Source of the DNA: Devosia sp.
GTDB lineage: Bacteria > Pseudomonadota > Alphaproteobacteria > Rhizobiales > Devosiaceae
Direction of reading: 5' to 3'
NCBI GenBank assembly: GCA_039918675.1
Contig: JBDSHC010000088.1
Span: 3,790 to 67,789, forward strand
Length of the DNA: 64,000 nt
Shown: positions 1 to 64,000 of the stretch, piece after piece
Layout: every line of letters starts with the position of its first letter
How positions within the stretch are numbered: the first letter of the stretch is position 1
Notes under the pieces: model-generated
What the model saw: the letters and a program-made list of their open reading frames with translations, nothing else
What the model was told of the DNA's origin: nothing
Databases searched by the model: none
Position numbers and translations under genes: made by a program

Positions 1-137
1 GCATGGCCGATGTGGTTTAGGTCTGAGCCAATTCAAGCGCTCCGAGGTTGAGTCGGGGCGGCGTAAGCTATGCCGCACAAATGTCGCTCAACCCCTCGGT
101 CCACGCGCCGGATGAACGGGATCTCAAGGGGGTATTT

Positions 138-1052
138 GTGGCCGGTCAGTTTCTCCGCTCTTTCGGGATCGCGCTGAGCGCCTCCGCTGCGCTTCTGCCT
201 GGTCTCGCACTGGCCGCCGCCGGCCATCCCGAGCCGGGCGAAATCGGCATGCAGGATTCGGTCACCCCGATCGCCGATTCCATCCACGTCTTCCACAACG
301 GCATCCTGCTGTGGACGGCGATCCTGGTGTCGCTGCTGGTGCTGGTGCTACTGGCTATCATCGTCCTTCGCTTCAACGCCCGCGCGAACCCGACGCCGGC
401 CAAGTTTACCCACAACACCCTGATCGAAGTAGTGTGGACCGCGCTTCCGGTGATCGTTCTGGTGATCATCGCCATCCCGTCCTTCGCCATTCTCACCGAC
501 CAGCTGACCATGCCCGACGGGCAGCGGAAGTACCTCGGCGAGAACATTTTCTCGTTCGGCTCGGTCGAAGTTCCGGCTCCGGCCATCACCGTCAAGGTGA
601 CCGGCTCGCAATGGTACTGGACTTATGAATATGTCGATCAGGGCAAGAGCTTCGACAGCAACATCCTGAGCGAAGAGTCTCGTCTGGCTCAGGTTCCGGT
701 GCAGCCGCGCCTCCTCGCCGTCGACAACATGCTGATCGTGCCCGTCGACGCGACGGTGCGCGTCCAGGTGACCGGCGCCGACGTGATCCACGCCTTCGCC
801 GTCCCCAGCTTCGGCATCATCGCCGACGCCGTGCCCGGCCGCCTCAACGAGACCTGGTTCAACGCCCGCAAAGAGGGCGTCTATTACGGCCAGTGCCGCG
901 AGCTCTGCGGCAAGGACCATGCCTTCATGCCGATTGCCGTGCGCGTCGTATCCGCCGATGCGTTTGCGGCCTGGATGAAAGCGCTTCAAGCCGGCAGCGT
1001 CGCCGACGCCAATGCAACGCTGCCGCCGGTTTCGGCGGAGCCGTCCGCGTAA
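138..1052 (+). CDS. coxB: Cytochrome c oxidase subunit II
   Basis: CuA motifs DVIHAF and CRELCGKDHAFM; two TM helices. Start moved to GTG 138 after AAGGGG (ORF track starts at 48). Confidence 0.97.
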   Translation: MAGQFLRSFGIALSASAALLPGLALAAAGHPEPGEIGMQDSVTPIADSIHVFHNGILLWTAILVSLLVLVLLAIIVLRFNARANPTPAKFTHNTLIEVVWTALPVIVLVIIAIPSFAILTDQLTMPDGQRKYLGENIFSFGSVEVPAPAITVKVTGSQWYWTYEYVDQGKSFDSNILSEESRLAQVPVQPRLLAVDNMLIVPVDATVRVQVTGADVIHAFAVPSFGIIADAVPGRLNETWFNARKEGVYYGQCRELCGKDHAFMPIAVRVVSADAFAAWMKALQAGSVADANATLPPVSAEPSA

Positions 1053-1065
1053 GCGGTAGAGATAG

Positions 1066-2787
<1,722 letters not shown>

Positions 2788-2796
2788 GGACAGCCG

Positions 2797-3729
2797 GTGG
2801 CATTCGTTGACGATAGCAAGGCCTATGTTCCCGTCGCCGGTGGAGCGCGCGTAGAAGACTACTTCGCGCTCCTCAAGCCCCGGGTGATGTCGCTCGTCGT
2901 CTTCACCGCCATCATCGGCCTGCTGCTCGCTCCCGGCGGCATCAACCCGATCGTCGGCATCATCGCCATCCTCTGCATCGCCATCGGCGCCGGCGGCTCC
3001 GGCGCCCTCAACATGTGGTACGATTCCGACATCGATGCCGTGATGAGCCGCACCGCCAACCGCCCCATCCCGGCCGGCCGGGTCAGCCGCAGCGAAGCGC
3101 TGACGCTAGGCCTCATGTGCTCCGGCTTTTCGGTCGGCATCCTCGGCCTCGCCACCAATTGGGTCGCCGCCGCGCTCCTCGCCTTCACCATTTTCTTCTA
3201 CGCCGTCATCTACACCATGTGGCTGAAGCGCTCGACGCCGCAGAACATCGTCATCGGCGGCGCCGCAGGTGCCTTCCCGCCGATGATCGGCTGGGCCGCC
3301 GTAACGGGCGACGTCTCGCTCGCCTCGTGCCTCCTGTTCCTCATCATCTTCCTCTGGACCCCGCCGCACTTCTGGGCGCTCGCCCTCTACAAGCAGTCCG
3401 ACTACGGCGCGGCGGGCATCCCGATGCTGCCCAACGTCAAGGGCGAGCCGGCGACCAAGCTCCAGATCCTGCTCTATTCGCTGATCCTCGTCGCGACGAC
3501 GCTGATCCCCGGCTTCATCGGCATGTCGGGCTGGCTCTATTCCGCCGTCGCCGTCGTCACTGGAACATCGTTCGTCTACCTTGCCGTCCGGCTCTATCGC
3601 AGCGTCGACGCGACGCAGATGAAGAAGATCGCCCGCTCGCTGTTCACTTATTCGCTGAGCTACCTCTTCGTCATCTTCCTCGCCCTTATCACCGACCATG
3701 TCGGCCACCTGCTGGGCTGGGTCGCATGA
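2797..3729 (+). CDS. ctaB: Protoheme IX farnesyltransferase (heme O synthase)
   Basis: [24 protein letters not shown] and WTPPHFWAL motifs; position in cox operon. Confidence 0.97.
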
Positions 3730-3884
3730 GCAACGATTTGACCCCGCAGGCTCTCGACGAACGCAAGCGCCGGCAGCGCCGCAACTCGATCGCGCTCGGC
3801 CTCGTCCTCGGCGCGCTGGTGCTGATTTTTTACGCCCTGACCATCGTCAAGATGGGTCCCGGCGTCTTCAATCGGGACCTCTGA
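3726..3884 (+). CDS. Small single-TM cox-operon protein (CoxF-like), 52 aa
   Basis: ATG overlaps ctaB stop (ATGA). [52 protein letters not shown]; usual slot between ctaB and ctaG. Confidence 0.85.
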
Positions 3885-3885
3885 T

Positions 3886-4446
3886 ATGTCCAGCGACACG
3901 CTCCAGCCGATCATCCCCGAAACGCGCAACCGCAACGTCGCTGTGGTGCTGTTCCTACTCGCCATCGGCATGGTCGGCGCCGCCTATGCGGCCGTCCCGA
4001 TCTACCAGATGTTCTGCCAGCTCACCGGTTATGGCGGCACGCCCCGCATCGCGACCGACAATCCCAAGGGGATCATTACCCGCGAGATGACGACGCGCTT
4101 CGACGCCAATATCGATGGCGGCCTGCCCTGGCAGGTAACGGCGGCGCATCCGGTCAGCGCCAAGATCGGCACTGTCGAAACCATAATCTTCACGGCGCGC
4201 AATCTCAGCGACAAGACGGTCACCGGCATGGCCGCGTTCAACGTGACGCCGGAGCTTGCCGGCAGCTATTTCAACAAGATCCAGTGCTTCTGCTTCACCG
4301 AGCAGACACTCAAGCCCGGTGAAACGGTCCAGATGCCGGTGACTTTCTTCGTCGACCCCGATATCGACAAGGACGCCGATCTGAAGACCATTCGGGACAT
4401 CACCCTGTCCTACACATTCTACGCTTCGAAAAATAAGGGAAGCTGA
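3886..4446 (+). CDS. ctaG: Cytochrome c oxidase assembly protein Cox11/CtaG
   Basis: YFNKIQCFCFTEQ copper-binding motif; FCQLTGYGGT. Confidence 0.97.
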   Translation: MSSDTLQPIIPETRNRNVAVVLFLLAIGMVGAAYAAVPIYQMFCQLTGYGGTPRIATDNPKGIITREMTTRFDANIDGGLPWQVTAAHPVSAKIGTVETIIFTARNLSDKTVTGMAAFNVTPELAGSYFNKIQCFCFTEQTLKPGETVQMPVTFFVDPDIDKDADLKTIRDITLSYTFYASKNKGS

Positions 4447-4447
4447 C

Positions 4448-5311
4448 ATGACCGACGTCGCTCACGCCAAGCCCAATCACGACTACCACCTCGTCAACCC
4501 GAGCCCGTGGCCGTTCGTCGGGTCCATCTCGGCCTTCATTATGGCGATCGGCGCCATCTGGTTCTTCAAGACCCGCGTCACTGAAACGCCGCAGCCCTGG
4601 CTGCTGCTGATCGGCTTCGCCGGCGTGCTCTACACCATGTACGCGTGGTGGAGCGACGTCGTGAAGGAATCGATCACGGGCGACCACACCCCGGTGGTGA
4701 AGATGCATCACCGCTACGGCATGATCCTCTTTATCGCGTCCGAGATCATGTTCTTCGTCGCATGGTTCTGGGCCTATTTCGACCAGTTCTTCCGCCATGA
4801 CGATGTCGAGCAATACAGCCGCGTCGACTTCATGGGCGCCACCTGGCCTCCGCATGGCGTCGAGCTGTTCGACCCCTTCCATCTGCCGCTGTTCAACACG
4901 CTGATCCTGTTGACCTCGGGCACCACGGTGACCTGGGCGCATCACGCGCTGATCCACAACGACAAGCAGGGCCTCAAGGCTGGCCTCTGGCTGACGATCA
5001 TCCTTGGCGCGATGTTCACCTGCGTCCAGGCCCTCGAATATTCGCGCGCCGGCTTCGCCTATTCGGGCAACATCTACGGCGCCACCTTCTTCATGGCGAC
5101 CGGCTTCCACGGCTTCCACGTCCTGATCGGCACGATTTTCCTGACGGTCTGCCTGATCCGTGCCTATGTCGGCAACCTCACCGAGAAGCATCATCTCGGC
5201 TTCGAATTCGCCGCCTGGTACTGGCACTTCGTCGACGTCGTTTGGCTGTTCCTCTTCGCCGCCATCTACGTCTGGGGCAGCTGGGGCATCCCAATCCACC
5301 ACGCCGGCTAA
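4448..5311 (+). CDS. coxC: Cytochrome c oxidase subunit III
   Basis: HDYHLVNPSPWP, ATGFHGFHV and WYWHFVDVVWLFLF. Confidence 0.98.
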   Translation: MTDVAHAKPNHDYHLVNPSPWPFVGSISAFIMAIGAIWFFKTRVTETPQPWLLLIGFAGVLYTMYAWWSDVVKESITGDHTPVVKMHHRYGMILFIASEIMFFVAWFWAYFDQFFRHDDVEQYSRVDFMGATWPPHGVELFDPFHLPLFNTLILLTSGTTVTWAHHALIHNDKQGLKAGLWLTIILGAMFTCVQALEYSRAGFAYSGNIYGATFFMATGFHGFHVLIGTIFLTVCLIRAYVGNLTEKHHLGFEFAAWYWHFVDVVWLFLFAAIYVWGSWGIPIHHAG

Positions 5312-5348
5312 GCCGGCGGGCTGCGCCGAACGGCCAATGGCTTGTGAC

Positions 5349-5380
5349 AGGGCGCGGCGCTAGCTGCGCCCTTGTTGTTT
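5349..5380 (+). terminator. Probable intrinsic terminator of the cox operon
   Basis: 10-bp stem AGGGCGCGGC/GCTGCGCCCT (one G-U), loop GCTA, followed by TGTTGTTT. Confidence 0.6.
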
Positions 5381-5390
5381 GGAGGAGAAG

Positions 5391-6005
5391 ATGGACCACG
5401 TCATCCGCGATCTCGCTGCCCTAGAAGCCCTCTATGGCAGCGTCAACGAGGTCTCTAAGCTCAAGGAAATCTCCTACCTCCACCCGCATTACGCCGCCTT
5501 CATCAAGGCCTCACCCTTCGCCGTGCTGGCGACGGCGGGACTGCATGGCCTCGACGCCAGTCCGCGCGGCGATCCACCCGGCTTCATCGAGATCGTCGAC
5601 GACAAGACGCTGATGATCGCCGACCGGCGCGGCAACAACCGCATCGACAGCTTGCGCAACATTATCGCCGATCCGCATGTGGCGCTGCTGTTCATGATCC
5701 CCGGCATCGGCGAAACCCTGCGCGTCAACGGCACCGCCGAAATCTCCATCGATCCGGAGTTGCTGGCGCGCTTCACGATGGGCGACAAGCTCCCGCATAC
5801 GGTGCTGATCGTCCACATCGACAGCGTCTTCTTCCAATGCTCGCGCGCCCTGATCCGCTCGGAGCTGTGGAACGCCGACAAGCACGTCGCGCGTTCGACG
5901 CTGCCGTCCACGGGCCAGATGCTCGCCGCCGTGACCGATCAGCGCATCGATGGTGAAGCCTATGATCGCGAGCTACCGCCCCGACTGAAGGCCACGCTAT
6001 ACTAG
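5391..6005 (+). CDS. Pyridoxamine 5'-phosphate oxidase family FMN-binding protein
   Basis: DASPRGDPPGF, DRRGNNRIDSLRNI and ETLRVNG family motifs; GGAGGAG RBS before ATG 5391. Confidence 0.88.
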   Translation: MDHVIRDLAALEALYGSVNEVSKLKEISYLHPHYAAFIKASPFAVLATAGLHGLDASPRGDPPGFIEIVDDKTLMIADRRGNNRIDSLRNIIADPHVALLFMIPGIGETLRVNGTAEISIDPELLARFTMGDKLPHTVLIVHIDSVFFQCSRALIRSELWNADKHVARSTLPSTGQMLAAVTDQRIDGEAYDRELPPRLKATLY

Positions 6006-6064
6006 GCGTGATCCCGCAAAGTGGTCTTCCGGTTTTCGGGCAAGATCACGCCCAAAGAGACCCG

Positions 6065-6418
6065 ATGAGCGACAGCCTGATCTCCCCCTTCGCCGCCGGC
6101 CTCCGCTGCGTCTGTCCACGCTGCGGGGACGGGGATCTCTATGCCGGCTTCCTCAAGGTCGCACCAATCTGCGAGAGCTGCGGCCTCGACCTCAAATTCG
6201 CCGATAGCGGCGATGGCCCGGCGATCTTCGTCATCTTCGCCGTCGCGCCCATCGTCATCATCCTCGCCTTCATCGTCGAAGCCCTGTTCCACCCCGCGCC
6301 CTGGATGCATCTGGTGCTGTGGATCCCGACGATCATTCTCCTGTCGCTGTGGTTCCTCCGCCCCTTCAAGGCGGCAATGATCGCCCTGCAATATCAGCGT
6401 CAGGCAGGTTCGGCGTGA
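6065..6418 (+). CDS. DUF983 membrane protein with zinc ribbon
   Basis: CPRCGDG and CESCGLD motifs, DSGDGPA, two TMs; usual position before SURF1. Confidence 0.9.
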   Translation: MSDSLISPFAAGLRCVCPRCGDGDLYAGFLKVAPICESCGLDLKFADSGDGPAIFVIFAVAPIVIILAFIVEALFHPAPWMHLVLWIPTIILLSLWFLRPFKAAMIALQYQRQAGSA

Positions 6419-7173
6419 CCACGAAAACGCGCCGCCGGTTGGGCGTCGGCTTCTGGAGCTTCATTCTGCTCATGCTGGCGCTGACCGGCCTCTTCGCTTG
6501 GCTGGGCATGTGGCAGCTGGAGCGCCTCGCCGAGAAGGAAGCGCTGATCGCCGAGGTCGATCATCAGCTGACGCAGAAGCCCTATGATTTGCCGCCATCC
6601 GACCAGTGGGGCCTCATCGATCTCGAGACCTACGCCTATCACCCGATGAATGTGACTGGCCATTATCTGAGCGACAAGACCGTCCTCGTCTTCACCAGCC
6701 TGTCGACCGCCAAAGGGAGATTCTCCGGCCCCGGCTATTGGGTGATGACGCCGTTCGTGTCCGATGAAGGCGGCACCATCTTCGTCAATCGCGGGTTCAT
6801 CCCGCAAAGCTCTGCAAGCTCGTTCGCGGCAGGGAAGGGCGGGGCCGATGGCCCACAGAGTTTCACCGGCATTGCGTTGAAGCCCGAAGGAGCCGGCGCC
6901 TTCACGCCCGGGCCTGACAAGATCAAGCGCATCGAATGGATCCGCGACCCGCTGCGCCTCGCCGCCATGGCCGAGCCGCCCGGTCCCGTGTTCGGCCTCA
7001 CCATCGACGCCCCGGCGGGCGATGCTGGCGCCCTGCCGCAAGGCGGCGAGACCATAATCGAATTCCCCAACAACCATTTCGGCTACGCCCTCACCTGGTT
7101 CGGCTTCGCCCTCCTGACCCCGGCTTTGCTGGCCTATTGGGTGTTCCGCCAGCTGCGCCCGGCCAAAGCCTGA
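6415..7173 (+). CDS. SURF1/Shy1 family cytochrome oxidase biogenesis protein
   Basis: LGMWQLER, VNRGFIP and NNHFGYALTWF; GTG start overlaps DUF983 stop. Confidence 0.95.
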   Translation: MTTKTRRRLGVGFWSFILLMLALTGLFAWLGMWQLERLAEKEALIAEVDHQLTQKPYDLPPSDQWGLIDLETYAYHPMNVTGHYLSDKTVLVFTSLSTAKGRFSGPGYWVMTPFVSDEGGTIFVNRGFIPQSSASSFAAGKGGADGPQSFTGIALKPEGAGAFTPGPDKIKRIEWIRDPLRLAAMAEPPGPVFGLTIDAPAGDAGALPQGGETIIEFPNNHFGYALTWFGFALLTPALLAYWVFRQLRPAKA

Positions 7174-7237
7174 AATCCTTGCTCCGGCACGCCCTTTTCA
7201 CTAAGTTCCGCCAACTTTTCATTGGGACAGCAGCCTG

Positions 7238-8635
7238 ATGCAATTCGTCTCCACCCGCGGCGAAGCGCCGGTCCTCGGCTTCTCCGACGCGGTGCTCTCC
7301 GGCCTCGCCAGCGATGGTGGGCTCTATCTGCCGCAAACCTGGCCGCAATTCTCGTCCGCCGAGATCGCCGCCTTCGCCGGTAAGCCCTATTCCGAGGTTG
7401 CCTTCGCGGTGATCTCGCGCTTCGTCGACGGCGAGATTCCGGACGGCACGCTGCGCGGCATCATCGACGCGGCCTATGCCACCTTCCGCCATTCATCGGT
7501 AACGCCCCTGGTCGAGATCGCGCCGAACCATTTCGTGCTTGAACTGTTCCACGGCCCCACGCTCGCCTTCAAAGACGTGGCGATGCAGTTCCTCGCCCGC
7601 GTGATGGACCATATTCTCGAGCAGCGCGGTACGCGCGCCACCATCGTCGGCGCGACCTCGGGCGATACCGGTTCGGCCGCCATCGAAGCCTTCCGCGGCC
7701 GCGACACCACCGACATCTTCATCCTCCATCCGGAGGGCCGCACCTCGCCAGTGCAGCGCCGCCAGATGACGACGGTGCTCGATGCCAATGTCCACAACAT
7801 CGCGCTCAAGGGCAATTTCGACGACTGCCAGTCGATCGTCAAAGGCCTCTTCCGCGCACCCTTCCGCGACCAGATGCATTTGAGCGGCGTTAACTCCATT
7901 AATTGGGGCCGCATCGTCGCGCAGATCGTCTATTACTTCACCGCTGCGGTCTCGCTTGGCGCGCCGCACCGGCCAATCAACTTTGTCGTCCCGACAGGAA
8001 ATTTCGGCGACATCTTCGCCGGCTATTGCGCGCGGCGCATGGGCCTGCCGATCGCCAATCTGGTGATCGCCACCAACTCCAACGACATCCTCGCCCGCAC
8101 GCTTGAAACCGGCATCTACCAGACCGGCGGCGTGCACCCCACCATCAGCCCGTCGATGGACATCGAGGTCTCGTCCAATTTCGAGCGCCTGCTGTTCGAA
8201 GCGCTGGACCGCGATGCGCCGGCCCTCAAGCGCCTGATGAACAGCCTGCAGCAATCGGGCAGTTTCACCGTGCCGCCTAAGGCGCTCGCCGCAATCCGCG
8301 AGGGCTTCGCCGCCGGCCGCGCCAGCGAAGCCGAGACGACCGCGACCATCGCCAGCGTGCTCAAGGATTCGGGCTATCTGCTCGATCCGCACACGGCGGT
8401 CGGCGTTGCCGTTGGCCGCGAACTAAGCCTCGGCGATGCGCCTGTGGTGACCCTCGCGACCGCCCATCCCGCCAAATTCCCTGCTGCCGTCGAGGCCGCT
8501 ACGGGTGTTGAACCAGCCCTTCCGGCATGGTTGTCTGATCTTTACGACCGGCCCGAACGCTTAGATGTTCTGGCCAACGACCAGGGTGCCGTCGAATCCT
8601 ACATTCGCGATCGGTCCCGGGCGGGGAGGAGTTAG
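7238..8635 (+). CDS. thrC: Threonine synthase
   Basis: STRG, ELFHGPTLAFKD (PLP lysine), ATSGDTG and NSINWGR. Confidence 0.98.
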   Translation: MQFVSTRGEAPVLGFSDAVLSGLASDGGLYLPQTWPQFSSAEIAAFAGKPYSEVAFAVISRFVDGEIPDGTLRGIIDAAYATFRHSSVTPLVEIAPNHFVLELFHGPTLAFKDVAMQFLARVMDHILEQRGTRATIVGATSGDTGSAAIEAFRGRDTTDIFILHPEGRTSPVQRRQMTTVLDANVHNIALKGNFDDCQSIVKGLFRAPFRDQMHLSGVNSINWGRIVAQIVYYFTAAVSLGAPHRPINFVVPTGNFGDIFAGYCARRMGLPIANLVIATNSNDILARTLETGIYQTGGVHPTISPSMDIEVSSNFERLLFEALDRDAPALKRLMNSLQQSGSFTVPPKALAAIREGFAAGRASEAETTATIASVLKDSGYLLDPHTAVGVAVGRELSLGDAPVVTLATAHPAKFPAAVEAATGVEPALPAWLSDLYDRPERLDVLANDQGAVESYIRDRSRAGRS

Positions 8636-8636
8636 T

Positions 8637-9899
8637 TTGAGCGTTCGATCCACTACCCTCGACAACGGCATGACCGTCATCACCGACGACATGCCGCATC
8701 TCGAGAGCGCCTCCCTTGGCATCTGGGTAAAAGCCGGCTCCCGCAGCGAGACGCTCGCCGAGCACGGCATCTCCCATGTCCTCGAGCACATGGCCTTCAA
8801 AGGCACGGCGACCCGCACCTCGCTCGAGATCGCCGAAGCCATAGAGAATGTCGGCGGCGACCTCAACGCGGCGACCTCCGTCGAACACACCGGCTATTTC
8901 GCCCGCGTGCTCAAGGAGGACGTTCCGCTCGCCGGCGACATCCTCTCCGACATCCTCCAGAACTCGCTGTTCGACCAGAACGAGCTCGACCGCGAGCAGC
9001 AGGTTATCGTGCAGGAGATCGGCGCCGCGCGCGACAATCCGGACGATCACGTCTTCGATCTGTTCCAGCAGGCGGCCTATCCCGATCAGCCCATCGGCCG
9101 CACGATTCTCGGCACTGTGGATTCGGTGAAGAGTTTTTCGCCCGACACCATCCGCGACTACATGGACCGCAACTATGTCGGCGACCAGATGGTCGTCTGC
9201 GCCGCCGGCAATGTCGATCACGATGCACTGGTCGATACCGCCAATGACCGCTTCCACGATCTCCGCCGCAGCGGTGCACCGATCCCTGAGAAAGCCAAAT
9301 ATGTCGGCGGCGAAGAGCGCCTGCTGTCCGATCACGAACAGGCCCACATCGTCCTTGGCTTCGAGGGCCGCGCCTACAATTCCGACGGCTTCTATGCCGC
9401 GCAGATTCTGGCTTCGATCCTCGGCGGCGGCATGAGCTCGCGGCTGTTCCAGGAAGTGCGCGAGAAGCGCGGCCTCTGCTATTCCGTTTACGCGTTCCAC
9501 TGGGCCTTCGCGGATAGCGGCATCTTCGGCGTCGCCGCATCGACCGGCGAGGCCGAGGTCACCGACCTCATCCCCGTCGTCATCGACGAGTTGCGCAAAG
9601 CGACCGAAACGATCACCGACGAAGAAGTGCTGCGCGTGCGCAACCAGATCCGCGCCGGCCTCCTGATGTCGCTCGAAAGCCCATCGTCTCGCGCCGGCCA
9701 GCTGGCCCGCCAGCAGATCCTGTGGGGACGCCCGATCCCGTTGCAGGAAACCGTCGATCGCATCAATCGCGTCACCGCCGATCGCGTAAAGCAGATTGCC
9801 AAGCAGATCTTCGACAAGGACCGCTTCTCGCTCGCGGGCATCGGCCCTGTCGCGCAATTGCCCGACTACGACGCCATCGCCGCGCGTCTCAAGCACTGA
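8637..9899 (+). CDS. M16 family zinc peptidase (MPP-like)
   Basis: Inverted zinc motif HVLEH, LNAATS, GGGMSSRLFQEVRE. TTG 8637 follows GGAGGA. Confidence 0.95.
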   Translation: MSVRSTTLDNGMTVITDDMPHLESASLGIWVKAGSRSETLAEHGISHVLEHMAFKGTATRTSLEIAEAIENVGGDLNAATSVEHTGYFARVLKEDVPLAGDILSDILQNSLFDQNELDREQQVIVQEIGAARDNPDDHVFDLFQQAAYPDQPIGRTILGTVDSVKSFSPDTIRDYMDRNYVGDQMVVCAAGNVDHDALVDTANDRFHDLRRSGAPIPEKAKYVGGEERLLSDHEQAHIVLGFEGRAYNSDGFYAAQILASILGGGMSSRLFQEVREKRGLCYSVYAFHWAFADSGIFGVAASTGEAEVTDLIPVVIDELRKATETITDEEVLRVRNQIRAGLLMSLESPSSRAGQLARQQILWGRPIPLQETVDRINRVTADRVKQIAKQIFDKDRFSLAGIGPVAQLPDYDAIAARLKH

Positions 9900-10510
9900 T
9901 GGTGATGCTGAACTGGTTCGCGCCGGATCCGACGCCTGTCCTCAACGGGACGCGCGTGATCCTGCGCGCGCCCCGCGGGCGCGACTACGGCGCGTGGCGC
10001 GCCCTTCGCAGCAAGAGCCGCGACTTTCTCAAGCCCTACGAGCCACGCTGGACTGAAGCCGACCTCAACCGCCGGGCCTTCGGCGCGCGCCTCTGGCGGG
10101 GCCGCGACGAAGCCCGCCGCGGCAGCGACTACACCTTCCTGATCTTCGAACGGGCCGGCAAAGGCGAAACCCTTGTCGGCGGCATCACCATCTCCAACGT
10201 CCGCCGCCGCGCCGCCCAGTTCGGAACGCTGGGCTATTGGATGGGGCAGGAGTTCGCGGGCCGCGGTCTCATGTCCGAGGCCGTCGGCGTGCTGCTGCCG
10301 TTCTTCTTCGACAATCTGGGTCTCCACCGGCTACAGGCTGCCTTCCTGCCGCACAATGCCGCAAGCCGCCGCGTCCTTGAAAAAAACGGATTTCGCGAAG
10401 AAGGCTATGCCGAGAACTATCTGCAGATTGACGGGCGCTGGGCCGACCATGTGCTTTTCGCCCTCACGCGCGAGCGTTGGGACGCCCGACCGAAACCCAA
10501 CGGGCGCTGA
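9899..10510 (+). CDS. RimJ/RimL family GNAT acetyltransferase
   Basis: GTLGYWMG, GRGLMSEAV, NAASRRVLEKNGF and WADH; coupled to the M16 peptidase stop. Confidence 0.92.
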   Translation: MVMLNWFAPDPTPVLNGTRVILRAPRGRDYGAWRALRSKSRDFLKPYEPRWTEADLNRRAFGARLWRGRDEARRGSDYTFLIFERAGKGETLVGGITISNVRRRAAQFGTLGYWMGQEFAGRGLMSEAVGVLLPFFFDNLGLHRLQAAFLPHNAASRRVLEKNGFREEGYAENYLQIDGRWADHVLFALTRERWDARPKPNGR

Positions 10511-10582
10511 ATGCTTGTCGCAGGGGGGAAACCCCGATACCTAGGGCGATCTGACATTCCGGGCGGACACAGCACTCTCAGC

Positions 10583-13462
10583 ATGCGGCAGTTCTTCATC
10601 CTCGCGATGCTGTTTTTCGTCGCCCTGGGGGCGGCCTTGCCCGCGCGGGCGTTCGAGGTCGTTTCCGTCCCCGAAAACGTCAACGCGGTTAATCTGACCA
10701 ATGCCAAGGATCTGGTCGCGGGAACCGGCGGCAAGATCCAGCTCTCCACGGCCCCAGGCGAAGACGGCATCATCCGCCGCATCGAGGTTCTGGCGAGCGT
10801 CGGCGGCACCAATCCGAACTGGGCCCTGTTCGCCCTGCGCAACGATTCCGACGTGCAGATCGACCGGCTGCTGGTCGCACCGTTCTTCCGCCTGCCGGGC
10901 TCCGGCGTGTTCCGTCCCGACCTCGGCTCGCTCCGCATCAACGCGCTGACGCCGAGCGCCGGCATCCGCCCCGTTCGCCTCGTCGATCGCGAGGCCGATG
11001 TCTTCGAGGTCACTCTCGACCCCGGCGCCACCGTCACCTTCGTCGCCGAACTCAATGGCGCGAAGCTTCCCGAACTCTACCTCTGGAAGCCCGACGCCTA
11101 CCGCGACTACGTCAACTCGTTCACGCTGTTCCGCGGTGTGGTGCTCGGCGTTGCGTCGTTGGCCGCCGTTTTTCTCACCATCATGTTCGTCGTGAAGGGC
11201 AGGGGCATCTTCCCCGCGACGGCCGCGTTCGCATGGGCGGTGCTGATCTATCTCTTGATCGATTTCGGCGTCTTCGGTCCGCTGCTTGGCCTCTCGAACG
11301 GCGCTACACAACCGTTCCGCGCCGCTGCCGAGGCCGGCATCGCCACGACTCTGTTCGCGTTCTTATTCATCTATTTGAATCTGCATCGCTGGCATCTGCG
11401 CTTCGTCACGCTCGCCCTGGCCCTGACCGTCGTCTTCCTCGCGCTGTTCGGCTTCGCCTTCTTCCAGCCCGCCATCGCCGCCACCATCGCGCGTCTCGTG
11501 CTGGCGCTTCTCGCGCTTACCGGCTTCTTCCTGATCCTGCTGCTCGCCTTGCGCGGCTACGACCGCGCCGTGCTGCTGGTGCCGACCTGGATCATCTACA
11601 TCTCGTGGATATTCTACGGCTTCCTCGTGATCTCGGGGCAGGTCTCCAACGACGTCGCTCAGCCCGCGGTAGCCGGCGGCCTCGTGCTCATCGTCATGCT
11701 GCTCGGCTTTACCTCGGTGCAGCACGCCTTTTCCGAAGGACAGGTCTCCATCGGCACGCTCAGCGAGGTCGAGCGCCGCGCCCTCGCGCTCACCGGCTCC
11801 GGCGACTTCGTCTTTGACTGGAACATCGAGCGCGACCGCGTTGCCGTCTCCGACGAACTTTCGGTCCGCCTCGGCGAGCGGCGTGGCGCATTGCGCGGCG
11901 CCATCAAACGCTGGCTCGACCGCGTCCATCCCGAGGATCGCGACCGATTTAGAACTGCGTTCGACACACTGGTCGAGCTGCGCCGAGGCAAGGTCTCGAC
12001 CGACATTCGTCTCATCGCCCACGATGGCAGCTATCGCACCTTCCGCATGCGCGTGAAGCCGGTGCTCGGCGGCGACGGTCAGGTGACCCGCATCGTCGGC
12101 ACCCTGCAGGACGTCAACGAAGACCGCGCCTCGCGCGACCGCCTGCTGCACGATGCGGTGCATGACAGCCTGACCGGCCTCCCCAACAAGCAGCTGTTCC
12201 TCGATCGGCTCGAGCGCTCGCTGACCCGCGCCAAGCTGCCCAACGGCATCAAGCCCGCCGTGTTCCTGATCGATATCGACCGGTTCATGGAGCTCGAGGA
12301 ACGCGTCGGCCACTCCGCCGCCGATTCCGTGCTTCTCGCCATCTCGCGCCGCGTGGCTCGCATCATGCGTCCGCTCGATACGGTGGCGCGCCTGTCGGGC
12401 GACCAGTTCGCCGTGATCCTCGGCTCGGAAGCTGCCGCCGGCAAGATCGCCGAGACTGCCGAGCAGATCCGGAAGGCCCTCAAATCGCCATTCAATTTCG
12501 GCGACCGCGATCTATCGCTGACCGCCTCGATCGGCGTCACCATCTATGACGGCAATCCCGCCACCGCCGACGACGTCCTGCGCGATGCCGAACTCGCAAT
12601 GTACTACGCCAAACGCCTCGGCGGCGACCGCATCGAAGCCTATCGCGCCTCGGCCCGCTCCATCGCCGCCTACACGCGCGCCAGCGAGGAAGACCTCGAT
12701 CGCGGCCTCCGCCACGGCGAACTCGAAGTGCATTTCCAGCCCATCATGGACATCCATTCGGGTGAGATCGCGGGCGCTGAAGCGTTGATGCGCTGGAACC
12801 ACCCTCAGCGCGGCATCGTCGCGCCGGAAGAATTCATCCCGCTCGCCGAGCGCACCGGCATGATCGAGCGCCTCGGCCGCCTCGCCTTCGAACAGGCTGC
12901 CGGTCAGACCAAGGAGTGGTTGCGTACGCTGCCGATCACCGAAGAGTTCTTCGTGTCGGTTAATCTCTCGCCCAGCCAACTGCAGACCGAGACGCTGCTC
13001 TCGGACATGCGGGCGCTGGTCGCCGAGAACCGCCAGGTCGCCTCGCATCTGAAGCTCGAAATCACCGAGGGGCAGGTGATGAGCAACCCCGAGCATTCCG
13101 CCTATATGCTGAGTGCGCTGAAGGCGATGGGCCTGCGTCTCGCCCTCGACGATTTCGGCACTGGCCATTCATCGCTGAGCTACCTTCACCGCTTCCCCGT
13201 CGATACCATCAAGATCCCGGCCCCCTTCATCCAGATAGCCGACGATAGCGGTCTAGCCCACACCCAGGTGCCGATCATACGCGCGATCGTGACACTCGCC
13301 GCAGAACTCGATTTGCTGGTGATTGCCGAAGGCGTCGAGACCCTCGAAGAGATCGAACGCCTGCAGCAGCTCAACTGCCAGTTCGCTCAAGGCTTCGCTT
13401 TCGGCGCCGCCATGAGCGGTGCCGATTTCGGCAAGAAGCTGGCCACCCAGCTCGGCCGCTAG
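10583..13462 (+). CDS. Membrane sensor / PAS / GGDEF / EAL c-di-GMP phosphodiesterase
   Basis: Signal peptide, periplasmic domain, about 7 TMs, PAS (RVHPEDR), HDSLTGLPN, degenerate SGDQF, intact EALMRW and DDFGTG. Confidence 0.93.
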   Translation: MRQFFILAMLFFVALGAALPARAFEVVSVPENVNAVNLTNAKDLVAGTGGKIQLSTAPGEDGIIRRIEVLASVGGTNPNWALFALRNDSDVQIDRLLVAPFFRLPGSGVFRPDLGSLRINALTPSAGIRPVRLVDREADVFEVTLDPGATVTFVAELNGAKLPELYLWKPDAYRDYVNSFTLFRGVVLGVASLAAVFLTIMFVVKGRGIFPATAAFAWAVLIYLLIDFGVFGPLLGLSNGATQPFRAAAEAGIATTLFAFLFIYLNLHRWHLRFVTLALALTVVFLALFGFAFFQPAIAATIARLVLALLALTGFFLILLLALRGYDRAVLLVPTWIIYISWIFYGFLVISGQVSNDVAQPAVAGGLVLIVMLLGFTSVQHAFSEGQVSIGTLSEVERRALALTGSGDFVFDWNIERDRVAVSDELSVRLGERRGALRGAIKRWLDRVHPEDRDRFRTAFDTLVELRRGKVSTDIRLIAHDGSYRTFRMRVKPVLGGDGQVTRIVGTLQDVNEDRASRDRLLHDAVHDSLTGLPNKQLFLDRLERSLTRAKLPNGIKPAVFLIDIDRFMELEERVGHSAADSVLLAISRRVARIMRPLDTVARLSGDQFAVILGSEAAAGKIAETAEQIRKALKSPFNFGDRDLSLTASIGVTIYDGNPATADDVLRDAELAMYYAKRLGGDRIEAYRASARSIAAYTRASEEDLDRGLRHGELEVHFQPIMDIHSGEIAGAEALMRWNHPQRGIVAPEEFIPLAERTGMIERLGRLAFEQAAGQTKEWLRTLPITEEFFVSVNLSPSQLQTETLLSDMRALVAENRQVASHLKLEITEGQVMSNPEHSAYMLSALKAMGLRLALDDFGTGHSSLSYLHRFPVDTIKIPAPFIQIADDSGLAHTQVPIIRAIVTLAAELDLLVIAEGVETLEEIERLQQLNCQFAQGFAFGAAMSGADFGKKLATQLGR

Positions 13463-13503
13463 AGCGCGGATACCGACGAACGACCTACGACGCCTGATCA
13501 GTC

Positions 13504-13530
13504 TGTGCTGAGGTTTGTTGCCTCGGCACA
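13504..13530. terminator. Hairpin between convergent genes (possible terminator)
   Basis: TGTGCTGAGG-TTTGTTG-CCTCGGCACA, 10-bp stem with one G-U; no clear U-tail. Confidence 0.4.
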
Positions 13531-13695
13531 TGCCCCACCGGCTCGATCTTTGACTTGACGATCGCCCGGTCGAGACGTTCCTGCAGGGCGGCCTTAACGA
13601 GCTCCTCTGGCGTCAACCGGTCCCGTTTCGCCAACCGCCTGATGAGGGCGTTTCCTTAACGTTGAACAGGAATGAGCCGTCTACGAGGAACTTCA

Positions 13696-14274
13696 TCACG
13701 CGTGCCCGGCTGCCCCGCTGAGGCTGGCGCGGTTTATCCCCAACTGCCCCAAAGCCCGATCGTAGCGATCGGCCAACGCCGTCCGGAACAACAATTCGCG
13801 CGAGAACGGCACCGTCAGCCAGCCATTGAGCCCGATTTCGTTCTCAAGTTGTCGCGGCGCCCAGCCGCAATAGCCGAGCGCGAACACCGCATCGGCGGGC
13901 TCCGATTTGAACGCCATGGATTTGAGGATATCGAGCGTCGCCGTCAGGCAGATCTCGTCGCTTACGGCATACGAGTTTTCCTTGCGGAAATAGTCCGGCG
14001 AATGCAGCACGAAGCCGCGCCCGCGCTGCACCGGCCCGCCACGTAGGATTTCGCGGTCGCGCACCGTCGAGGGGAGGCGGATAATATCCGCCTTTTCACC
14101 AAGGCCCACCTCTTCGAGAATATCGGCGAAGCGCATGTCCTCGACCGGCTGGTTGACCACCAGCCCCATGGCGCCCTCGTCGCCATGCCCGACCACATAG
14201 ACCACGCTGTCGCGGAAGCGCTCGTCTCCCATGCCGGGCATCGCCAGCAGAAATTGGCCCCTGAGGGATTCCAT
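13696..14274 (-). CDS. YqgE/AlgH family protein
   Basis: FLLAMPGMGDERF, GAMGLVVN, GGPV and ALGYCGWAPRQLENE; ATG 14274 after GGAG. Confidence 0.93.
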   Translation of the reverse strand: MESLRGQFLLAMPGMGDERFRDSVVYVVGHGDEGAMGLVVNQPVEDMRFADILEEVGLGEKADIIRLPSTVRDREILRGGPVQRGRGFVLHSPDYFRKENSYAVSDEICLTATLDILKSMAFKSEPADAVFALGYCGWAPRQLENEIGLNGWLTVPFSRELLFRTALADRYDRALGQLGINRASLSGAAGHA

Positions 14275-14390
14275 ATTCGTCTCCGTCATCGCCAATCTAC
14301 TCCACAGCAGCGTGGCGGCAATATGCCGGTAACGCAGCGCTGAACTGTCGTGTCTTTTTTGGCACCCATTTTCATTGTATCGGGACAGCC

Positions 14391-15194
14391 ATGTTGAAGC
14401 TCATCGCCATCGCCTGTCTGACCCTCGCCGCTTCGCCCGCCTTTGCCGGCGCGACCCCGTGGCAGGACCTTGCCCCCGGCGTGAAGGCACGCCTCATTTC
14501 GTCCGACCATCTCGACGGCACGACGACGCTGGCCGGGCTCGAGATCGACATGCCGGCGACCACAAAGACCTATTGGCGCCTTCCCGGCGAGACTGGCATT
14601 CCGGCCCAGTTCGACTTCTCCGCCTCGAGCGGCATTTCTGAGCCCGCGATCCAGTGGCCCTATCCCGAGATCGACCGCAGCCAGGGCTATCTCGATTACG
14701 TCTATCACGGCCCCATCGTGCTGCCGGTCGAACTGAACACGACCGCGTCCGCCAGCATCATCGATGTATCGGTGACCCTCGGCATCTGCTCGGACATCTG
14801 CGTGCCCGCCATGGCGAAATTCACTCTGCCCCTGAACTTCGCAACCCCCGACAGCGCCCAGTCGATCCGGCTCGACCAAGCCATCGCCCGAACGCCCATC
14901 CTCTGGGATCAGCCGGGCCAGCCCTTCTCCACCGTCGAGATCGGCTTCGACGGCTCGCTGCATCTCCGCAATCCCGACCCCTCCATCGATCCGGCGAGCG
15001 TCATTGCCGATCTGGGCGACCCGGCCGTCCTGTTCGAAACGCCGCAAAAAAGCCCGGATGGAGCCATATGGACGCTGAAGCCGCTCGGGGGAGCGGCCAA
15101 GAAGGGGCTGGAGGGCAGTTCCGTTCAATTGACATTTCTGACCCCCTCGGGCCCTTATGCGGTGACCCGCACGATTGCGCCCAGCGCGCCCTAG
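14391..15194 (+). CDS. Exported DsbD N-terminal-like domain protein
   Basis: Signal peptide, KTYWRLPGETGIP and GICSDICVP motifs; divergent from yqgE, a common arrangement. Confidence 0.85.
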   Translation: MLKLIAIACLTLAASPAFAGATPWQDLAPGVKARLISSDHLDGTTTLAGLEIDMPATTKTYWRLPGETGIPAQFDFSASSGISEPAIQWPYPEIDRSQGYLDYVYHGPIVLPVELNTTASASIIDVSVTLGICSDICVPAMAKFTLPLNFATPDSAQSIRLDQAIARTPILWDQPGQPFSTVEIGFDGSLHLRNPDPSIDPASVIADLGDPAVLFETPQKSPDGAIWTLKPLGGAAKKGLEGSSVQLTFLTPSGPYAVTRTIAPSAP

Positions 15195-15231
15195 CGGGGC
15201 GACGGGTCCCATCCAACGGAAATTCTGAGCA

Positions 15232-15720
15232 ATGATCCAAGCCGGCGACAAGCTGCCGTCCGTTCCCGTCAAATTCGTCGACGCTGCCGGCGTCAGCGAC
15301 GCGGATACGTCTGATATTCTTGGCCAGGGCAGGGTCGTACTGTTCGGCGTCCCCGGCGCCTTCACGCCCACCTGCGACACGAGCCATCTGCCTGGCTTCG
15401 TCGGCGCGGCGAAGCGTATCAGGGAGGCCGGCATCGACCGGATCGTTTGCGCCACGGTCAACGACCACCACGTCGTCAAAGCGTGGGCCGAAAAGAGCGA
15501 AGCACTCGGGAAAATCGATTTCATCGCCGACAGCCACGCGCAATTGGCCGATGCCCTCGGCCTCGCCAAAGATTTCGGCGACCTCGGCCATCGTTTCATG
15601 CGCTTCGCGCTGATCGCACGCGACGGCGTGGTTGAACATCTCTTCGTGCAGGACGTCGCGGGCGTGACAGTTAGCGGCGCGCCTGCCATTCTGCTCACCC
15701 TGCAGGGGGAAACGGTATAG
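15232..15720 (+). CDS. Peroxiredoxin (Prx5 subfamily)
   Basis: PGAFTPTCxxxHLPG peroxidatic motif; VNDHHVVKAW. Confidence 0.93.
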   Translation: MIQAGDKLPSVPVKFVDAAGVSDADTSDILGQGRVVLFGVPGAFTPTCDTSHLPGFVGAAKRIREAGIDRIVCATVNDHHVVKAWAEKSEALGKIDFIADSHAQLADALGLAKDFGDLGHRFMRFALIARDGVVEHLFVQDVAGVTVSGAPAILLTLQGETV

Positions 15721-16319
15721 TGACTGGGGGAAATGCAGTGAGTTCTGTGTCTTTGGGTTTGCGGATCGCCGCGGTCTCCTCGTTTGGGCTTCTGCTTTCG
15801 GCCTGTTCGATGGGCGGCATTGGCGGTGCGCCGTCCGCCACCAACCAGGCCCTCCAGACCGCATCCGCCAGCCCCGCCGAGATCGCCGCGCAAAGCCCGG
15901 CTCTCCCGGCCATCGCCACCGAATGTCCGCCCATCAAGGTGCGCCCGGGTGCGGAAGCGATCTACTATTACGGCAAGGGTCAGGTCGGTAACCCCAAGGA
16001 CCTCCAGTACCAGGCCGTCATCGACAAGCAGTCGCGCAATTGCGTCGTCTCCAACGGCCTGATCACCGTGAAGATGGGCGTCGTCGGCCGCTTCTTGCTC
16101 GGGCCTGCCGGCAACCAGACCAGCGTCGACCTGCCGCTGCGTTTCGCCGTCGAGCGCGACGAGGCGCCGCTGTTCTCCGAGAAATATTCGATCCCCGTCA
16201 CGGTCGCGCCCTCCGCGCAGTCGAGCGAGTTCGTCAAAGTCGTCGAGAACGTCCAGATCCCCTACGTGGCCGGCGACGACATCGTTATCTGGGTGGGTTT
16301 CGACTCCAAGGCCTCATAA
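15720..16319 (+). CDS. Conserved hypothetical lipoprotein
   Basis: Lipobox LLLSAC; ECPPIKVR and second Cys in SRNCVV; start uncertain (15720 or 15738). Confidence 0.75.
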   Translation: MTGGNAVSSVSLGLRIAAVSSFGLLLSACSMGGIGGAPSATNQALQTASASPAEIAAQSPALPAIATECPPIKVRPGAEAIYYYGKGQVGNPKDLQYQAVIDKQSRNCVVSNGLITVKMGVVGRFLLGPAGNQTSVDLPLRFAVERDEAPLFSEKYSIPVTVAPSAQSSEFVKVVENVQIPYVAGDDIVIWVGFDSKAS

Positions 16320-16333
16320 CTCCGCCGCGCCGG

Positions 16334-16362
16334 TTGACTCCGGCACGGCAAAATCGTCATCT
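16334..16362 (+). promoter_or_regulatory. Sigma70-type promoter of the gcv leader
   Basis: TTGACT-17 nt-TCATCT, placing the start site at about 16369 where the riboswitch begins. Confidence 0.6.
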
Positions 16363-16368
16363 CGAAAT

Positions 16369-16600
16369 GACTGCGGGAGATACCGGGCGCGAGCTCGGAG
16401 CCGAAGGCGCAACCGCCCCGGAAACGCTCAGGCACAACGGACCGCAGTCGTACTGAACTCTGGAAAGCAGGCGCCAGGGTGAGCCCCGAAAAGTTGCGAA
16501 ACTTTCGGACAAGGCGAAACCCCAGCACACAGCCTCACCGAAGGAGCAACTCGCCCATAGGCGGCGGGGAAATCTCTCAGGTTAGCGGACAGAGGGGGCA
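16369..16600 (+). ncRNA. Tandem glycine riboswitch
   Basis: Aptamer 1: GACTGCGGGAGA...GCCGAAGGCGCAA...CTCAGG...CCGCAGTC. Aptamer 2: CTCTGGAAAG...CACCGAAGGAGCAA...CTCTCAGG...CAGAG. Directly upstream of gcvT. Confidence 0.96.
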
Positions 16601-16655
16601 CGGCGCGCAGGCGAAAGCTTGCGGGCACTCGTGCAACCGAATCCGGTGTTCCTAG

Positions 16656-17825
16656 ATGTCAGAATCCTCTGACGCCCCCCTTAAGACCGTTCCGCTGAAC
16701 GACGAGCACATCAAGCTTGCCGGCCGCATGGTGCCATTCTCGGGCTATTCGCTGCCCGTCCAATACCCCACCGGCATCATCGCCGAGCACAAATGGACCC
16801 GCGAACACGCCGGCCTGTTCGACGTCTCGCATATGGGCCCGAGCTTCCTGCTGCTTACCGATAAGTCCGGCGATGCGCAGGCCGATCACGAGGCGATCGC
16901 CGCGCTGGTCGAGCCGCTCGTCGTCGGCGACATCCGTGGGCTGAAGCCGGGCCAGATCCGTTACACATTGCTGCTCAATGACGAGGGTGGCACCCGCGAC
17001 GATCTGATGATCGCGAGGCCCGCCGACCTTGCCTGGGGCGGCACGCTCTACATCATCGTCAACGCCGGCACCAAGGGCGCCGATTGGGGCCACATGGCCG
17101 CCGCCACGGCCGGCACAGCAACACTGAATCAGGCCGACAATTGCGGTCTTCTCGCCCTCCAGGGCCCCGAGGCCATCGCCGTTCTCAGTGCCATGATTCC
17201 GGAAATCGCTGATCTCGGCTTCATGACCCATGCCTCGTTCAAATGGGGCGGCACGACGCTTGTCGTCTCGCGCTCCGGCTACACCGGCGAGGATGGCTTC
17301 GAGATCCTGGTCCAGCCCGAATTCGCCACACAATTGTGGAACGCACTTCTATCCGACGCCCGCGTCAAACCCATCGGCCTCGGCGCCCGCGACAGCCTCC
17401 GCCTCGAGGCCGGTTTGCCGCTCTACGGCCACGACCTCGATGACACCGTCTCGCCCATCGAAGCCGGGCTCAACTTCGCCGTCAGCAAGCGCCGCCGCGA
17501 AGCCGCCGACTTCCCCGGTGCACAGCGCGTCCTCACCGAGCTCGCCGGCAATCTCGGCCGCGTCCGCGTCGGGCTCTTCGTCGAAGGCGCGCCAGCGCGC
17601 GAGGGCGCGACCATTGTCGACGAGCATGGCCAGGGCATCGGCCGCGTCACCTCGGGCGGCTTCTCGCCCTCGCTGAGCCGCGCCATCGCGCTCGGCTTCG
17701 TCCACCCCAACCACGCCGCGCCGGGCACAAAATTGCAGGTCGCCGTCCGCGAGCGGCTGCAGCCCGCAGAAGTCACCACGCTCCCCTTTGTCCCCCATCG
17801 CTACGTCCGGAAGGCCACGCCATGA
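16656..17825 (+). CDS. gcvT: Glycine cleavage aminomethyltransferase T
   Basis: GLFDVSHMG, SRSGYTGEDGFE and GLGARDSLRLEAG. Confidence 0.98.
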   Translation: MSESSDAPLKTVPLNDEHIKLAGRMVPFSGYSLPVQYPTGIIAEHKWTREHAGLFDVSHMGPSFLLLTDKSGDAQADHEAIAALVEPLVVGDIRGLKPGQIRYTLLLNDEGGTRDDLMIARPADLAWGGTLYIIVNAGTKGADWGHMAAATAGTATLNQADNCGLLALQGPEAIAVLSAMIPEIADLGFMTHASFKWGGTTLVVSRSGYTGEDGFEILVQPEFATQLWNALLSDARVKPIGLGARDSLRLEAGLPLYGHDLDDTVSPIEAGLNFAVSKRRREAADFPGAQRVLTELAGNLGRVRVGLFVEGAPAREGATIVDEHGQGIGRVTSGGFSPSLSRAIALGFVHPNHAAPGTKLQVAVRERLQPAEVTTLPFVPHRYVRKATP

Positions 17826-18187
17826 CCGTCAAATACACCGAAGACCACGAATACATCCGCGTCGATGGCGCGACCGGCACCGTCGGCATCACCAATTACG
17901 CGCAGGACCAGCTCGGCGACATCGTCTTCGTCGAGCTGCCGAAAGTTGGCCAGAAGCTCAAGAAGGGCGACGAAGCCGCCGTCGTCGAATCCGTCAAGGC
18001 CGCCTCCGAAATCTACGCCCCCGTTTCCGGCACCGTGACCGCAATCAATGACGCCCTCACCGGCGAGCCCGGCCTCATCAACACGTCGCCCGATGCCGAC
18101 GGCTGGATCTACAAGCTCAGCCTCGACAATCCCGGCGAGTTGGACTCGCTTTTGGACGCCGCCGCCTACACCAAGCACACCGCCTGA
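17822..18187 (+). CDS. gcvH: Glycine cleavage H protein
   Basis: [20 protein letters not shown]; lipoyl site VESVKAASE. Confidence 0.98.
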
Positions 18188-18195
18188 GGATTTCG

Positions 18196-19551
18196 ATGCG
18201 TTATCTCCCCCATTCCGACACCGAGCGCGCCGACATGCTTGCCGTCATCGGCGCCGCCTCGGCCGAAGCGCTATTCAGCGCCGTGCCAAAATCGGCGCTG
18301 CTCGATAAGCCGGTCGATCTGCCAAAACACTCGCCCGAGTTCCTCGTCGAAGCGCATATGCGCAACCTCGCGAGCAAGAACCGCGCTGGTGCCGATGGTC
18401 CGTTCTTCGTCGGCGCCGGCGCCTATCGCCACCATGTGCCCGCCAGCGTCGATCATCTGATCCAGCGCAGCGAATGGCTCACCGCCTACACGCCCTACCA
18501 GCCCGAAGTGTCGCAGGGCACGCTGCAGATGCTGTTCGAGTTCCAGACCCAGGTCGCGCATCTGACCGGCATGGAGGTCGCCAACGCGTCGATGTATGAC
18601 GGCTCGACCGCCACCGCCGAAGCCGTGCTGATGGCGCGCCGCCTCACCCGCAAGGACAAGATCATCCTCTCGGGCGGCCTCCACCCGCATTATCGCGACG
18701 TGGTCCGCACCAATCTCGCCAACTCGCCCAATCTCATCTGCCTGCCCGCATCGCCGGAAGGGCAGGGCGACATCCTCGATCGTATCGACGATGACACGGC
18801 GGCCATCGTCATCCAGACGCCCGATTTCTTCGGCCATCTGCGCGATGTGAAGAAGGCCGCCGACGCCATCCATGCAAAGGGTGGCCTGCTGATCGTCGTG
18901 GTCACCGAAGTCGTCTCGCTCGGCCTCATCGAATCCCCGGGCGCTCTGGGTGCCGATATCGTCGTGTGCGAAGGCCAGTCGATCGGCAATGCGCTGAACT
19001 TCGGCGGGCCCTATGTCGGGCTGATGGCGACCAAAAAAGAGTTCATCCGCCAGATGCCCGGCCGCCTCTGCGGCGAGACCGTCGATGCCGATGGCAATCG
19101 CGGCTTCGTGCTGACGCTGTCGACGCGCGAACAGCACATCCGCCGCGAGAAGGCGACGAGCAACATCTGCACCAATTCCGGCCTTTGCGCGCTGGCCTTC
19201 TCGATCCATATGGGTCTCCTCGGCGAAGCCGGACTGACCCGCCTCGCGCGCCTCAACCACGCCCGCGCCGTGCGCCTGTCGAAGGCCCTCCGCGCCGTGC
19301 CGGGTGTAGAGCTCCTGAACAAGAGCTTCTTCAACGAAATGACGATCCGCCTGCCGGTCCCCGCGGCGCCGATCATCGAGTTGCTCGCCAAGGCCGACAT
19401 CCTCGCCGGCGTTCCGGTCAGCCGCCTCATCCCGGACGACCCCGCGGTCGAGAACCTCATCGTCCTCGCGGTCACCGAACTCACCACCGATATGGATATC
19501 GACATGCTCGGCGAATGCCTCCATGCCGCACTGAATGGAGATGCAGCATGA
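18196..19551 (+). CDS. gcvPA: Glycine dehydrogenase subunit 1
   Basis: [27 protein letters not shown] and [10 protein letters not shown]. Confidence 0.98.
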
Positions 19552-21095
19552 GCATGAACAACCAGGGCCGTCCCACCGGCACCGGCATTTCGGGTTACGC
19601 GTCGACCTCCGGCTCGTCACTGCTCCCCAACGAACCGCTTCTGTTCGAGATCGGCGACACCGAGCACTCGGGCGTCGATCTGCCTGACGCGACCATCACC
19701 GGCGAATTCCTCGGCGGTTTCGAGCGGAAAACCCCGCTCGATCTCGCCGGTCTCACCGAGCCCGAGGCGATGCGCCACTATGTGCGCCTGAGCCGCCTCA
19801 ACTACTCGATCGACAGCGGCATGTATCCGCTCGGCTCGTGTACGATGAAGCACAATCCGCGCCTCAACGAAAAAATGGCGCGGCTCCCGGGCTTCGCCGA
19901 CATCCACCCGCTGCAGCCGGTCTCGACCGTGCAGGGCGCGCTGGAGCTGATGAATGAACTCGCCCACTGGCTGATGACACTCACCAACACCGCCGCGATC
20001 TGTCTCACGCCCAAGGCCGGCGCCCACGGCGAGATGGCCGGCATGATGACCATTCGCGCTGCGCAGGAAGCCAAGGGCCAAGCGCACCGGAATATCGTTC
20101 TTGTCCCCGAGAGCGCCCATGGCACCAACCCCGCCACCGCCGCGTTCCTCGGCTACACCGTGAAGCCCATACCCGCCCGCGCAGATGGCACGGTCGATGC
20201 CGCGGCAGTCAAAGCCGCGCTCGGCCCCGACGTCGCGGCCATCATGCTGACCAACCCCAATACGTGCGGCCTGTTCGAGCCTCAGGTGATCGAGATCGCG
20301 AAAGCGGTGCATGACGCCGGTGCCTATTTCTACTGCGATGGCGCCAATTTCAACGCCATCATGGGCGTGGTGCGGCCGGGCGATCTCGGCATCGACGCCA
20401 TGCACATCAACCTCCACAAGACCTTCTCGACGCCCCATGGCGGCGGTGGTCCCGGCGCGGGTCCGGTCGTCCTGTCCGAAGCGCTAGCGCCCTTCGCCCC
20501 CGTACCCTTCGTGCGCAAGGGCGATGGTCCGCTGACCCTCGTCGAACACTCCACCGATACCCATCTCGGCCGTATCACCGCCTTCAACGGCCAGATGGGC
20601 ATGTATGTCCGCGCGCTCACCTACATGCTGAGCCATGGCAGCGATGGCCTCGCGCAGGCAGCCAAGGACGCTGTGCTCAACGCCAACTACATCAAGGCGC
20701 GGTTGAGCCACGTCTACTCGGCTCCGTTCGGCGAAGGGCCGTGCATGCATGAGGCGCTGTTCGACGACCACTTCCTCGATGGCACCGGCATCACCACGCT
20801 CGATCTCGCCAAGGCGATGATCGACGAGGGCTTCCACCCCATGACCATGTACTTCCCGCTGGTGGTGCATGGCGCCATGCTGATCGAGCCGACCGAGAGC
20901 GAGCCCAAGCAGACCCTCGATCACTTCTGCGACGTGATGCTGGAACTCGCGACCGACGCCAAGGCGGGCAACGCCGAGCGCTTCACGGCCGCGCCGACCC
21001 GCGCCCCACGCCGCCGCCTCGACGAAACCCGCGCCGCGCGCCAGCCGAAACTGACTTGGGAGCGCCCGCAATCGTTACCGCAGGCCGCCGAATAG
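19548..21095 (+). CDS. gcvPB: Glycine dehydrogenase subunit 2
   Basis: [12 protein letters not shown] and [18 protein letters not shown] (PLP lysine); ATG 19548 overlaps gcvPA stop. Confidence 0.98.
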
Positions 21096-21154
21096 GTCGG
21101 CACCCGCACTAGACGCCGATTCCTCTCCCGCTATTGTGCGGGTGAGGAATCGCC

Positions 21155-22210
21155 ATGGCGCAGACCGATCTTGTCCTGAAACAATTGGCCGACCAGGCCG
21201 GCGCGTGCGACCAGCTCGGCTCGCCCTTTACGGCGCGGCTTTGCCGCCTGCTTGCCAAATATCTCGACAAGCGCACCCGCTTCGGCACCCGCATTCTCGA
21301 ATGGGACGGCGACCCTGCTGCCGACAACGTCGCGCTGCGCGCCTGTGGCGCGATCCATGCGCTCGCCCGCTCAGGCTGGGAGCCCAATGTCACGGCGGTC
21401 TATCCTCCGACCAGCGTCCCGGATTCGACGCTGTGGGCGGCCATCGCGGATGCGCTGCACCACAATGATGCGTTTCTGACCGACAGGCTATCGAGTGCGC
21501 CCCAAACCAATGAGGTGGCGCGCTCCGCGCTGATCCTCGGTGCCATGCTGCACCTTGCGGCGGCGACGAAGCTGCCGCTGGATCTCTTTGAGATCGGTGC
21601 CAGCGCCGGACTCAATCTTGGCTTTGATCGGTATCGCTACACGCTGGATGAAGGGCGCGTGTGGGGGCCCCTCGACGCGCCCCTCGCCATCGACTGCCCT
21701 TGGCGCGGGTCGCCGCCGCCGCTCGATGCGCCACTCAGTGTCGTCGGGCGTCAGGGCTGCGATCTCAATCCGCTCGACAGCAACAGCCCGGAAGATCGCG
21801 CCCGGCTGCTCTCTTACATCTGGGCCGACCAGACGCATCGGCTGCAGCGTATCGACGCGGCGCTCAAGCTTGCGGCCGCCGACAGGCGCCCGATCGACCG
21901 CGCCGACGCTGCCGATTGGCTCGAGCAGAAATTCGCGACGCCGCTGCAGGCCGGCCGAACCCGCGTGCTGATCCATACCATCGTTTGGCCCTATGTGCCC
22001 GCCCGGTCCAAAGCGCGCATCGAAGCCGTGCTGGCCGAGATCGGCGCCAGGGCCACGGCGGACCGGCCGGTCGCTCGGCTCTCGATCGAGCCCGACGAGA
22101 CGCCCGGCAGCGCCCGCATCGATCTCACCATCTGGCCCGCCGGCCGCACCATCACCCTGGGCCGCGGCGACTATCACGGCCGCTGGGCCGAATGGGCAAA
22201 ACTCAAATGA
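21155..22210 (+). CDS. DUF2332 family protein
   Basis: QACxxLGSPFT-like N-terminus, PQTNEVARS, EIGASAGLNL and GCDLNP motifs. Confidence 0.88.
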   Translation: MAQTDLVLKQLADQAGACDQLGSPFTARLCRLLAKYLDKRTRFGTRILEWDGDPAADNVALRACGAIHALARSGWEPNVTAVYPPTSVPDSTLWAAIADALHHNDAFLTDRLSSAPQTNEVARSALILGAMLHLAAATKLPLDLFEIGASAGLNLGFDRYRYTLDEGRVWGPLDAPLAIDCPWRGSPPPLDAPLSVVGRQGCDLNPLDSNSPEDRARLLSYIWADQTHRLQRIDAALKLAAADRRPIDRADAADWLEQKFATPLQAGRTRVLIHTIVWPYVPARSKARIEAVLAEIGARATADRPVARLSIEPDETPGSARIDLTIWPAGRTITLGRGDYHGRWAEWAKLK

Positions 22211-22234
22211 AAAAGGCGGGCACCGGCCCGCCTT
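22210..22234 (-). terminator. Intrinsic terminator of the F0 atp operon
   Basis: Stem AAGGCGGGC-ACCG-GCCCGCCTT; the adjacent A-run gives a U-tail on the minus strand. Confidence 0.75.
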
Positions 22235-22260
22235 CAAACTCTCGGAACTGAACCGCCGCT

Positions 22261-22764
22261 CTAGTTGAGCTTGCTGCCCACTTCCTTGATTGCCTGATCG
22301 ATCAGGCCGTCACCCTTGCTGCCCATCTGCCGCGTCAGTAAAACGCGAGCCGCTTCCACCGCCACATCGGCCGAGCGCGACCGCACTTCGGCAATCGCCT
22401 GCGACTGTGCCTGGGCGATCTTGTCTTCCACCGCCTTGGTGCGGCGGGCGATCAGCGCTTCGAGCGAACTCTTGGCTTCGCCCGTCAGGCGGAACGCCTC
22501 TTCTCTCGCCGCAGCGATGATGCCTTCGGCTTCGGTCGCGGCGGCCTTGCGCTTGCTCTCATACTCTTCGAGCAGGAACTTGGCCTCGAGCCGCAGACGT
22601 TCGGCCTCGGCCAGTTCGCTCTCGATCGCCTTGATGCGATCGTCGAGCAGCTTGGCGATGGTCTTGTGGATACCGAAATAGATGGCGATCCCGATGAAGA
22701 TGACGAGGGCGATGGTCGCCCAGATCGTCGCGCCGGTCGTGGCGTCGTAGCCAAAGCTCCACAT
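22261..22764 (-). CDS. atpF: ATP synthase F0 subunit b
   Basis: N-terminal TM (WATIALVIF), LDDR and an Ala/Glu-rich coiled coil; TGATG overlap with b'. Confidence 0.93.
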   Translation of the reverse strand: MWSFGYDATTGATIWATIALVIFIGIAIYFGIHKTIAKLLDDRIKAIESELAEAERLRLEAKFLLEEYESKRKAAATEAEGIIAAAREEAFRLTGEAKSSLEALIARRTKAVEDKIAQAQSQAIAEVRSRSADVAVEAARVLLTRQMGSKGDGLIDQAIKEVGSKLN

Positions 22765-23387
22765 CAGACGGCTCCCTTGGCTTCGGCGACCGCGGCATGC
22801 GCCTCGGCTTCGGTGGCGCCGCCACCCAACTGCGCGACGAGCGCCTGGGCGGTCTCAGCCGCGATAGCGTCGACGCTGCCAAGTGCAGTGGTCTTGCTCG
22901 CCTGGATGCTGGCTTCGGCTTCGGACATGCGGGCGCCCAGATCGCTCTCGACCACCTTGCGCTTGCCCTCGATATCGGCGCGGATGCTTTCGCGCGTTTC
23001 TTCGGCGATCTTGCCGGCGTCCTTGCGGGCCTCGGCCAATGCCGCCTCATAGGCCGCGACGGCCTTGTCGGTTTCCTGGCGCAGCCGCTCGGCTTCCTTG
23101 AGGTCGCCTTCGATGCGCTGCTTGCGCGCGTCGATGATGCCGCCGATGCGGGGCAGGGCGACGCGGCTCAGCGCGAAATAAAGCACAGCAAAGGTGATCG
23201 CCAGCCAGATCAGCTGGGTCGAAAAGCTCGACGGGTCGAACGGCGGAAAGACTTCCTTGTGCTCGACGGTTGTCGCATGCGTCTCAGCGGTAGCGTGCGC
23301 GGCACTGGGATCTTCGACCACCACGCCCTGCTGCAATGCGTCGCCGCCTGTCGTTTCCGCTACGATGATGGTGGGGTTACCCGCCAT
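22764..23387 (-). CDS. ATP synthase F0 subunit b'
   Basis: FPPFDPSSFSTQLIWLAITF and LPRIGGII, typical of alphaproteobacterial b'. Confidence 0.93.
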   Translation of the reverse strand: MAGNPTIIVAETTGGDALQQGVVVEDPSAAHATAETHATTVEHKEVFPPFDPSSFSTQLIWLAITFAVLYFALSRVALPRIGGIIDARKQRIEGDLKEAERLRQETDKAVAAYEAALAEARKDAGKIAEETRESIRADIEGKRKVVESDLGARMSEAEASIQASKTTALGSVDAIAAETAQALVAQLGGGATEAEAHAAVAEAKGAV

Positions 23388-23427
23388 GACTGTCCGTCCT
23401 CAATCCCTGGTGAAAGGGCTCGCCGTA

Positions 23428-23453
23428 TTGAAAGGGCCCGGCGTGCCGGACCC
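23428..23453 (-). terminator. Hairpin between atpE and the b' gene (partial terminator or stabiliser)
   Basis: Minus strand GGGTCCGG-CACG-CCGGGCCC followed by TTTCAA. Confidence 0.45.
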
Positions 23454-23474
23454 CGTTTGTCGTTTCGTCGCCGA

Positions 23475-23702
23475 TCAGACTGCGAACAAGAGGAGCAGGG
23501 CGATGAGGAACGAGAAAATGCCGAGAGCTTCGGTCACGGCGAACCCGAAGATCAGGTTACCGAACTGGCTCTGGCTGGCCGACGGGTTGCGCAGGGCGCC
23601 CGACAGGAAGCTACCGAAGATGTTGCCCACGCCGATGGCGGCGCCGGCCATACCGATCGCCGCGATACCCGCGCCGATGTACTTTGCTGCTTCTGGATCC
23701 AT
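23475..23702 (-). CDS. atpE: ATP synthase F0 subunit c
   Basis: [22 protein letters not shown] and FAVTEA (proton-carrying Glu). Confidence 0.98.
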
Positions 23703-23768
23703 ACTAGTCTGCTCCTTAAGTGACCGATTGACGGCGCTTACCGCCGTCTCACTGTGAACCGGTCGAGA

Positions 23769-24521
23769 TCAATGCGACGGATGGATCGCATCGTTGATGT
23801 ACATCGAGGTCAGCACCGCAAACACATAGGCCTGCAGCGCCGCGACGAGGAATTCGAGTGCCGTGATCGCGACGGTCATCGTCAGCGGCAGCAATGCGCC
23901 GAGCCAGCCGAGGAAACCCAGCGAGCCGAGCGTCACGACGAAGCCGGCAAACACTTTCAGCGTGATGTGACCCGCGAGGATGTTGGCGAACAGACGGACG
24001 CTGAGCGAGATCGGGCGCGAGAGGAACGAAACGATCTCGATCGGCACCACGATGGGCAGCACATAAGCCGGCACGCCCGACGGCACGAACAGCTTCAGGA
24101 ACTTCAGCCCGTTCTTGTAGAAGCCGTAGATGATGACCACGGCGAACACCAAAATCGCCAGCGCGAAGGTGATGATGATGTGGCTGGTGGCGGTGAACAG
24201 GAACGGGATCATGCCGAACATGTTGGCGACGAGCACGAACATGAACAGCGAGAACACGAACGGGAAGAACTTCATGCCGGCGGTCCCGGCCGAGTTGCGC
24301 ACCATATTGGCCACGAACTCGTAGAGCATTTCCGAAATCAGCTGCGCGCGGCCGGGAATGATGCTGCGGCGCGTCGTCGACAGCAGCAGATAGGCGAGGA
24401 TCAGTCCAACCGTCAGCACCATGAACAGCGCCGAATTGGTGAACGCGAAACCGTCGCCGAAGCGCACGATGTCCGTGATCAGGAATTGGTGGATCGGGTC
24501 GACTTTATTCGGATCGGCCAA
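23769..24521 (-). CDS. atpB: ATP synthase F0 subunit a
   Basis: [20 protein letters not shown] and LQAYVF. Confidence 0.98.
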
Positions 24522-24549
24522 GAACGGTCCCCAGTCTAGCGCCTAGTGC

Positions 24550-24939
24550 TCAGTTTTCGTCGTCGTCAGTGCCCGGACCGAGATCCGAGCCAGGTGGCGG
24601 TGGCGACGCCTTGTTCATTTGCTCCGCGGCCCGCACGACGTTCAACACGCCCGCTGCGAAACCGACCAGCAGCAGCACCAGCATGATCCATGGCGTCGTA
24701 TTCAGCCACCGATCGAGCAGGTAACCCGCAACCGCGCCCACAAGGATTGCCGCGATGAACTCCGTCCCGAGCCGCATCGCGCGGCCCATTCCGGTCATGT
24801 CCCTCGGCTGGCTTGCCCCTCCGGCCAACCCAGCCGAATGTGCCCCCTGTGCCCGGGCGATTTTTTCCTTGAGAATTTGCGACTGCCTGCGCACCCGCTC
24901 ATCCTCTCCGCCGCCACCGGTATCGCGCATTTCACTCAA
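24550..24939 (-). CDS. atpI: ATP synthase protein I (AtpZ/AtpI)
   Basis: LGTEFIAAILVG, LLDRWLNTTPW and GFAAGVLNV; GGAGG RBS before TTG. Confidence 0.92.
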   Translation of the reverse strand: MSEMRDTGGGGEDERVRRQSQILKEKIARAQGAHSAGLAGGASQPRDMTGMGRAMRLGTEFIAAILVGAVAGYLLDRWLNTTPWIMLVLLLVGFAAGVLNVVRAAEQMNKASPPPPGSDLGPGTDDDEN

Positions 24940-24994
24940 CGCGTCCTCCGTCAGCCCCGGAATCTAAGGAAAACATCCCCCTGAAGTCGCGCGC

Positions 24995-25023
24995 AACATA
25001 GTGTTGGCGCTTTTGGGTGTCAA
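24995..25023 (-). promoter_or_regulatory. Sigma70 promoter of the atpI-B-E-F'-F operon
   Basis: Minus strand TTGACA-17 nt-TATGTT. Confidence 0.75.
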
Positions 25024-25148
25024 GCAACCATGTCAGGCGGTAAGTATTTGATATTTATAGTGATTTCATCGAAAGATGGGGCCGCGACAACGAGTCCGGT
25101 GCGCTCCCGCCAATCCCGGCGCTTTACGCAGGGATTCTACGACCTGCT

Positions 25149-28100
25149 CTAGGCGACCTGAGCTTCCACCACATCCATCGCGCCCGTCAGATCCACGGAC
25201 ACCAGCTGGCTCACGCCGCGCTCATACATCGTGACCCCGAACAGCCGGTTCATCCGCGCCATGGTGATCGGGTTGTGCGTGATCACCACAAACCGCGTTT
25301 CGGTGCGGGTCGCCATCGCGTCGAGCAGCGCGCAGAAGCGTTCCACATTGGCGTCGTCGAGCGGCGCATCGACTTCGTCGAGCACGCAGATCGGCGCCGG
25401 ATTGGTGAGGAACACGGCGAAGATCAGCGACATCGCCGTCAGCGCCTGCTCGCCACCCGACAGCAGCGTCATCGTCGTCGGCTTCTTGCCCGGTGGACGC
25501 GCAATGATCTCGAGCCCGGCTTCCAGCGGATCGTCGCTCTCGACGAATTGCAGTTCCGCCGTGCCGCCGCCGAACAGCGTCGTGAACAGCTCCTGGAAGT
25601 GCTTGTTGACCTTCTCGAACGCCTCGGCGAGCCGCCCACGGCCTTCCTTGTTGAGGCTCTGGATGCCCGAACGCAGCTTGGCGATTGCCGCGATCAGGTC
25701 GTCGCGGTCCTTGACCATGATGTCGAGCTTTTCCTGCACCTCGACACTCTCGGTCTCCGCCGCAAGGTTCACGCCGCCGAGGCGCTCGCGCTCGCTCTTC
25801 AGCCGCTCGACCTTGCGCTCCACTGCCTCTTCCTCGGGCAGCGCGTCCTGCGCGCGAATGCCGGCGGCCATCGCCGTGTCGACGGCCTGAATATCCAGCG
25901 TCTCCTGCACCTGCCGCTCGATCTGATGGCGCTGTGCAATGAGGCCCTTCATCCGCTCTTCGACGCGCGCCAGATTCTCGCGGAAGCCGCTCAGCGCTTC
26001 GGCTGCCAGCCGCTGCGCCTTGTCGGCTTCGCGATAACGGCCCTGCGCAGTGCCCAGCTCATCGCTCGCCGCGCCATGCGCCACACGTGCCGTTGCGATC
26101 TCAGCATCGATCGCCTCGCGGCGCTCTTCGAGTCCGGCGGGCGCATTGTTCATCGCATCGAGCTGCTGGCTCAGCTCGCCGAGCCGCTTGTCGAGCGTCG
26201 CCACCTGCGATTCCGCACCGGCGCGCCGCCGCTGCCAGTTCGCCGTCTCATTGGCGATCTGTCCGAGCCGTCCATTACGCAGCTGCGCCGCATTCTCGAA
26301 CGAGCCGAGCTTCAGCCGTGCCTGATCGGTAACACCACGCGCTTCGTCGAGATGCACCCGCTTGCTCTGCAGCAACGCCGCGGCCTCGGTCTCGTCGCCT
26401 GCCTCGGTAAGCGCCTTCTGCGCATCGGCCTCGATTCCCTCGGCCTCGACCAGCGACGAGTTCAACCGCACCCGCGCTTCTTCGAGCGCGCCCTGTCGCG
26501 TTGCCAGCTCGCTCAAGGCCCGCGTCGCCTGATCGAGCGCCGATTGCGCATTGGCAATCTCGCGCTGCGCATTGCGCCACACATCGCGCTTCTGCCGCTC
26601 GCTGTTCCGCGATTGCTCGAGGCTCTGGTTCAGCGATTGTGCGTCGGCGCGCAGCGAATTGCGCGCCGCGCGCGCCTCGGTCAATTCGGCATCGAGCTCT
26701 GCCAGACGATTGCGCTGTGCCAGCCGCTGCGCCGCGGCACTCGGCGCGTCGGCTGCAGAGACGAACCCGTCCCAGCGCCACAGATCGCCCGCCTTCGACA
26801 CAAGTCGCTGCCCCGGCTTCAACTGCGGTTGCAGCCTTGCGCCATCAGCCTTGTCGACGAGCCCGATCTGATCGAGCCGCCGCTTCAGCAGCGCACTGCC
26901 CGACACATGCGTGCTCAGCGCCGCGATGCCACCTGGCAGTTGCGGGTCGCCCTCACCGGGGATCGGGCCAGCCCAGTGGAGCGGCGCTCCAGCATCGGAC
27001 GATGCTTCGAGATCGTCGCCCAGCGCGGCGCCTAGTGCGGTTTCAAAACCTACATCGACCTTGAGGTCGTCGGCAATTGCAGTCCACAAGCCCTTGGCGC
27101 CGCCAGTTAGAATGCGGTCCAAGGTCTGCGCCTCGGAATCGAGCCGGTTCACCTGCGCTTCGATTTCCTGTAGCTTGGGCCGCGTCGCATCGAGCGTCGC
27201 CTGCGCATTGCGCGTCGTTTCCTCGGCCGCAACGGCCGCCGCTTCGGCCTCGGCGGAAGCCGCCTGCGCCGCTTCGAGCACGGTGCGCTTGGCGGTCACG
27301 CCATCATCGGATTCGAGTTGCGCAGCGACGCCTTCGGCATCGCGCTGCACATCGGCGATCTGCTGCTTCAGCCGCGCGATCCGCGTTGTCGCATCTTCGG
27401 CACCGCGCTTGGCTTGCGCCCGCCGCGCCTTGACCTGCGCTTCGAGATCGGCGGCGATCCGCGCCTCGGCTTCGGCCCCGCGCACGGCCTGCAGGGCCTC
27501 TTCGGCAGCGGCCTTCGCCATTGCGAACGCTTCGACCTCACCCGCCGCTTCCGCTTCGAGCCGTGCCTTCTCGTCCGCCGCGAGCTTCAAAGCTTCGTCG
27601 CTCTCTTCGAGCAGCGCGCGCTCACGCCCGCCATCGGCATTGGTCTGTTCGATGCGCTGCGTCAGCTCGGCGCGGCGCTGTTCTGCCCGTCGTGCTTCTT
27701 CCGCTAATTGCTCGGCGAGAATGTTGAGACGCTGCAATGCCGCGCCCGCCGCAGCTTCCTTGTCGCGCAGCGGCTGCACGGCCTGGTCGGCCATGAACAC
27801 GATTTTCTGCGCTTCGAGTTCGACGTGCTGGGCCTCGGCGAGATCGTTGATCAGTCGGCCCTGTTCGGCTTCCGTCTCGTTCTCTGCGGCACGCGCCGAA
27901 ATCCACCGGATATGGAACAGCGTCGCCTCGGCCTTGCGGATTTCTCCGCTCAACCCGCGATAGCGCGTCGCGAGCCGCGCCTGCCGCTTTAACTGCTCGA
28001 GCTGCTGCGTCACCTGGTTGATGACGTCTTCGACCCGTTCGAGGTTCGCTTCAGCGGCCTTGAGACGAAGCTCGGCCTCGTGCCGCCGCGAATGCAACCC

Positions 28101-28613
28101 CGAAATGCCGGCGGCTTCTTCGAGTAGCGCCCGCCGCGCCTGCGGCTTGGCAGCGATCAGCTCGCCGATCTGCCCTTGCCGAACGAGGGCAGGGGAGTGA
28201 GCGCCAGTCGAGGCATCCGCGAATAGCAATTGCACGTCGCGCGCCCGGACTTCCTTGCCGTTGACGCGATAGACCGAGCCGTCCTCGCGTTCTATGCGAC
28301 GGGTGACTTCAAGGATATCGGCGGTGTTGAGGGTAGCCGGCGCCGTGCGGTCGCTATTGTCGAGAACCAGCGTCACTTCTGCATTGTTCCGCGCCGGGCG
28401 ATTGCCCGAGCCCGAAAAGATCACATCGTCCATGCCGGAAGCGCGCATCGCCTTGTATGAGCTTTCGCCCATCACCCAGCGCAGCGCCTCGACCAGATTG
28501 GATTTGCCGCAGCCATTCGGCCCAACAACCCCGGTCAGGCCGGGTTCTAGGTACAATTCGGTCAAATCGGAGAAGGATTTGAACCCGTGGAGCTTTAAAC
28601 GCGTGAACTTCAT
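25149..28613 (-). CDS. smc: Chromosome segregation protein SMC
   Basis: Walker A GPNGCGKSN, long coiled coils with hinge, signature LSGGEQ and Walker B/D-loop VLDEVDAPLD. Confidence 0.99.
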   Translation of the reverse strand: MKFTRLKLHGFKSFSDLTELYLEPGLTGVVGPNGCGKSNLVEALRWVMGESSYKAMRASGMDDVIFSGSGNRPARNNAEVTLVLDNSDRTAPATLNTADILEVTRRIEREDGSVYRVNGKEVRARDVQLLFADASTGAHSPALVRQGQIGELIAAKPQARRALLEEAAGISGLHSRRHEAELRLKAAEANLERVEDVINQVTQQLEQLKRQARLATRYRGLSGEIRKAEATLFHIRWISARAAENETEAEQGRLINDLAEAQHVELEAQKIVFMADQAVQPLRDKEAAAGAALQRLNILAEQLAEEARRAEQRRAELTQRIEQTNADGGRERALLEESDEALKLAADEKARLEAEAAGEVEAFAMAKAAAEEALQAVRGAEAEARIAADLEAQVKARRAQAKRGAEDATTRIARLKQQIADVQRDAEGVAAQLESDDGVTAKRTVLEAAQAASAEAEAAAVAAEETTRNAQATLDATRPKLQEIEAQVNRLDSEAQTLDRILTGGAKGLWTAIADDLKVDVGFETALGAALGDDLEASSDAGAPLHWAGPIPGEGDPQLPGGIAALSTHVSGSALLKRRLDQIGLVDKADGARLQPQLKPGQRLVSKAGDLWRWDGFVSAADAPSAAAQRLAQRNRLAELDAELTEARAARNSLRADAQSLNQSLEQSRNSERQKRDVWRNAQREIANAQSALDQATRALSELATRQGALEEARVRLNSSLVEAEGIEADAQKALTEAGDETEAAALLQSKRVHLDEARGVTDQARLKLGSFENAAQLRNGRLGQIANETANWQRRRAGAESQVATLDKRLGELSQQLDAMNNAPAGLEERREAIDAEIATARVAHGAASDELGTAQGRYREADKAQRLAAEALSGFRENLARVEERMKGLIAQRHQIERQVQETLDIQAVDTAMAAGIRAQDALPEEEAVERKVERLKSERERLGGVNLAAETESVEVQEKLDIMVKDRDDLIAAIAKLRSGIQSLNKEGRGRLAEAFEKVNKHFQELFTTLFGGGTAELQFVESDDPLEAGLEIIARPPGKKPTTMTLLSGGEQALTAMSLIFAVFLTNPAPICVLDEVDAPLDDANVERFCALLDAMATRTETRFVVITHNPITMARMNRLFGVTMYERGVSQLVSVDLTGAMDVVEAQVA

Positions 28614-28632
28614 AGCTTTCCAGATAGCGAAG

Positions 28633-28660
28633 CGGCCCGCCGCTAGGAAGCGACGGGCCG
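28633..28660. other. GC-rich hairpin between dsbA-like gene and smc
   Basis: CGGCCCG...CGGGCCG arms with an internal CGCT/AGCG stem. Confidence 0.4.
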
Positions 28661-28693
28661 TAAACGAGCACCGAAGTTTGTGGATATTGAGTC

Positions 28694-29440
28694 CTAGAGC
28701 AGCGGATCGATCTCGGCGGAGAGCGATTCCATCGTCTTCTCGCCCGTCATCTGCTTGCCATTGAGGTAGAAAGTCGGGGTCCCCTCGAGGCCAAACTGCT
28801 CCAGCGCCTGATTGCGCATCGTCTCGATGGCGTTGAACAATTCCTGGTTCTTGAGGGCCTCCTGGAAGGATTCCTCCGAGAAACCGAGCTGGATCGCCAC
28901 TGCTTTGACCGCGTCGAGCGGCTTGTCCGAAACGCCCCAGGTCTGCTGGGTCTTGAAATAGGTGGCGATGACATTCTCATAGGCCGCGATAGCCGCGGGA
29001 GAGAAGCCACTCGGATTGTTGGGATCGGCCGGCTTCGGCTCTTCCGAGCTCGGCGCCATCGGATCGACCGGCGCCACGGCGTCCACCGACTTGGCGGCGG
29101 CTTCGGCCAGCATGAAGATCGCCGCGTCCATGGTGTTGCGGGCGAACGGGCGCAGGATGAACTTCACCTTGCCGGTCTTGACGTATTTATCCTGGAACGG
29201 TCCGAGCACGGTGTTCGAGAACAGCGCGCAATGCGGGCAGGTCGGCGACGCATATTCGATGAACGTCACCTTGGCGGCCGGATCGCCCGAAACCTTGTCC
29301 GGAATGCCCGCCGGCGCCATCAGCTTCAGCAGATCGATCATGTCGCCATCCTTGGCGAAGGCGATCGAGGGGAGGCCGGCAGCGCCCGCGACGGTCGCGG
29401 CGGCGGCCAAAGTCAAAATCTCACGGCGGGTCAGTTTCAC
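28694..29440 (-). CDS. DsbA-family thiol-disulfide oxidoreductase with twin-arginine signal
   Basis: TRRE signal peptide, EYASPTCPHC active site and GTPTF cis-Pro loop; GGAG RBS. Confidence 0.92.
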   Translation of the reverse strand: MKLTRREILTLAAAATVAGAAGLPSIAFAKDGDMIDLLKLMAPAGIPDKVSGDPAAKVTFIEYASPTCPHCALFSNTVLGPFQDKYVKTGKVKFILRPFARNTMDAAIFMLAEAAAKSVDAVAPVDPMAPSSEEPKPADPNNPSGFSPAAIAAYENVIATYFKTQQTWGVSDKPLDAVKAVAIQLGFSEESFQEALKNQELFNAIETMRNQALEQFGLEGTPTFYLNGKQMTGEKTMESLSAEIDPLL

Positions 29441-29554
29441 GGCAGAACTCCTTGTTTGGCGGGCAAATTACACAGGCAGAAAGGCGCGGCAAGTGACCAA
29501 ACCGTAAGGTGCGGTCACGTGAGCGCGAGCCAGACCCTTGGTGTCATCGCGTGA

Positions 29555-29656
29555 CTCACTCGATGTCATTCTCGCGGCTCACTCCGATGTCATTCCCGCG
29601 GAGGCGGGAATCCAGGAGTCCCACTCACCGAACTGAGCCTTGGCCCCTGGATTCCC
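29555..29656. repeat. Palindromic intergenic repeat, family A (truncated) with a local tandem duplication
   Basis: GTCATTCCCGCGGAGGCGGGAATCCAG (29589-29615) pairs via GGGAATCCAGG/CCTGGATTCCC (29646-29656); preceded by a near-duplicate of CTCACTC(C)GATGTCATT(C/T)CCGCGG. Confidence 0.8.
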
Positions 29657-29679
29657 CCTTTGCCAGAAGGACTCTACGG

Positions 29680-30186
29680 TTACCTGGCCTTACGGGAGAA
29701 TACAGCCTCTCCCAGTCCTTTGAGAGCATCCTTGAGGGCAGGGTCCTGCACCTCCGCCACCGCCTGATCGGCATGTTTCGCCACCTCCGGCAGCGTCACC
29801 TTTGCCTGCGCCTTGGCCGCTGAACCCCGTCTGAATGGCTCGATCGACAGCTTCACGTCACGCACCAGGAAATAGCCGAAATACCGGTTCACCGCCGCCG
29901 CGATCAGCGGGCCTTCATGCGCCAGCGCCAGCCTATGCCCCTCGGCGCAGCGCAGATACAGTGTCGCCCCTTCGTGCCCGGCGCCGCGCGGCCATTTGAG
30001 CTCTTCCGGCATCGCCGACTGATCGTAGGGTCTCGGCGCAATCGTCGGCCAGTGAATGAGGATGTCCCGCGTCGCAAATCCGCGCCTCTTCAGCGCCGAA
30101 TCCAGAACTCCGCCCAGCGCCTCGGCCACGCCGACCGTGCGGTTGAGCCGCTTGGGCTCCTCGGGCTCTTTGGCTTTGCTCGCCAC
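29680..30186 (-). CDS. DUF721 / DciA-like protein
   Basis: KRRGFA, HWPTIA, PEELKWPR, ATLYLRC and VNRYFGY; usual mutY-DUF721-dsbA-smc synteny. Confidence 0.88.
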   Translation of the reverse strand: MASKAKEPEEPKRLNRTVGVAEALGGVLDSALKRRGFATRDILIHWPTIAPRPYDQSAMPEELKWPRGAGHEGATLYLRCAEGHRLALAHEGPLIAAAVNRYFGYFLVRDVKLSIEPFRRGSAAKAQAKVTLPEVAKHADQAVAEVQDPALKDALKGLGEAVFSRKAR

Positions 30187-30229
30187 GGCAATTCCAGTTG
30201 CGCCGGTCGCCCGGCTGGTTCATGTCCCA

Positions 30230-31291
30230 ATGATGCCAAAACCGCAGCCCGCGCAACAGGTGACACCGCTCGACAGCGGGGCGGTTCTCGCCTGGTACGA
30301 CCGCCATTCGCGCACCCTGCCATGGCGCGTTTCGCCTGCCGACCGGGCGAAGGGCATCAAGCCTGACCCCTATCCCATCTGGCTCAGCGAGATCATGCTG
30401 CAGCAGACGACGGTCGCCGCCGTCGGCACATATTACGCCCGCTTCCTGCATCTCTGGCCTAATGTCGCCGCGCTCGCTGCAAGCCCGCTTGAACCCATCC
30501 TCGTCGAATGGGCAGGCCTCGGCTATTACGCCCGCGCCCGCAATCTCCATGCCTGCGCCAGAGCCGTTGTCGAGCGGTTCGGCGGCCAGTTTCCGGCCAC
30601 CTCCACCGAACTCCTGACGCTGCCCGGCATCGGCCCCTACACCGCCGCCGCCATAGCCTCGATCTCGTTCGACGAGCCCATCGCTGTGGTTGACGGCAAT
30701 GTCGACCGCGTCCTCGCCCGCTATCTCGCGCTGCCGGCGCCGGTCCGCGAGGCCAAGGATCTCATCCGCTCCACCGTGCAGGCCGCCGTCCCCGCCCGTG
30801 CCGGCGATTTCGCCCAGGCCCTGATGGACCTCGGCGCCACCATCTGCGCCCCGCGCGGCGTCAACTGCCTCATCTGCCCCCTCAACGAAGGCTGCGCAGG
30901 TCGCCGCGCCGACCCGCTGATGTTCCCGGTCAAAGCCGAGAAGCCTCTCCGCCCCACCCGCTACGGCCACGCCTTCGTCATGCGCGACCGCGACGGCGAC
31001 GTCTTCCTCCGCACCCGAGCCGAAAAAGGCCTCCTCGCCCAGATGACCGAACCGCCGGTGTCGGAATGGACCAGCGAATCTTCCGATCCGCAATTTCCCA
31101 TACCAGCCGACTGGCGTCACCACGGCAAGATCGTCCACGTCTTCACCCATTTCCGCCTCGAACTCGAGATTTGGTCCGCAACAGCGACGGACACAGCTGG
31201 ACTCTTCGACGGCTGGTGGTCCTCTAACCTGGAGTCCGAAGCTCTCCCCAGCGTCTTCCGCAAGGCGCTAAAAGCGGCCGGAATCGAGTAA
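30230..31291 (+). CDS. mutY: A/G-specific adenine glycosylase
   Basis: WLSEIMLQQT, GLGYYARARNL, HhH LPGIGPYTA, VDGNV and the 4Fe-4S CxxxxxxCxxCxxxxxC motif. Confidence 0.98.
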   Translation: MMPKPQPAQQVTPLDSGAVLAWYDRHSRTLPWRVSPADRAKGIKPDPYPIWLSEIMLQQTTVAAVGTYYARFLHLWPNVAALAASPLEPILVEWAGLGYYARARNLHACARAVVERFGGQFPATSTELLTLPGIGPYTAAAIASISFDEPIAVVDGNVDRVLARYLALPAPVREAKDLIRSTVQAAVPARAGDFAQALMDLGATICAPRGVNCLICPLNEGCAGRRADPLMFPVKAEKPLRPTRYGHAFVMRDRDGDVFLRTRAEKGLLAQMTEPPVSEWTSESSDPQFPIPADWRHHGKIVHVFTHFRLELEIWSATATDTAGLFDGWWSSNLESEALPSVFRKALKAAGIE

Positions 31292-31325
31292 AAAAATGCC
31301 GCCGGTCTGTTCTAGACCGGCGGCA
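31291..31325 (-). terminator. Terminator between convergent mutY and ccrM
   Basis: 12-bp stem TGCCGCCGGTCT/AGACCGGCGGCA; the A-run gives a U-tail on the minus strand. Confidence 0.8.
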
Positions 31326-31353
31326 GGTTTGCCCGAAGACTGGAGGTCTTAGC

Positions 31354-32505
<1,152 letters not shown>

Positions 32506-32534
32506 CTAACAACGCTCGTTGTAAGGCCTTAGGG

Positions 32535-32573
32535 TTAAAGGCGAATTAAGTCAGAGGGTTATCGAGAGGTTAA
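32535..32573. promoter_or_regulatory. CtrA binding sites upstream of ccrM
   Basis: Perfect TTAA-N7-TTAA at 32535-32549 and TTAT-N7-TTAA at 32559-32573. Confidence 0.85.
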
Positions 32574-33226
32574 GCAACGGCCTTGAGCCGGGCCGCCTCG
32601 ATGCACGGGGCGAAGTCCATCCGGTGATACCGCCCTGGCCCATGGGCGTTGAGCGCCTCGAAGTGCAACGGGGCAGAGTAGCCCTTGTGCGACGCAAAGC
32701 CGAAATGCGGCTCCTCGCAATGCATGATTTCGCACATCCGGTCGCGGGTCACCTTAGCCACGATCGAGGCTGCAGCGATCGACAGCGAAAGGGCATCGCC
32801 GCTGATGACCGCTTCAGCCGCGCAGGGCATCTCCTTAGGGAGGCGATTGCCGTCGATGAGGACATGGTCCGGCGCGAGCGACAGGCCCATCACCGCACGC
32901 CGCATCGCCCACATCGTCGCCCACAGAATGTTGAGTTCGGCGATGATCTTAGTCGGTGCCGCAACAATCGAAACCGTCGCGTTGGCGAGGATCTCGTCAT
33001 GCAGCCTTGCCCGGTCGCCTGCGCTCAACTGCTTGGAATCATTGAGCCCATCGGGAATCCGCCGACGGTTGAGCACAACTGCCGCAACTACCACCGGCCC
33101 AGCCAGCGGACCGCGCCCGGCCTCATCGACGCCGGCAACAATAGTGGCGCCGCAGCGGACCGCCCGCTTCTCGTAGAAAAGCGTCGGGGCAGGTGTCGTA
33201 ACTGTCTCGGTCGAATCACGCGGCAT
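32570..33226 (-). CDS. rnhB: Ribonuclease HII
   Basis: AGVDEAGRGPLAGPV, LNDSKQL, IDGN, GDA, SIAAASIVAKVTRD and HKGY. Confidence 0.98.
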   Translation of the reverse strand: MPRDSTETVTTPAPTLFYEKRAVRCGATIVAGVDEAGRGPLAGPVVVAAVVLNRRRIPDGLNDSKQLSAGDRARLHDEILANATVSIVAAPTKIIAELNILWATMWAMRRAVMGLSLAPDHVLIDGNRLPKEMPCAAEAVISGDALSLSIAAASIVAKVTRDRMCEIMHCEEPHFGFASHKGYSAPLHFEALNAHGPGRYHRMDFAPCIEAARLKAVA

Positions 33227-33254
33227 AGGAAGCAAGATGCCTCCACCGCCTGCC

Positions 33255-34403
33255 TCAGAACAAGCTCATCTGCCCGTCATCGATCCGCGGCGGCACAAAC
33301 AGATCGGTACGCAGCGCTGGCAGCTTTTTGTCGAGCCCATAACGCTCCTTGGCCTTGGCCATGCGCTGCTGCATCAGCGTCGCATAGGCACCTTCGCCCT
33401 TCATCCGGTCGCCCCAGGCAGAGTTGTAATCCTTGCCGCCGCGTGTATCGCGCACCAGCGACATCACGTGCTTCACCCGGTCCGGATAGTAGCGCAGCAT
33501 CCATTCGCGGAAGATCTCGCGCACTTCGCCCGGCAGTCGCAGCAGCACCATGCCCGCCCATTGCGCGCCCTGCGCGGCCCCCGCGTCGAGAATGCGCTCC
33601 ATCTCCATATCGTTGATCGCTGGGATCATCGGCGCCGCCATGATGCCTGTCGGAATCCCCGCCGCCGCCAGCAGTCGCACCGCCTCGAGTCGTTTCTCCG
33701 GCGTTGACGCCCGCGGCTCCATCTTACGGCTCAGGATATGGTCCATGCTCGTCACCGACAGCCCAACATTGATTAGTCCGTGCTTGGCCATCTCGCTCAG
33801 AATATCGATGTCGCGCACGATCAGCGCCGACTTCGTCACGATCGACGCAGGGTGCTTGGTGTCGAGCAAAACCTCCAGGATCCCACGTGTCAGTTTGTGT
33901 GTCCGCTCCGCCGGCTGGTACGGGTCGGTGTTGGTCCCCATCGCGATCGATTTGGGCTTGTAGCGTTTGTCGGCCAGTTCGCGGCGCAGCAGCTCGACCG
34001 CATTGACCTTCACATAGATCTGACGCTCGAAATCGAGGCCGGCCGAATGGCCGAGATAGGAATGGGTGGGTCGCGCGAAGCAGTAGCTGCAGCCATGCTC
34101 GCAGCCGCGATAGGCATTGATCGAACGGTCGAACCCGATGTCCGGGCTCTCATTCCTGGTGATAATCGATTTCGCACGTTCGACATGTTCGATCGTCTCG
34201 AACGGCTTCAGTTCCTCGACCTGGCCCCAGCCATCGTCGAAATCCTCTCGGCTCTGCGTGTCGAACCGGCTCGACTGATTGGTCTGCGCCCCGCGACCGC
34301 GATTGCGCTTGGCGTCAAGCATTGGCCGGCTGATCAGATCCGCGTCGCGCGTATCCTTCAGTTTCTCCAACTGCTCGAACGATGGTGCGGTCTGGATCGC
34401 CAT
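33255..34403 (-). CDS. PA0069/Rv2578c family radical SAM protein (SplB-like)
   Basis: SINAYRGCEHGCSYCFARPTH (CxxxCxxC), GTNTDPYQPAE and EPRASTP. Confidence 0.93.
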   Translation of the reverse strand: MAIQTAPSFEQLEKLKDTRDADLISRPMLDAKRNRGRGAQTNQSSRFDTQSREDFDDGWGQVEELKPFETIEHVERAKSIITRNESPDIGFDRSINAYRGCEHGCSYCFARPTHSYLGHSAGLDFERQIYVKVNAVELLRRELADKRYKPKSIAMGTNTDPYQPAERTHKLTRGILEVLLDTKHPASIVTKSALIVRDIDILSEMAKHGLINVGLSVTSMDHILSRKMEPRASTPEKRLEAVRLLAAAGIPTGIMAAPMIPAINDMEMERILDAGAAQGAQWAGMVLLRLPGEVREIFREWMLRYYPDRVKHVMSLVRDTRGGKDYNSAWGDRMKGEGAYATLMQQRMAKAKERYGLDKKLPALRTDLFVPPRIDDGQMSLF

Positions 34404-34469
34404 AATGACCAACAGATGGGGATGAATCATCCCAACGTTAATGGGTCTTAACGACTAGCATGCGAACGC

Positions 34470-34484
34470 GAACATAACAAGAAC
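34470..34484 (-). promoter_or_regulatory. Alphaproteobacterial LexA (SOS) box
   Basis: Minus strand GTTC-TTGTTAT-GTTC = GTTC-N7-GTTC, about 70 bp upstream of the radical SAM gene. Confidence 0.85.
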
Positions 34485-34587
34485 AAACTGCCGTGCGTAG
34501 ATTTCATGCGGGCTTGGTGCCGTTGATACAAACGGGCAAGCGCAGGGCGGCGTTCCAGACCTTGCAATGCTCAGACACATAGGTTAG

Positions 34588-34603
34588 TGAACCATATGGT
34601 TCA
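34588..34603 (+). promoter_or_regulatory. Perfect 16-bp palindromic operator overlapping the ArsR start codon
   Basis: TGAACCATATGGTTCA; preceded by TTGCAA-17 nt-TAGTGA. Confidence 0.75.
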
Positions 34604-34964
34604 GTTTTATCATCCGCCTCGCTTCGACACTTCGTTCGCCGCTATCTCCGACGCGACGCGACGCGGCGTGCTGGAACAACTCGGCCGTGCCGACGCGTCC
34701 ATCACCGAACTCGCCAAGCGCTTCGACATGACCCTCACGGGCATGAAGAAGCACGTCAGTGTGCTCGAGCAGGCGGGCTTCGTGACCACACAGAAGATTG
34801 GCCGCGTCCGCACCTGCAGCCTGGGTGGTCGCGGCCTCGACGAAGAGGCGGCGTGGATCGAACGCTATCGTCAGATGTGGGCCGCGAGGTTCGCGGAACT
34901 GGACAAGATCGTTGAACAGCTCAAGCAGAAGGAAGAGTCCGATGGACGCAAGGCAGACAAGTGA
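34596..34964 (+). CDS. ArsR/SmtB family regulator
   Basis: FAAISDATRRGVL, KHVSVLEQAG and GRVRTC; paired with an SRPBCC gene. Confidence 0.93.
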   Translation: MVQFYHPPRFDTSFAAISDATRRGVLEQLGRADASITELAKRFDMTLTGMKKHVSVLEQAGFVTTQKIGRVRTCSLGGRGLDEEAAWIERYRQMWAARFAELDKIVEQLKQKEESDGRKADK

Positions 34965-35442
34965 ACAAGCCACCGCGCCGGTCACCACGACGGATCGCCG
35001 CTCCGATCGGGAGGTCGTCGTCACGCGCACCTTCAATGCCCCGGCGCGCATAGTCTTCGAGGCCTGGACCACGCCAGAACTGATCATGAAGTGGTGGACG
35101 CCGGCATCGTTCGGCATCACCTTCATTTCCTGCGAGGCGGACGTCCGCACCGGCGGCAACTACCGTTTCGTCATGGGGCATCCGTCCTTCGATCAGCCCA
35201 TGGCCTTCTTCGGCAAATACATCGAGGTGGTGCCGAACAAACGGATCGTCTGGACCAACGAAGAAGGCGACGGCTCGGTGACGACGGTCACGTTCGAGGA
35301 GAAAGACGGCAAGACCCACCTCGTCCTCTCCGACGTCTATCCCGACAAGGCGGCCCTCGATGAAGCCATGGCCTCCGGCGGCATCGGCGGTTTCCCCGAG
35401 CAGTTCAACCAGCTCGATACTTTGCTCAAGAGCTCAAACTGA
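34942..35442 (+). CDS. SRPBCC (AHA1-like) domain protein
   Basis: VTRTFNAPARIVFEAWT, DVRTGGNYRF and VTVTFEE; GGAAGAG RBS. Confidence 0.92.
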   Translation: MDARQTSEQATAPVTTTDRRSDREVVVTRTFNAPARIVFEAWTTPELIMKWWTPASFGITFISCEADVRTGGNYRFVMGHPSFDQPMAFFGKYIEVVPNKRIVWTNEEGDGSVTTVTFEEKDGKTHLVLSDVYPDKAALDEAMASGGIGGFPEQFNQLDTLLKSSN

Positions 35443-35461
35443 AGAACACGCTGGCGGGGCC

Positions 35462-35998
35462 TCAGCGCTCCGCCAGCCGCGGCATCAGTTCGACGAAATT
35501 GCAGGGCTTGTGGCGGTTGTCGAGTTGAGCGCGGAGGATTCCCTCCCACGCGTCGCGGCAGGCGCCGCGCGAGCCGGGCAGGGCGAAGACAAACGTCGTG
35601 CCGATCAGTCCGCCCGTGGCGCGCGACTGCAATGTGCTCGTTCCTACGGTGGTAGATGAGTATTGGTGGAACAGCACCGAGAACCCATCCATCCGCTTCT
35701 GGAACAAGGGCTCAAGCGCCTCGGGCGTTACGTCGCGGCCAGAGAACCCAGTGCCGCCTGTCGTGATGATCGCATCGACTGTGGCGTCGTTGACCCAACG
35801 CATCACATGCCCGCGGATCTGATGAATGTCGTCCCGGCACACAGCGCGCTCGGCGCATTTGTGCCCGTCGGCTTCCATTAGCGATTTAAGCAGGGCGCCA
35901 GCCGTGTCGGTCTCCACGGTCCGCGTGTCGCTGACTGCCAACACGGCAATCGACAATGGCGTGAACGCGCGATCCATGTCGAGCTCAGACTTGAACAT
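35462..35998 (-). CDS. moaB: Molybdenum cofactor biosynthesis protein B
   Basis: VSDTR, TTGGTGFSGRDVTPEA, QSRA, LPGS and HKPCNF. Confidence 0.95.
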   Translation of the reverse strand: MFKSELDMDRAFTPLSIAVLAVSDTRTVETDTAGALLKSLMEADGHKCAERAVCRDDIHQIRGHVMRWVNDATVDAIITTGGTGFSGRDVTPEALEPLFQKRMDGFSVLFHQYSSTTVGTSTLQSRATGGLIGTTFVFALPGSRGACRDAWEGILRAQLDNRHKPCNFVELMPRLAER

Positions 35999-35999
35999 C

Positions 36000-37352
36000 C
36001 TATTCGTCCTTTTTGGGCGTCTCTTCGACGATCACCACCGGCTCGATCACATCGGGGGTGAGGATCTCGGCTTCCGCCTTGAGGCTGCCCTTGGCCGTGG
36101 GCGTGCGATGCATATTTTCCTGCTTCCCGTCGGAACGTGGGTCAAGATCGACTGTGCCCGGCGATACACCCTTTTCCGAATTCATGGCGCGGAACCGAAT
36201 GCGCCCGTCGATCCGCACGGGCCGCACCTTCATGCGGAGAAACGCCGTCACCGCCAGCGCGCCATGGAACGTCGCCGTCACGATAAACAGTCCGACTGGC
36301 TGATAGAGATTCATCACTACTGCCGCGATGGCGGGGCCGATCGCTAGACCGGAGCCCAGGACCAGCAGCATGCCGCCCGCGACGCGTCCGAACTCGCCAT
36401 CCTTGGCAAAGTCATTCGCGTGGGCCACCGCTATTGCGTAGATCGGGTAGGCGGAAAATCCATAGAGTGCGAACAGGACGTACATCGGCCAGCCACCGGC
36501 CGGGTTGAAGACGAGGATCAGGAAGCCGACCACGGCTGCGACGCTGCCAAGCGCCACGATCACCATACGCCGGTCCATGGTATCGCTGATCCGCCCCGCC
36601 GGCACCTGCGCCAGCGCGCCAAGCACTGCGGTCACCGCAAACAGATAAGCAATGCCGGCGGCATCCAGGCCCTGGTCGTGCCCATAGACCGGCGCCAGCG
36701 TGCCGAAGGTGCCGTTGGCCATGCCGACCGAGAATGCGGCGATCACGGCGAGGGGCGAGGTTTTGTACAGCAGGAATACATCGAGCCGCGCCGATTTGAG
36801 CGGCTTGGGCTGAGGCGTCGACGTGAACGCACTCGGCAGGATCGCGCAGATGAAGGCGATGGCGCCGACGATGAAGGGGATGTGGCTCGACACACCGGTG
36901 ACTGACATTGCGAGCTGGCCGACGGTCGAGGCCGTCATGTTGATTGTCGTGTAGATCGAAAAGATCGTGCCGCGGCTTTTGTTCTCGGCCACCTCGTTCA
37001 GCCAGCTCTCGACGATCATAGCGGCGCCGGCGAAGCAGAAGCCCGAGAAGGCGCGCAGCAGGATCCAGCTGACGTCGTTCACGAACAGCAGATTGCAGAG
37101 GATGGTGATCGTCCCGATCGCCGCCATGATCGAGAAGGCCCGGATATGGCCCACTCGCTGCACCAGCATTGGCACGGTGATCGATCCGGCGATGAACCCA
37201 ACCGACCAGCCGGTACCAATCAGGCCGAGGGCCAAAAGCGAGAACCCGACCTCGGCGCCGCGAACGCTGAGAAGCAACCCCTGCAACCCGCCCGCGAACA
37301 TGAGGAAGGCTGAGCCGAGAAACAGCGCATAGATTTTGACGACTGAAGACAT
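36000..37352 (-). CDS. MFS transporter (YcaD-like)
   Basis: About 12 TMs; RVGHIRAF, IVESWLNE and YAIAVAHAND. Confidence 0.92.
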   Translation of the reverse strand: MSSVVKIYALFLGSAFLMFAGGLQGLLLSVRGAEVGFSLLALGLIGTGWSVGFIAGSITVPMLVQRVGHIRAFSIMAAIGTITILCNLLFVNDVSWILLRAFSGFCFAGAAMIVESWLNEVAENKSRGTIFSIYTTINMTASTVGQLAMSVTGVSSHIPFIVGAIAFICAILPSAFTSTPQPKPLKSARLDVFLLYKTSPLAVIAAFSVGMANGTFGTLAPVYGHDQGLDAAGIAYLFAVTAVLGALAQVPAGRISDTMDRRMVIVALGSVAAVVGFLILVFNPAGGWPMYVLFALYGFSAYPIYAIAVAHANDFAKDGEFGRVAGGMLLVLGSGLAIGPAIAAVVMNLYQPVGLFIVTATFHGALAVTAFLRMKVRPVRIDGRIRFRAMNSEKGVSPGTVDLDPRSDGKQENMHRTPTAKGSLKAEAEILTPDVIEPVVIVEETPKKDE

Positions 37353-37437
37353 CGTGCTTTCTGAACCGGAGACCGGCTGATCCTAGCGCGGCGCGCGCCA
37401 ATTGCGGGTGAATCCCGACCAAATTCAGTCAGAAAAA

Positions 37438-38259
37438 TCAGACCGTTCCATTTCTTTCCTTAACGATCGCTTGCTTGAGGCTCAGCATGTCCTTCCACGC
37501 CTGCGCCTTGGCGCCCGGTGTGCGGAGCAGAAAGGCTGGGTGCAGTGTCGGCAGGGTCGGCACGCTAAGCGAATTGATCGTCAGCGTCTTCCACTGCCCC
37601 CGCGTCCGGGTGATCCCCTGATTGGTCTCAAACAGCGCCTGCGTCGGGACATTGCCCAGAGTCACCAGCAGTTTGGGTGCCACCAGCTCGATCTGTCGAT
37701 GCACGAACGGCGCGCATTGCGCCAACTCGTCTGGCGTAGGGTTGCGGTTCCCGGGTGGCCGCCAGGGGACCATGTTGGCGATGTAGACCTTGGTCCGGTC
37801 GAGCCCGATTGCGCCGAGCATCCGGTCCAGCAATTGGCCGGCTCGGCCGACGAACGGTTTGCCCTGCTTGTCTTCCTGCTCGCCCGGCCCTTCGCCGACC
37901 AGCATGATTTCGGCCTCAGGATTGCCGTCGGCGAAACAGAGCTGTGTCGCCCGGTGCTTCAGTGCGCAGCCGTCATAGGCCTCCATCGCCGCCCGCAGTT
38001 CCTCGAGCGTCCGCGCGGCGGCGGCAATCGCCTGCGTTTCAGCCGGATCGGTGACGAGCGGAGCTGCCGGCAACGGTGCCGGGGCAGGGCCGGCGCTCGC
38101 CGGCAGGCGCTTTGGAGGGGCAACGGCAGACGCTGCGAACCGATCGACCGGCTCGTCGCCTACCGCAATATCAACCCCCGCCGCCCGATACCAATCGAGT
38201 GCCGCCAAATCTTCAGCGCGTTGGGCCTCGGCGTCATTTAGCGGATGATTTGGAGCCAT
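37438..38259 (-). CDS. Uracil-DNA glycosylase, family 4
   Basis: [29 protein letters not shown] and LHPAFLLR. Confidence 0.95.
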
Positions 38260-38297
38260 TGGCTCTGTTATGTCACGGCGCCTTCCGGACTTAAACC

Positions 38298-39944
38298 ATG
38301 ACCGACCGCGAAATCATCGACACCGACATCGTCATTGTCGGCGCTGGCCCTGCCGGGCTCGCGGCGGCCATCCGCCTCAAGCAGAAATCGCCGCAGACCT
38401 CCGTCACGGTGGTTGAGAAGGCCGCCGAGATCGGAGGCCACATCCTCTCCGGCGCGGTCATGGATCCCTCCGGCCTGACCGAGTTGATCCCTGATTGGCG
38501 CGCAAGAGGCGCCCCGGTCGGCCCGGATGTGACCAAGGACGTCTTCCACGTCCTGACTCGCCGACACGATGTGCGCCTGCCGAACTCCATCTTGCCGCCG
38601 CTGATGCAGACTCATGACGGGGTCATCACCTCGCTCGGCGACCTCGTCCGCTGGCTCGGCGCCGAGGCGCAATCGCTCGGCGTCGACATCTTTCCGATGA
38701 CCGCCGCGGTCGATGTGCTGACCAATTCCGATGGCGCGGTCGAGGGCATCATAACGGGTGATCTTGGAGTCGATGCCAATGGCAAGCCGAAGCCCGGTTA
38801 CGCTGCCGGCATCGGTCTACGCGCGAAATATACGCTGATCGGGGAGGGAGCCCGCGGTTCGCTTGCGAAGCAGATCATCGGTCGCTTCGACCTCGATGCG
38901 AAGTCTTCGCCACAAAAATACGGGCTTGGGATCAAGGAGATATGGGAGGTCCCGGACTCTCTCCACGAGCCTGGGCGCGTCGATCACTATCTTGGTTTTC
39001 CGCTGGACGACGCCACCCAGGGAGGCGGGTTTCTCTACCATGCGCAGGACCGCAAGATTTACCTCGGCCTCGTCGTCCACCTCGATTATCGCAATCCCGC
39101 GCTGTCGCCCTTCGACGAGTTCCAGCGCTTCAAGCAGCACCCCTCGATCGCCCGTCTGCTCAAGGACGCGACGCGTCTCTCCTACGGCGCGCGCGCTCTC
39201 ACCTCAGGCGGTGAGCAGTCAATTCCGGAGCTGATTTTCCCGGGCGGCGCGCTGATCGGCTGCGCCGCAGGCTTCATGAATGCGCCCCGGCTCAAGGCTA
39301 TCCACTCGGCGATTCGCTCCGGCATCGCCGCCGCCGATTCGATCGCGCAGGCGCTGGCGGCGGGGCGCGCTAATGATCGCCTGGAGGATTTGCCGGCTCG
39401 AACCATGGCATCCGGTATCGGCCGTGAGCTGCACCGAATCCGTAACGTCAAACCCCTCTGGTCGCGCTTTGGGACCGTGCTCGGCGTGCTGCTCGGCGGC
39501 GTTGATATGTGGGTAAATACGCTGTTCCGCTTCTCTCCCTTCGGTACTCTGAAGCACCGCGAGGCTGACGCGGATACGCTCTGGCCGACCTCGGCGACGG
39601 GTGAAACGGCCTATCCCAAACCCGACGGCAAGCTGACTTTCGACCGAGCCAGCTCGGTCTTTCTGGCCAATATCGCCCATGACGAATACCAGCCAGTTCA
39701 CCTCCAACTGGCTGATCCGGCGGTCCCTGTGGCGGTGACGCGGCCGGAATTTGGGGTGGAGCCCGCACCCTTTTACTGCCCGGCCGGAGTGTACGAAATG
39801 GTCGAGGAGTCCAACGGTCCCCGCTTCCGGGTTCATCCTGGCAATTGCGTTCACTGCAAAACCTGCGACATCAAGGACCCGGCGCGCAACATTACGTGGG
39901 TGCCGCCCGAGGGCGGATCTGGCCCCAACTATGTCGGGATGTGA
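38298..39944 (+). CDS. Electron transfer flavoprotein-ubiquinone oxidoreductase
   Basis: GAGPAG FAD motif, GGHILSGA and the 4Fe-4S CPAGVYE...NCVHCKTCDIKDP. Confidence 0.97.
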   Translation: MTDREIIDTDIVIVGAGPAGLAAAIRLKQKSPQTSVTVVEKAAEIGGHILSGAVMDPSGLTELIPDWRARGAPVGPDVTKDVFHVLTRRHDVRLPNSILPPLMQTHDGVITSLGDLVRWLGAEAQSLGVDIFPMTAAVDVLTNSDGAVEGIITGDLGVDANGKPKPGYAAGIGLRAKYTLIGEGARGSLAKQIIGRFDLDAKSSPQKYGLGIKEIWEVPDSLHEPGRVDHYLGFPLDDATQGGGFLYHAQDRKIYLGLVVHLDYRNPALSPFDEFQRFKQHPSIARLLKDATRLSYGARALTSGGEQSIPELIFPGGALIGCAAGFMNAPRLKAIHSAIRSGIAAADSIAQALAAGRANDRLEDLPARTMASGIGRELHRIRNVKPLWSRFGTVLGVLLGGVDMWVNTLFRFSPFGTLKHREADADTLWPTSATGETAYPKPDGKLTFDRASSVFLANIAHDEYQPVHLQLADPAVPVAVTRPEFGVEPAPFYCPAGVYEMVEESNGPRFRVHPGNCVHCKTCDIKDPARNITWVPPEGGSGPNYVGM

Positions 39945-40042
39945 TCACAACCGCTTGTGACCGCCCGCCCTTGCGGCGCAGTCGCAAAATCGCCAATCTT
40001 TCCGCGCCTAACGAACGGCCTTCCCCGGAGATCGGAAACCTC

Positions 40043-41782
40043 GTGAATAGCTTTACGCGCCTCGTCGCTGCCTCCGGGCTCGCCGGCTTCTGTCTTGTCG
40101 CGCTGCCCGTGGCGGCCGAGGACTTCGCGGCCCCGCGCGCCCCCAGCGTCACGGGGAGTTATCTGGCCGGCCAGGAAGCGATGAACCAGCTCCGCACGCC
40201 GGACGCTGCACGCTATTTCCACGACGCTGCGACTGACGCCTGGGACAATCCGCTCGTGCTGCAGCGGGCCTTCGTCGCTTTCGCCGCCAATGGCGAGATC
40301 GAGCAATCAGCCGACACCGCTCGGCACCTTCTGGCCATCCAGCCCGACAATCCGCTGGCGCAGCTGGTCCTCGGCACTGAAGCGGTCAAGAACCGGCGCT
40401 ACGCCGCGGCGGCCCGCGACCTCGACAAGCTCGGCGCCGACAGCTTCGAAGGCATCACGGGCTCGATCCTCCGCGCCTGGGCACTGACCGGTGATGGCGA
40501 CGTCAAGAAGGCCTTCGCCTCGCTCGACAAGGTCGCGAGTGGCGGGCTCGAAGAGTTTCTCGTTTTCCACCGCGCCATCATGGCCGATGTCGCCGGCCAG
40601 TCCGCCGAAGCCATCGGCTACATCTCCGAAGCGCTCGACGCCGATCCCTACACGGCCGATATCGTCGAAGCCTATGCGCGCATCCTCGGCAATGCTGGCC
40701 GCTTCGACGAAGCGCTGAAGGCCATCACCGCCTTCGAGGCACAGGGCCTTGCGCACCCGGTCATCACCAAAATCAAGGAACAGCTGACCAACAAGCAGCG
40801 CCCTGGACTGTTCGCCGACAGCGTCCAGGCCGGCGCCGCAGAAATGTTCCACAGCGTCGGGATGGCCTTCGCCCGCGAGGGCTCGGTGGATATGTCGCTG
40901 GTCCTGATGCGGCTGGCGCAATATCTCGACCCCAAGAACGACACGGTGACGCTCGTCATCGGCCAGCTCTATGACGGTGCGGGCCAGCACGAGATCGCCA
41001 ACAGCCTCTACGATGCAATCCCCGCGGCCTCGCTGCTGAAGCCCATGGCCATCGTTCGCGTCGCTGACAATCTCGACGCGATGGGCGATCGTCCCGAAGC
41101 CATTCGCCGTCTCGGTAATATCGTCAGCACCAACCCCACCGATATCGACGCGATCTCGGTGCTTGGCGATCTGCTGCGCTCCGACAAGCAGTTTTCTGCG
41201 GCTGCCGATGCTTACACCAAGGCGCTCGCGATCAGCGGCGGCAACACTCCGGGCGATTGGCGCTTCTATTATGTGCGCGGCATCGCCTATGAGCGCGCCG
41301 ACGAATTCCCGAAAGCCGAGGCCGACTTTCTCAAGGCGCTGGCCCTCAATCCCGGCCAGCCGCAGGTCCTCAATTATCTGGGCTACAGCTGGGTCGATAA
41401 AGGCCTCAACCTCGACCGCGCTCTCGACATGATCAAGAAGGCCGTAGAGGCTTCGCCTAATGACGGCTACATCATCGACAGCCTCGGCTGGGCCTATTTC
41501 CGTCTCGGCCGTTTCGACGAAGCCGTCGAAAAGCTCGAACAGGCGGCGATCCTTCGCCCCAACGATCCCGAGATCAACGATCATTTGGGCGACGCCTACT
41601 GGCGCGTGGGCCGCAAGCTCGAGGCGAAGTTCCAGTGGAACGTCGCTTCAGCCGTCGATGTTGAAGGCAATGTCAAAGCGCGCGTCCAGCCCAAGCTCAC
41701 TGGCGGTCTCGACGCCGCGCCGGTCACCGAGGATTCAAAGCCCATCCAGCTGGCGCCCGGCGACCAGGCCGCGGTTCAGTAA
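40043..41782 (+). CDS. Exported tetratricopeptide repeat protein
   Basis: Signal peptide; TPRs with LNYLGYSW, DSLGWAY and DHLGDAYW; usual position before ispE. Start GTG 40043 inferred. Confidence 0.9.
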   Translation: MNSFTRLVAASGLAGFCLVALPVAAEDFAAPRAPSVTGSYLAGQEAMNQLRTPDAARYFHDAATDAWDNPLVLQRAFVAFAANGEIEQSADTARHLLAIQPDNPLAQLVLGTEAVKNRRYAAAARDLDKLGADSFEGITGSILRAWALTGDGDVKKAFASLDKVASGGLEEFLVFHRAIMADVAGQSAEAIGYISEALDADPYTADIVEAYARILGNAGRFDEALKAITAFEAQGLAHPVITKIKEQLTNKQRPGLFADSVQAGAAEMFHSVGMAFAREGSVDMSLVLMRLAQYLDPKNDTVTLVIGQLYDGAGQHEIANSLYDAIPAASLLKPMAIVRVADNLDAMGDRPEAIRRLGNIVSTNPTDIDAISVLGDLLRSDKQFSAAADAYTKALAISGGNTPGDWRFYYVRGIAYERADEFPKAEADFLKALALNPGQPQVLNYLGYSWVDKGLNLDRALDMIKKAVEASPNDGYIIDSLGWAYFRLGRFDEAVEKLEQAAILRPNDPEINDHLGDAYWRVGRKLEAKFQWNVASAVDVEGNVKARVQPKLTGGLDAAPVTEDSKPIQLAPGDQAAVQ

Positions 41783-41784
41783 TC

Positions 41785-42669
41785 TTGCCCGATAGCATAG
41801 CGGGCCTGCTGGAAGCGGCGCCCGCCAAAATCAATCTCGCTTTGCATGTCACCGGCCGCCGTGCCGATGGCTATCACTCGCTCGAAATGCTTGTCGCCTT
41901 CGCCGATGTGTCCGACGAGCTGGAAGTAATCGCGGCCAAGAAGGACAGCCTGACGATCAGCGGTCCGTTCGCACGCGCTCTCGGCACCGCCGACGGCAAC
42001 CTCGTGCTGCGTGCGCTGGCAGCCTTCCGCCAGCGCTGGCCCGGCGTGCTGCCCGATGGTCTAGAGATACGGCTCAGCAAGAATCTGCCAGTCGCAGCTG
42101 GGTTGGGTGGCGGCTCGGCCGACGCCGCCGCAGCGCTTCGGCTGTTCTCGTCGCTGAGTTCTGAGCCTATCGCCTTTGCCGATCTACTCGAGATTGCCAA
42201 GGTCCTCGGCGCCGACGTGCCGATGTGTCTCTACTCACGGCCGGCGGAGGTGCGCGGGATCGGCGAGATCGTGCTGCCGCTCAAGCACTTCCCCGATTGC
42301 CACATCGTGCTGATCAATCCGCTATTGCCGGTGATCACCGCCGATGTCTTCCGCAAGCTCGAGCGCCACGACAATCCGGGACTGCCGGAGCTCTCCGACC
42401 CGCTGACCCGCCCGGCCCAGCTCGCGCTGTGGCTCAGTGAAACCCGCAACGACCTCGAACCACCAGCAATCGCCATGGTGCCGGTGATCGGCGATCTGAT
42501 CGCCCGCCTCGGCCAGTCGAGCGGATGCATCCTTGCGCGCATGTCGGGGTCCGGGGCTACGGTGTTCGGGCTCTTCGGCTCAAGCGCTAAAGCGCATCAG
42601 GCAGCGCACGATCTGCGCGAAATCTGGCCGGGCTACTGGGTCGCGGCCGCGCCGCTGATTGGGGCTTAG
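41785..42669 (+). CDS. ispE: 4-diphosphocytidyl-2-C-methyl-D-erythritol kinase
   Basis: APAKINLALH, KNLPVAAGLGGGSADAAA, GADVP and RMSGSG. Confidence 0.98.
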   Translation: MPDSIAGLLEAAPAKINLALHVTGRRADGYHSLEMLVAFADVSDELEVIAAKKDSLTISGPFARALGTADGNLVLRALAAFRQRWPGVLPDGLEIRLSKNLPVAAGLGGGSADAAAALRLFSSLSSEPIAFADLLEIAKVLGADVPMCLYSRPAEVRGIGEIVLPLKHFPDCHIVLINPLLPVITADVFRKLERHDNPGLPELSDPLTRPAQLALWLSETRNDLEPPAIAMVPVIGDLIARLGQSSGCILARMSGSGATVFGLFGSSAKAHQAAHDLREIWPGYWVAAAPLIGA

Positions 42670-43682
42670 TAGGCGCGGCTGACGTAGAACTCGGCGATGT
42701 CGCTGAGGATCGTTTTCATTTCGCTGTCGCGGAGAGGGGCCAATGCGGCACGCGCCTTGCGCACATGCTCGTGGGCCTGCTCGACGGTTCGTCCCAAGGC
42801 ATTGTGGCGGTTCATGATCGCCACGATCTGGCCGAGCGCGGTGTCGGGTGCGTCGGGTTTGCCGAGTGAGGCGGTGATGATCTCGCGCTCGGCTGGGTTG
42901 GCATCGGCAAGGGTCAGGATCACCGGAAGGGTCATTTTGCCTTCGCGGAGATCGTCGCCGGTGTTCTTGCCCATAGCGCCGCTTTCGCCGCGATAGTCGA
43001 GCACATCGTCCACCAGCTGGAAGGCAAGTCCGAGCTCGAGGCCGTAGTCGCCCATGGCCTGACGGCCAGCCGCGTCGGCACCGCCGGCCATGGCACCCAC
43101 TTCGGCGGCCGCCTGGAACAGCGTTGCAGTCTTGGCGCGGATCACCTGATCGTAGTCAGCAGGTGTGGCCTCGAGGTCGCCAGCCTTCGACAGCTGAAAG
43201 ACTTCGCCTTCTGCGATGATCGTTGCGGCTTTGGCGAGGACGCCGAGCGCGTCGAGCTTGCCGGTCTCGACCATCATCAGGAAGGCCTGGCCGAGGAGGA
43301 AATCACCCACCAGCACGCTCGCCTGATTGCCCCAGATCATACGCGCCGCCGGCCGACCGCGGCGCATGTCGCTCTCATCGACGACATCGTCGTGGAGGAG
43401 GGTGGCGTTGTGCATGAATTCGACAGCTGCGGCGTAGTTGGTCTGGGCGCCGGTTGGGTGCTCGAAGGCAAGCGCCGAAGCCACGGTCAACATCGGCCGC
43501 AGGCGCTTGCCGCCGGCTTCGATGAGGTAGCGCGCCAGCTGCGGCACCATCTCGACATGCGAATCGGCGCGGCTGAGGATCAGCGCGTTGACCTTCTCCA
43601 TTTCGCCGAGCGTCGCCGCAAGCAGCCGGTCGAGGGCGCCAAGTCCCGCCTGTTCCGTCGTTGCTGCTGCCAAAACCGTCAT
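42666..43682 (-). CDS. ispB: Polyprenyl diphosphate synthase (IspB-like)
   Basis: GGKRLRP, FARM LLHDDVVD, RRG and SARM FQLVDD; start ATG 43682. Confidence 0.93.
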   Translation of the reverse strand: MTVLAAATTEQAGLGALDRLLAATLGEMEKVNALILSRADSHVEMVPQLARYLIEAGGKRLRPMLTVASALAFEHPTGAQTNYAAAVEFMHNATLLHDDVVDESDMRRGRPAARMIWGNQASVLVGDFLLGQAFLMMVETGKLDALGVLAKAATIIAEGEVFQLSKAGDLEATPADYDQVIRAKTATLFQAAAEVGAMAGGADAAGRQAMGDYGLELGLAFQLVDDVLDYRGESGAMGKNTGDDLREGKMTLPVILTLADANPAEREIITASLGKPDAPDTALGQIVAIMNRHNALGRTVEQAHEHVRKARAALAPLRDSEMKTILSDIAEFYVSRAY

Positions 43683-43752
43683 CAACCTGTCCGCGACATT
43701 GAGACTTGCCCGCAAAACTCTATGATCGCCGCGGAACCGGCCCCGATTTGCG

Positions 43753-44529
43753 ATGTCCCTAGCCCACGGCGCAGAAATTGTAAAACGCGAGGGTGTCACA
43801 CAGGACGCCTTTCTGGGCGGCCGGCTGGCCATTGCCCAGCCCGCCCGCGGCTTTCGGGCCGGTCTCGATTCGGTTCTGCTGGGCGCCGCGATCGATCCAT
43901 CGTGCGAAGCCTTGCTCGATCTGGGGGCAGGGGTGGGTACCGCCGCGCTGGTAGCGCTCGCGATGAACCCGGCGGCCTATGCGACTTTGCTCGAATCCGA
44001 CCCGGAAATGGCGGCGCTTGCGAGCGAAAACCTGATATCCAACGGTTTGGCGACGCGCGGCAAGGTGCTCACGCTCGATCTGACTGGGCCGGGGAAAGCC
44101 CGGGCCGAGGCTGGAATCGCCAGCGATCATTATGCCTCGATCATCGCCAATCCACCCTTCTTCGAAGCCGGGACGTCCCCCGCTGCAACCCGCGCTGCGG
44201 CGCGGCATATGTCAGCTGAAGCGCTCGATTCCTGGGTGAAAACCGCCGCCACCCATGCCGCGCCGGGCGGCGAGATCATCTTCATCCATGTCGCGGAGCG
44301 CCTCCCGGCGCTGCTCAAAAGCTTCGATTCCCGCTTCGGCGCCATCACCATTCTCCCGCTGACCCCGCGGGAGGGCGAACCGGCTCATCGTGTCCTGATC
44401 CGGGCCATCAAAGGCTCACGCGCGCCGCTGACGTTGCTCGCCACACGCGCCCTCCACACAATGACCGGACGCGATTTCCGCCCCGAATTCGAGGCGATCT
44501 TCCGCGGGCAGGACCGTCTGCACTGGTAA
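43753..44529 (+). CDS. tRNA1(Val) (adenine-37-N6)-methyltransferase-like protein
   Basis: QPARGFRAGLDSVLL, SAM motif LDLGAGVG and NPPF. Confidence 0.88.
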   Translation: MSLAHGAEIVKREGVTQDAFLGGRLAIAQPARGFRAGLDSVLLGAAIDPSCEALLDLGAGVGTAALVALAMNPAAYATLLESDPEMAALASENLISNGLATRGKVLTLDLTGPGKARAEAGIASDHYASIIANPPFFEAGTSPAATRAAARHMSAEALDSWVKTAATHAAPGGEIIFIHVAERLPALLKSFDSRFGAITILPLTPREGEPAHRVLIRAIKGSRAPLTLLATRALHTMTGRDFRPEFEAIFRGQDRLHW

Positions 44530-44571
44530 TGCCGTCACCCCGGCCCTACATCACGCGGCGTTGAGGAGCTT

Positions 44572-45396
44572 ATGCGAAAAATGACCCGACCCATCGGCTG
44601 GCTGGCCAGACCCTTCAGGCGGGGCGGCCCGGTGATTCCGGTGGTGCGACTGCACGGCGTGATCGCGGCTGACCAGCGCCCCGGCCGGATCAATATCCAG
44701 TCCGTCGGGCCGCTGCTGCATCGCGCCTTTGGCATGAAGGGCGACACCGTCGCGATCATCGTGAACTCGCCCGGCGGCTCACCGGTGCAGTCGCGGCTCG
44801 TCGCAAAACTCATCCGCGACCTCGCGGCCGAGCATGAAAAGCGTGTGCTGGTGTTCGTCGAGGATGCGGCGGCGTCGGGTGGCTACTTCATGGCCACCGC
44901 AGGAGACGAGATCATCGCCGATCCGTCCTCGATCGTCGGTTCCATCGGCGTCATCTTTGCGGGCTTTGGTTTTCCCAAGGCGCTCGAAAAGCTGGGCGTC
45001 GACCGGCGCGTCCACACCGCCGGCGCAAACAAATCCACGATGGACCCGTTCCTCCCCGAAAAGCCGGAGGACGTCGAGCGCATCAAGCAGATGGAGAGCG
45101 ACATCCATCAAGTGTTCATCGACTGGGTCAAATCGCGCCGTGCTGGCAAGCTGACTGCGCCCGACGACAAGCTCTTCACTGGCGAGTTCTGGAGCGGCGT
45201 GCGCGGGCTTGAGCTTGGACTGGTCGATGCGCTGGGCGATCTGCACGAAACGCTCCGTAGCCGCTTCGGCGCCAAGGTACGCGTCCGGATGATCGAGCCG
45301 AAGCGCGGGCTGTTTACGCTGCCGCGTATTGGGCTGGCAGCCGATCTGGCGGCGACCATCGAGGATCGCGCCGCGTGGTCGAGGTTCGGGCTGTGA
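44572..45396 (+). CDS. S49 family serine peptidase (SppA/SohB-like)
   Basis: VNSPGGSPVQS, AASGGY, GSIGV and LGLVD. Confidence 0.94.
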   Translation: MRKMTRPIGWLARPFRRGGPVIPVVRLHGVIAADQRPGRINIQSVGPLLHRAFGMKGDTVAIIVNSPGGSPVQSRLVAKLIRDLAAEHEKRVLVFVEDAAASGGYFMATAGDEIIADPSSIVGSIGVIFAGFGFPKALEKLGVDRRVHTAGANKSTMDPFLPEKPEDVERIKQMESDIHQVFIDWVKSRRAGKLTAPDDKLFTGEFWSGVRGLELGLVDALGDLHETLRSRFGAKVRVRMIEPKRGLFTLPRIGLAADLAATIEDRAAWSRFGL

Positions 45397-45608
45397 CCGC
45401 TCTCCTCGTCCGCATATTGGTCATCGCGCTCATCGGCGGCTTCATCTGGTTCGGGGTGCGCCGGATCTGGCGCGACTGGATCAAGCAGTTCAAAGCCGAA
45501 GACACAGCTATCCACGAGCGCGACCTGGCCGAGCGGGAACGGCCAGACGTCATTACGCTGGAGCGCGACAAGGACGGCACGTTCCGCCCGCCCGACGACA
45601 AGCCCTGA
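45393..45608 (+). CDS. Small single-TM hypothetical protein (71 aa)
   Basis: GTG overlaps the S49 stop; N-terminal hydrophobic helix, charged tail VITLERDKDGTFRP. Confidence 0.75.
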   Translation: MTALLVRILVIALIGGFIWFGVRRIWRDWIKQFKAEDTAIHERDLAERERPDVITLERDKDGTFRPPDDKP

Positions 45609-45675
45609 TGTCGCCATTGCGCAGGACAGACTCCGCACGCAGCAGACGCTAGTGTCGCCGCGGGGGAGGGCGTTC

Positions 45676-46650
45676 ATGTCCGATCAAGACGGCGACCGCG
45701 AAGCGATCATCGCGCTGATCCATCGCAATCGCATCGCCATTTGGACCCAGGATATCGACACCTGGGAGACGTGCTTCGTCCATACGCCCTACGCCGCACG
45801 CTGGGGCTATTGGCGACAGGGCGGAATCTTTTTCCGCCAGGGCTGGGACAATATCGTCGAACGCGCGCGAAGGCCTGACGGCACTGCGGGCAACCCGCCG
45901 GCCAATTTGAGCTACGCTCACGACACCAAGGTCGAGAATCTGAATTTGCAGATCAGCCAGGACATGGCGTGGGCCACCTTCGATCAAATCTATCCCGGCG
46001 ATATCGACGATCATGTGGGTCCGGGCCTCGTCCGCGAGATGCGGGTTTTCGAAAAGCACGATGGCGAATGGAAGATCGCCTTTCTCGGCTTCCTCGACGG
46101 CAATGCCGGGCCGGCAGGCGCGGTGATTCTGCGGCTCGATCCGTCGGGTCAGGTGCTCTGGCGAAGTCCCGCCGCGCCCGCAGCCTTTGCCGAGTCGGAC
46201 GACGTCGTGATTCGCGCCGGGCGCCTGCGCTTCCGCGACGCGGCCGTTGACCGCAAATTGCAGGATGCATTGCGCTGGGCGGCAGATCTCGACCGCGGCT
46301 ACATGTCGACCCATGGCGCGGTTCCGATCCTCGTCGAAGCAGGCGAAGGATTACCCACGCGCATCTACTGGGTCGTGGTCGATGCCGGCACGATCGTCTT
46401 CCAGTTCGGCAGTGCCGGCCTGAGCGAGGACCGGCTGCGCGTCGCGTCCGTGATCTATGGCCTGTCCCCGGCGCAGCAGCGCCTCGCCAGCCTCGTCGCT
46501 GAGAACAAGTCGCTCAACGAGATCGCGGCGGAGATGAAGATCACGGCCAATACTGCGCGCACCCACCTCAATCGCGTGTTCGAGAAAACCGGGGTGCGGA
46601 CACAGACCGCGCTTGTCCGCGTGCTGCTGTCAGCGGCATCGCCGGTCTGA
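45676..46650 (+). CDS. NTF2/SnoaL-like domain plus C-terminal LuxR-type HTH regulator
   Basis: N-terminus DREAIIAL...MAWATFDQ...VFEKHDGEWKI (NTF2 pattern); C-terminus LSPAQQRLA...SLNEIAAEMKITANTARTHLNRVFEKTGVRTQTALV. Confidence 0.82.
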   Translation: MSDQDGDREAIIALIHRNRIAIWTQDIDTWETCFVHTPYAARWGYWRQGGIFFRQGWDNIVERARRPDGTAGNPPANLSYAHDTKVENLNLQISQDMAWATFDQIYPGDIDDHVGPGLVREMRVFEKHDGEWKIAFLGFLDGNAGPAGAVILRLDPSGQVLWRSPAAPAAFAESDDVVIRAGRLRFRDAAVDRKLQDALRWAADLDRGYMSTHGAVPILVEAGEGLPTRIYWVVVDAGTIVFQFGSAGLSEDRLRVASVIYGLSPAQQRLASLVAENKSLNEIAAEMKITANTARTHLNRVFEKTGVRTQTALVRVLLSAASPV

Positions 46651-46748
46651 CGTCCCCATTTCGGGGGACACGCAGAAGTCGCCGTTTCGGCTGACAGAGG
46701 CATTGCGCGATCGAGCCCAGTCTCTCCATACCGACTGGAGAGAACGCC

Positions 46749-46928
46749 ATGAGCGCCATTTCAATTGCTACCGACCGCTCGGTCAGCATCACGATACCGT
46801 CGAGCCTAGCTCAGCTGTTCCGGCGTATCGCCGCTATGCAGCGCCTGCGCCGTTACCCAATGCGCCGCGGGCTCAATCGTGTGGCCGCCATGCGCTGGCT
46901 CGACATGTATGTCGAGCACCGCCGCTAG
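46749..46928 (+). CDS. Putative 59-aa small protein (not in the ORF track)
   Basis: GGAG RBS 8 nt upstream; MSAISIATDRSVSITIPSSLAQLFRRIAAMQRLRRYPMRRGLNRVAAMRWLDMYVEHRR; fills the gap between two genes. Confidence 0.55.
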   Translation: MSAISIATDRSVSITIPSSLAQLFRRIAAMQRLRRYPMRRGLNRVAAMRWLDMYVEHRR

Positions 46929-46929
46929 C

Positions 46930-49587
46930 TCAGCCCACGCGGCGGTTATCCTGCGGCATGTCGATGCGTGCGATGGTGGGAAACACGTCGCTTGCCGGAA
47001 CGGGGCGGCCGAGGAAGTAGCCCTGGACTTCGTCGCATCCGGCACGGACCCAGTCGAGCTGTTCCTGCGTTTCGACGCCCTCGGCGGTGACACGCATGCC
47101 CAGTGACTGGCCGAGCCCGACGATCGAGCGGACGATTGCCTGGCTTTCCTCGCTGCCCGGCAGGCCGCTGATGAACTGGCGGTCGATCTTGATCTTGCTG
47201 AAGGGGAAACGCTGCAGATAGCCCAGCGAGGAGAACCCCGTTCCAAAGTCGTCGAGCGCGATGCGGATGCCGAGGTCGCGCAACGCCCGCAGCATCACCA
47301 TGTTGGCGTTGCTGTCGCGCATCAGCACCGTCTCGGTGATCTCGAGTTCGAGCCGCGAAGCCGGCAGCCCGGTCTCTTCGAGGACGGACGAAACCATGCC
47401 CACGAGATCGTCGGTGCTGAACTGGCGGGCGGAGAGGTTGACCGCCACTGAGATGTGCTCGGGCCAGCTTGCCGCCTCGCGACAGGCCTGCCGCAATACC
47501 CATTCGCCGATGGCGACGATCTGGCCGCTTTCTTCGGCGACCGGGATGAATTGATCGGGCGAGACCGGCCCGCGCTTGGGATGGTGCCAGCGCAGCAGAG
47601 TTTCGAACCCGGCAACGCGGCCATTGTGCATATCGACCAGAGGCTGGAACACCAGCTTGAATTCGTTGCGCTCGAGGGCGTTGGCAAGATCGCTGCGCAG
47701 GGCCTGCTTCTGCAGCAGCTCGATCTGCATCGACGGCTCGAAGAACCGGAAGGCACCGCGCGCCTCGGTCTTGGCTGCGTAGAGGGCGATGTCGGCATCC
47801 TTGAACAGATCCCGGCGGCCTTCCTCGATTGACGAGACCGCGATACCGATGCTGGCGCCGACGCGCACCGAATGACCCGTGATCACATGCGGCGCGTTGG
47901 CCGTCTCGATCAGCCGCATAGCGATCATGGCGAGCTCGTTTTCGCCGTCATGGCTGGTGACGATCGCAGCGAACTCGTCGCCGCCAAGCCGGCCGATGGT
48001 GACATCCGCGCCAAGGCAGTCGCGCAGCCGGTTGGCCGTCCCCACCAGTAGGGCATCGCCTACCGGGTGGCCCAGCGTATCGTTCACTTCCTTGAAATGG
48101 TCGAGGTCGAGCAGCAGCACCGCGGTCGCGCTGCCCGTTGCTTCAGCTTCGGCCAGCCGCTTCTGGAACAGCGTGCGGTTGGCGAGACCCGTCAGCGGAT
48201 CGTGCAGCGCCAGATGCTCGATTTCGTCGCGCGCCCGCTTCTGCTCGGAAATGTCGCGGAAGAAAAGCGACAGGCCTTCCTCGGTCGGGTAGGCCTTGAT
48301 CCCAAGCCACAGCTGGCGATCTTCGACGAAGATATCGAATTCTTCCGGCTTGCCGGTTTCGATGGCGCGGAAATAGTGCGCGCCTTCGCCTGAGGTCATC
48401 GCGGCCGGGAACAGTTCCCACACGCTGATGCCGATGCGCAGCTTGTCGCGCTGATTGATCGTCTCTGCCGCATGCCGATTGAAGTAGATGACGTTCCAAA
48501 GCCTATCGAGCACCAGGACGCTGTCATGCGTGCTTTCGAGCACGGCGACGATCTGACGGCGGCTGCTGGCCAGATCCTCGCGGCTTCGCTCGACGTCGCG
48601 GCGCAGCCGCCGCTGCGTGCTGATGATCCAGTGTTCACGGAACCCTGCCACGAGGGCGAAGGCGACGGCGAGGAAGGCGGCCAGAACCGCATAAGGGCCT
48701 TCGCCCAGCACACCTGAAAACGCCGCAGCCAAGAGGATCGCGCCAACCGCAACCGCGGGAACCGTCGCCTGGGCAATGCCGCGATCAGCCCGTCGCGACA
48801 ATATCTGGACCTGGGGTGTCGCATCGGCGATCTGGCGGGCGGCGGCAATTTGTTCGATTGCGGACCAGACGATGAGCCCGGCCGAGATCACCCAAAGGAG
48901 CTGCGTGAGCCCGCCCATCTGGTACGTGCCATCGAGCAGCGACAGGGCGTACCGGAAATCGGCCGCCGCTTCCGCCGAAACGGCGAGCACCAGCAGCGCG
49001 AATGCGAAGCTCTTATTGCCGTGCACGTAAATAACCAGAGACACCGCGCCGAACGCCGCGACGCTGAACCACAAAGCCGGATAGAGAAACGCCACGGTCG
49101 TTGCGAAGGGCTGCAGCACCGAGCTCGAAATTGCGGGGTGGAGGATGAACAGGCTCGACAGCGCCACCGCGGCGTAGATCAGCCCGAAATTGTAGAACTG
49201 GATTGGCCCGACCCGGTTGCGCAACTGGCTCAGCTGCAGCATGCCGGCTGCGAAAAATCCCGCCATCAGGAAATACGCCGCCTCCGGCACCGACGGGAAG
49301 GCGGGCGCGTAACCGCTGAGGCCGAAAACCAGATAGCCCAGATTGCCGGCGAGGTAGAGCGCACAGCCAATCGTGAAGTTTCGCCAGGCGCGGCGGGCGC
49401 TGTCGGCACTCCGGCGCGAAGCGACCCAGCACAGAATCGCGCCAAGCAATGGACCGCCGATCTGCGCGATGGCAGCCCGTCCCATCAGCCCGGTTTCGTC
49501 CAGCTTGAACCAATTCGGCGCGAACCAGAACAAGGCCATGGCGACGCCAAAAATGCTGAATATCGCGGTCCGCTGCGCAATCGTCAT
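46930..49587 (-). CDS. Multi-TM sensor / PAS / GGDEF / EAL protein
   Basis: About 10 TMs, PAS, HDPLTGLAN, intact GGDEF, ETLLRW variant, DDFGTG and AEGVE. Confidence 0.93.
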   Translation of the reverse strand: MTIAQRTAIFSIFGVAMALFWFAPNWFKLDETGLMGRAAIAQIGGPLLGAILCWVASRRSADSARRAWRNFTIGCALYLAGNLGYLVFGLSGYAPAFPSVPEAAYFLMAGFFAAGMLQLSQLRNRVGPIQFYNFGLIYAAVALSSLFILHPAISSSVLQPFATTVAFLYPALWFSVAAFGAVSLVIYVHGNKSFAFALLVLAVSAEAAADFRYALSLLDGTYQMGGLTQLLWVISAGLIVWSAIEQIAAARQIADATPQVQILSRRADRGIAQATVPAVAVGAILLAAAFSGVLGEGPYAVLAAFLAVAFALVAGFREHWIISTQRRLRRDVERSREDLASSRRQIVAVLESTHDSVLVLDRLWNVIYFNRHAAETINQRDKLRIGISVWELFPAAMTSGEGAHYFRAIETGKPEEFDIFVEDRQLWLGIKAYPTEEGLSLFFRDISEQKRARDEIEHLALHDPLTGLANRTLFQKRLAEAEATGSATAVLLLDLDHFKEVNDTLGHPVGDALLVGTANRLRDCLGADVTIGRLGGDEFAAIVTSHDGENELAMIAMRLIETANAPHVITGHSVRVGASIGIAVSSIEEGRRDLFKDADIALYAAKTEARGAFRFFEPSMQIELLQKQALRSDLANALERNEFKLVFQPLVDMHNGRVAGFETLLRWHHPKRGPVSPDQFIPVAEESGQIVAIGEWVLRQACREAASWPEHISVAVNLSARQFSTDDLVGMVSSVLEETGLPASRLELEITETVLMRDSNANMVMLRALRDLGIRIALDDFGTGFSSLGYLQRFPFSKIKIDRQFISGLPGSEESQAIVRSIVGLGQSLGMRVTAEGVETQEQLDWVRAGCDEVQGYFLGRPVPASDVFPTIARIDMPQDNRRVG

Positions 49588-49705
49588 TGCGAACTACTCA
49601 ATTTTCCCAAATCCAATCCAAGAAAAATGCCGGAAAAACCTGCCCAAACCGATAAACCGCTTGGCGAAGATTGTATGAACGGCCGCGGCAGGAGCGCACT
49701 GCCAA

Positions 49706-49734
49706 TTGACCCTGCGCCCTGCCGCCACTAGGTT
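49706..49734 (+). promoter_or_regulatory. Sigma70-type promoter of glyQ
   Basis: TTGACC-17 nt-TAGGTT. Confidence 0.6.
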
Positions 49735-49761
49735 CCGCGCGCTTTCCACCGGACGTGCCAG

Positions 49762-50682
49762 ATGCCCAATTTGCCTGCTTATATGGACCCCAGGAACTCG
49801 TTTCAGGGCCTGATCCTCACACTCCAGCAATTCTGGGCGAAGCAGGGCTGCGTCATCCTCCAGCCTTATGACATGCAGATGGGCGCGGGCACCTTCCACA
49901 CGGCGACCACTTTGCGGGCGCTGGGGCCGAAGCCGTGGAGCGCTGCTTATGTGCAGCCGTCGCGGCGGCCCAAGGACGGCCGCTATGGGGAAAATCCCAA
50001 CCGGCTGCAGCATTACTACCAGTTTCAGGTGATCCTGAAGCCGTCGCCCGACAACATCCAGGAGCTCTATCTGGAGTCACTCAAGGAGATCGGCCTCGAT
50101 TCCGCGCTGCACGACATCCGCTTCGTCGAGGACGATTGGGAGAGCCCGACACTCGGCGCCTGGGGCCTTGGCTGGGAATGCTGGTGCGACGGCATGGAAG
50201 TCAGCCAGTTCACCTATTTTCAGCAGGTCGCCGGCTTCGAGTGCAAGCCCGTGCCGGGCGAGATCACCTATGGCCTCGAGCGCCTCGCAATGTATGTGCA
50301 GGGCGTTGAGAACGTCTACGACCTCAACTTCAACGGCGGTGACAACGACAAGGTCACCTATGGCGATGTGTTCCTGCAAAATGAGCAGGAATTCTCGAAA
50401 TACAATTTCGAGGCCGCCGACACTGAAATGCTGTTCCGGCACTTCGCCGACGCCGAGGCCGAATGCAAATCGCTGCTCGAACGCGGGCAGGGCGTCGATG
50501 GCAAACACACGCTCGCCGTCCCCGCTTATGAGCAGGTCATCAAGGCGAGCCACAATTTCAATCTGCTCGATGCCCGCGGCGTGATTTCGGTCACCGAGCG
50601 CCAGAGCTACATCCTGCGCATCCGCGAACTGGCGAAGGCGTGCGGCGCGGCGTGGTTGCAGACTGCGGGCGGCGGGGCATGA
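49762..50682 (+). CDS. glyQ: Glycine-tRNA ligase alpha subunit
   Basis: [38 protein letters not shown] and EITYGLER; alternative start 49783. Confidence 0.99.
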
Positions 50683-50978
50683 GTTGGCGCGCGGGCAAAG
50701 CGGGCGCCGACGGGCCTGCCAGTCTGCGCAATATCGGTCCGGCCATGCTTGCGGATTTCAAACTGCTCGGCATCGGGACCGTGGCCCAACTCGCCGAGGA
50801 GGATGCGGACGCGCTGTATCTGCGTCTATGCAAGCTCACCGATGCGCGCCAGGACCCCTGCGTGCATGACACCTTCGCGGCCGCGATCCACCAGGCGCGC
50901 ACTGGCGAAGCGCTTGCTTGGTGGGACTTCACGACGGCCCGTAAGGCGCGCGTCAAGTCGGGTAGCCTCACGCTATGA
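50679..50978 (+). CDS. Helix-hairpin-helix protein (mitomycin-resistance / Cdd1-like family)
   Basis: LRNIGPA HhH, LYxxLC...DPCVxD and WWDF; coupled to the glyQ stop. Confidence 0.8.
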
Positions 50979-51550
50979 CGACCGGGTCGCTCGACGCGTT
51001 CGCCGGCCATATCGTCATCCTGTCCGGTTCGCCCGGCTCGGGTAAGACCACCATCGCTGAGGCGCTGGCGCATTTGCCGGGCGCAGTGCCGAAGGTCCAT
51101 GTCCATACCGACGATTTCTGGGGCTACATCAAGCACGGACTGAGCGCGCCTTGGCTACCTGAATCGGATGCCCAGAATCGCATGGTCATGGAGATCGCGG
51201 CCGGCGTCGCGAAGCGTTACGCCGCTGCCGGTTATCTCGTCTTCCTCGACGGCGTCATCCGCCCGCAATCGCTCGCGCCCTATTCCGCGCTGCGGGGACC
51301 GCTGCATTACATTGTGCTGCGCACCACGGTTGCAGACGCCGTCGCCCGCTGCATCGCGCGCGGTGGCGACAGCCTCGCCGATCCTGCCATCGTCGCGAGG
51401 CTTCACGGCGAATTCGGTGAGCTTGGCGCATTCGAGCCCAACCCTGTCGCGACAACCGGCACGACTCGCGAACAATCCATAGAATTTGTGGTTGCCGCCC
51501 TTCACCGTGGCAGCCATCGCCTTGCGCACAGCGGGGAGGGGACGGCGTGA
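50975..51550 (+). CDS. P-loop kinase / AAA_33-like ATPase
   Basis: Walker A GSPGSGKTT, HTDDF and FLDGV; small-molecule kinase-like layout. Confidence 0.82.
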   Translation: MTTGSLDAFAGHIVILSGSPGSGKTTIAEALAHLPGAVPKVHVHTDDFWGYIKHGLSAPWLPESDAQNRMVMEIAAGVAKRYAAAGYLVFLDGVIRPQSLAPYSALRGPLHYIVLRTTVADAVARCIARGGDSLADPAIVARLHGEFGELGAFEPNPVATTGTTREQSIEFVVAALHRGSHRLAHSGEGTA

Positions 51551-51903
51551 TCCGCCTCGACCACATCAACATCGATGCCGATGATCTCGATGCGGCGCGC
51601 GATTTCCTGCTCGCGGCGCTGCCCGGTCTCGTTAATGGCTTCCGGCCGCCGTTCGATTTCCCGGGCTATTGGCTGTATCTGGGCGACCACCCGATCATTC
51701 ACATGCACCGCCGCACCGGCGAGCGGGGCAGGGGCTGGGTCGATCATCTCGCCTTCGCGCCGTTCGACTTCAACACCGAATGCGCGCGGCTCGATGCGCT
51801 TGGCCTCCGCTACACGATCGGCGGAATTCCGGGCGGCCCGATCCGGCAGCTCTTCGTCAGCGGCCCCGAGCGGTTGAAGCTCGAGCTTCAGTGTCCGGTC
51901 TAG
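51547..51903 (+). CDS. VOC (glyoxalase-like) protein
   Basis: LDHINI, RPPFDFPGYWLY, DHLAF and QLF..GP..LKLEL. Confidence 0.9.
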   Translation: MIRLDHINIDADDLDAARDFLLAALPGLVNGFRPPFDFPGYWLYLGDHPIIHMHRRTGERGRGWVDHLAFAPFDFNTECARLDALGLRYTIGGIPGGPIRQLFVSGPERLKLELQCPV

Positions 51904-52759
51904 GCATCGCCAGCGCCAAATCGATGAAGGCCCGCACGTTGACCGGCGTGAACTTGCCGGCGGGATAGACGAAATAGACGGCTCCGCTTTGCGTCGTGTA
52001 GTCGGGCAACACCCGCTCAAGGCCAATGGTGCCGCCGGGAAAATCCGGCAAGACAGCAATGCCCGCGCCAACCATCGCCAGCGCCCGCAAGGTCTGCATG
52101 TCGTCGGCGCGGATGCGGCCAGTGGCGCTGACCTGAAAGCGGTCGGTGGGCGAGGCCATCAGGAACAGATTGGGTGGAAAGCGGCTGTGCACCAGAACGA
52201 TGTGATCGGCGAGATCGGCCGGCGATTGCGGCCGACCCCGGGCCTTGAGGTATTCCGTGGAGGCGAACATCGCGAGAGTGGCGGCGCTGAACTTTCGGCT
52301 CTGGAGGGTCGAGTCCCGCATCGGGCTGGCACGCATAGCGAGGTCCACACCCTCGGCCAGCAGATCGAGCTGCGTGTTGGTAGCAATGAGATCGAGGCTG
52401 ATGCGCGGGTACGTGGTCACGAATTGCTGGATGATCGGCGGCAGGATCATCTGCGCGAGATCCGACGGCGCGGTGATCCGGAACGTTCCACTCGGCTCGG
52501 CATTCGCCTCCGCCAGACCTGCCTCGCCGGCTTCAAGCGAGCGCAGGGCCTCGCTGCAATAAGCGTAATAGGCCGTGCCGGCGGGCGTCACATACATCTT
52601 GCGGGTCGAGCGCTGGATCAGCGTTACACCCAGCCGCTCCTCGAGCCGCGCCAGCTTGGCGCTGACGGTCGTCACCGGCATGCCAAGCTGCCGGGCTGCG
52701 GCAGAGAGGCCGCCGGCCTCCACTACCTTCGCGAACACATCGATGCCATCGAGGATCAT
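51857..52759 (-). CDS. LysR family regulator
   Basis: FAKVVEAGGLSAAARQLG HTH, LEERLGVTL and EGVDLAMR; ATG 52759. Confidence 0.95.
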   Translation of the reverse strand: MILDGIDVFAKVVEAGGLSAAARQLGMPVTTVSAKLARLEERLGVTLIQRSTRKMYVTPAGTAYYAYCSEALRSLEAGEAGLAEANAEPSGTFRITAPSDLAQMILPPIIQQFVTTYPRISLDLIATNTQLDLLAEGVDLAMRASPMRDSTLQSRKFSAATLAMFASTEYLKARGRPQSPADLADHIVLVHSRFPPNLFLMASPTDRFQVSATGRIRADDMQTLRALAMVGAGIAVLPDFPGGTIGLERVLPDYTTQSGAVYFVYPAGKFTPVNVRAFIDLALAMPRPDTEARASTARGR

Positions 52760-52876
52760 GCCAGCATTATGCAGTATTTCGTAGAATGTTTCCAGATTAT
52801 CCCGGATTGTGGAAAAGCCTCCGGTCGGCTCTAACGCCCTCAACGGCATGTGGCCGCATCAAATGAGGGTTTGAAC

Positions 52877-53263
52877 ATGGACTTTCTGACGTCTCTGAAC
52901 TTCTGGCTCTGGGCCGCCGCGGGCCTGCTGGCAGTCGCCTACGCGATGGCCGGTGGCATGAAAGCCACCCAGCCGATCGACAAACTCGCTGTGCAAATGA
53001 AATGGCCCTCTGACTATCCGCGCCTCACGCGATTCATCGGCGTTTCCGAGGTGCTGGGTGCCGTTGGGTTGATCCTGCCGCTGCTGACCGGGATTTTCGT
53101 CTGGCTTACGCCGCTGGCTGCGATCTGCCTGGTGGCCGTACAGATTCTGGCCATCGGCTTTCACGTGATGCGGAAGGAACCGCAGGTGCTGCCCGTCAAT
53201 TTCGTGCTGCTGGCTCTCGCGGCCTTCGTCGCCTGGGGCCGCTGGTCGCTGTTCGGCATGTGA
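52877..53263 (+). CDS. DoxX family membrane protein
   Basis: GGMKA, FIGVSEVLGAVGLILP and LTPLAA; divergent from LysR. Confidence 0.9.
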   Translation: MDFLTSLNFWLWAAAGLLAVAYAMAGGMKATQPIDKLAVQMKWPSDYPRLTRFIGVSEVLGAVGLILPLLTGIFVWLTPLAAICLVAVQILAIGFHVMRKEPQVLPVNFVLLALAAFVAWGRWSLFGM

Positions 53264-53294
53264 TTCACACGACTCGCCGCGTAGTCTAGGCTTC

Positions 53295-53483
53295 ATGGCG
53301 GAAACCTCCGCCATGAAGCCGCCCAGCAAAAAGACTCCGGCCAAGAAGCCCAACCTCGCGGCCAAAGCGCTAAGCGATCCGAAGTTCCGGCCGAAAATCG
53401 TCGAGAAGCCAGATGTGTACAAACGGCGTCCAAAATTTAGCCAGAAGTTGGTTGAAACAGACGATGACGACAGGATGAACTGA
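53295..53483 (+). CDS. Small basic protein resembling alternative ribosome-rescue factor ArfA
   Basis: NLAAKALSDPKFRPKIVEKPDVYKRRPK resembles the ArfA core (N..ALLHDPLFRQRV...SYxRK, recalled from E. coli). Confidence 0.55.
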   Translation: MAETSAMKPPSKKTPAKKPNLAAKALSDPKFRPKIVEKPDVYKRRPKFSQKLVETDDDDRMN

Positions 53484-53651
53484 ATTTCAGCTAATTCCTG
53501 CAGATAACTGCAACTCAGGTGAGAACAGCGGGTCACCTTAGATAGTTCTGTTCATGAAGCATTCAGGCGCTGCACGTCAGTTGCAGCGGCATTCTGCCGG
53601 TGCCAATGTCCCGGCACGCTCGGCGCGGAGGGCGCGCCTCTGGAGGCTTTC

Positions 53652-54209
53652 ATGTTTGGCTGGATCATTCTCGGCATTATCGTTGCCGCCGTCGCCTATG
53701 GCGTCTTCGCCTACAACAATCTCGTGCGGCAGCGGCAGCTCAGCCAGGAAGGCTGGTCCGGCATCGATGTGCAGCTCAAGCGCCGCGCCGACCTCATCCC
53801 CAATCTGCTCGAATCCGTGAAGGGCTACATGGCCCATGAGCGCGATACTCTCGAAGCCGTCACCAAGGCGCGCACTGCCGCGCAGATGGCGCAGAACGGC
53901 ACGCCGGAGCAGCGCGCCGCTGCTGAAGGTCAACTCTCCACCGCACTCGGCAAGCTCTTCGCCGTCGCCGAGGCCTATCCGGATCTCAAGGCCAGCCAGA
54001 ACTTCATGCAGTTCCAGGGCGAACTGTCGAACACCGAAAACGAGATCCAGCTGTCGCGCCGCTACTACAATGGCACGGCCCGCGATCTGAACACGGCGGT
54101 CGAGTCCTTCCCCTCCAACATTCTCGCCAACTTCTTCAAGTTCGAGAAGGTCCAGTACTTCGAACTCGAGAACCCGGCCGACCGCGCCGTGCCGACAGTG
54201 AAGTTCTAG
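53652..54209 (+). CDS. lemA: LemA family protein
   Basis: YNNLV, WSGIDVQLKRRADLIPNL, AEAYPDLKA, RRYYN and FPSN. Confidence 0.96.
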   Translation: MFGWIILGIIVAAVAYGVFAYNNLVRQRQLSQEGWSGIDVQLKRRADLIPNLLESVKGYMAHERDTLEAVTKARTAAQMAQNGTPEQRAAAEGQLSTALGKLFAVAEAYPDLKASQNFMQFQGELSNTENEIQLSRRYYNGTARDLNTAVESFPSNILANFFKFEKVQYFELENPADRAVPTVKF

Positions 54210-54234
54210 GCAACGGACGCCACTCCACCACGAT

Positions 54235-54341
54235 GTCAGTCCCGCGCAGGCGGGTATCCAGTTCGAACCAACCACAGGGTCGACAATGCTTCACCTCATC
54301 CGGCAACATCTGTCCTGGATTCCCGCCTGCGCGGGAATGAC
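54235..54341. repeat. Palindromic intergenic repeat, family A (complete)
   Basis: 27-bp arms GTCAGTCCCGCGCAGGCGGGTATCCAG / CTGGATTCCCGCCTGCGCGGGAATGAC (2 mismatches), 53-bp spacer; each arm is itself a hairpin. Confidence 0.9.
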
Positions 54342-56262
54342 AAAGCGAACCGTGGCGGCGCTCGTGCTGCTGGTCTTCGCGGCGACTGCGCTTCCCGCGC
54401 TCGCCGAAGAGCAGATCCTTTCCTACATCACCAACACGACGCTCCGCATCGATGGCTCGGTCGACGTGGTCGAGACCATCGAGGTCAATTCCGAGGGTGA
54501 CCAGATCCGTCACGGTATCTACCGCGACATCCCCCTCACCATGATCAACGAAGACAAGTCGCGGCTTCGTTCGGACCTGCGCGTGCTTGAGGTAAAGCGC
54601 AACGGCGCATCCGAGCCTTACAGCGTCGACAATATCGGCGGCGGCTTCAAGCGCATCAAGATCGGCGATGGCGACGTCTTCCTCGATTACACCACGCACA
54701 TCTACACCATCCACTATACCATGACCCGCATGGGTCGCTTTTTTGACGACCATGACGAGCTCTACTGGAACGCCACGGGCAGCTACTGGAACTTCCCGAT
54801 CCTCAAGGCGACGGCGACGCTCAATTTGCCGCCCGGCGCCGTCGTCGGCGACACGGTGGGCTATGAAGGCGCACCTGGCATCGGCACCCCATCGGCGACG
54901 GTGGAGCGGAAATCCGACACGTCCGTCGCCTTCCGCTCGACCCGCATACTGCGGCCCGGTGAGGGTCTGTCGGTCGCGGTCAAGTTCCAGAAGGGCATTC
55001 TGGTCCAGCCGCAGGGCCTCACTGCCATCGGCTATTGGTTGTCGGATCATCGTGAGCTGGTGTTTCCCGGTGTCGCGGTGATCCTTGTTCTGCTCTACAA
55101 TTTCTTTGCATGGAACGCCGTGGGCCGCGACCCGCACCGCGGCACGATCATTCCGCTCTTTCATCCGCCGCAGGATATGTCGCCGGCGCTGGCGCACTAT
55201 GTCTCGGGCATGGGCTTCAAGAAGAGCGGCTGGACCGCCTTCATTGCCTCGATCTTCGATCTGGGCGTCAAAGGCCTCGTCCAGATCGACAAGGTCGGCA
55301 GCAAGACCAACATCAACATTACCAATGCCAGCCCCACCGGCACCTTGCCAGCGGGCGAAAGCGCCCTCTACAGCTTCATCAAATCGAAGGGGCAAGTGTC
55401 GATCGACAAGACCGACGGCCCGCAGCTCAACGCCAAGCGCGGCGAACTGGTCTCGGCCATCGAGCGCGAGAACCGCGAGATCTATTTCAAGAACAATGTG
55501 CTTTACACGCTGGGTGGCGCTGCCCTGGCGGCGCTCATGCTGCTGGTCATGATCTGGCTCGATGTGCTCGACCCGGTGTTCCTCATCGTCGCCGCCGTAA
55601 CGGCAGTGATCGTTGGTGTGATCATCGGCACCGTGTTCAGCGGCGGCAAGGGCGGCAGCATTGTCGGCAAGCTGTTCGGCGGCGTGTGGCTGGTGATCAT
55701 CGCCATCAACATCTTCGGCTCGGGCATCAGCGCCATCTCAGGCATCCGCCTCGATACCGGTTTCGTTGCTGCCGCCTCGATCCTCATCATCGAGATCGTC
55801 TTCGCCATCCTGATGCGCGCCCCCACCATCCAGGGCCGCAAGCTGATGGACCAGATCGAGGGCTTCAAGATGTACCTCGATACCGCCGAGAAGAACCGCC
55901 TCAACTATGTCGACAAGGGCGAGCCGCAAATGACCATCAAGCGTTTCGAGTCGATCCTGCCGTTCGCCATCGCCCTCGGGGTTGAGAAGCCGTGGTCCGA
56001 TCGCTTCTCCGCCGACCTCGCGCGCAACGCCGTGGCCGACGCCACCGGCGGTACTTACTCGCCCTATTGGTACAGCGGCGGCGACTGGTCGACTGCCGGC
56101 TCCTCAGGTGATTTCTCGAAGTCGGTGTCCTCAATGTCGACCGGCATGGCCGCCGCGATGATCGCCGCGCAACCGTCCAGTTCGTCGGGCTCGGGCTTCT
56201 CGAGCGGCGGTGGCGGAGGGGGTGGCGGTGGAGGCGGCGGCGGGGGTGGTGGCGGCTGGTAG
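54337..56262 (+). CDS. DUF2207 membrane protein
   Basis: Signal peptide, RHGIYRDIP, DELYWNATG, LPFAIALGVEKPW and a Gly-rich tail ending in W; usual partner of lemA. Confidence 0.93.
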   Translation: MTKRTVAALVLLVFAATALPALAEEQILSYITNTTLRIDGSVDVVETIEVNSEGDQIRHGIYRDIPLTMINEDKSRLRSDLRVLEVKRNGASEPYSVDNIGGGFKRIKIGDGDVFLDYTTHIYTIHYTMTRMGRFFDDHDELYWNATGSYWNFPILKATATLNLPPGAVVGDTVGYEGAPGIGTPSATVERKSDTSVAFRSTRILRPGEGLSVAVKFQKGILVQPQGLTAIGYWLSDHRELVFPGVAVILVLLYNFFAWNAVGRDPHRGTIIPLFHPPQDMSPALAHYVSGMGFKKSGWTAFIASIFDLGVKGLVQIDKVGSKTNINITNASPTGTLPAGESALYSFIKSKGQVSIDKTDGPQLNAKRGELVSAIERENREIYFKNNVLYTLGGAALAALMLLVMIWLDVLDPVFLIVAAVTAVIVGVIIGTVFSGGKGGSIVGKLFGGVWLVIIAINIFGSGISAISGIRLDTGFVAAASILIIEIVFAILMRAPTIQGRKLMDQIEGFKMYLDTAEKNRLNYVDKGEPQMTIKRFESILPFAIALGVEKPWSDRFSADLARNAVADATGGTYSPYWYSGGDWSTAGSSGDFSKSVSSMSTGMAAAMIAAQPSSSSGSGFSSGGGGGGGGGGGGGGGGGW

Positions 56263-56303
56263 GCGTTGGCACTGGGCGGGGCGCATGAACCGGCCTCTCG
56301 TTC

Positions 56304-56374
56304 GTCATCCCCGGGCTTGACCCGGGGACCCAGCTCGACTTCCGCTGGGTGGCCGGGTCGAGCCCGGCCATAAC
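56304..56374. repeat. Palindromic intergenic repeat, family B
   Basis: GTCATCCCCGGGCTTGACCCGGGGACCCAG ... CTGGGTGGCCGGGTCGAGCCCGGCCATAAC; inverted arms, each a hairpin. Confidence 0.85.
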
Positions 56375-56457
56375 TGCAGAGTAATCTCGCCGGCCTCTCA
56401 ATGGACAATCCGGCCGCCCCTTGGTAACGCTCCGGCGCCTTAACATCCGGTCGAAAA

Positions 56458-58482
56458 ATGCCTGAACTGCTGCTCGAACTGTTCTCCGAAGAAATCCCCG
56501 CGCGCTTTCAGCGCCGCGCTGCCGAGGACCTCAAAAAGGCCGTCACCAATGCGCTGGTCGAGGCGGGGCTCGTCTATGAGGGCGCCAAGGCCTTCGTGAC
56601 ACCGCGGCGTCTCGCGCTGACCGTCGCGGGCATCCCGATGCGGTCGCCGGATCTGCGTGAAGAAAAGAAGGGTCCGCGCGTTGGAGCGCCGCAGCAGGCG
56701 ATTGATGGCTTCCTGAAGTCGGCCGGGCTGACCTCGATCGATCAGGCCAAGATCGTTTCGGACCCCAAGAAGGGCGATTCCTACGTCGCCTATATCGACA
56801 AGAAGGGCGACGAGGCCCCGAAGCTGCTCGCCGATATTCTGCCGCGCGTTGTCGGCGCCTTTCCCTGGGCCAAATCGATGCAATGGGGCCATGGCGGGCT
56901 GACCTGGGTGCGCCCGATCCGCGCCGTCACCGCCACCTTTGGTGCGGACAATGATGAGCCCGTGGTGATTCCGTTTTTGACCGGAAACGTGCCGTCGGGG
57001 CAGACCACTTACGGCCACCGCTTCCTCGCGCCCGCAGCTATCAAGGTGCGGCGCTTCGACGATTATGTGCGGGCGCTGGAGAAGGCCAAGGTCGTTCTCG
57101 ACATCGATCGCCGCAAGGAGATCATCAAGGCCGACGCCGCCAATCTGGCTTTTGCACAGGGGCTGACCGTCATCGATGATGAGGGACTGCTCGAAGAAGT
57201 CGCCGGCCTCGTCGAATGGCCGGTCGTCATGATGGGCTCCTTCGACCCGAGCTTCCTCAAGGTGCCTGAGGAGGTGATCATCGCCACCATCCGCGCCAAC
57301 CAGAAATGCTTCTGTCTGCGCGATGCATCGGGCAAGTTGTCGAACCATTTCCTGCTGACCGCAAACAATGTCGCAAGCGACGGCGGCGATCTGATTGTCG
57401 CTGGCAATGAGCGCGTGATCCGTGCCCGGCTGAGCGATGCTAAGTTCTTCTACGAGACCGATCTCAAGCTGCCGCTCGAGCATGGCCTGCCCAAGCTCGA
57501 AGAGTCGGTGTTCCACGCCAAGCTCGGAACGCAGTTCCAGCGCGTGCAGCGGATCGTCGCGCTTGCCAAGGACATCGCGCCAATGGTCGGCGCCAATGTC
57601 GCCGACGTAGAACGCGCTGCGATGCTGGCAAAGGCCGATCTGCCAACCGGCATGGTCGGCGAGTTCCCCGAGCTGCAGGGCATCATGGGCCGCTATTATG
57701 CGCTTGCCCAGGGCGAGAAGCGCGAAGTGGCCAACGCCGTCGCCGATCACTACAAGCCGCTCGGCCCGACCGACCGCGTTCCTGGTGAGCCCGTTGCGAT
57801 TGCCGTGGCGCTGGCCGACAAGCTCGATTTGCTCACCGGCTTCTGGGCGATCGACGAAAAGCCTACGGGCTCGCGTGATCCGTTCGCGCTGCGGCGGGCC
57901 GCGCTGGGTGTGATCCGGATTGTAACGGACAATAATCTGACCTTCCCGCTCAAGGTCGAAGCGGACCTGCTCGCTTTCTTCCACGACCGCTTGAAGGTTA
58001 GCCTTCGCGAGGCGGGGGCTCGTCACGATCTGGTCGATGCCGTCATCACGACGCAGAGCAGCGACATTCTCGAAATCACGCGGCGCGTCGAGGCGCTGTC
58101 GGTGCTGCTGTCGTCGCCGGATGGCCAGAATCTATTGGCAGGCTACAAGCGCGCGGCCAACATCCTTGCGGCTGAGGAGAAGAAGGACGGCAAGACGTAC
58201 GCGGCGCAGGTCGATCCGCAATTGCTGACGCTCCCCGGTGAGCAAGCGCTGGCCAGTGCGCTCGCCTCCGCCGACGCAAGCGCTGCCGCTAAAGTCAAAG
58301 CCAACGACTACAAGGGCGCCATCGCTGCGTTGGCGACGCTCCGTGCACCGGTTGATACCTTCTTCGAAGCCGTCCTCGTCAACGATGCAGATTCCGCAAT
58401 CCGGGCCAATCGGCTTCATCTGCTCGCTGCATTGCGCAATACGATGCAGCTTGTGGCGGATTTCTCGAAGGTGGCGGGCTAG
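56458..58482 (+). CDS. glyS: Glycine-tRNA ligase beta subunit
   Basis: [40 protein letters not shown]-like VLVNDAD and NRL. Confidence 0.99.
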
Positions 58483-58499
58483 CGGCTAAAAACTGCATC

Positions 58500-58629
58500 C
58501 CTTCTCCCCTTGAGGGAGGAGGTGGATCGGCCGCAGGCCGAGACGGATGAGGGGTTCCCTCGGACATCGCGGATACGGCACGAACCCCTCATCCGCCCTT
58601 CGGGCACCTTCTCCCTCAAGGGGAGAAGG
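58500..58629. repeat. Palindromic intergenic repeat, family C (complete, 130 bp)
   Basis: Perfect 18-bp outer inverted repeat CCTTCTCCCCTTGAGGGA/TCCCTCAAGGGGAGAAGG and perfect 14-bp inner inverted repeat CGGATGAGGGGTTC/GAACCCCTCATCCG. Confidence 0.9.
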
Positions 58630-58641
58630 AAGTGCAGAGCA

Positions 58642-58968
58642 CTAGAGCGGCGGCAGTCTGCAGGTGACCTTGCCGCCATCTGTGTCGAACACGAACAGCG
58701 TTTCACCATCCAACTCGCCGAAGCCGCCATGCCAGTGCTGCTCGGCCAATGGCCCGGTCAGCGCCTCGACACTATCGCCTGCTGAGGCGATTTGACCCTG
58801 TGAGCTGACGCCGTTGACGTCCCATTGGTAGTCGCCGGCTACGAGCAGCGAGAGCACGCCGAGCTTGTCCCCGGCCCCCGACGCGCAATCATAGATGCCC
58901 GGCGGCGGAAACTGCGCGAGGGCAGGGGTGGCGACGAGGATGAGCGGGAGAATGAAGGGATGTCTCAT
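58642..58968 (-). CDS. Small exported hypothetical protein (108 aa)
   Basis: Signal peptide ending PALA-Q; two Cys near the ends of the mature part; beta-rich pattern. Confidence 0.75.
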   Translation of the reverse strand: MRHPFILPLILVATPALAQFPPPGIYDCASGAGDKLGVLSLLVAGDYQWDVNGVSSQGQIASAGDSVEALTGPLAEQHWHGGFGELDGETLFVFDTDGGKVTCRLPPL

Positions 58969-59026
58969 AGGGCAATCTTCGGCGCCTGGACGATCGCGGG
59001 CAAATCAACTCTCGGTGCTCGGGGCC

Positions 59027-59075
59027 GCCCCTTCCGCCAGCTTCGCTGACACCTTCCCCCTCGAACGGGAGAAGG
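59027..59075. repeat. Family C repeat, right-half remnant
   Basis: CCCCTTCCGCCAGCTTCGCTGACACCTTCCCCCTCGAACGGGAGAAGG aligns by eye to 58585-58629. Confidence 0.7.
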
Positions 59076-59086
59076 AAGAAGGTGCG

Positions 59087-59560
59087 TCAAACCGGCGGCA
59101 CCAGGGTGTGGTCACGCTTCTTCGGCTTGAACGGCGCCATGCCTTCATTCGCGAGGGCATCGGCGCGTTCGTTCATCTCATCGCCATTGTGCCCTTTGAC
59201 CCAGTGCCAGTTGATGGTGTGGCGCTGCACCGCGGCATCGAGGGCCTGCCACAGCTCGACATTCTTCACCGGCTTCTTGGCGGCCGTCTTCCAGCCGTTT
59301 TTCTTCCAGCCGTGAATCCAGCCGGTGAGCCCGTCCTTGACGTAGCTGCTGTCGGTGTGAAGCTCGACGGTGCAAGGCCGCTTCAACGCGTTAAGCGCTT
59401 CGATCGCCGCCGTCAGCTCCATCTGGTTGTTCGTGGTCAGCTGTGCGCCACCCTTCAGCTCTTTGACCGTCGCGCCATATTGCAGCACGGCGCCCCAGCC
59501 ACCGGGGCCGGGATTGCCCGAGCAGGCGCCATCGGTGTGGATCGTCACGCTGTCCGTCAC
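59087..59560 (-). CDS. rnhA: Ribonuclease HI
   Basis: [31 protein letters not shown] and WVKGH...NERADALA. Confidence 0.99.
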
Positions 59561-60075
59561 GCTGGCCGTCGCATGACGTGGTACTGGCAGATCATCCCGT
59601 CCTCATTTGCCTTCACTTCGGTGGGGATCATGCCGATACGCTGCAATACCTTGATCGACGCCGTATTGCGCAGGTCCGCAGACCCGATGAACAGATCGAT
59701 GTCCGTCTCCCGGAACAGCCAGTCGCGCTGGCCGGACGCGGCCTCGAACGCATAGCCATTGCCCCAGAACTCGGGATAGAGCGAATAGCCCAGTTCCGGC
59801 TCGCCGGTCGGCTCGAGCCCGTAACCGCAGCGGCCCACCAGCACACCATCGGATTTGCGACGGACCCGCATCTTACCGAGCCGGCGGGTCTCGTAAAGGT
59901 GGATCCATTCATCGAGCGCCGCTTCCATTTCGGCCATGGACCAGGGCTGGCCGTGGGCGCTGAGGTAGCGGGCGACGATGGGATCGCCATGGAGGCGAAC
60001 GAGGTCGGCAATCTGGTCATGGCGCCAACCGGAGAGCACCAGCCGTTCGGTCTCGATCAGATCGAGATCGCTCAT
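59557..60075 (-). CDS. GNAT acetyltransferase (RimJ/RimL-like)
   Basis: [23 protein letters not shown] and [12 protein letters not shown]. Confidence 0.9.
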
Positions 60076-61037
60076 GCGGCAGGCGAGGCGGTGGGGCGCA
60101 ATTCGCGCGGCAAATTGAATACGATGGTCTCGCGGCCCGCGCCATGGGCGCTCACTTCGATGTCGAAGCGTTGCGCGAAAGCCTCGATCACTTCATCGAC
60201 CAGCGCCTCTGGTGCCGATGCGCCAGCGGTGATGCCGAGCGTCGAGATCCCCTCGAACTGCGTCCAGTCGATGCGGTCGGCCCGCTCGACCAGCATCGCC
60301 CGCTCGCAGCCGTTGCGCTGGGCAACTTCGACGAGCCGCACGGAGTTCGAGCTCTCGGGCGCGCCGACGACGATCATGGCATCAACCGAGGGCGCGACCT
60401 TCTTGACCGCTTCCTGGCGATTGGTGGTCGCGTAGCAGATGTCTTCCTTGTGCGGCAGGGCGATGGCCGGGAAGCGCCGGCGCAAGGTCTCGACGATGGC
60501 GCTGGTGTCGTCGACGCTGAGCGTCGTCTGCGTCACGAAGGCCAGGTTTTGCGGGTCGCGCGGCGTGAAGGCTTCGGCATCGGCGACGGTCTCGATCAGC
60601 GAGATTGCGCCTTCCGGCAATTGCCCCATCGTGCCGATGACTTCGACATGCCCGGCATGGCCGATCAGGACGATCTCGCGGCCTTCATTGAAATGCCGGT
60701 TGGCCTCGATATGGACCTTGCTGACGAGCGGGCAGGTGGCATCGAGGAAGAACATGTTGCGGGCTTTGGCGTCCGCCGGCACGGCCTTGGGCACACCATG
60801 GGCGGAAAACACCACCGGCGCTTCACTGGGCGGAATCTCATCCAATTCTTCGACGAACACAGCACCTTTCCGGCGCAGGCCCTCGACGACGTATTTGTTA
60901 TGGACGATCGCATGACGCACATAGACGGGCGCGCCGTACTTCTCGAGCGCCAGCTCGACGATCTGGATCGCGCGGTCGACGCCGGCGCAAAATCCGCGCG
61001 GCGCGCACAATGTGATCTCGAGTTTGGGCTTATCCAT
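60072..61037 (-). CDS. ispH: 4-hydroxy-3-methylbut-2-enyl diphosphate reductase
   Basis: [37 protein letters not shown] and TAGASAPE. Confidence 0.99.
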
Positions 61038-61117
61038 GCATCTGCAGATGCTTTCTGGTCGCACTCAAGTCAAGGGCCGTTGCGGCAGGCGGGCCGCGCG
61101 GGCAGTATAGCTGCCCA

Positions 61118-63385
61118 GTGCTTTCAAAGGAATCTCCGGTGAGCCTCGCTCTCGAAATGTTTGCAGTTGCGCCGTCCGGCGGCAACGCAAACCTGTCCGA
61201 GGCGCAGCGCCATCTGCTGGTCGGCAAGGCCCGCTGGATCCGTGCCGTGTGGGAAGCGGGCCTCCCGACCATCCCCACGATCGTGATCAGCCGCGCCGCC
61301 TGGGACGCCCTCCAGGCCGAGCGGCGTCAGCGCGAAAACCGTCTACGGGCCCATTGGGTGGCCACATTGTTCCGCCTCGTGGGCCGCGATGCGCGGCCCC
61401 CGGCACTCACCGTCAGGACCGCCAGTGACACTGTGGTGGCCGGCCGCATGCCAGCGCGTGTGGGGCTGTCGGCCCCCTCAAACGAGGGCGAGGCAGTCGA
61501 TCCACAGCGCCCGCTCGGCCGTGCCATTGCCGATGCCTTCGAATCCTATGGCGGCGACGCGGCCGATGCCATCGTGGTCATCCAAGCGACGGCCCTCGGT
61601 GAGCCGATGCAATTTCTCTCGCGCGACGCGCAGAGTGGCGTGCTCGGGCCGGCTGCCATGGCCGGGGGCGATATTCCGCTTGCGACGGAGGCAGTCGAGC
61701 TTAGCGAAGTGCTCGATCGCGTCGTTGGCCGCCATATGGCGATCACCGCGGCGATGGAGCGGGGCGCGCTGAAGTTCCTCTCGGCACGGCCGTTTCAAGC
61801 AACCGCCGCTGCCGAGCTCGAGGCCGCGACCGATCGGGTCGGCCGCGGCACATGGAGCGAGGAGCAGGCCGTCGCGAGCGTTAGTCCAGACCGGTTGCAG
61901 GCGCTGCTGCATCCGAGCCTGCGCGCTGGGCACGCGGCTGAGCCTATAGCCACCGGGCTTGGCGTGTCGCCTGGGGCGGCGAGCGGCTACATCGTCTTCA
62001 CCGCCGAGGACGCTGCTCGCTACAAGGCGCGTGGCCGGCACTGCATTCTCGTGGTCAACGAGACCGGCCCCGCCGACATCGATGGCATGAAGGCCGCGAC
62101 CGGCATCCTCACCGCGCGCGGGGGCATGACCAGCCATGCCGGCGTCATCGCGCGCATTACCGGCAAGCCCTGCGTTGCGGGTGTGCGCAATCTGTCGGTC
62201 GATGCGTCCGACATGTCGTGCCGCATCGGCGAGCTTGTGCTGCATGCCGGCGACCGCATCAGCATCGATGGCAGCGACGGCTCGGTCTATTCCGGCGTGC
62301 TACCGCTCAGCCGTCCACGCATCGGCGGCGCGCTGGGCGAGCTGCTCGGCTGGTCCAATGCGACGCGGAAGATCGAGGTGAGGGCCAATGCCGAGACGGT
62401 CGAGGCCGCGACGACCGCGCTCAGCTTTGGGGCCGAGGGCATCGGCCTGGCGCGGTCGGAGCATATGTTCTTTTCGCGCGACCGGATGGTGGCGTTGCGC
62501 CGGCTGATCCTCTCCGAGGACGAGGCCGACCGCAAAGCGGCGCTTAACGGCCTCGTCGATTTCCAGACCGGCGATTATTCGTCGATCTTTTCGGCCATGG
62601 CCGGCCGGCCCGTCACCGTGCGTCTGTTCGATCCGCCGCTGCATGAGTTCCTGCCGCGGACAGAGGAGGACATCGAGGAGACGGCGAAGTCGCTCGGACT
62701 CGAACTGCGCGCGTTGAAAATGCGGCTTGACCGGATCTCCGAGATCAATCCGATGCTGGGTCATCGGGGAGTACGTCTTGCCGTGACCTATCCCGAGATT
62801 CTCGAGATGCAGGTGCAGGCGCTGCTTGCCGGCGTGCGTGCGGCGATGGAGAAGGGCGGCGAGCCGGTGCGGCTCGAGATAATGGTGCCGTTCGTGTCGA
62901 CGGCGCATGAGGTGCTGTGGGTTCGGCAGCGCGTGATGGAACTCGTCGACGCGGCCAATCTGCCGCCCGCCGCGCGCCAGAGCTTCGCTTTCGGCACGAT
63001 GATCGAACTGCCGCGCGCCGCGCTGCGTGCTGCCGATATTGCGAAGCATGTCGACTTCTTCTCGTTCGGCACCAACGATCTGACACAGACCACCTATGGC
63101 ATCAGCCGCGACGATGCGCCGGCCTTCCTCGCCGCCTATCAGCGCAAGGGGCTGTTCGAGATCGATCCGTTCGTTTCGATCGACCAGAAGGGTGTCGGCG
63201 AACTGATCGCCATCGCCATCGAGCGCGGACGGGCCAGTAACCCCGCGTTGAAGATCGGCATCTGTGGTGAGCACGCGGGCGATCCCGCGTCGCTGGCATT
63301 CTTCGCGACGCTCGATGTCGATTATGTCAGCTGCTCGCCCTATCGCGTGCCGGTGGCCCGTCTGGCTCTGGCTCAGGCGCAATAG
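61118..63385 (+). CDS. Pyruvate phosphate dikinase-like protein with eroded nucleotide-binding domain
   Basis: Intact GGMTSHA, GIGLARSEHMF, RLFDPPLHEFLP, TMIELPRAA, FSFGTNDLTQ and GICGEH; N-terminal domain short and divergent; start uncertain (61118, 61139 or 61157). Confidence 0.9.
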   Translation: MLSKESPVSLALEMFAVAPSGGNANLSEAQRHLLVGKARWIRAVWEAGLPTIPTIVISRAAWDALQAERRQRENRLRAHWVATLFRLVGRDARPPALTVRTASDTVVAGRMPARVGLSAPSNEGEAVDPQRPLGRAIADAFESYGGDAADAIVVIQATALGEPMQFLSRDAQSGVLGPAAMAGGDIPLATEAVELSEVLDRVVGRHMAITAAMERGALKFLSARPFQATAAAELEAATDRVGRGTWSEEQAVASVSPDRLQALLHPSLRAGHAAEPIATGLGVSPGAASGYIVFTAEDAARYKARGRHCILVVNETGPADIDGMKAATGILTARGGMTSHAGVIARITGKPCVAGVRNLSVDASDMSCRIGELVLHAGDRISIDGSDGSVYSGVLPLSRPRIGGALGELLGWSNATRKIEVRANAETVEAATTALSFGAEGIGLARSEHMFFSRDRMVALRRLILSEDEADRKAALNGLVDFQTGDYSSIFSAMAGRPVTVRLFDPPLHEFLPRTEEDIEETAKSLGLELRALKMRLDRISEINPMLGHRGVRLAVTYPEILEMQVQALLAGVRAAMEKGGEPVRLEIMVPFVSTAHEVLWVRQRVMELVDAANLPPAARQSFAFGTMIELPRAALRAADIAKHVDFFSFGTNDLTQTTYGISRDDAPAFLAAYQRKGLFEIDPFVSIDQKGVGELIAIAIERGRASNPALKIGICGEHAGDPASLAFFATLDVDYVSCSPYRVPVARLALAQAQ

Positions 63386-63549
63386 GACCGGCTGTCCGGG
63401 CCGAAATTAACCATCGGCGATCAACCACTTCACGTCGGCCGGGAGGTTTACCTCACGATAACCCTAATCCCGCATGATCCGGATTGTCGGCATTTGAGCA
63501 ACATTGCTGGCGCGTGTTTTGTTGAGTTGCGTGAGTAGTACCGCGTTTG

Positions 63550-64000
63550 ATGGGCCTCGTCGGACCAATCAATTTCTGGGCCCGTCCCCGGCATAGCCTT
63601 GCAGGCGTCATCGCCTCATTGGTGCTATCGCTGGTGGCTTACTCGCTGCTGACCGGCGGCGCGTTGAGCCCCTCGCACGGCATTACCTCTGCCTCCGCTT
63701 CCGAAAGCTCTGCGACGCTGACCCGCAATGGCGATGACCTCATCATCACCGGCTCGGTGGACAACCTCTTCAAGACCGGATTCTTCATCGGCCCCAATCG
63801 TGCCGAGAAGGTGAACCGCGCGCGCCTGACGCCCGATGGCGTGTCGGTCTCGGGCGGCTTCGATGCCATCCGCATCCGCATCGCCGAAATGCGTGCACCC
63901 AAGATTCCGGGCGGCGCTGCCATGCCACCCGTCTTGCCGACCATCGAAGTGGCGAGTATCGATCCGGCGACCAGCGACGCACTTGGCGCCATCGACCAGA
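63550..64000 (+). CDS. 5' part of an exported protein, probably a SleB-family cell-wall hydrolase (runs off the window)
   Basis: Open frame from ATG 63550: MGLVGPINFWARPRHSLAGVIASLVLSLVAYSLL...GPNRAEKVNRA. Hydrolase call rests on ppdK-adjacent synteny only; catalytic domain not visible. Confidence 0.55.
   Translation, partial: MGLVGPINFWARPRHSLAGVIASLVLSLVAYSLLTGGALSPSHGITSASASESSATLTRNGDDLIITGSVDNLFKTGFFIGPNRAEKVNRARLTPDGVSVSGGFDAIRIRIAEMRAPKIPGGAAMPPVLPTIEVASIDPATSDALGAIDQ

Follow-up and report, generated by a model that had tools for sequence, protein, structure and literature searches.

ArfA (YhdL; Pfam PF03889; PDB 5MDV, 5MGP, 5U4I and 5H5U), known from Gamma- and Betaproteobacteria, is a ribosome rescue factor that is disordered off the ribosome, and E. 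coli, which also has tmRNA and ArfB, has all three rescue systems. The RF2-interacting part of ArfA comprises residues 15-31, and the residues of its KGKGS motif are individually not essential (PMC6299226). Binding to RF2 involves F25 and the strand formed by residues 27-30; the KH motif makes contact with the mRNA entry channel (PMC8012679). Two other small basic peptides, BrfA of B. subtilis and ArfT of Francisella, bring release factors to non-stop ribosomes and are regarded as independent inventions (PMC8012679, PMC6299226). BrfA combines a KH motif with an origin from non-stop mRNA; ArfT has a real stop codon and does without ArfA-style control, which makes it a precedent for an unregulated factor. 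Published surveys have reported ArfA only in Gammaproteobacteria, some Betaproteobacteria and a few Bacillus species, and one survey recorded arfA in none of 2,376 Alphaproteobacteria genomes (PMC11633108). Reviews anticipate more small release-factor-recruiting factors that would be difficult to detect by sequence. The new element described here is an acidic-tail, hairpin-less variant of an ArfA-like gene which, unlike the surveyed arfA genes, is located in Alphaproteobacteria.

The window (the whole stretch of 64,000 nucleotides of a Devosia sp. contig that was analysed) holds a small open reading frame between the genes for a DoxX_2 membrane protein and LemA (Table 1). A reading made from the letters alone, hereafter the sequence-only reading, had described it as a 62-aa ORF with an ArfA-like core and an acidic tail, and that frame (53295..53483, + strand) was confirmed. 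The 62-codon version starts at ATG 53295 and contains a second ATG at 53313. Translation probably starts at the latter: the N-termini of homologs align to this Met, and the one public gene call identical to the protein read from it (P0001) has 56 aa, so the protein is probably 56 aa long.

Table 1 Positions of the small gene, its parts and its neighbours, numbered from the first letter of the window
Feature	Position	Strand	Basis or remark
DoxX_2 membrane protein, upstream neighbour	52850..53263	+	Pfam
Perfect 14-bp inverted repeat, 4-nt loop	53289..53320	+	-28.5 kcal/mol; z -7.05; 0/200 shuffles
Probable coding sequence of the small gene	53313..53483	+	56 aa + TGA; ORF list, identical public gene call, homolog N-termini
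ArfA-like core, residues 11-45	53343..53447	+	hhalign, shuffle control, PDB profile search
Acidic tail, E48-D53	53454..53471	+	Alignments, tail charges
Weak hairpin over the stop codon	53471..53500	+	TGA 53481-53483 inside; -7.5 kcal/mol
lemA, downstream neighbour	53652..54209	+	Pfam
DUF2207, after lemA	54286-56262	+	Pfam

The ORF is a real gene. The opposite view, that it is a chance open frame in GC-rich DNA, could draw on the start codon being placed inside a strong hairpin and on the signals around it: no clear Shine-Dalgarno sequence was seen for the small gene, and a scan found neither a promoter adjoining it nor a terminator after it on the + strand. This view is already contradicted by conservation at the protein level, as the frame is unbroken in dozens of genomes at a fixed locus, with 25 to 60% protein identity and invariant N, A, L, P and R positions, and we give it a negligible probability. 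In the family alignment N14, A17, L20, P27 and R38 are invariant, and R13, A16, F25, P33 and Y36 nearly so. A six-frame search of related genomes recovered single-copy homologs in 43 of 64 Devosia genomes, or 25 of the 30 high-quality ones. A profile search of public proteins yielded 304 relatives, nearly all from Devosia and named 'hypothetical' or 'DUF7230 family protein'; two of them bear the JGI automatic label 'stalled ribosome alternative rescue factor ArfA'. A narrower search for related loci returned only Devosia and Devosiaceae records, and the Devosia-type profile matches 11 of 201 genomes of the window's own order, spread across five families. As a separate observation, no copy was found at E 1e-5 in four Devosia genomes that are 98-99% complete (G716, G018, G003 and G731).

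The position of the gene is also conserved. In at least three genera it always lies directly upstream of the lemA-DUF2207 pair (window 53652-56262, L002, L005, L006, L010, L012, L086 and L087), and the upstream neighbour differs between species, being DoxX, MoCF_biosynth, glyQ or an S49 peptidase.

Taken alone, the window protein had no Pfam or NCBIfam match, and a word-based homolog search with it returned only itself. A full phmmer search against 1.8 billion representatives gave 4 matches, the best at E 3e-6. Most of its Devosia-family relatives (50/53), close ones included, match Pfam DUF7230 (PF23876, to which no function is assigned), whereas the window protein itself is below detection by this model. 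Against a cut-off of 27 bits, L002, which is 60% identical to the window protein, scored 29.9 bits, and L006 and L014 scored 32.3 and 47.2. Since PF23876 does not match the window protein and its relatives lie above the cut-off, membership rests on transitive homology, and by this route the protein is provisionally placed in DUF7230 as a member of a Devosia clade. Language-model features in the ESM Atlas likewise placed it with DUF7230 clusters, at 0.91. The literature searched makes no mention of DUF7230. Members of the family from another class are unlike the Devosia ones: they have an N-P-V-A-K motif, their tails are short and not acidic, and their 3' hairpins are strong. In a sample of 121 genomes from one order of another class, DUF7230 was present in 6 and PF03889 in 5, with an overlap of 0.

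The ArfA-type relationship proposed in the sequence-only reading found support when family profiles were compared, though not for the single sequence. The PF03889 model (gathering score 25.5 bits) did not match the window protein at E values up to 10. Run over the whole genome, it missed this protein and gave a sole match by chance, within a 316-aa frame elsewhere. Three of 53 relatives reached only E 0.025-0.12, or about 12 bits. The Devosia family profile, searched against all PDB sequences, retrieved E. coli ArfA chains at E 0.006-0.05; all six sequences with E < 0.06 were such chains, and the single match other than ArfA, in the first search, had an E of 2.9. Using hhalign, Devosia profiles were then compared with an ArfA profile made of 27 canonical genes, which PF03889 had detected among 401 sampled genomes of the phylum. 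The probabilities were 82% and 69% (P 1.1e-5 and 4.3e-5), over 35 columns corresponding to ArfA residues 11-48. The observed scores were 29-31, far above those of 200 column-shuffled nulls (mean 8.5, sd 1.7, maximum 18.9) and of a reversed-profile control (6-8), and composition therefore does not explain the match. By database E-value (0.006-0.03), however, the resemblance to ArfA is marginal, and the peptide is basic and of low complexity, with only about 35 of its residues covered. A seven-sequence DUF7230 alignment from outside Alphaproteobacteria (six of the sequences being from another class) did not align with ArfA (P 0.13) and gave only a weak match to the Devosia profile (P 0.02). The bridge through non-alphaproteobacterial DUF7230 members therefore rests on the Pfam model.

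ArfA and the window protein are similar in size, and up to residue 34 they keep the same spacing from the N-terminus. The core shares N14, L20, D22, P23, F25 and R26 with E. coli ArfA at the same positions, F25 being nearly invariant in the Devosia family as well. The PKIV stretch occupies the place of the RF2-pairing strand of ArfA (Q27-E30); in the family a P-K-V/I-E/V stretch aligns to it, and the pattern common to both proteins is a strand-like x-K-I/V-x. Y36 and R38 of the window protein correspond to ArfA Y39 and R41, and K41-F42 to K44-H45, with KH kept in most relatives and KF in the window copy. These ArfA positions, namely F25, the strand, Y39, R41 and K-H, are the ones that published work connects with RF2 and with the mRNA channel. 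These likenesses, together with the profile comparisons, support the small gene product being a remote homolog of ArfA. There are also clear differences. The window protein lies below every PF03889 threshold. The KGKGS loop ahead of the Y-x-R segment, invariant in all 27 canonical ArfA proteins, is missing from the Devosia family, which has in its place a stretch that is three residues shorter and reads D-P-K-x or K-P-D-V. The C-terminal tail is conserved and acidic in the Devosia family, whereas that of ArfA is poorly conserved and hydrophobic. BrfA shares its KH motif with most relatives of the window protein, but no sequence relationship of the window protein to BrfA or ArfT was detected; ArfT was set aside as a true relative, its KKGGSTNKK motif being different.

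The genome encodes an alpha-type tmRNA, ArfB (180 bits) and two release factors, so the peptide would provide a third route of rescue, as ArfA does in E. coli. A distribution complementary to that of ArfB was ruled out by the presence of ArfB in the same genome. PF03889 itself was found in 36 of the 401 genomes of the phylum sample and in none of those belonging to the window's class.

We favour, with moderate confidence, the view that the gene encodes a 56-aa basic peptide of the DUF7230 family, remotely homologous to ArfA, which would carry out ArfA-like, RF2-recruiting rescue and be made from a normal message. As does ArfA, the peptide would bind ribosomes stalled at the 3' end of stop-less mRNAs, its basic Y-x-R...K segment probing the empty mRNA channel. 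Its N-terminal half (NLAAKAL-x-DP-x-FR-PKIV) would pair with the beta-sheet of RF2, and the RF2 thus brought in would release the nascent peptide, as a back-up to the tmRNA and ArfB of the same genome. We infer that the whole ORF, acidic tail included, is translated up to its real stop codon and that the gene is not built to yield a truncated message. If so, the gene adds to the case for DUF7230 as a family of small release-factor-recruiting proteins, and one that reaches into Alphaproteobacteria.

A basic peptide of this kind could also bind ribosomes or nucleic acids in another role, for instance together with the LemA-DUF2207 membrane pair, its likeness to ArfA then reflecting ancestry or convergence without rescue. 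The strictly conserved lemA-DUF2207 synteny across genera would fit such a role, but common descent is enough to produce synteny within a single bacterial family. The genome is already equipped with tmRNA and ArfB; however, the same applies to E. coli, where they coexist with ArfA. Two further points argue against a role outside rescue: conservation is highest in the columns whose ArfA counterparts contact RF2 and is not confined to basic residues, and orthologs of sister genera retain a non-stop gene design for which rescue factors are the only known examples. We regard this other role as rather unlikely and do not rate it lower, because KGKGS is lost, the His of the KH motif is absent, the E-values are marginal and the acidic extension is atypical and without precedent.

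The sequence-only reading had gone further and had suggested, calling this part weak, that with a hairpin straddling its stop codon the gene may be under a control similar to that known for arfA. The hairpin exists in the letters as described, with the TGA inside it, but it is weak, not above chance in its context and not conserved. It has only 9 base pairs, interrupted by internal loops. As an isolated 30-mer it reached a z of -2.5, and 5 of 200 shuffled sequences folded as well; within 121-133 nt of context the z was -0.4 to -0.9. We then compared the 3' ends of homologous genes over the 90 nt ahead of the stop and the 43 nt past it. The 17 Devosia-family genes had a median z of -0.55, with z < -2 in a single gene, versus a median of -4.2 and z < -2 in 18 of 22 for canonical arfA, which served as a positive control. 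Canonical arfA 3' regions reach -30 to -59 kcal/mol and have near-perfect in-ORF stems of roughly 12-25 bp, against -7.5 kcal/mol here. ArfA-style non-stop control is thus not supported for the Devosia gene or for the genus: unlike arfA, the gene lacks a 3' hairpin and uses a real stop codon.

In its complete form, the earlier proposal makes the peptide an ArfA-type factor that builds up only while tmRNA is in short supply, its mRNA being cleaved or ending at the stop hairpin. Stop-straddling hairpins are indeed present in canonical arfA as well as in DUF7230 genes from other lineages, and this gene has one over its stop codon too. Its weakness, its unremarkable z in context and the single structured 3' end among 17 homologs all weigh against the proposal, as does the tail beyond the core, whose conserved character implies that it is translated. 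We therefore consider the complete proposal very improbable.

The in-ORF terminator or hairpin design of arfA is nevertheless present in relatives of the window gene. In a sister genus, the positional ortholog upstream of lemA-DUF2207 (L086) has an intrinsic terminator over codons 43-55 of 59 and L-L-A-A as the last residues of its ORF; the 3' end of another positional ortholog (L087) is likewise structured. L090 carries an in-ORF terminator (codons 36-48 of 52) and L091 a hairpin over its stop. In-ORF terminators or hairpins over the stop are also found in members from other families and in the DUF7230 members of another class. The same locus within one bacterial family thus comes in two designs, one with an in-ORF terminator and the other with an acidic tail and a real stop codon. 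As a natural experiment, these two designs among same-locus orthologs lend themselves to asking what restrains back-up rescue factors.

Of note, many ArfA and DUF7230 ORFs with a 3' hairpin or terminator end in ...A-A, such as L-L-A-A, R-Q-A-A or L-M-A-A (L086:1501-1677, L080:1480-1620, L081:1489-1629, L043, L044, L049-L052 and L054). This ending resembles the end of the ssrA tag and may mark the rare full-length product for degradation.

The acidic tail carries a net charge of -2 to -5 in all 16 Devosia members examined, and members of the main subgroup have a D-P motif after the K-H-K segment. As its character is conserved, the tail appears to be translated and under selection. Among 32 genes compared, acidic tails came without 3' structure (the Devosia genus, L014, L088, L089, L092 and L023), and non-acidic tails came with 3' structure in 9 of 11 cases. 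Related genes are not independent, so the acidic side counts as about four or five lineages. This pattern raises the possibility, which we put forward tentatively and think rather doubtful, that Devosia and at least three other high-GC lineages lost non-stop-mRNA control and that the acidic tail replaced it at the protein level. More generally, the tail probably took over some regulatory or specificity role. It could be an auto-inhibitor that masks the basic channel-binding segment; alternatively, it could mimic mRNA at the entry site or serve as a degradation signal. Any of these three roles would keep the factor off normal ribosomes. We know of no rescue factor with an acidic tail after its channel-binding segment.

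A much stronger hairpin than that at the stop codon, which the sequence-only reading had missed, is found at the other end of the gene (Table 1). This perfect repeat lies 26 nt past the doxX stop codon, and no T-run follows it. Its 5' arm contains ATG 53295 and its 3' arm ATG 53313. A dispersed repeat was ruled out, as the palindrome is present in a single copy in the genome and absent from the homologs. The hairpin may mask the start codon, terminate or stabilise the doxX message, or serve as a protein-binding palindrome. A separate palindromic element lies in the lemA-DUF2207 spacer (54235-54360 of the window) and gives W-I-P-A-C-A-G when translated on either strand, in the ORFs at 53577-54275 (- strand) and 54286-56262 (+ strand).

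Follow-up and report, generated by a model that had tools for sequence, protein, structure and literature searches.

Pyruvate, phosphate dikinase (PPDK; EC 2.7.9.1) is a textbook three-domain swivelling enzyme. Among its described relatives, the closest published analogue of the Devosiaceae protein reported here is VadK (Rv1127c) of Mycobacterium tuberculosis, a PPDK-derived histidine kinase that comprises an ATP-grasp and a His domain, has no PEP domain and autophosphorylates from ATP (PMC13400623). In rifampin phosphotransferase (RPH) the swivelling His domain moves phosphate back and forth between two unlike substrate-binding modules (PMC4844700), and HpeHI joins the same swivelling His toolkit to a different acceptor domain (PMC12167813). 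The Devosiaceae protein has this toolkit in common with RPH, HpeHI and phenylphosphate synthase, but in those enzymes the ATP-grasp domain is functional and the PEP barrel has been replaced, the reverse of the arrangement described below. With VadK it shares descent from PPDK minus one substrate domain, a retained swivelling His and clade-wide retention, and the role of VadK is regulatory and distinct from that of PPDK; the two are nevertheless mirror images, as the Devosiaceae protein combines a His and a PEP domain with an apparently dead ATP-grasp domain, and its donor would be PEP. It also resembles PTS Enzyme I and EI-Ntr (PtsI, PtsP) in that a PEP barrel would phosphorylate a swivelling TSH histidine next to an N-terminal module that is probably not nucleotide-binding, but it lacks the HPr-binding helical subdomain of Enzyme I and has an ATP-grasp remnant at its N-terminus instead. 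Scores against the corresponding family models place it in neither group, with 111.3 bits for the VadK-type model NF004531 (cut-off 456; opposite architecture) and 141.6 bits for the Enzyme I model TIGR01417 (cut-off 341.7; PEP domain only).

The gene lies near the end of the window, the stretch of 64,000 nucleotides of a Devosia sp. genome analyzed here (Table 1). The open reading frame of 755 aa proposed by the initial annotation is real and contains no internal stop, and the motifs quoted for it were all recovered, both on the ATP side (VGKA at residue 35, TVRTA at 98, VAGRMPA at 107, AITAA at 208, LSAR at 221) and on the His/PEP side (TSH at 338, RSEHMF at 446, RLFDPP at 502, MIELP at 628, GTNDL at 651, GICGEH at 714). 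Translation likely begins at the second GTG listed in Table 1, yielding 748 aa, the length of a database cluster member as well, and this start fits the N-terminus MSLAxEMFA of the homologs. An assembly or truncation artefact can be ruled out because 150 of 151 Devosiaceae genomes share the same short architecture. Genes of this type are currently annotated as "pyruvate, phosphate dikinase" or "putative PEP-binding protein"; our search for literature on PPDK in Devosia, or on a protein under the latter name, found nothing.

Table 1. Features of the PPDK-derived gene and its surroundings, in window positions; residues are numbered from the first GTG and equivalents refer to Clostridium symbiosum PPDK.
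Feature	Position	Strand	Remarks
glyS (glycyl-tRNA synthetase beta subunit)	56458..58482	+	ancestral upstream neighbour of ppdK
rnhA	59087-59560	-	between glyS and PPDK-like gene
GNAT acetyltransferase	59557-60075	-	between glyS and PPDK-like gene
ispH/lytB	60072-61064	-	between glyS and PPDK-like gene
PPDK-derived gene	61118..63385	+	uninterrupted ORF; GTG 61118 gives 755 aa; stop codon 63383-63385
Shine-Dalgarno AAGGAA and probable start GTG	61127..61141	+	AAGGAA 61127-61132, 7 nt upstream of GTG 61139-61141
ATP-grasp (nucleotide-binding) domain remnant, residues ~8-232	61139..61813	+	alignments, hhalign, AF2, Foldseek
K37 codon	61226..61228	+	K22 equivalent, retained; K in 110/111
R100 codon	61415..61417	+	R92 equivalent, retained; R in 111/111
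G109 codon	61442-61444	+	G101 equivalent; G in 106/111
A208-I209-T210	61739..61747	+	positions of D321 and Mg ligand E323; D321 to A, E323 to T, both lost
S222-A223-R224	61781..61789	+	Mg ligand Q335 replaced by conserved Ser; R337 kept
Swivelling phospho-histidine domain, residues 271-395	61928..62302	+	PF00391, E=5.8e-20
T338-S339-H340	62129-62137	+	H340 (His455 equivalent) invariant
PEP/pyruvate-binding TIM-barrel, residues 396-755	62303..63382	+	R446, R502, E630, N653, D654, C716; PF02896, E=1.4e-75
SleB-type cell-wall hydrolase, 324 aa	63547..64000	+	5' part in window, gene runs past window end; PF07486, E=1.5e-26

The sequence evidence identifies the Devosia gene as a vertically inherited positional ortholog of alphaproteobacterial ppdK. 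The order glyS, ppdK, SleB-like gene, HD gene, ygfZ-like gene and dihydroorotase-like gene is common to families with a canonical enzyme, and in the tree the short forms make up a single clade (support 100/100) on a long stem, sister to the canonical forms; synteny and monophyly together rule out a horizontal origin. One metagenomic relative, P0151, branches deeply. The glyS and cell-wall hydrolase neighbours had been offered as a functional clue, but in other families, too, a SleB-like gene follows the canonical ppdK, and we reject a functional link to either gene because this neighbourhood is ancestral ppdK synteny. We found no gene that could be put forward as acceptor or partner, and the neighbours are those of the ancestral arrangement. 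The short form occurs in 23 of 24 Devosiaceae genera, strictly as a single copy across the 150 of 151 family genomes that carry it, and in only 1 of about 290 other genomes of the order.

The half of the protein that handles PEP and the phosphohistidine is intact, as had been proposed. Both the swivelling His domain and the PEP/pyruvate barrel of PPDK are present, and the equivalents of all seven catalytic residues (H455, R561, R617, E745, N768, D769, and C831) are conserved in 111 of 111 sequences. The threonine of the TSH motif, previously read as a sign of regulation, is uninformative on that point, since in 4 of 21 genera Asn takes its place, and Enzyme I carries the threonine as well. Over the His and PEP domains the short form is 48 to 50% identical to PPDK (TIGR01828; C. 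symbiosum 1dik/1kbl), with the same overall fold, but it is about 140 residues shorter. Identity between Devosiaceae and canonical proteins falls to 23% in the N domain versus about 50% elsewhere, whereas between families canonical PPDKs share about 66 to 69% identity in every domain. The dN/dS values, which are approximate because dS is near saturation (about 0.8 to 1.3), indicate purifying selection throughout, at 0.27 for the N-terminal remnant, the least constrained part of the short form, 0.18 for the His domain and 0.12 for the PEP domain. A decaying, functionless relic would be expected to show such a faster-evolving N domain, and pyruvate kinase (pyk) and pckA could make PPDK dispensable, but an intact reading frame in 150 of 151 genomes from 23 genera, dN/dS of 0.12 to 0.27 and invariant catalytic residues make decay extremely improbable.

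Database searches match the protein mainly beyond its N-terminal domain. Pfam matches were limited to PEP-utilizers (residues 308 to 388) and PEP-utilizers_C (407 to 754), with no match to PPDK_N (PF01326) in the Devosia protein at E<=0.1. TIGR01828 gave 693.3 bits (cut-off 843.45), aligning residues 195 to 755 with model positions 305 to 864 only, and all 107 single-copy genomes of the family likewise fall below this cut-off; the alignment with C. symbiosum PPDK (1dik) similarly covers only residues 195 to 754 against 308 to 869. A phmmer search with the N-terminal 200 aa as a single sequence against 1.8 billion representatives returned only 36 relatives, none of them a canonical PPDK. The ancestry is nonetheless visible in a profile comparison of the remnant with the canonical nucleotide-binding domain (NBD; hhalign E=3.8e-5) and in predicted structures. 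The full AF2 model (pLDDT 86) matches PPDK with a TMq of 0.85, and the N-domain modelled alone (pLDDT 91) is predicted to adopt the alpha/beta core fold of ATP-grasp proteins, with the PPDK NBD as its nearest fold (Foldseek TMq 0.68, E=1.6e-10) and further matches to RPH, the ATP-grasp domains of D-Ala-D-Ala ligase, and GAR synthetase; the PPDK mutants 1jde (K22A) and 2dik (R337A) are also among the structure matches.

What has been removed from this domain is mostly the machinery that would hold the metal and the nucleotide. In the alignments the biggest loss is a deletion of ~78 residues that takes out the helical subdomain NBD2 including R135 (NBD subdomain boundaries as in PMC5371819), and residues 250 to 255 (the T253/G254 loop) and 265 to 275 (the E271 segment) are deleted too. 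The QGEDVV segment had been reported as absent, which holds for the motif and not for the segment, as LGPAAMAG stands in its place, with 11 residues deleted on one side and about 21 on the other. The acidic and amide ligands with which ATP-grasp proteins bind Mg-nucleotide are replaced; across 111 homologs, D321 and E323 correspond to hypervariable positions, and Q335 has given way to serine. These observations bear out, as far as sequence can, the proposal that the nucleotide and Mg site has been destroyed.

The companion claim that Pi chemistry was lost as well is not borne out. The equivalents of K22, R92, G101, and R337 are kept in 106 to 111 of 111 sequences, that of Q240 is nearly invariant too, and the basic residues K37, R100, R169, and R224 of the remnant are near-invariant. 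In PPDK, K22, R92, G101, Q240, and R337 contact phosphates, with the roles of R92 and R337 assigned by mutagenesis of the C. symbiosum enzyme. K22 of PPDK contacts the gamma-phosphate of ATP (PMC4844700). With these five positions near-invariant, some ligand chemistry could therefore persist at the old site. The NBD surface on which the His domain docks has fared differently, as R219, S262, and E271, the positions altered in 2r82, have been deleted or show no conservation in the short form.

The wider genomic setting also speaks to whether a dikinase is at work. The initial annotation had suggested searching for a PPDK regulatory protein and for a second full-length PPDK, and both searches were informative. 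The regulatory protein PDRP (PF03618) was found in none of 46 Devosiaceae genomes (0/25 and 0/21) versus 14 of 16 genomes of sister families, a family-wide loss, and in 4 of 111 Devosiaceae genomes a divergent full-length PPDK (>1,200 bits) is encoded elsewhere in the genome beside the short form, which argues that the short form is not doing the job of PPDK. Both pyk and pckA are present, and the PEP-pyruvate node is therefore covered without PPDK. We also considered whether an ATP-grasp domain might be supplied in trans by a free-standing PPDK_N protein of the same genome (C119 38212-39033), and rejected this because that protein is part of a split-kinase catabolic cluster of sporadic occurrence; of 24 other Devosia genomes, just 2 showed relatives of the cluster's swivelling His gene. 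The Devosia genome carries its own PtsP and NPr; the NPr gene was picked up by an HMM search after tblastn from E. coli HPr had missed it. Because Devosia and its relatives all have NPr, it does not discriminate between them.

Taken against this evidence, a working PPDK with a minimized, highly diverged nucleotide-binding domain is very unlikely. The predicted survival of the ATP-grasp core fold, the conserved equivalents of K22, R92, G101, Q240, and R337 and the position of the gene at the ppdK locus would all suit it, and since RPH remains active when its Mg-coordinating Glu297 is mutated to Ala (PMC4844700), losing a single Mg ligand would not by itself prove inactivity. Here, however, both Mg ligands and D321 are gone, there is no constraint on the positions of D321 and E323, deletions have removed NBD2 along with its R135, the T253/G254 loop and E271, PF01326 is undetected, PDRP has been lost across the family, and four genomes have acquired or kept a canonical PPDK too.

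We propose instead that the short form is probably a ppdK ortholog with a gutted ATP-grasp domain, retained as a phosphodonor or sensor with a PEP-charged His340 rather than as a dikinase. The architecture, residue pattern, distribution, selection and co-loss of PDRP are observed; that the protein autophosphorylates from PEP, no longer uses ATP and has either a new acceptor or a regulatory role is what we infer. The nucleotide-binding domain would have been gutted in the Devosiaceae ancestor, while the C-terminal barrel would still bind PEP and pyruvate and phosphorylate the swivelling His340 (E + PEP <-> E-His~P + pyruvate). If the N-terminal domain no longer binds Mg-ATP or AMP, the dikinase cycle (ATP + Pi + pyruvate <-> AMP + PPi + PEP) could not run, and the protein would therefore be kept for another purpose. 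Most likely, the phosphorylation state of the histidine would report the PEP/pyruvate ratio, or the phosphoryl group would pass to some acceptor, and the folded remnant with K37, R100, R169, and R224 may serve as a scaffold or as a docking or acceptor site. A partnerless consumer of PEP, in which His340~P is simply hydrolyzed (a PEP phosphatase) or only PEP/pyruvate exchange takes place and the N-terminal remnant is purely structural, is an improbable alternative; it would agree with the intact PEP and His domains, the lack of an evident partner gene and the weak constraint on the remnant, but futile PEP hydrolysis fits poorly with a gene kept as a strict single copy in 150 of 151 genomes when these already possess pyruvate kinase, and the basic cluster of the remnant is invariant.

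A more specific role for that cluster can be imagined. We think it unlikely, yet worth stating, that the defunct ATP-grasp domain has found new use as an acceptor site, where His340, once charged by PEP, hands its phosphoryl group on to a ligand bound by K37, R100, R169, R224, and the G109 loop; the ligand could be orthophosphate, in a PEP:Pi phosphotransferase making PPi, a docking protein or some other anionic metabolite. That the old Pi/PPi site accepts the phosphoryl group in the reaction PEP + Pi <-> pyruvate + PPi, or that another anionic small molecule is phosphorylated there, seems quite doubtful, and no such reaction is known. It would fit the near-invariance of K37, R100, R169, R224, and the G109 loop in a domain whose metal-side and adenine-side elements are gone, and it has a modular precedent in the different acceptor domains that a swivelling His serves in RPH (PMC4844700) and HpeHI (PMC12167813). 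The site is nonetheless without Mg ligands, R219, S262, and E271, on which the His domain would dock, are deleted or unconserved, and in the AF2 model the His domain is predicted to sit on the PEP barrel (read with PMC5371819). If true, an acceptor site of this kind would represent a new PEP-dependent phosphotransferase activity, the reciprocal of VadK.

A whole bacterial family has thus long kept a ppdK ortholog in which one active site appears to be deleted and the other is intact, and such long, family-wide retention shows that the PEP/His half by itself does something selectable. VadK kept the opposite half, and the two cases together suggest that PPDK repeatedly yields phospho-histidine regulators. 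The short form also provides a natural construct for studies of the PEP partial reaction and of domain swivelling, and for the organisms themselves it means that PPDK activity should not be assumed in Devosia metabolic reconstructions.

The PPDK-like gene forms an uninterrupted open frame whose true start is probably an internal GTG (table); homologs open with MSLAxEMFA, and the database cluster protein has the length predicted from that codon. The motifs quoted in the initial annotation, described as intact around TSH and in the C-terminal half and altered in the ATP-grasp half, were all located at their expected positions in the window protein. Pfam searches recovered two domains, PF00391 (mobile phospho-His, residues 308-388) and PF02896 (PEP-binding barrel, residues 407-754), and no PPDK_N match, even at E<=0.1. 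The PPDK equivalog model TIGR01828 fell short of its 843-bit cut-off, scoring 693 bits in an alignment restricted to residues 195-755 (model positions 305-864), and the alignment to C. symbiosum PPDK (1dik) was restricted to residues 195-754 (308-869), with D321 replaced by A208, E323 by T210 and Q335 by S222, and R337 kept as R224. By the membership tests run, this short form belongs to none of the Enzyme I (EI), VadK and PPDK equivalog families. Homologs are labeled "pyruvate, phosphate dikinase" or "putative PEP-binding protein" in databases, and a literature search found no paper on a Devosiaceae short PPDK derivative.

Features of the PPDK-like locus, its surroundings and related loci (window positions unless a contig is named)
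Feature	Position	Strand	Remark
ORF next to membrane-protein gene	53577-54275	-	
Membrane protein upstream of glyS	54286-56262	+	658 aa; C-terminus of about 17 glycines, then Trp
rnhA, GNAT acetyltransferase, ispH	58483-61117	opposite to PPDK-like gene	between glyS and PPDK-like gene
PPDK-like ORF	61118-63385	+	uninterrupted, 755 aa counted from GTG
Probable start GTG	61139	+	AAGGAA Shine-Dalgarno 7 nt upstream; product 748 aa
T338 of TSH (T453 equivalent)	62129-62131	+	PDRP-target threonine
Swivel phospho-His/PPDK_N cluster	C119:35310-42251		minus strand; own genome (G000), outside window
Short form in G210	C294:669-1235		contig edge; 58% identity

With the N-terminal 193 aa as query, one copy was found in 150/151 Devosiaceae genomes, including all 127 high-quality family genomes and 23 of 24 genera, and about 290 other genomes of the order yielded one real match, the remainder being at chance level. 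That match lies in G210, a genome placed in a different GTDB family (f51); a sister lineage, a misplaced MAG and contamination are all possible explanations. A search across 1.84 billion representative proteins gave just 36 relatives, none of them a canonical PPDK. In sister families, PPDK genes occurred in all 16 sampled genomes; on complete contigs their open frames span about 895-970 aa, and their match begins only at residue ~160-275, mostly ~190-210. The locus is orthologous: the order glyS, ppdK, SleB-type hydrolase, HD-domain protein, ygfZ-like, dihydroorotase-like is the same in canonical families and on the window's contig. A maximum-likelihood tree built on the last 500 residues placed the short forms in a single clade (support 100/100), about 1.7 substitutions per site from the canonical clade; the median terminal branch was 0.21. 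Identity between canonical PPDKs of different families was 69% in the N domain and 65-66% in the His and PEP domains; between Devosiaceae and canonical proteins it was 23% and about 50%, and within Devosiaceae 51% and 68-72%. Two deep-branching sequences of the short clade come from metagenomes only. P0151 (812 aa) keeps H455 and the PEP-site residues and lacks, in addition, the equivalents of K22, R92 and G101; the 328-aa fragment P0140 keeps R92 and lacks the equivalents of K22 and G101.

We aligned 111 homologs together with canonical PPDKs of sister families and proteins representing 20 further genera, transferring C. symbiosum numbering via one canonical relative. A ~78-residue deletion at about residues 120-198, R135 included, removes essentially the whole helical subdomain NBD2 (aa 112-196; PMC5371819), and shorter deletions take out T253 and G254 (6 residues, 250-255) and E271 (11 residues, 265-275). 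The GEDVVAG loop is replaced by LGPAxxxG, followed by a deletion of about 21 residues. Across the 111 sequences, the positions of D321 (C/A/S/T/V) and E323 (T/L/M/V/A) are hypervariable and that of Q335 is a conserved Ser, and equivalents are kept of R92, Q240 and R259 (111/111), K22 and R337 (110/111), G101 (106/111), and H455, R561, R617, E745, N768, D769 and C831 (each 111/111). The near-invariance of basic residues at what was the phosphate site is the main unexplained feature of the protein, and because of it we did not accept as shown the earlier proposal that Pi chemistry had been lost.

The full-length AF2 model, from a mixed alignment, was confident (pLDDT 86, pTM 0.80), including its N-terminal part. 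In PPDK, R219, S262 and E271 lie at the interface of the nucleotide and central domains, and in the short form these positions are deleted or unconserved. The model superposed on 2r82, 5jvj_A and 1vbg (TMq 0.84-0.86, rmsd 4.5-5.2 Å), in which the central domain lies toward the PEP barrel, and fitted poorly (rmsd 12.8 Å) to 1kbl and 1dik, in which it lies toward the nucleotide domain (conformers assigned after PMC5371819); 2r82 is a mutant at R219, S262 and E271 with charged residues introduced, whose central domain adjoins the PEP barrel (PMC5371819). Modeled separately from a Devosiaceae-only alignment, the N-terminal 258 residues reached pLDDT 91, with the PPDK nucleotide-binding domain as best neighbor (TMq 0.68, E=1.6e-10, 15-17% identity), followed by rifampin phosphotransferase, D-Ala-D-Ala ligase and GAR synthetase, and profile-profile comparison of the N-termini gave E=3.8e-5 across the first ~100 columns. 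On these models and comparisons, the N-terminal domain is an ATP-grasp core that is well folded and lacks the nucleotide/Mg apparatus. Pairwise Nei-Gojobori dN/dS among 11 Devosia genes, approximate as dS was near saturation, was 0.27 in the N remnant, 0.21 in the former Mg-site strands, 0.12 in the linker, 0.18 in the His domain and 0.12 in the PEP domain; constraint on the remnant is relaxed about twofold, with purifying selection still clearly evident.

The regulatory kinase-phosphatase of PPDK and PEPS, PDRP (PF03618), was found in 14/16 sister-family genomes and in none of 25 Devosia genomes or 21 genomes from 17 other Devosiaceae genera. At its target threonine, T453, 4 of 21 Devosiaceae genera have Asn and some Devosia have Ser, a pattern that fits the family-wide loss of PDRP. 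Pyruvate kinase and ATP-PEPCK genes are present, about half of Devosia genomes carry a ppsA-like gene of about 800 aa, and NPr and PtsP occur as in relatives, so that the nitrogen PTS is complete without the short form. An additional full-length PPDK at another locus (including L055, G059:C27; L057, G082:C11; and L056, G070:C10) accompanies the short form in four of the 111 family genomes, three from genus g35 and one from g32, and all four lack PDRP. These proteins score 1214-1273 bits to TIGR01828, above the cut-off, are divergent, sit on long branches grouping with the canonical rather than the short clade, and were probably acquired horizontally; their coexistence with the short form argues that the latter does not supply PPDK activity. 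Since rifampin phosphotransferase tolerates loss of one Mg-coordinating Glu (PMC4844700), our case for probable inactivity rests on no single residue: both Mg ligands, D321, NBD2, two loops and the regulator are all gone, and it is these losses taken together that carry the argument.

Canonical relatives gave no match for rnhA, ispH or the GNAT acetyltransferase (present in 5/8 Devosiaceae genomes) between glyS and ppdK. Further upstream, a WIPACAG(M/L)T peptide common to the translated ORFs on both sides suggests a palindromic intergenic repeat element. Elsewhere in the genome, the C119 cluster combines FAD- and molybdopterin-type hydroxylase subunits with a GntR regulator and a cyclase-like protein. 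Two further products are a 613-aa protein with a C-terminal swivel phospho-His domain (PF00391) and a free-standing PPDK_N ATP-grasp protein of 273 aa in which every nucleotide motif is present. The cluster resembles a two-component small-molecule dikinase within a catabolic operon, for which HpeHI (PMC12167813) and phenylphosphate synthase are comparison systems.

The short form is a clade-wide PPDK derivative with a pseudo-ATP-grasp domain. Xu et al. (1995) reportedly found that C. symbiosum PPDK deletion mutants catalyze the two partial reactions separately, so the His-PEP module should still exchange phosphate with PEP/pyruvate, and would in principle work like Enzyme I. The phosphohistidine might then serve in sensing or regulation through protein contacts, as shown for VadK (Rv1127c), a mirror-image PPDK derivative of M. 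tuberculosis (PMC13400623), might be passed to an acceptor docked on the ATP-grasp remnant, or might simply be hydrolyzed. The most economical reading, which we prefer, is that in the Devosiaceae ancestor the nucleotide half of PPDK would have been disabled and its cognate regulator PDRP lost, with the remaining His-PEP machine retained under selection.
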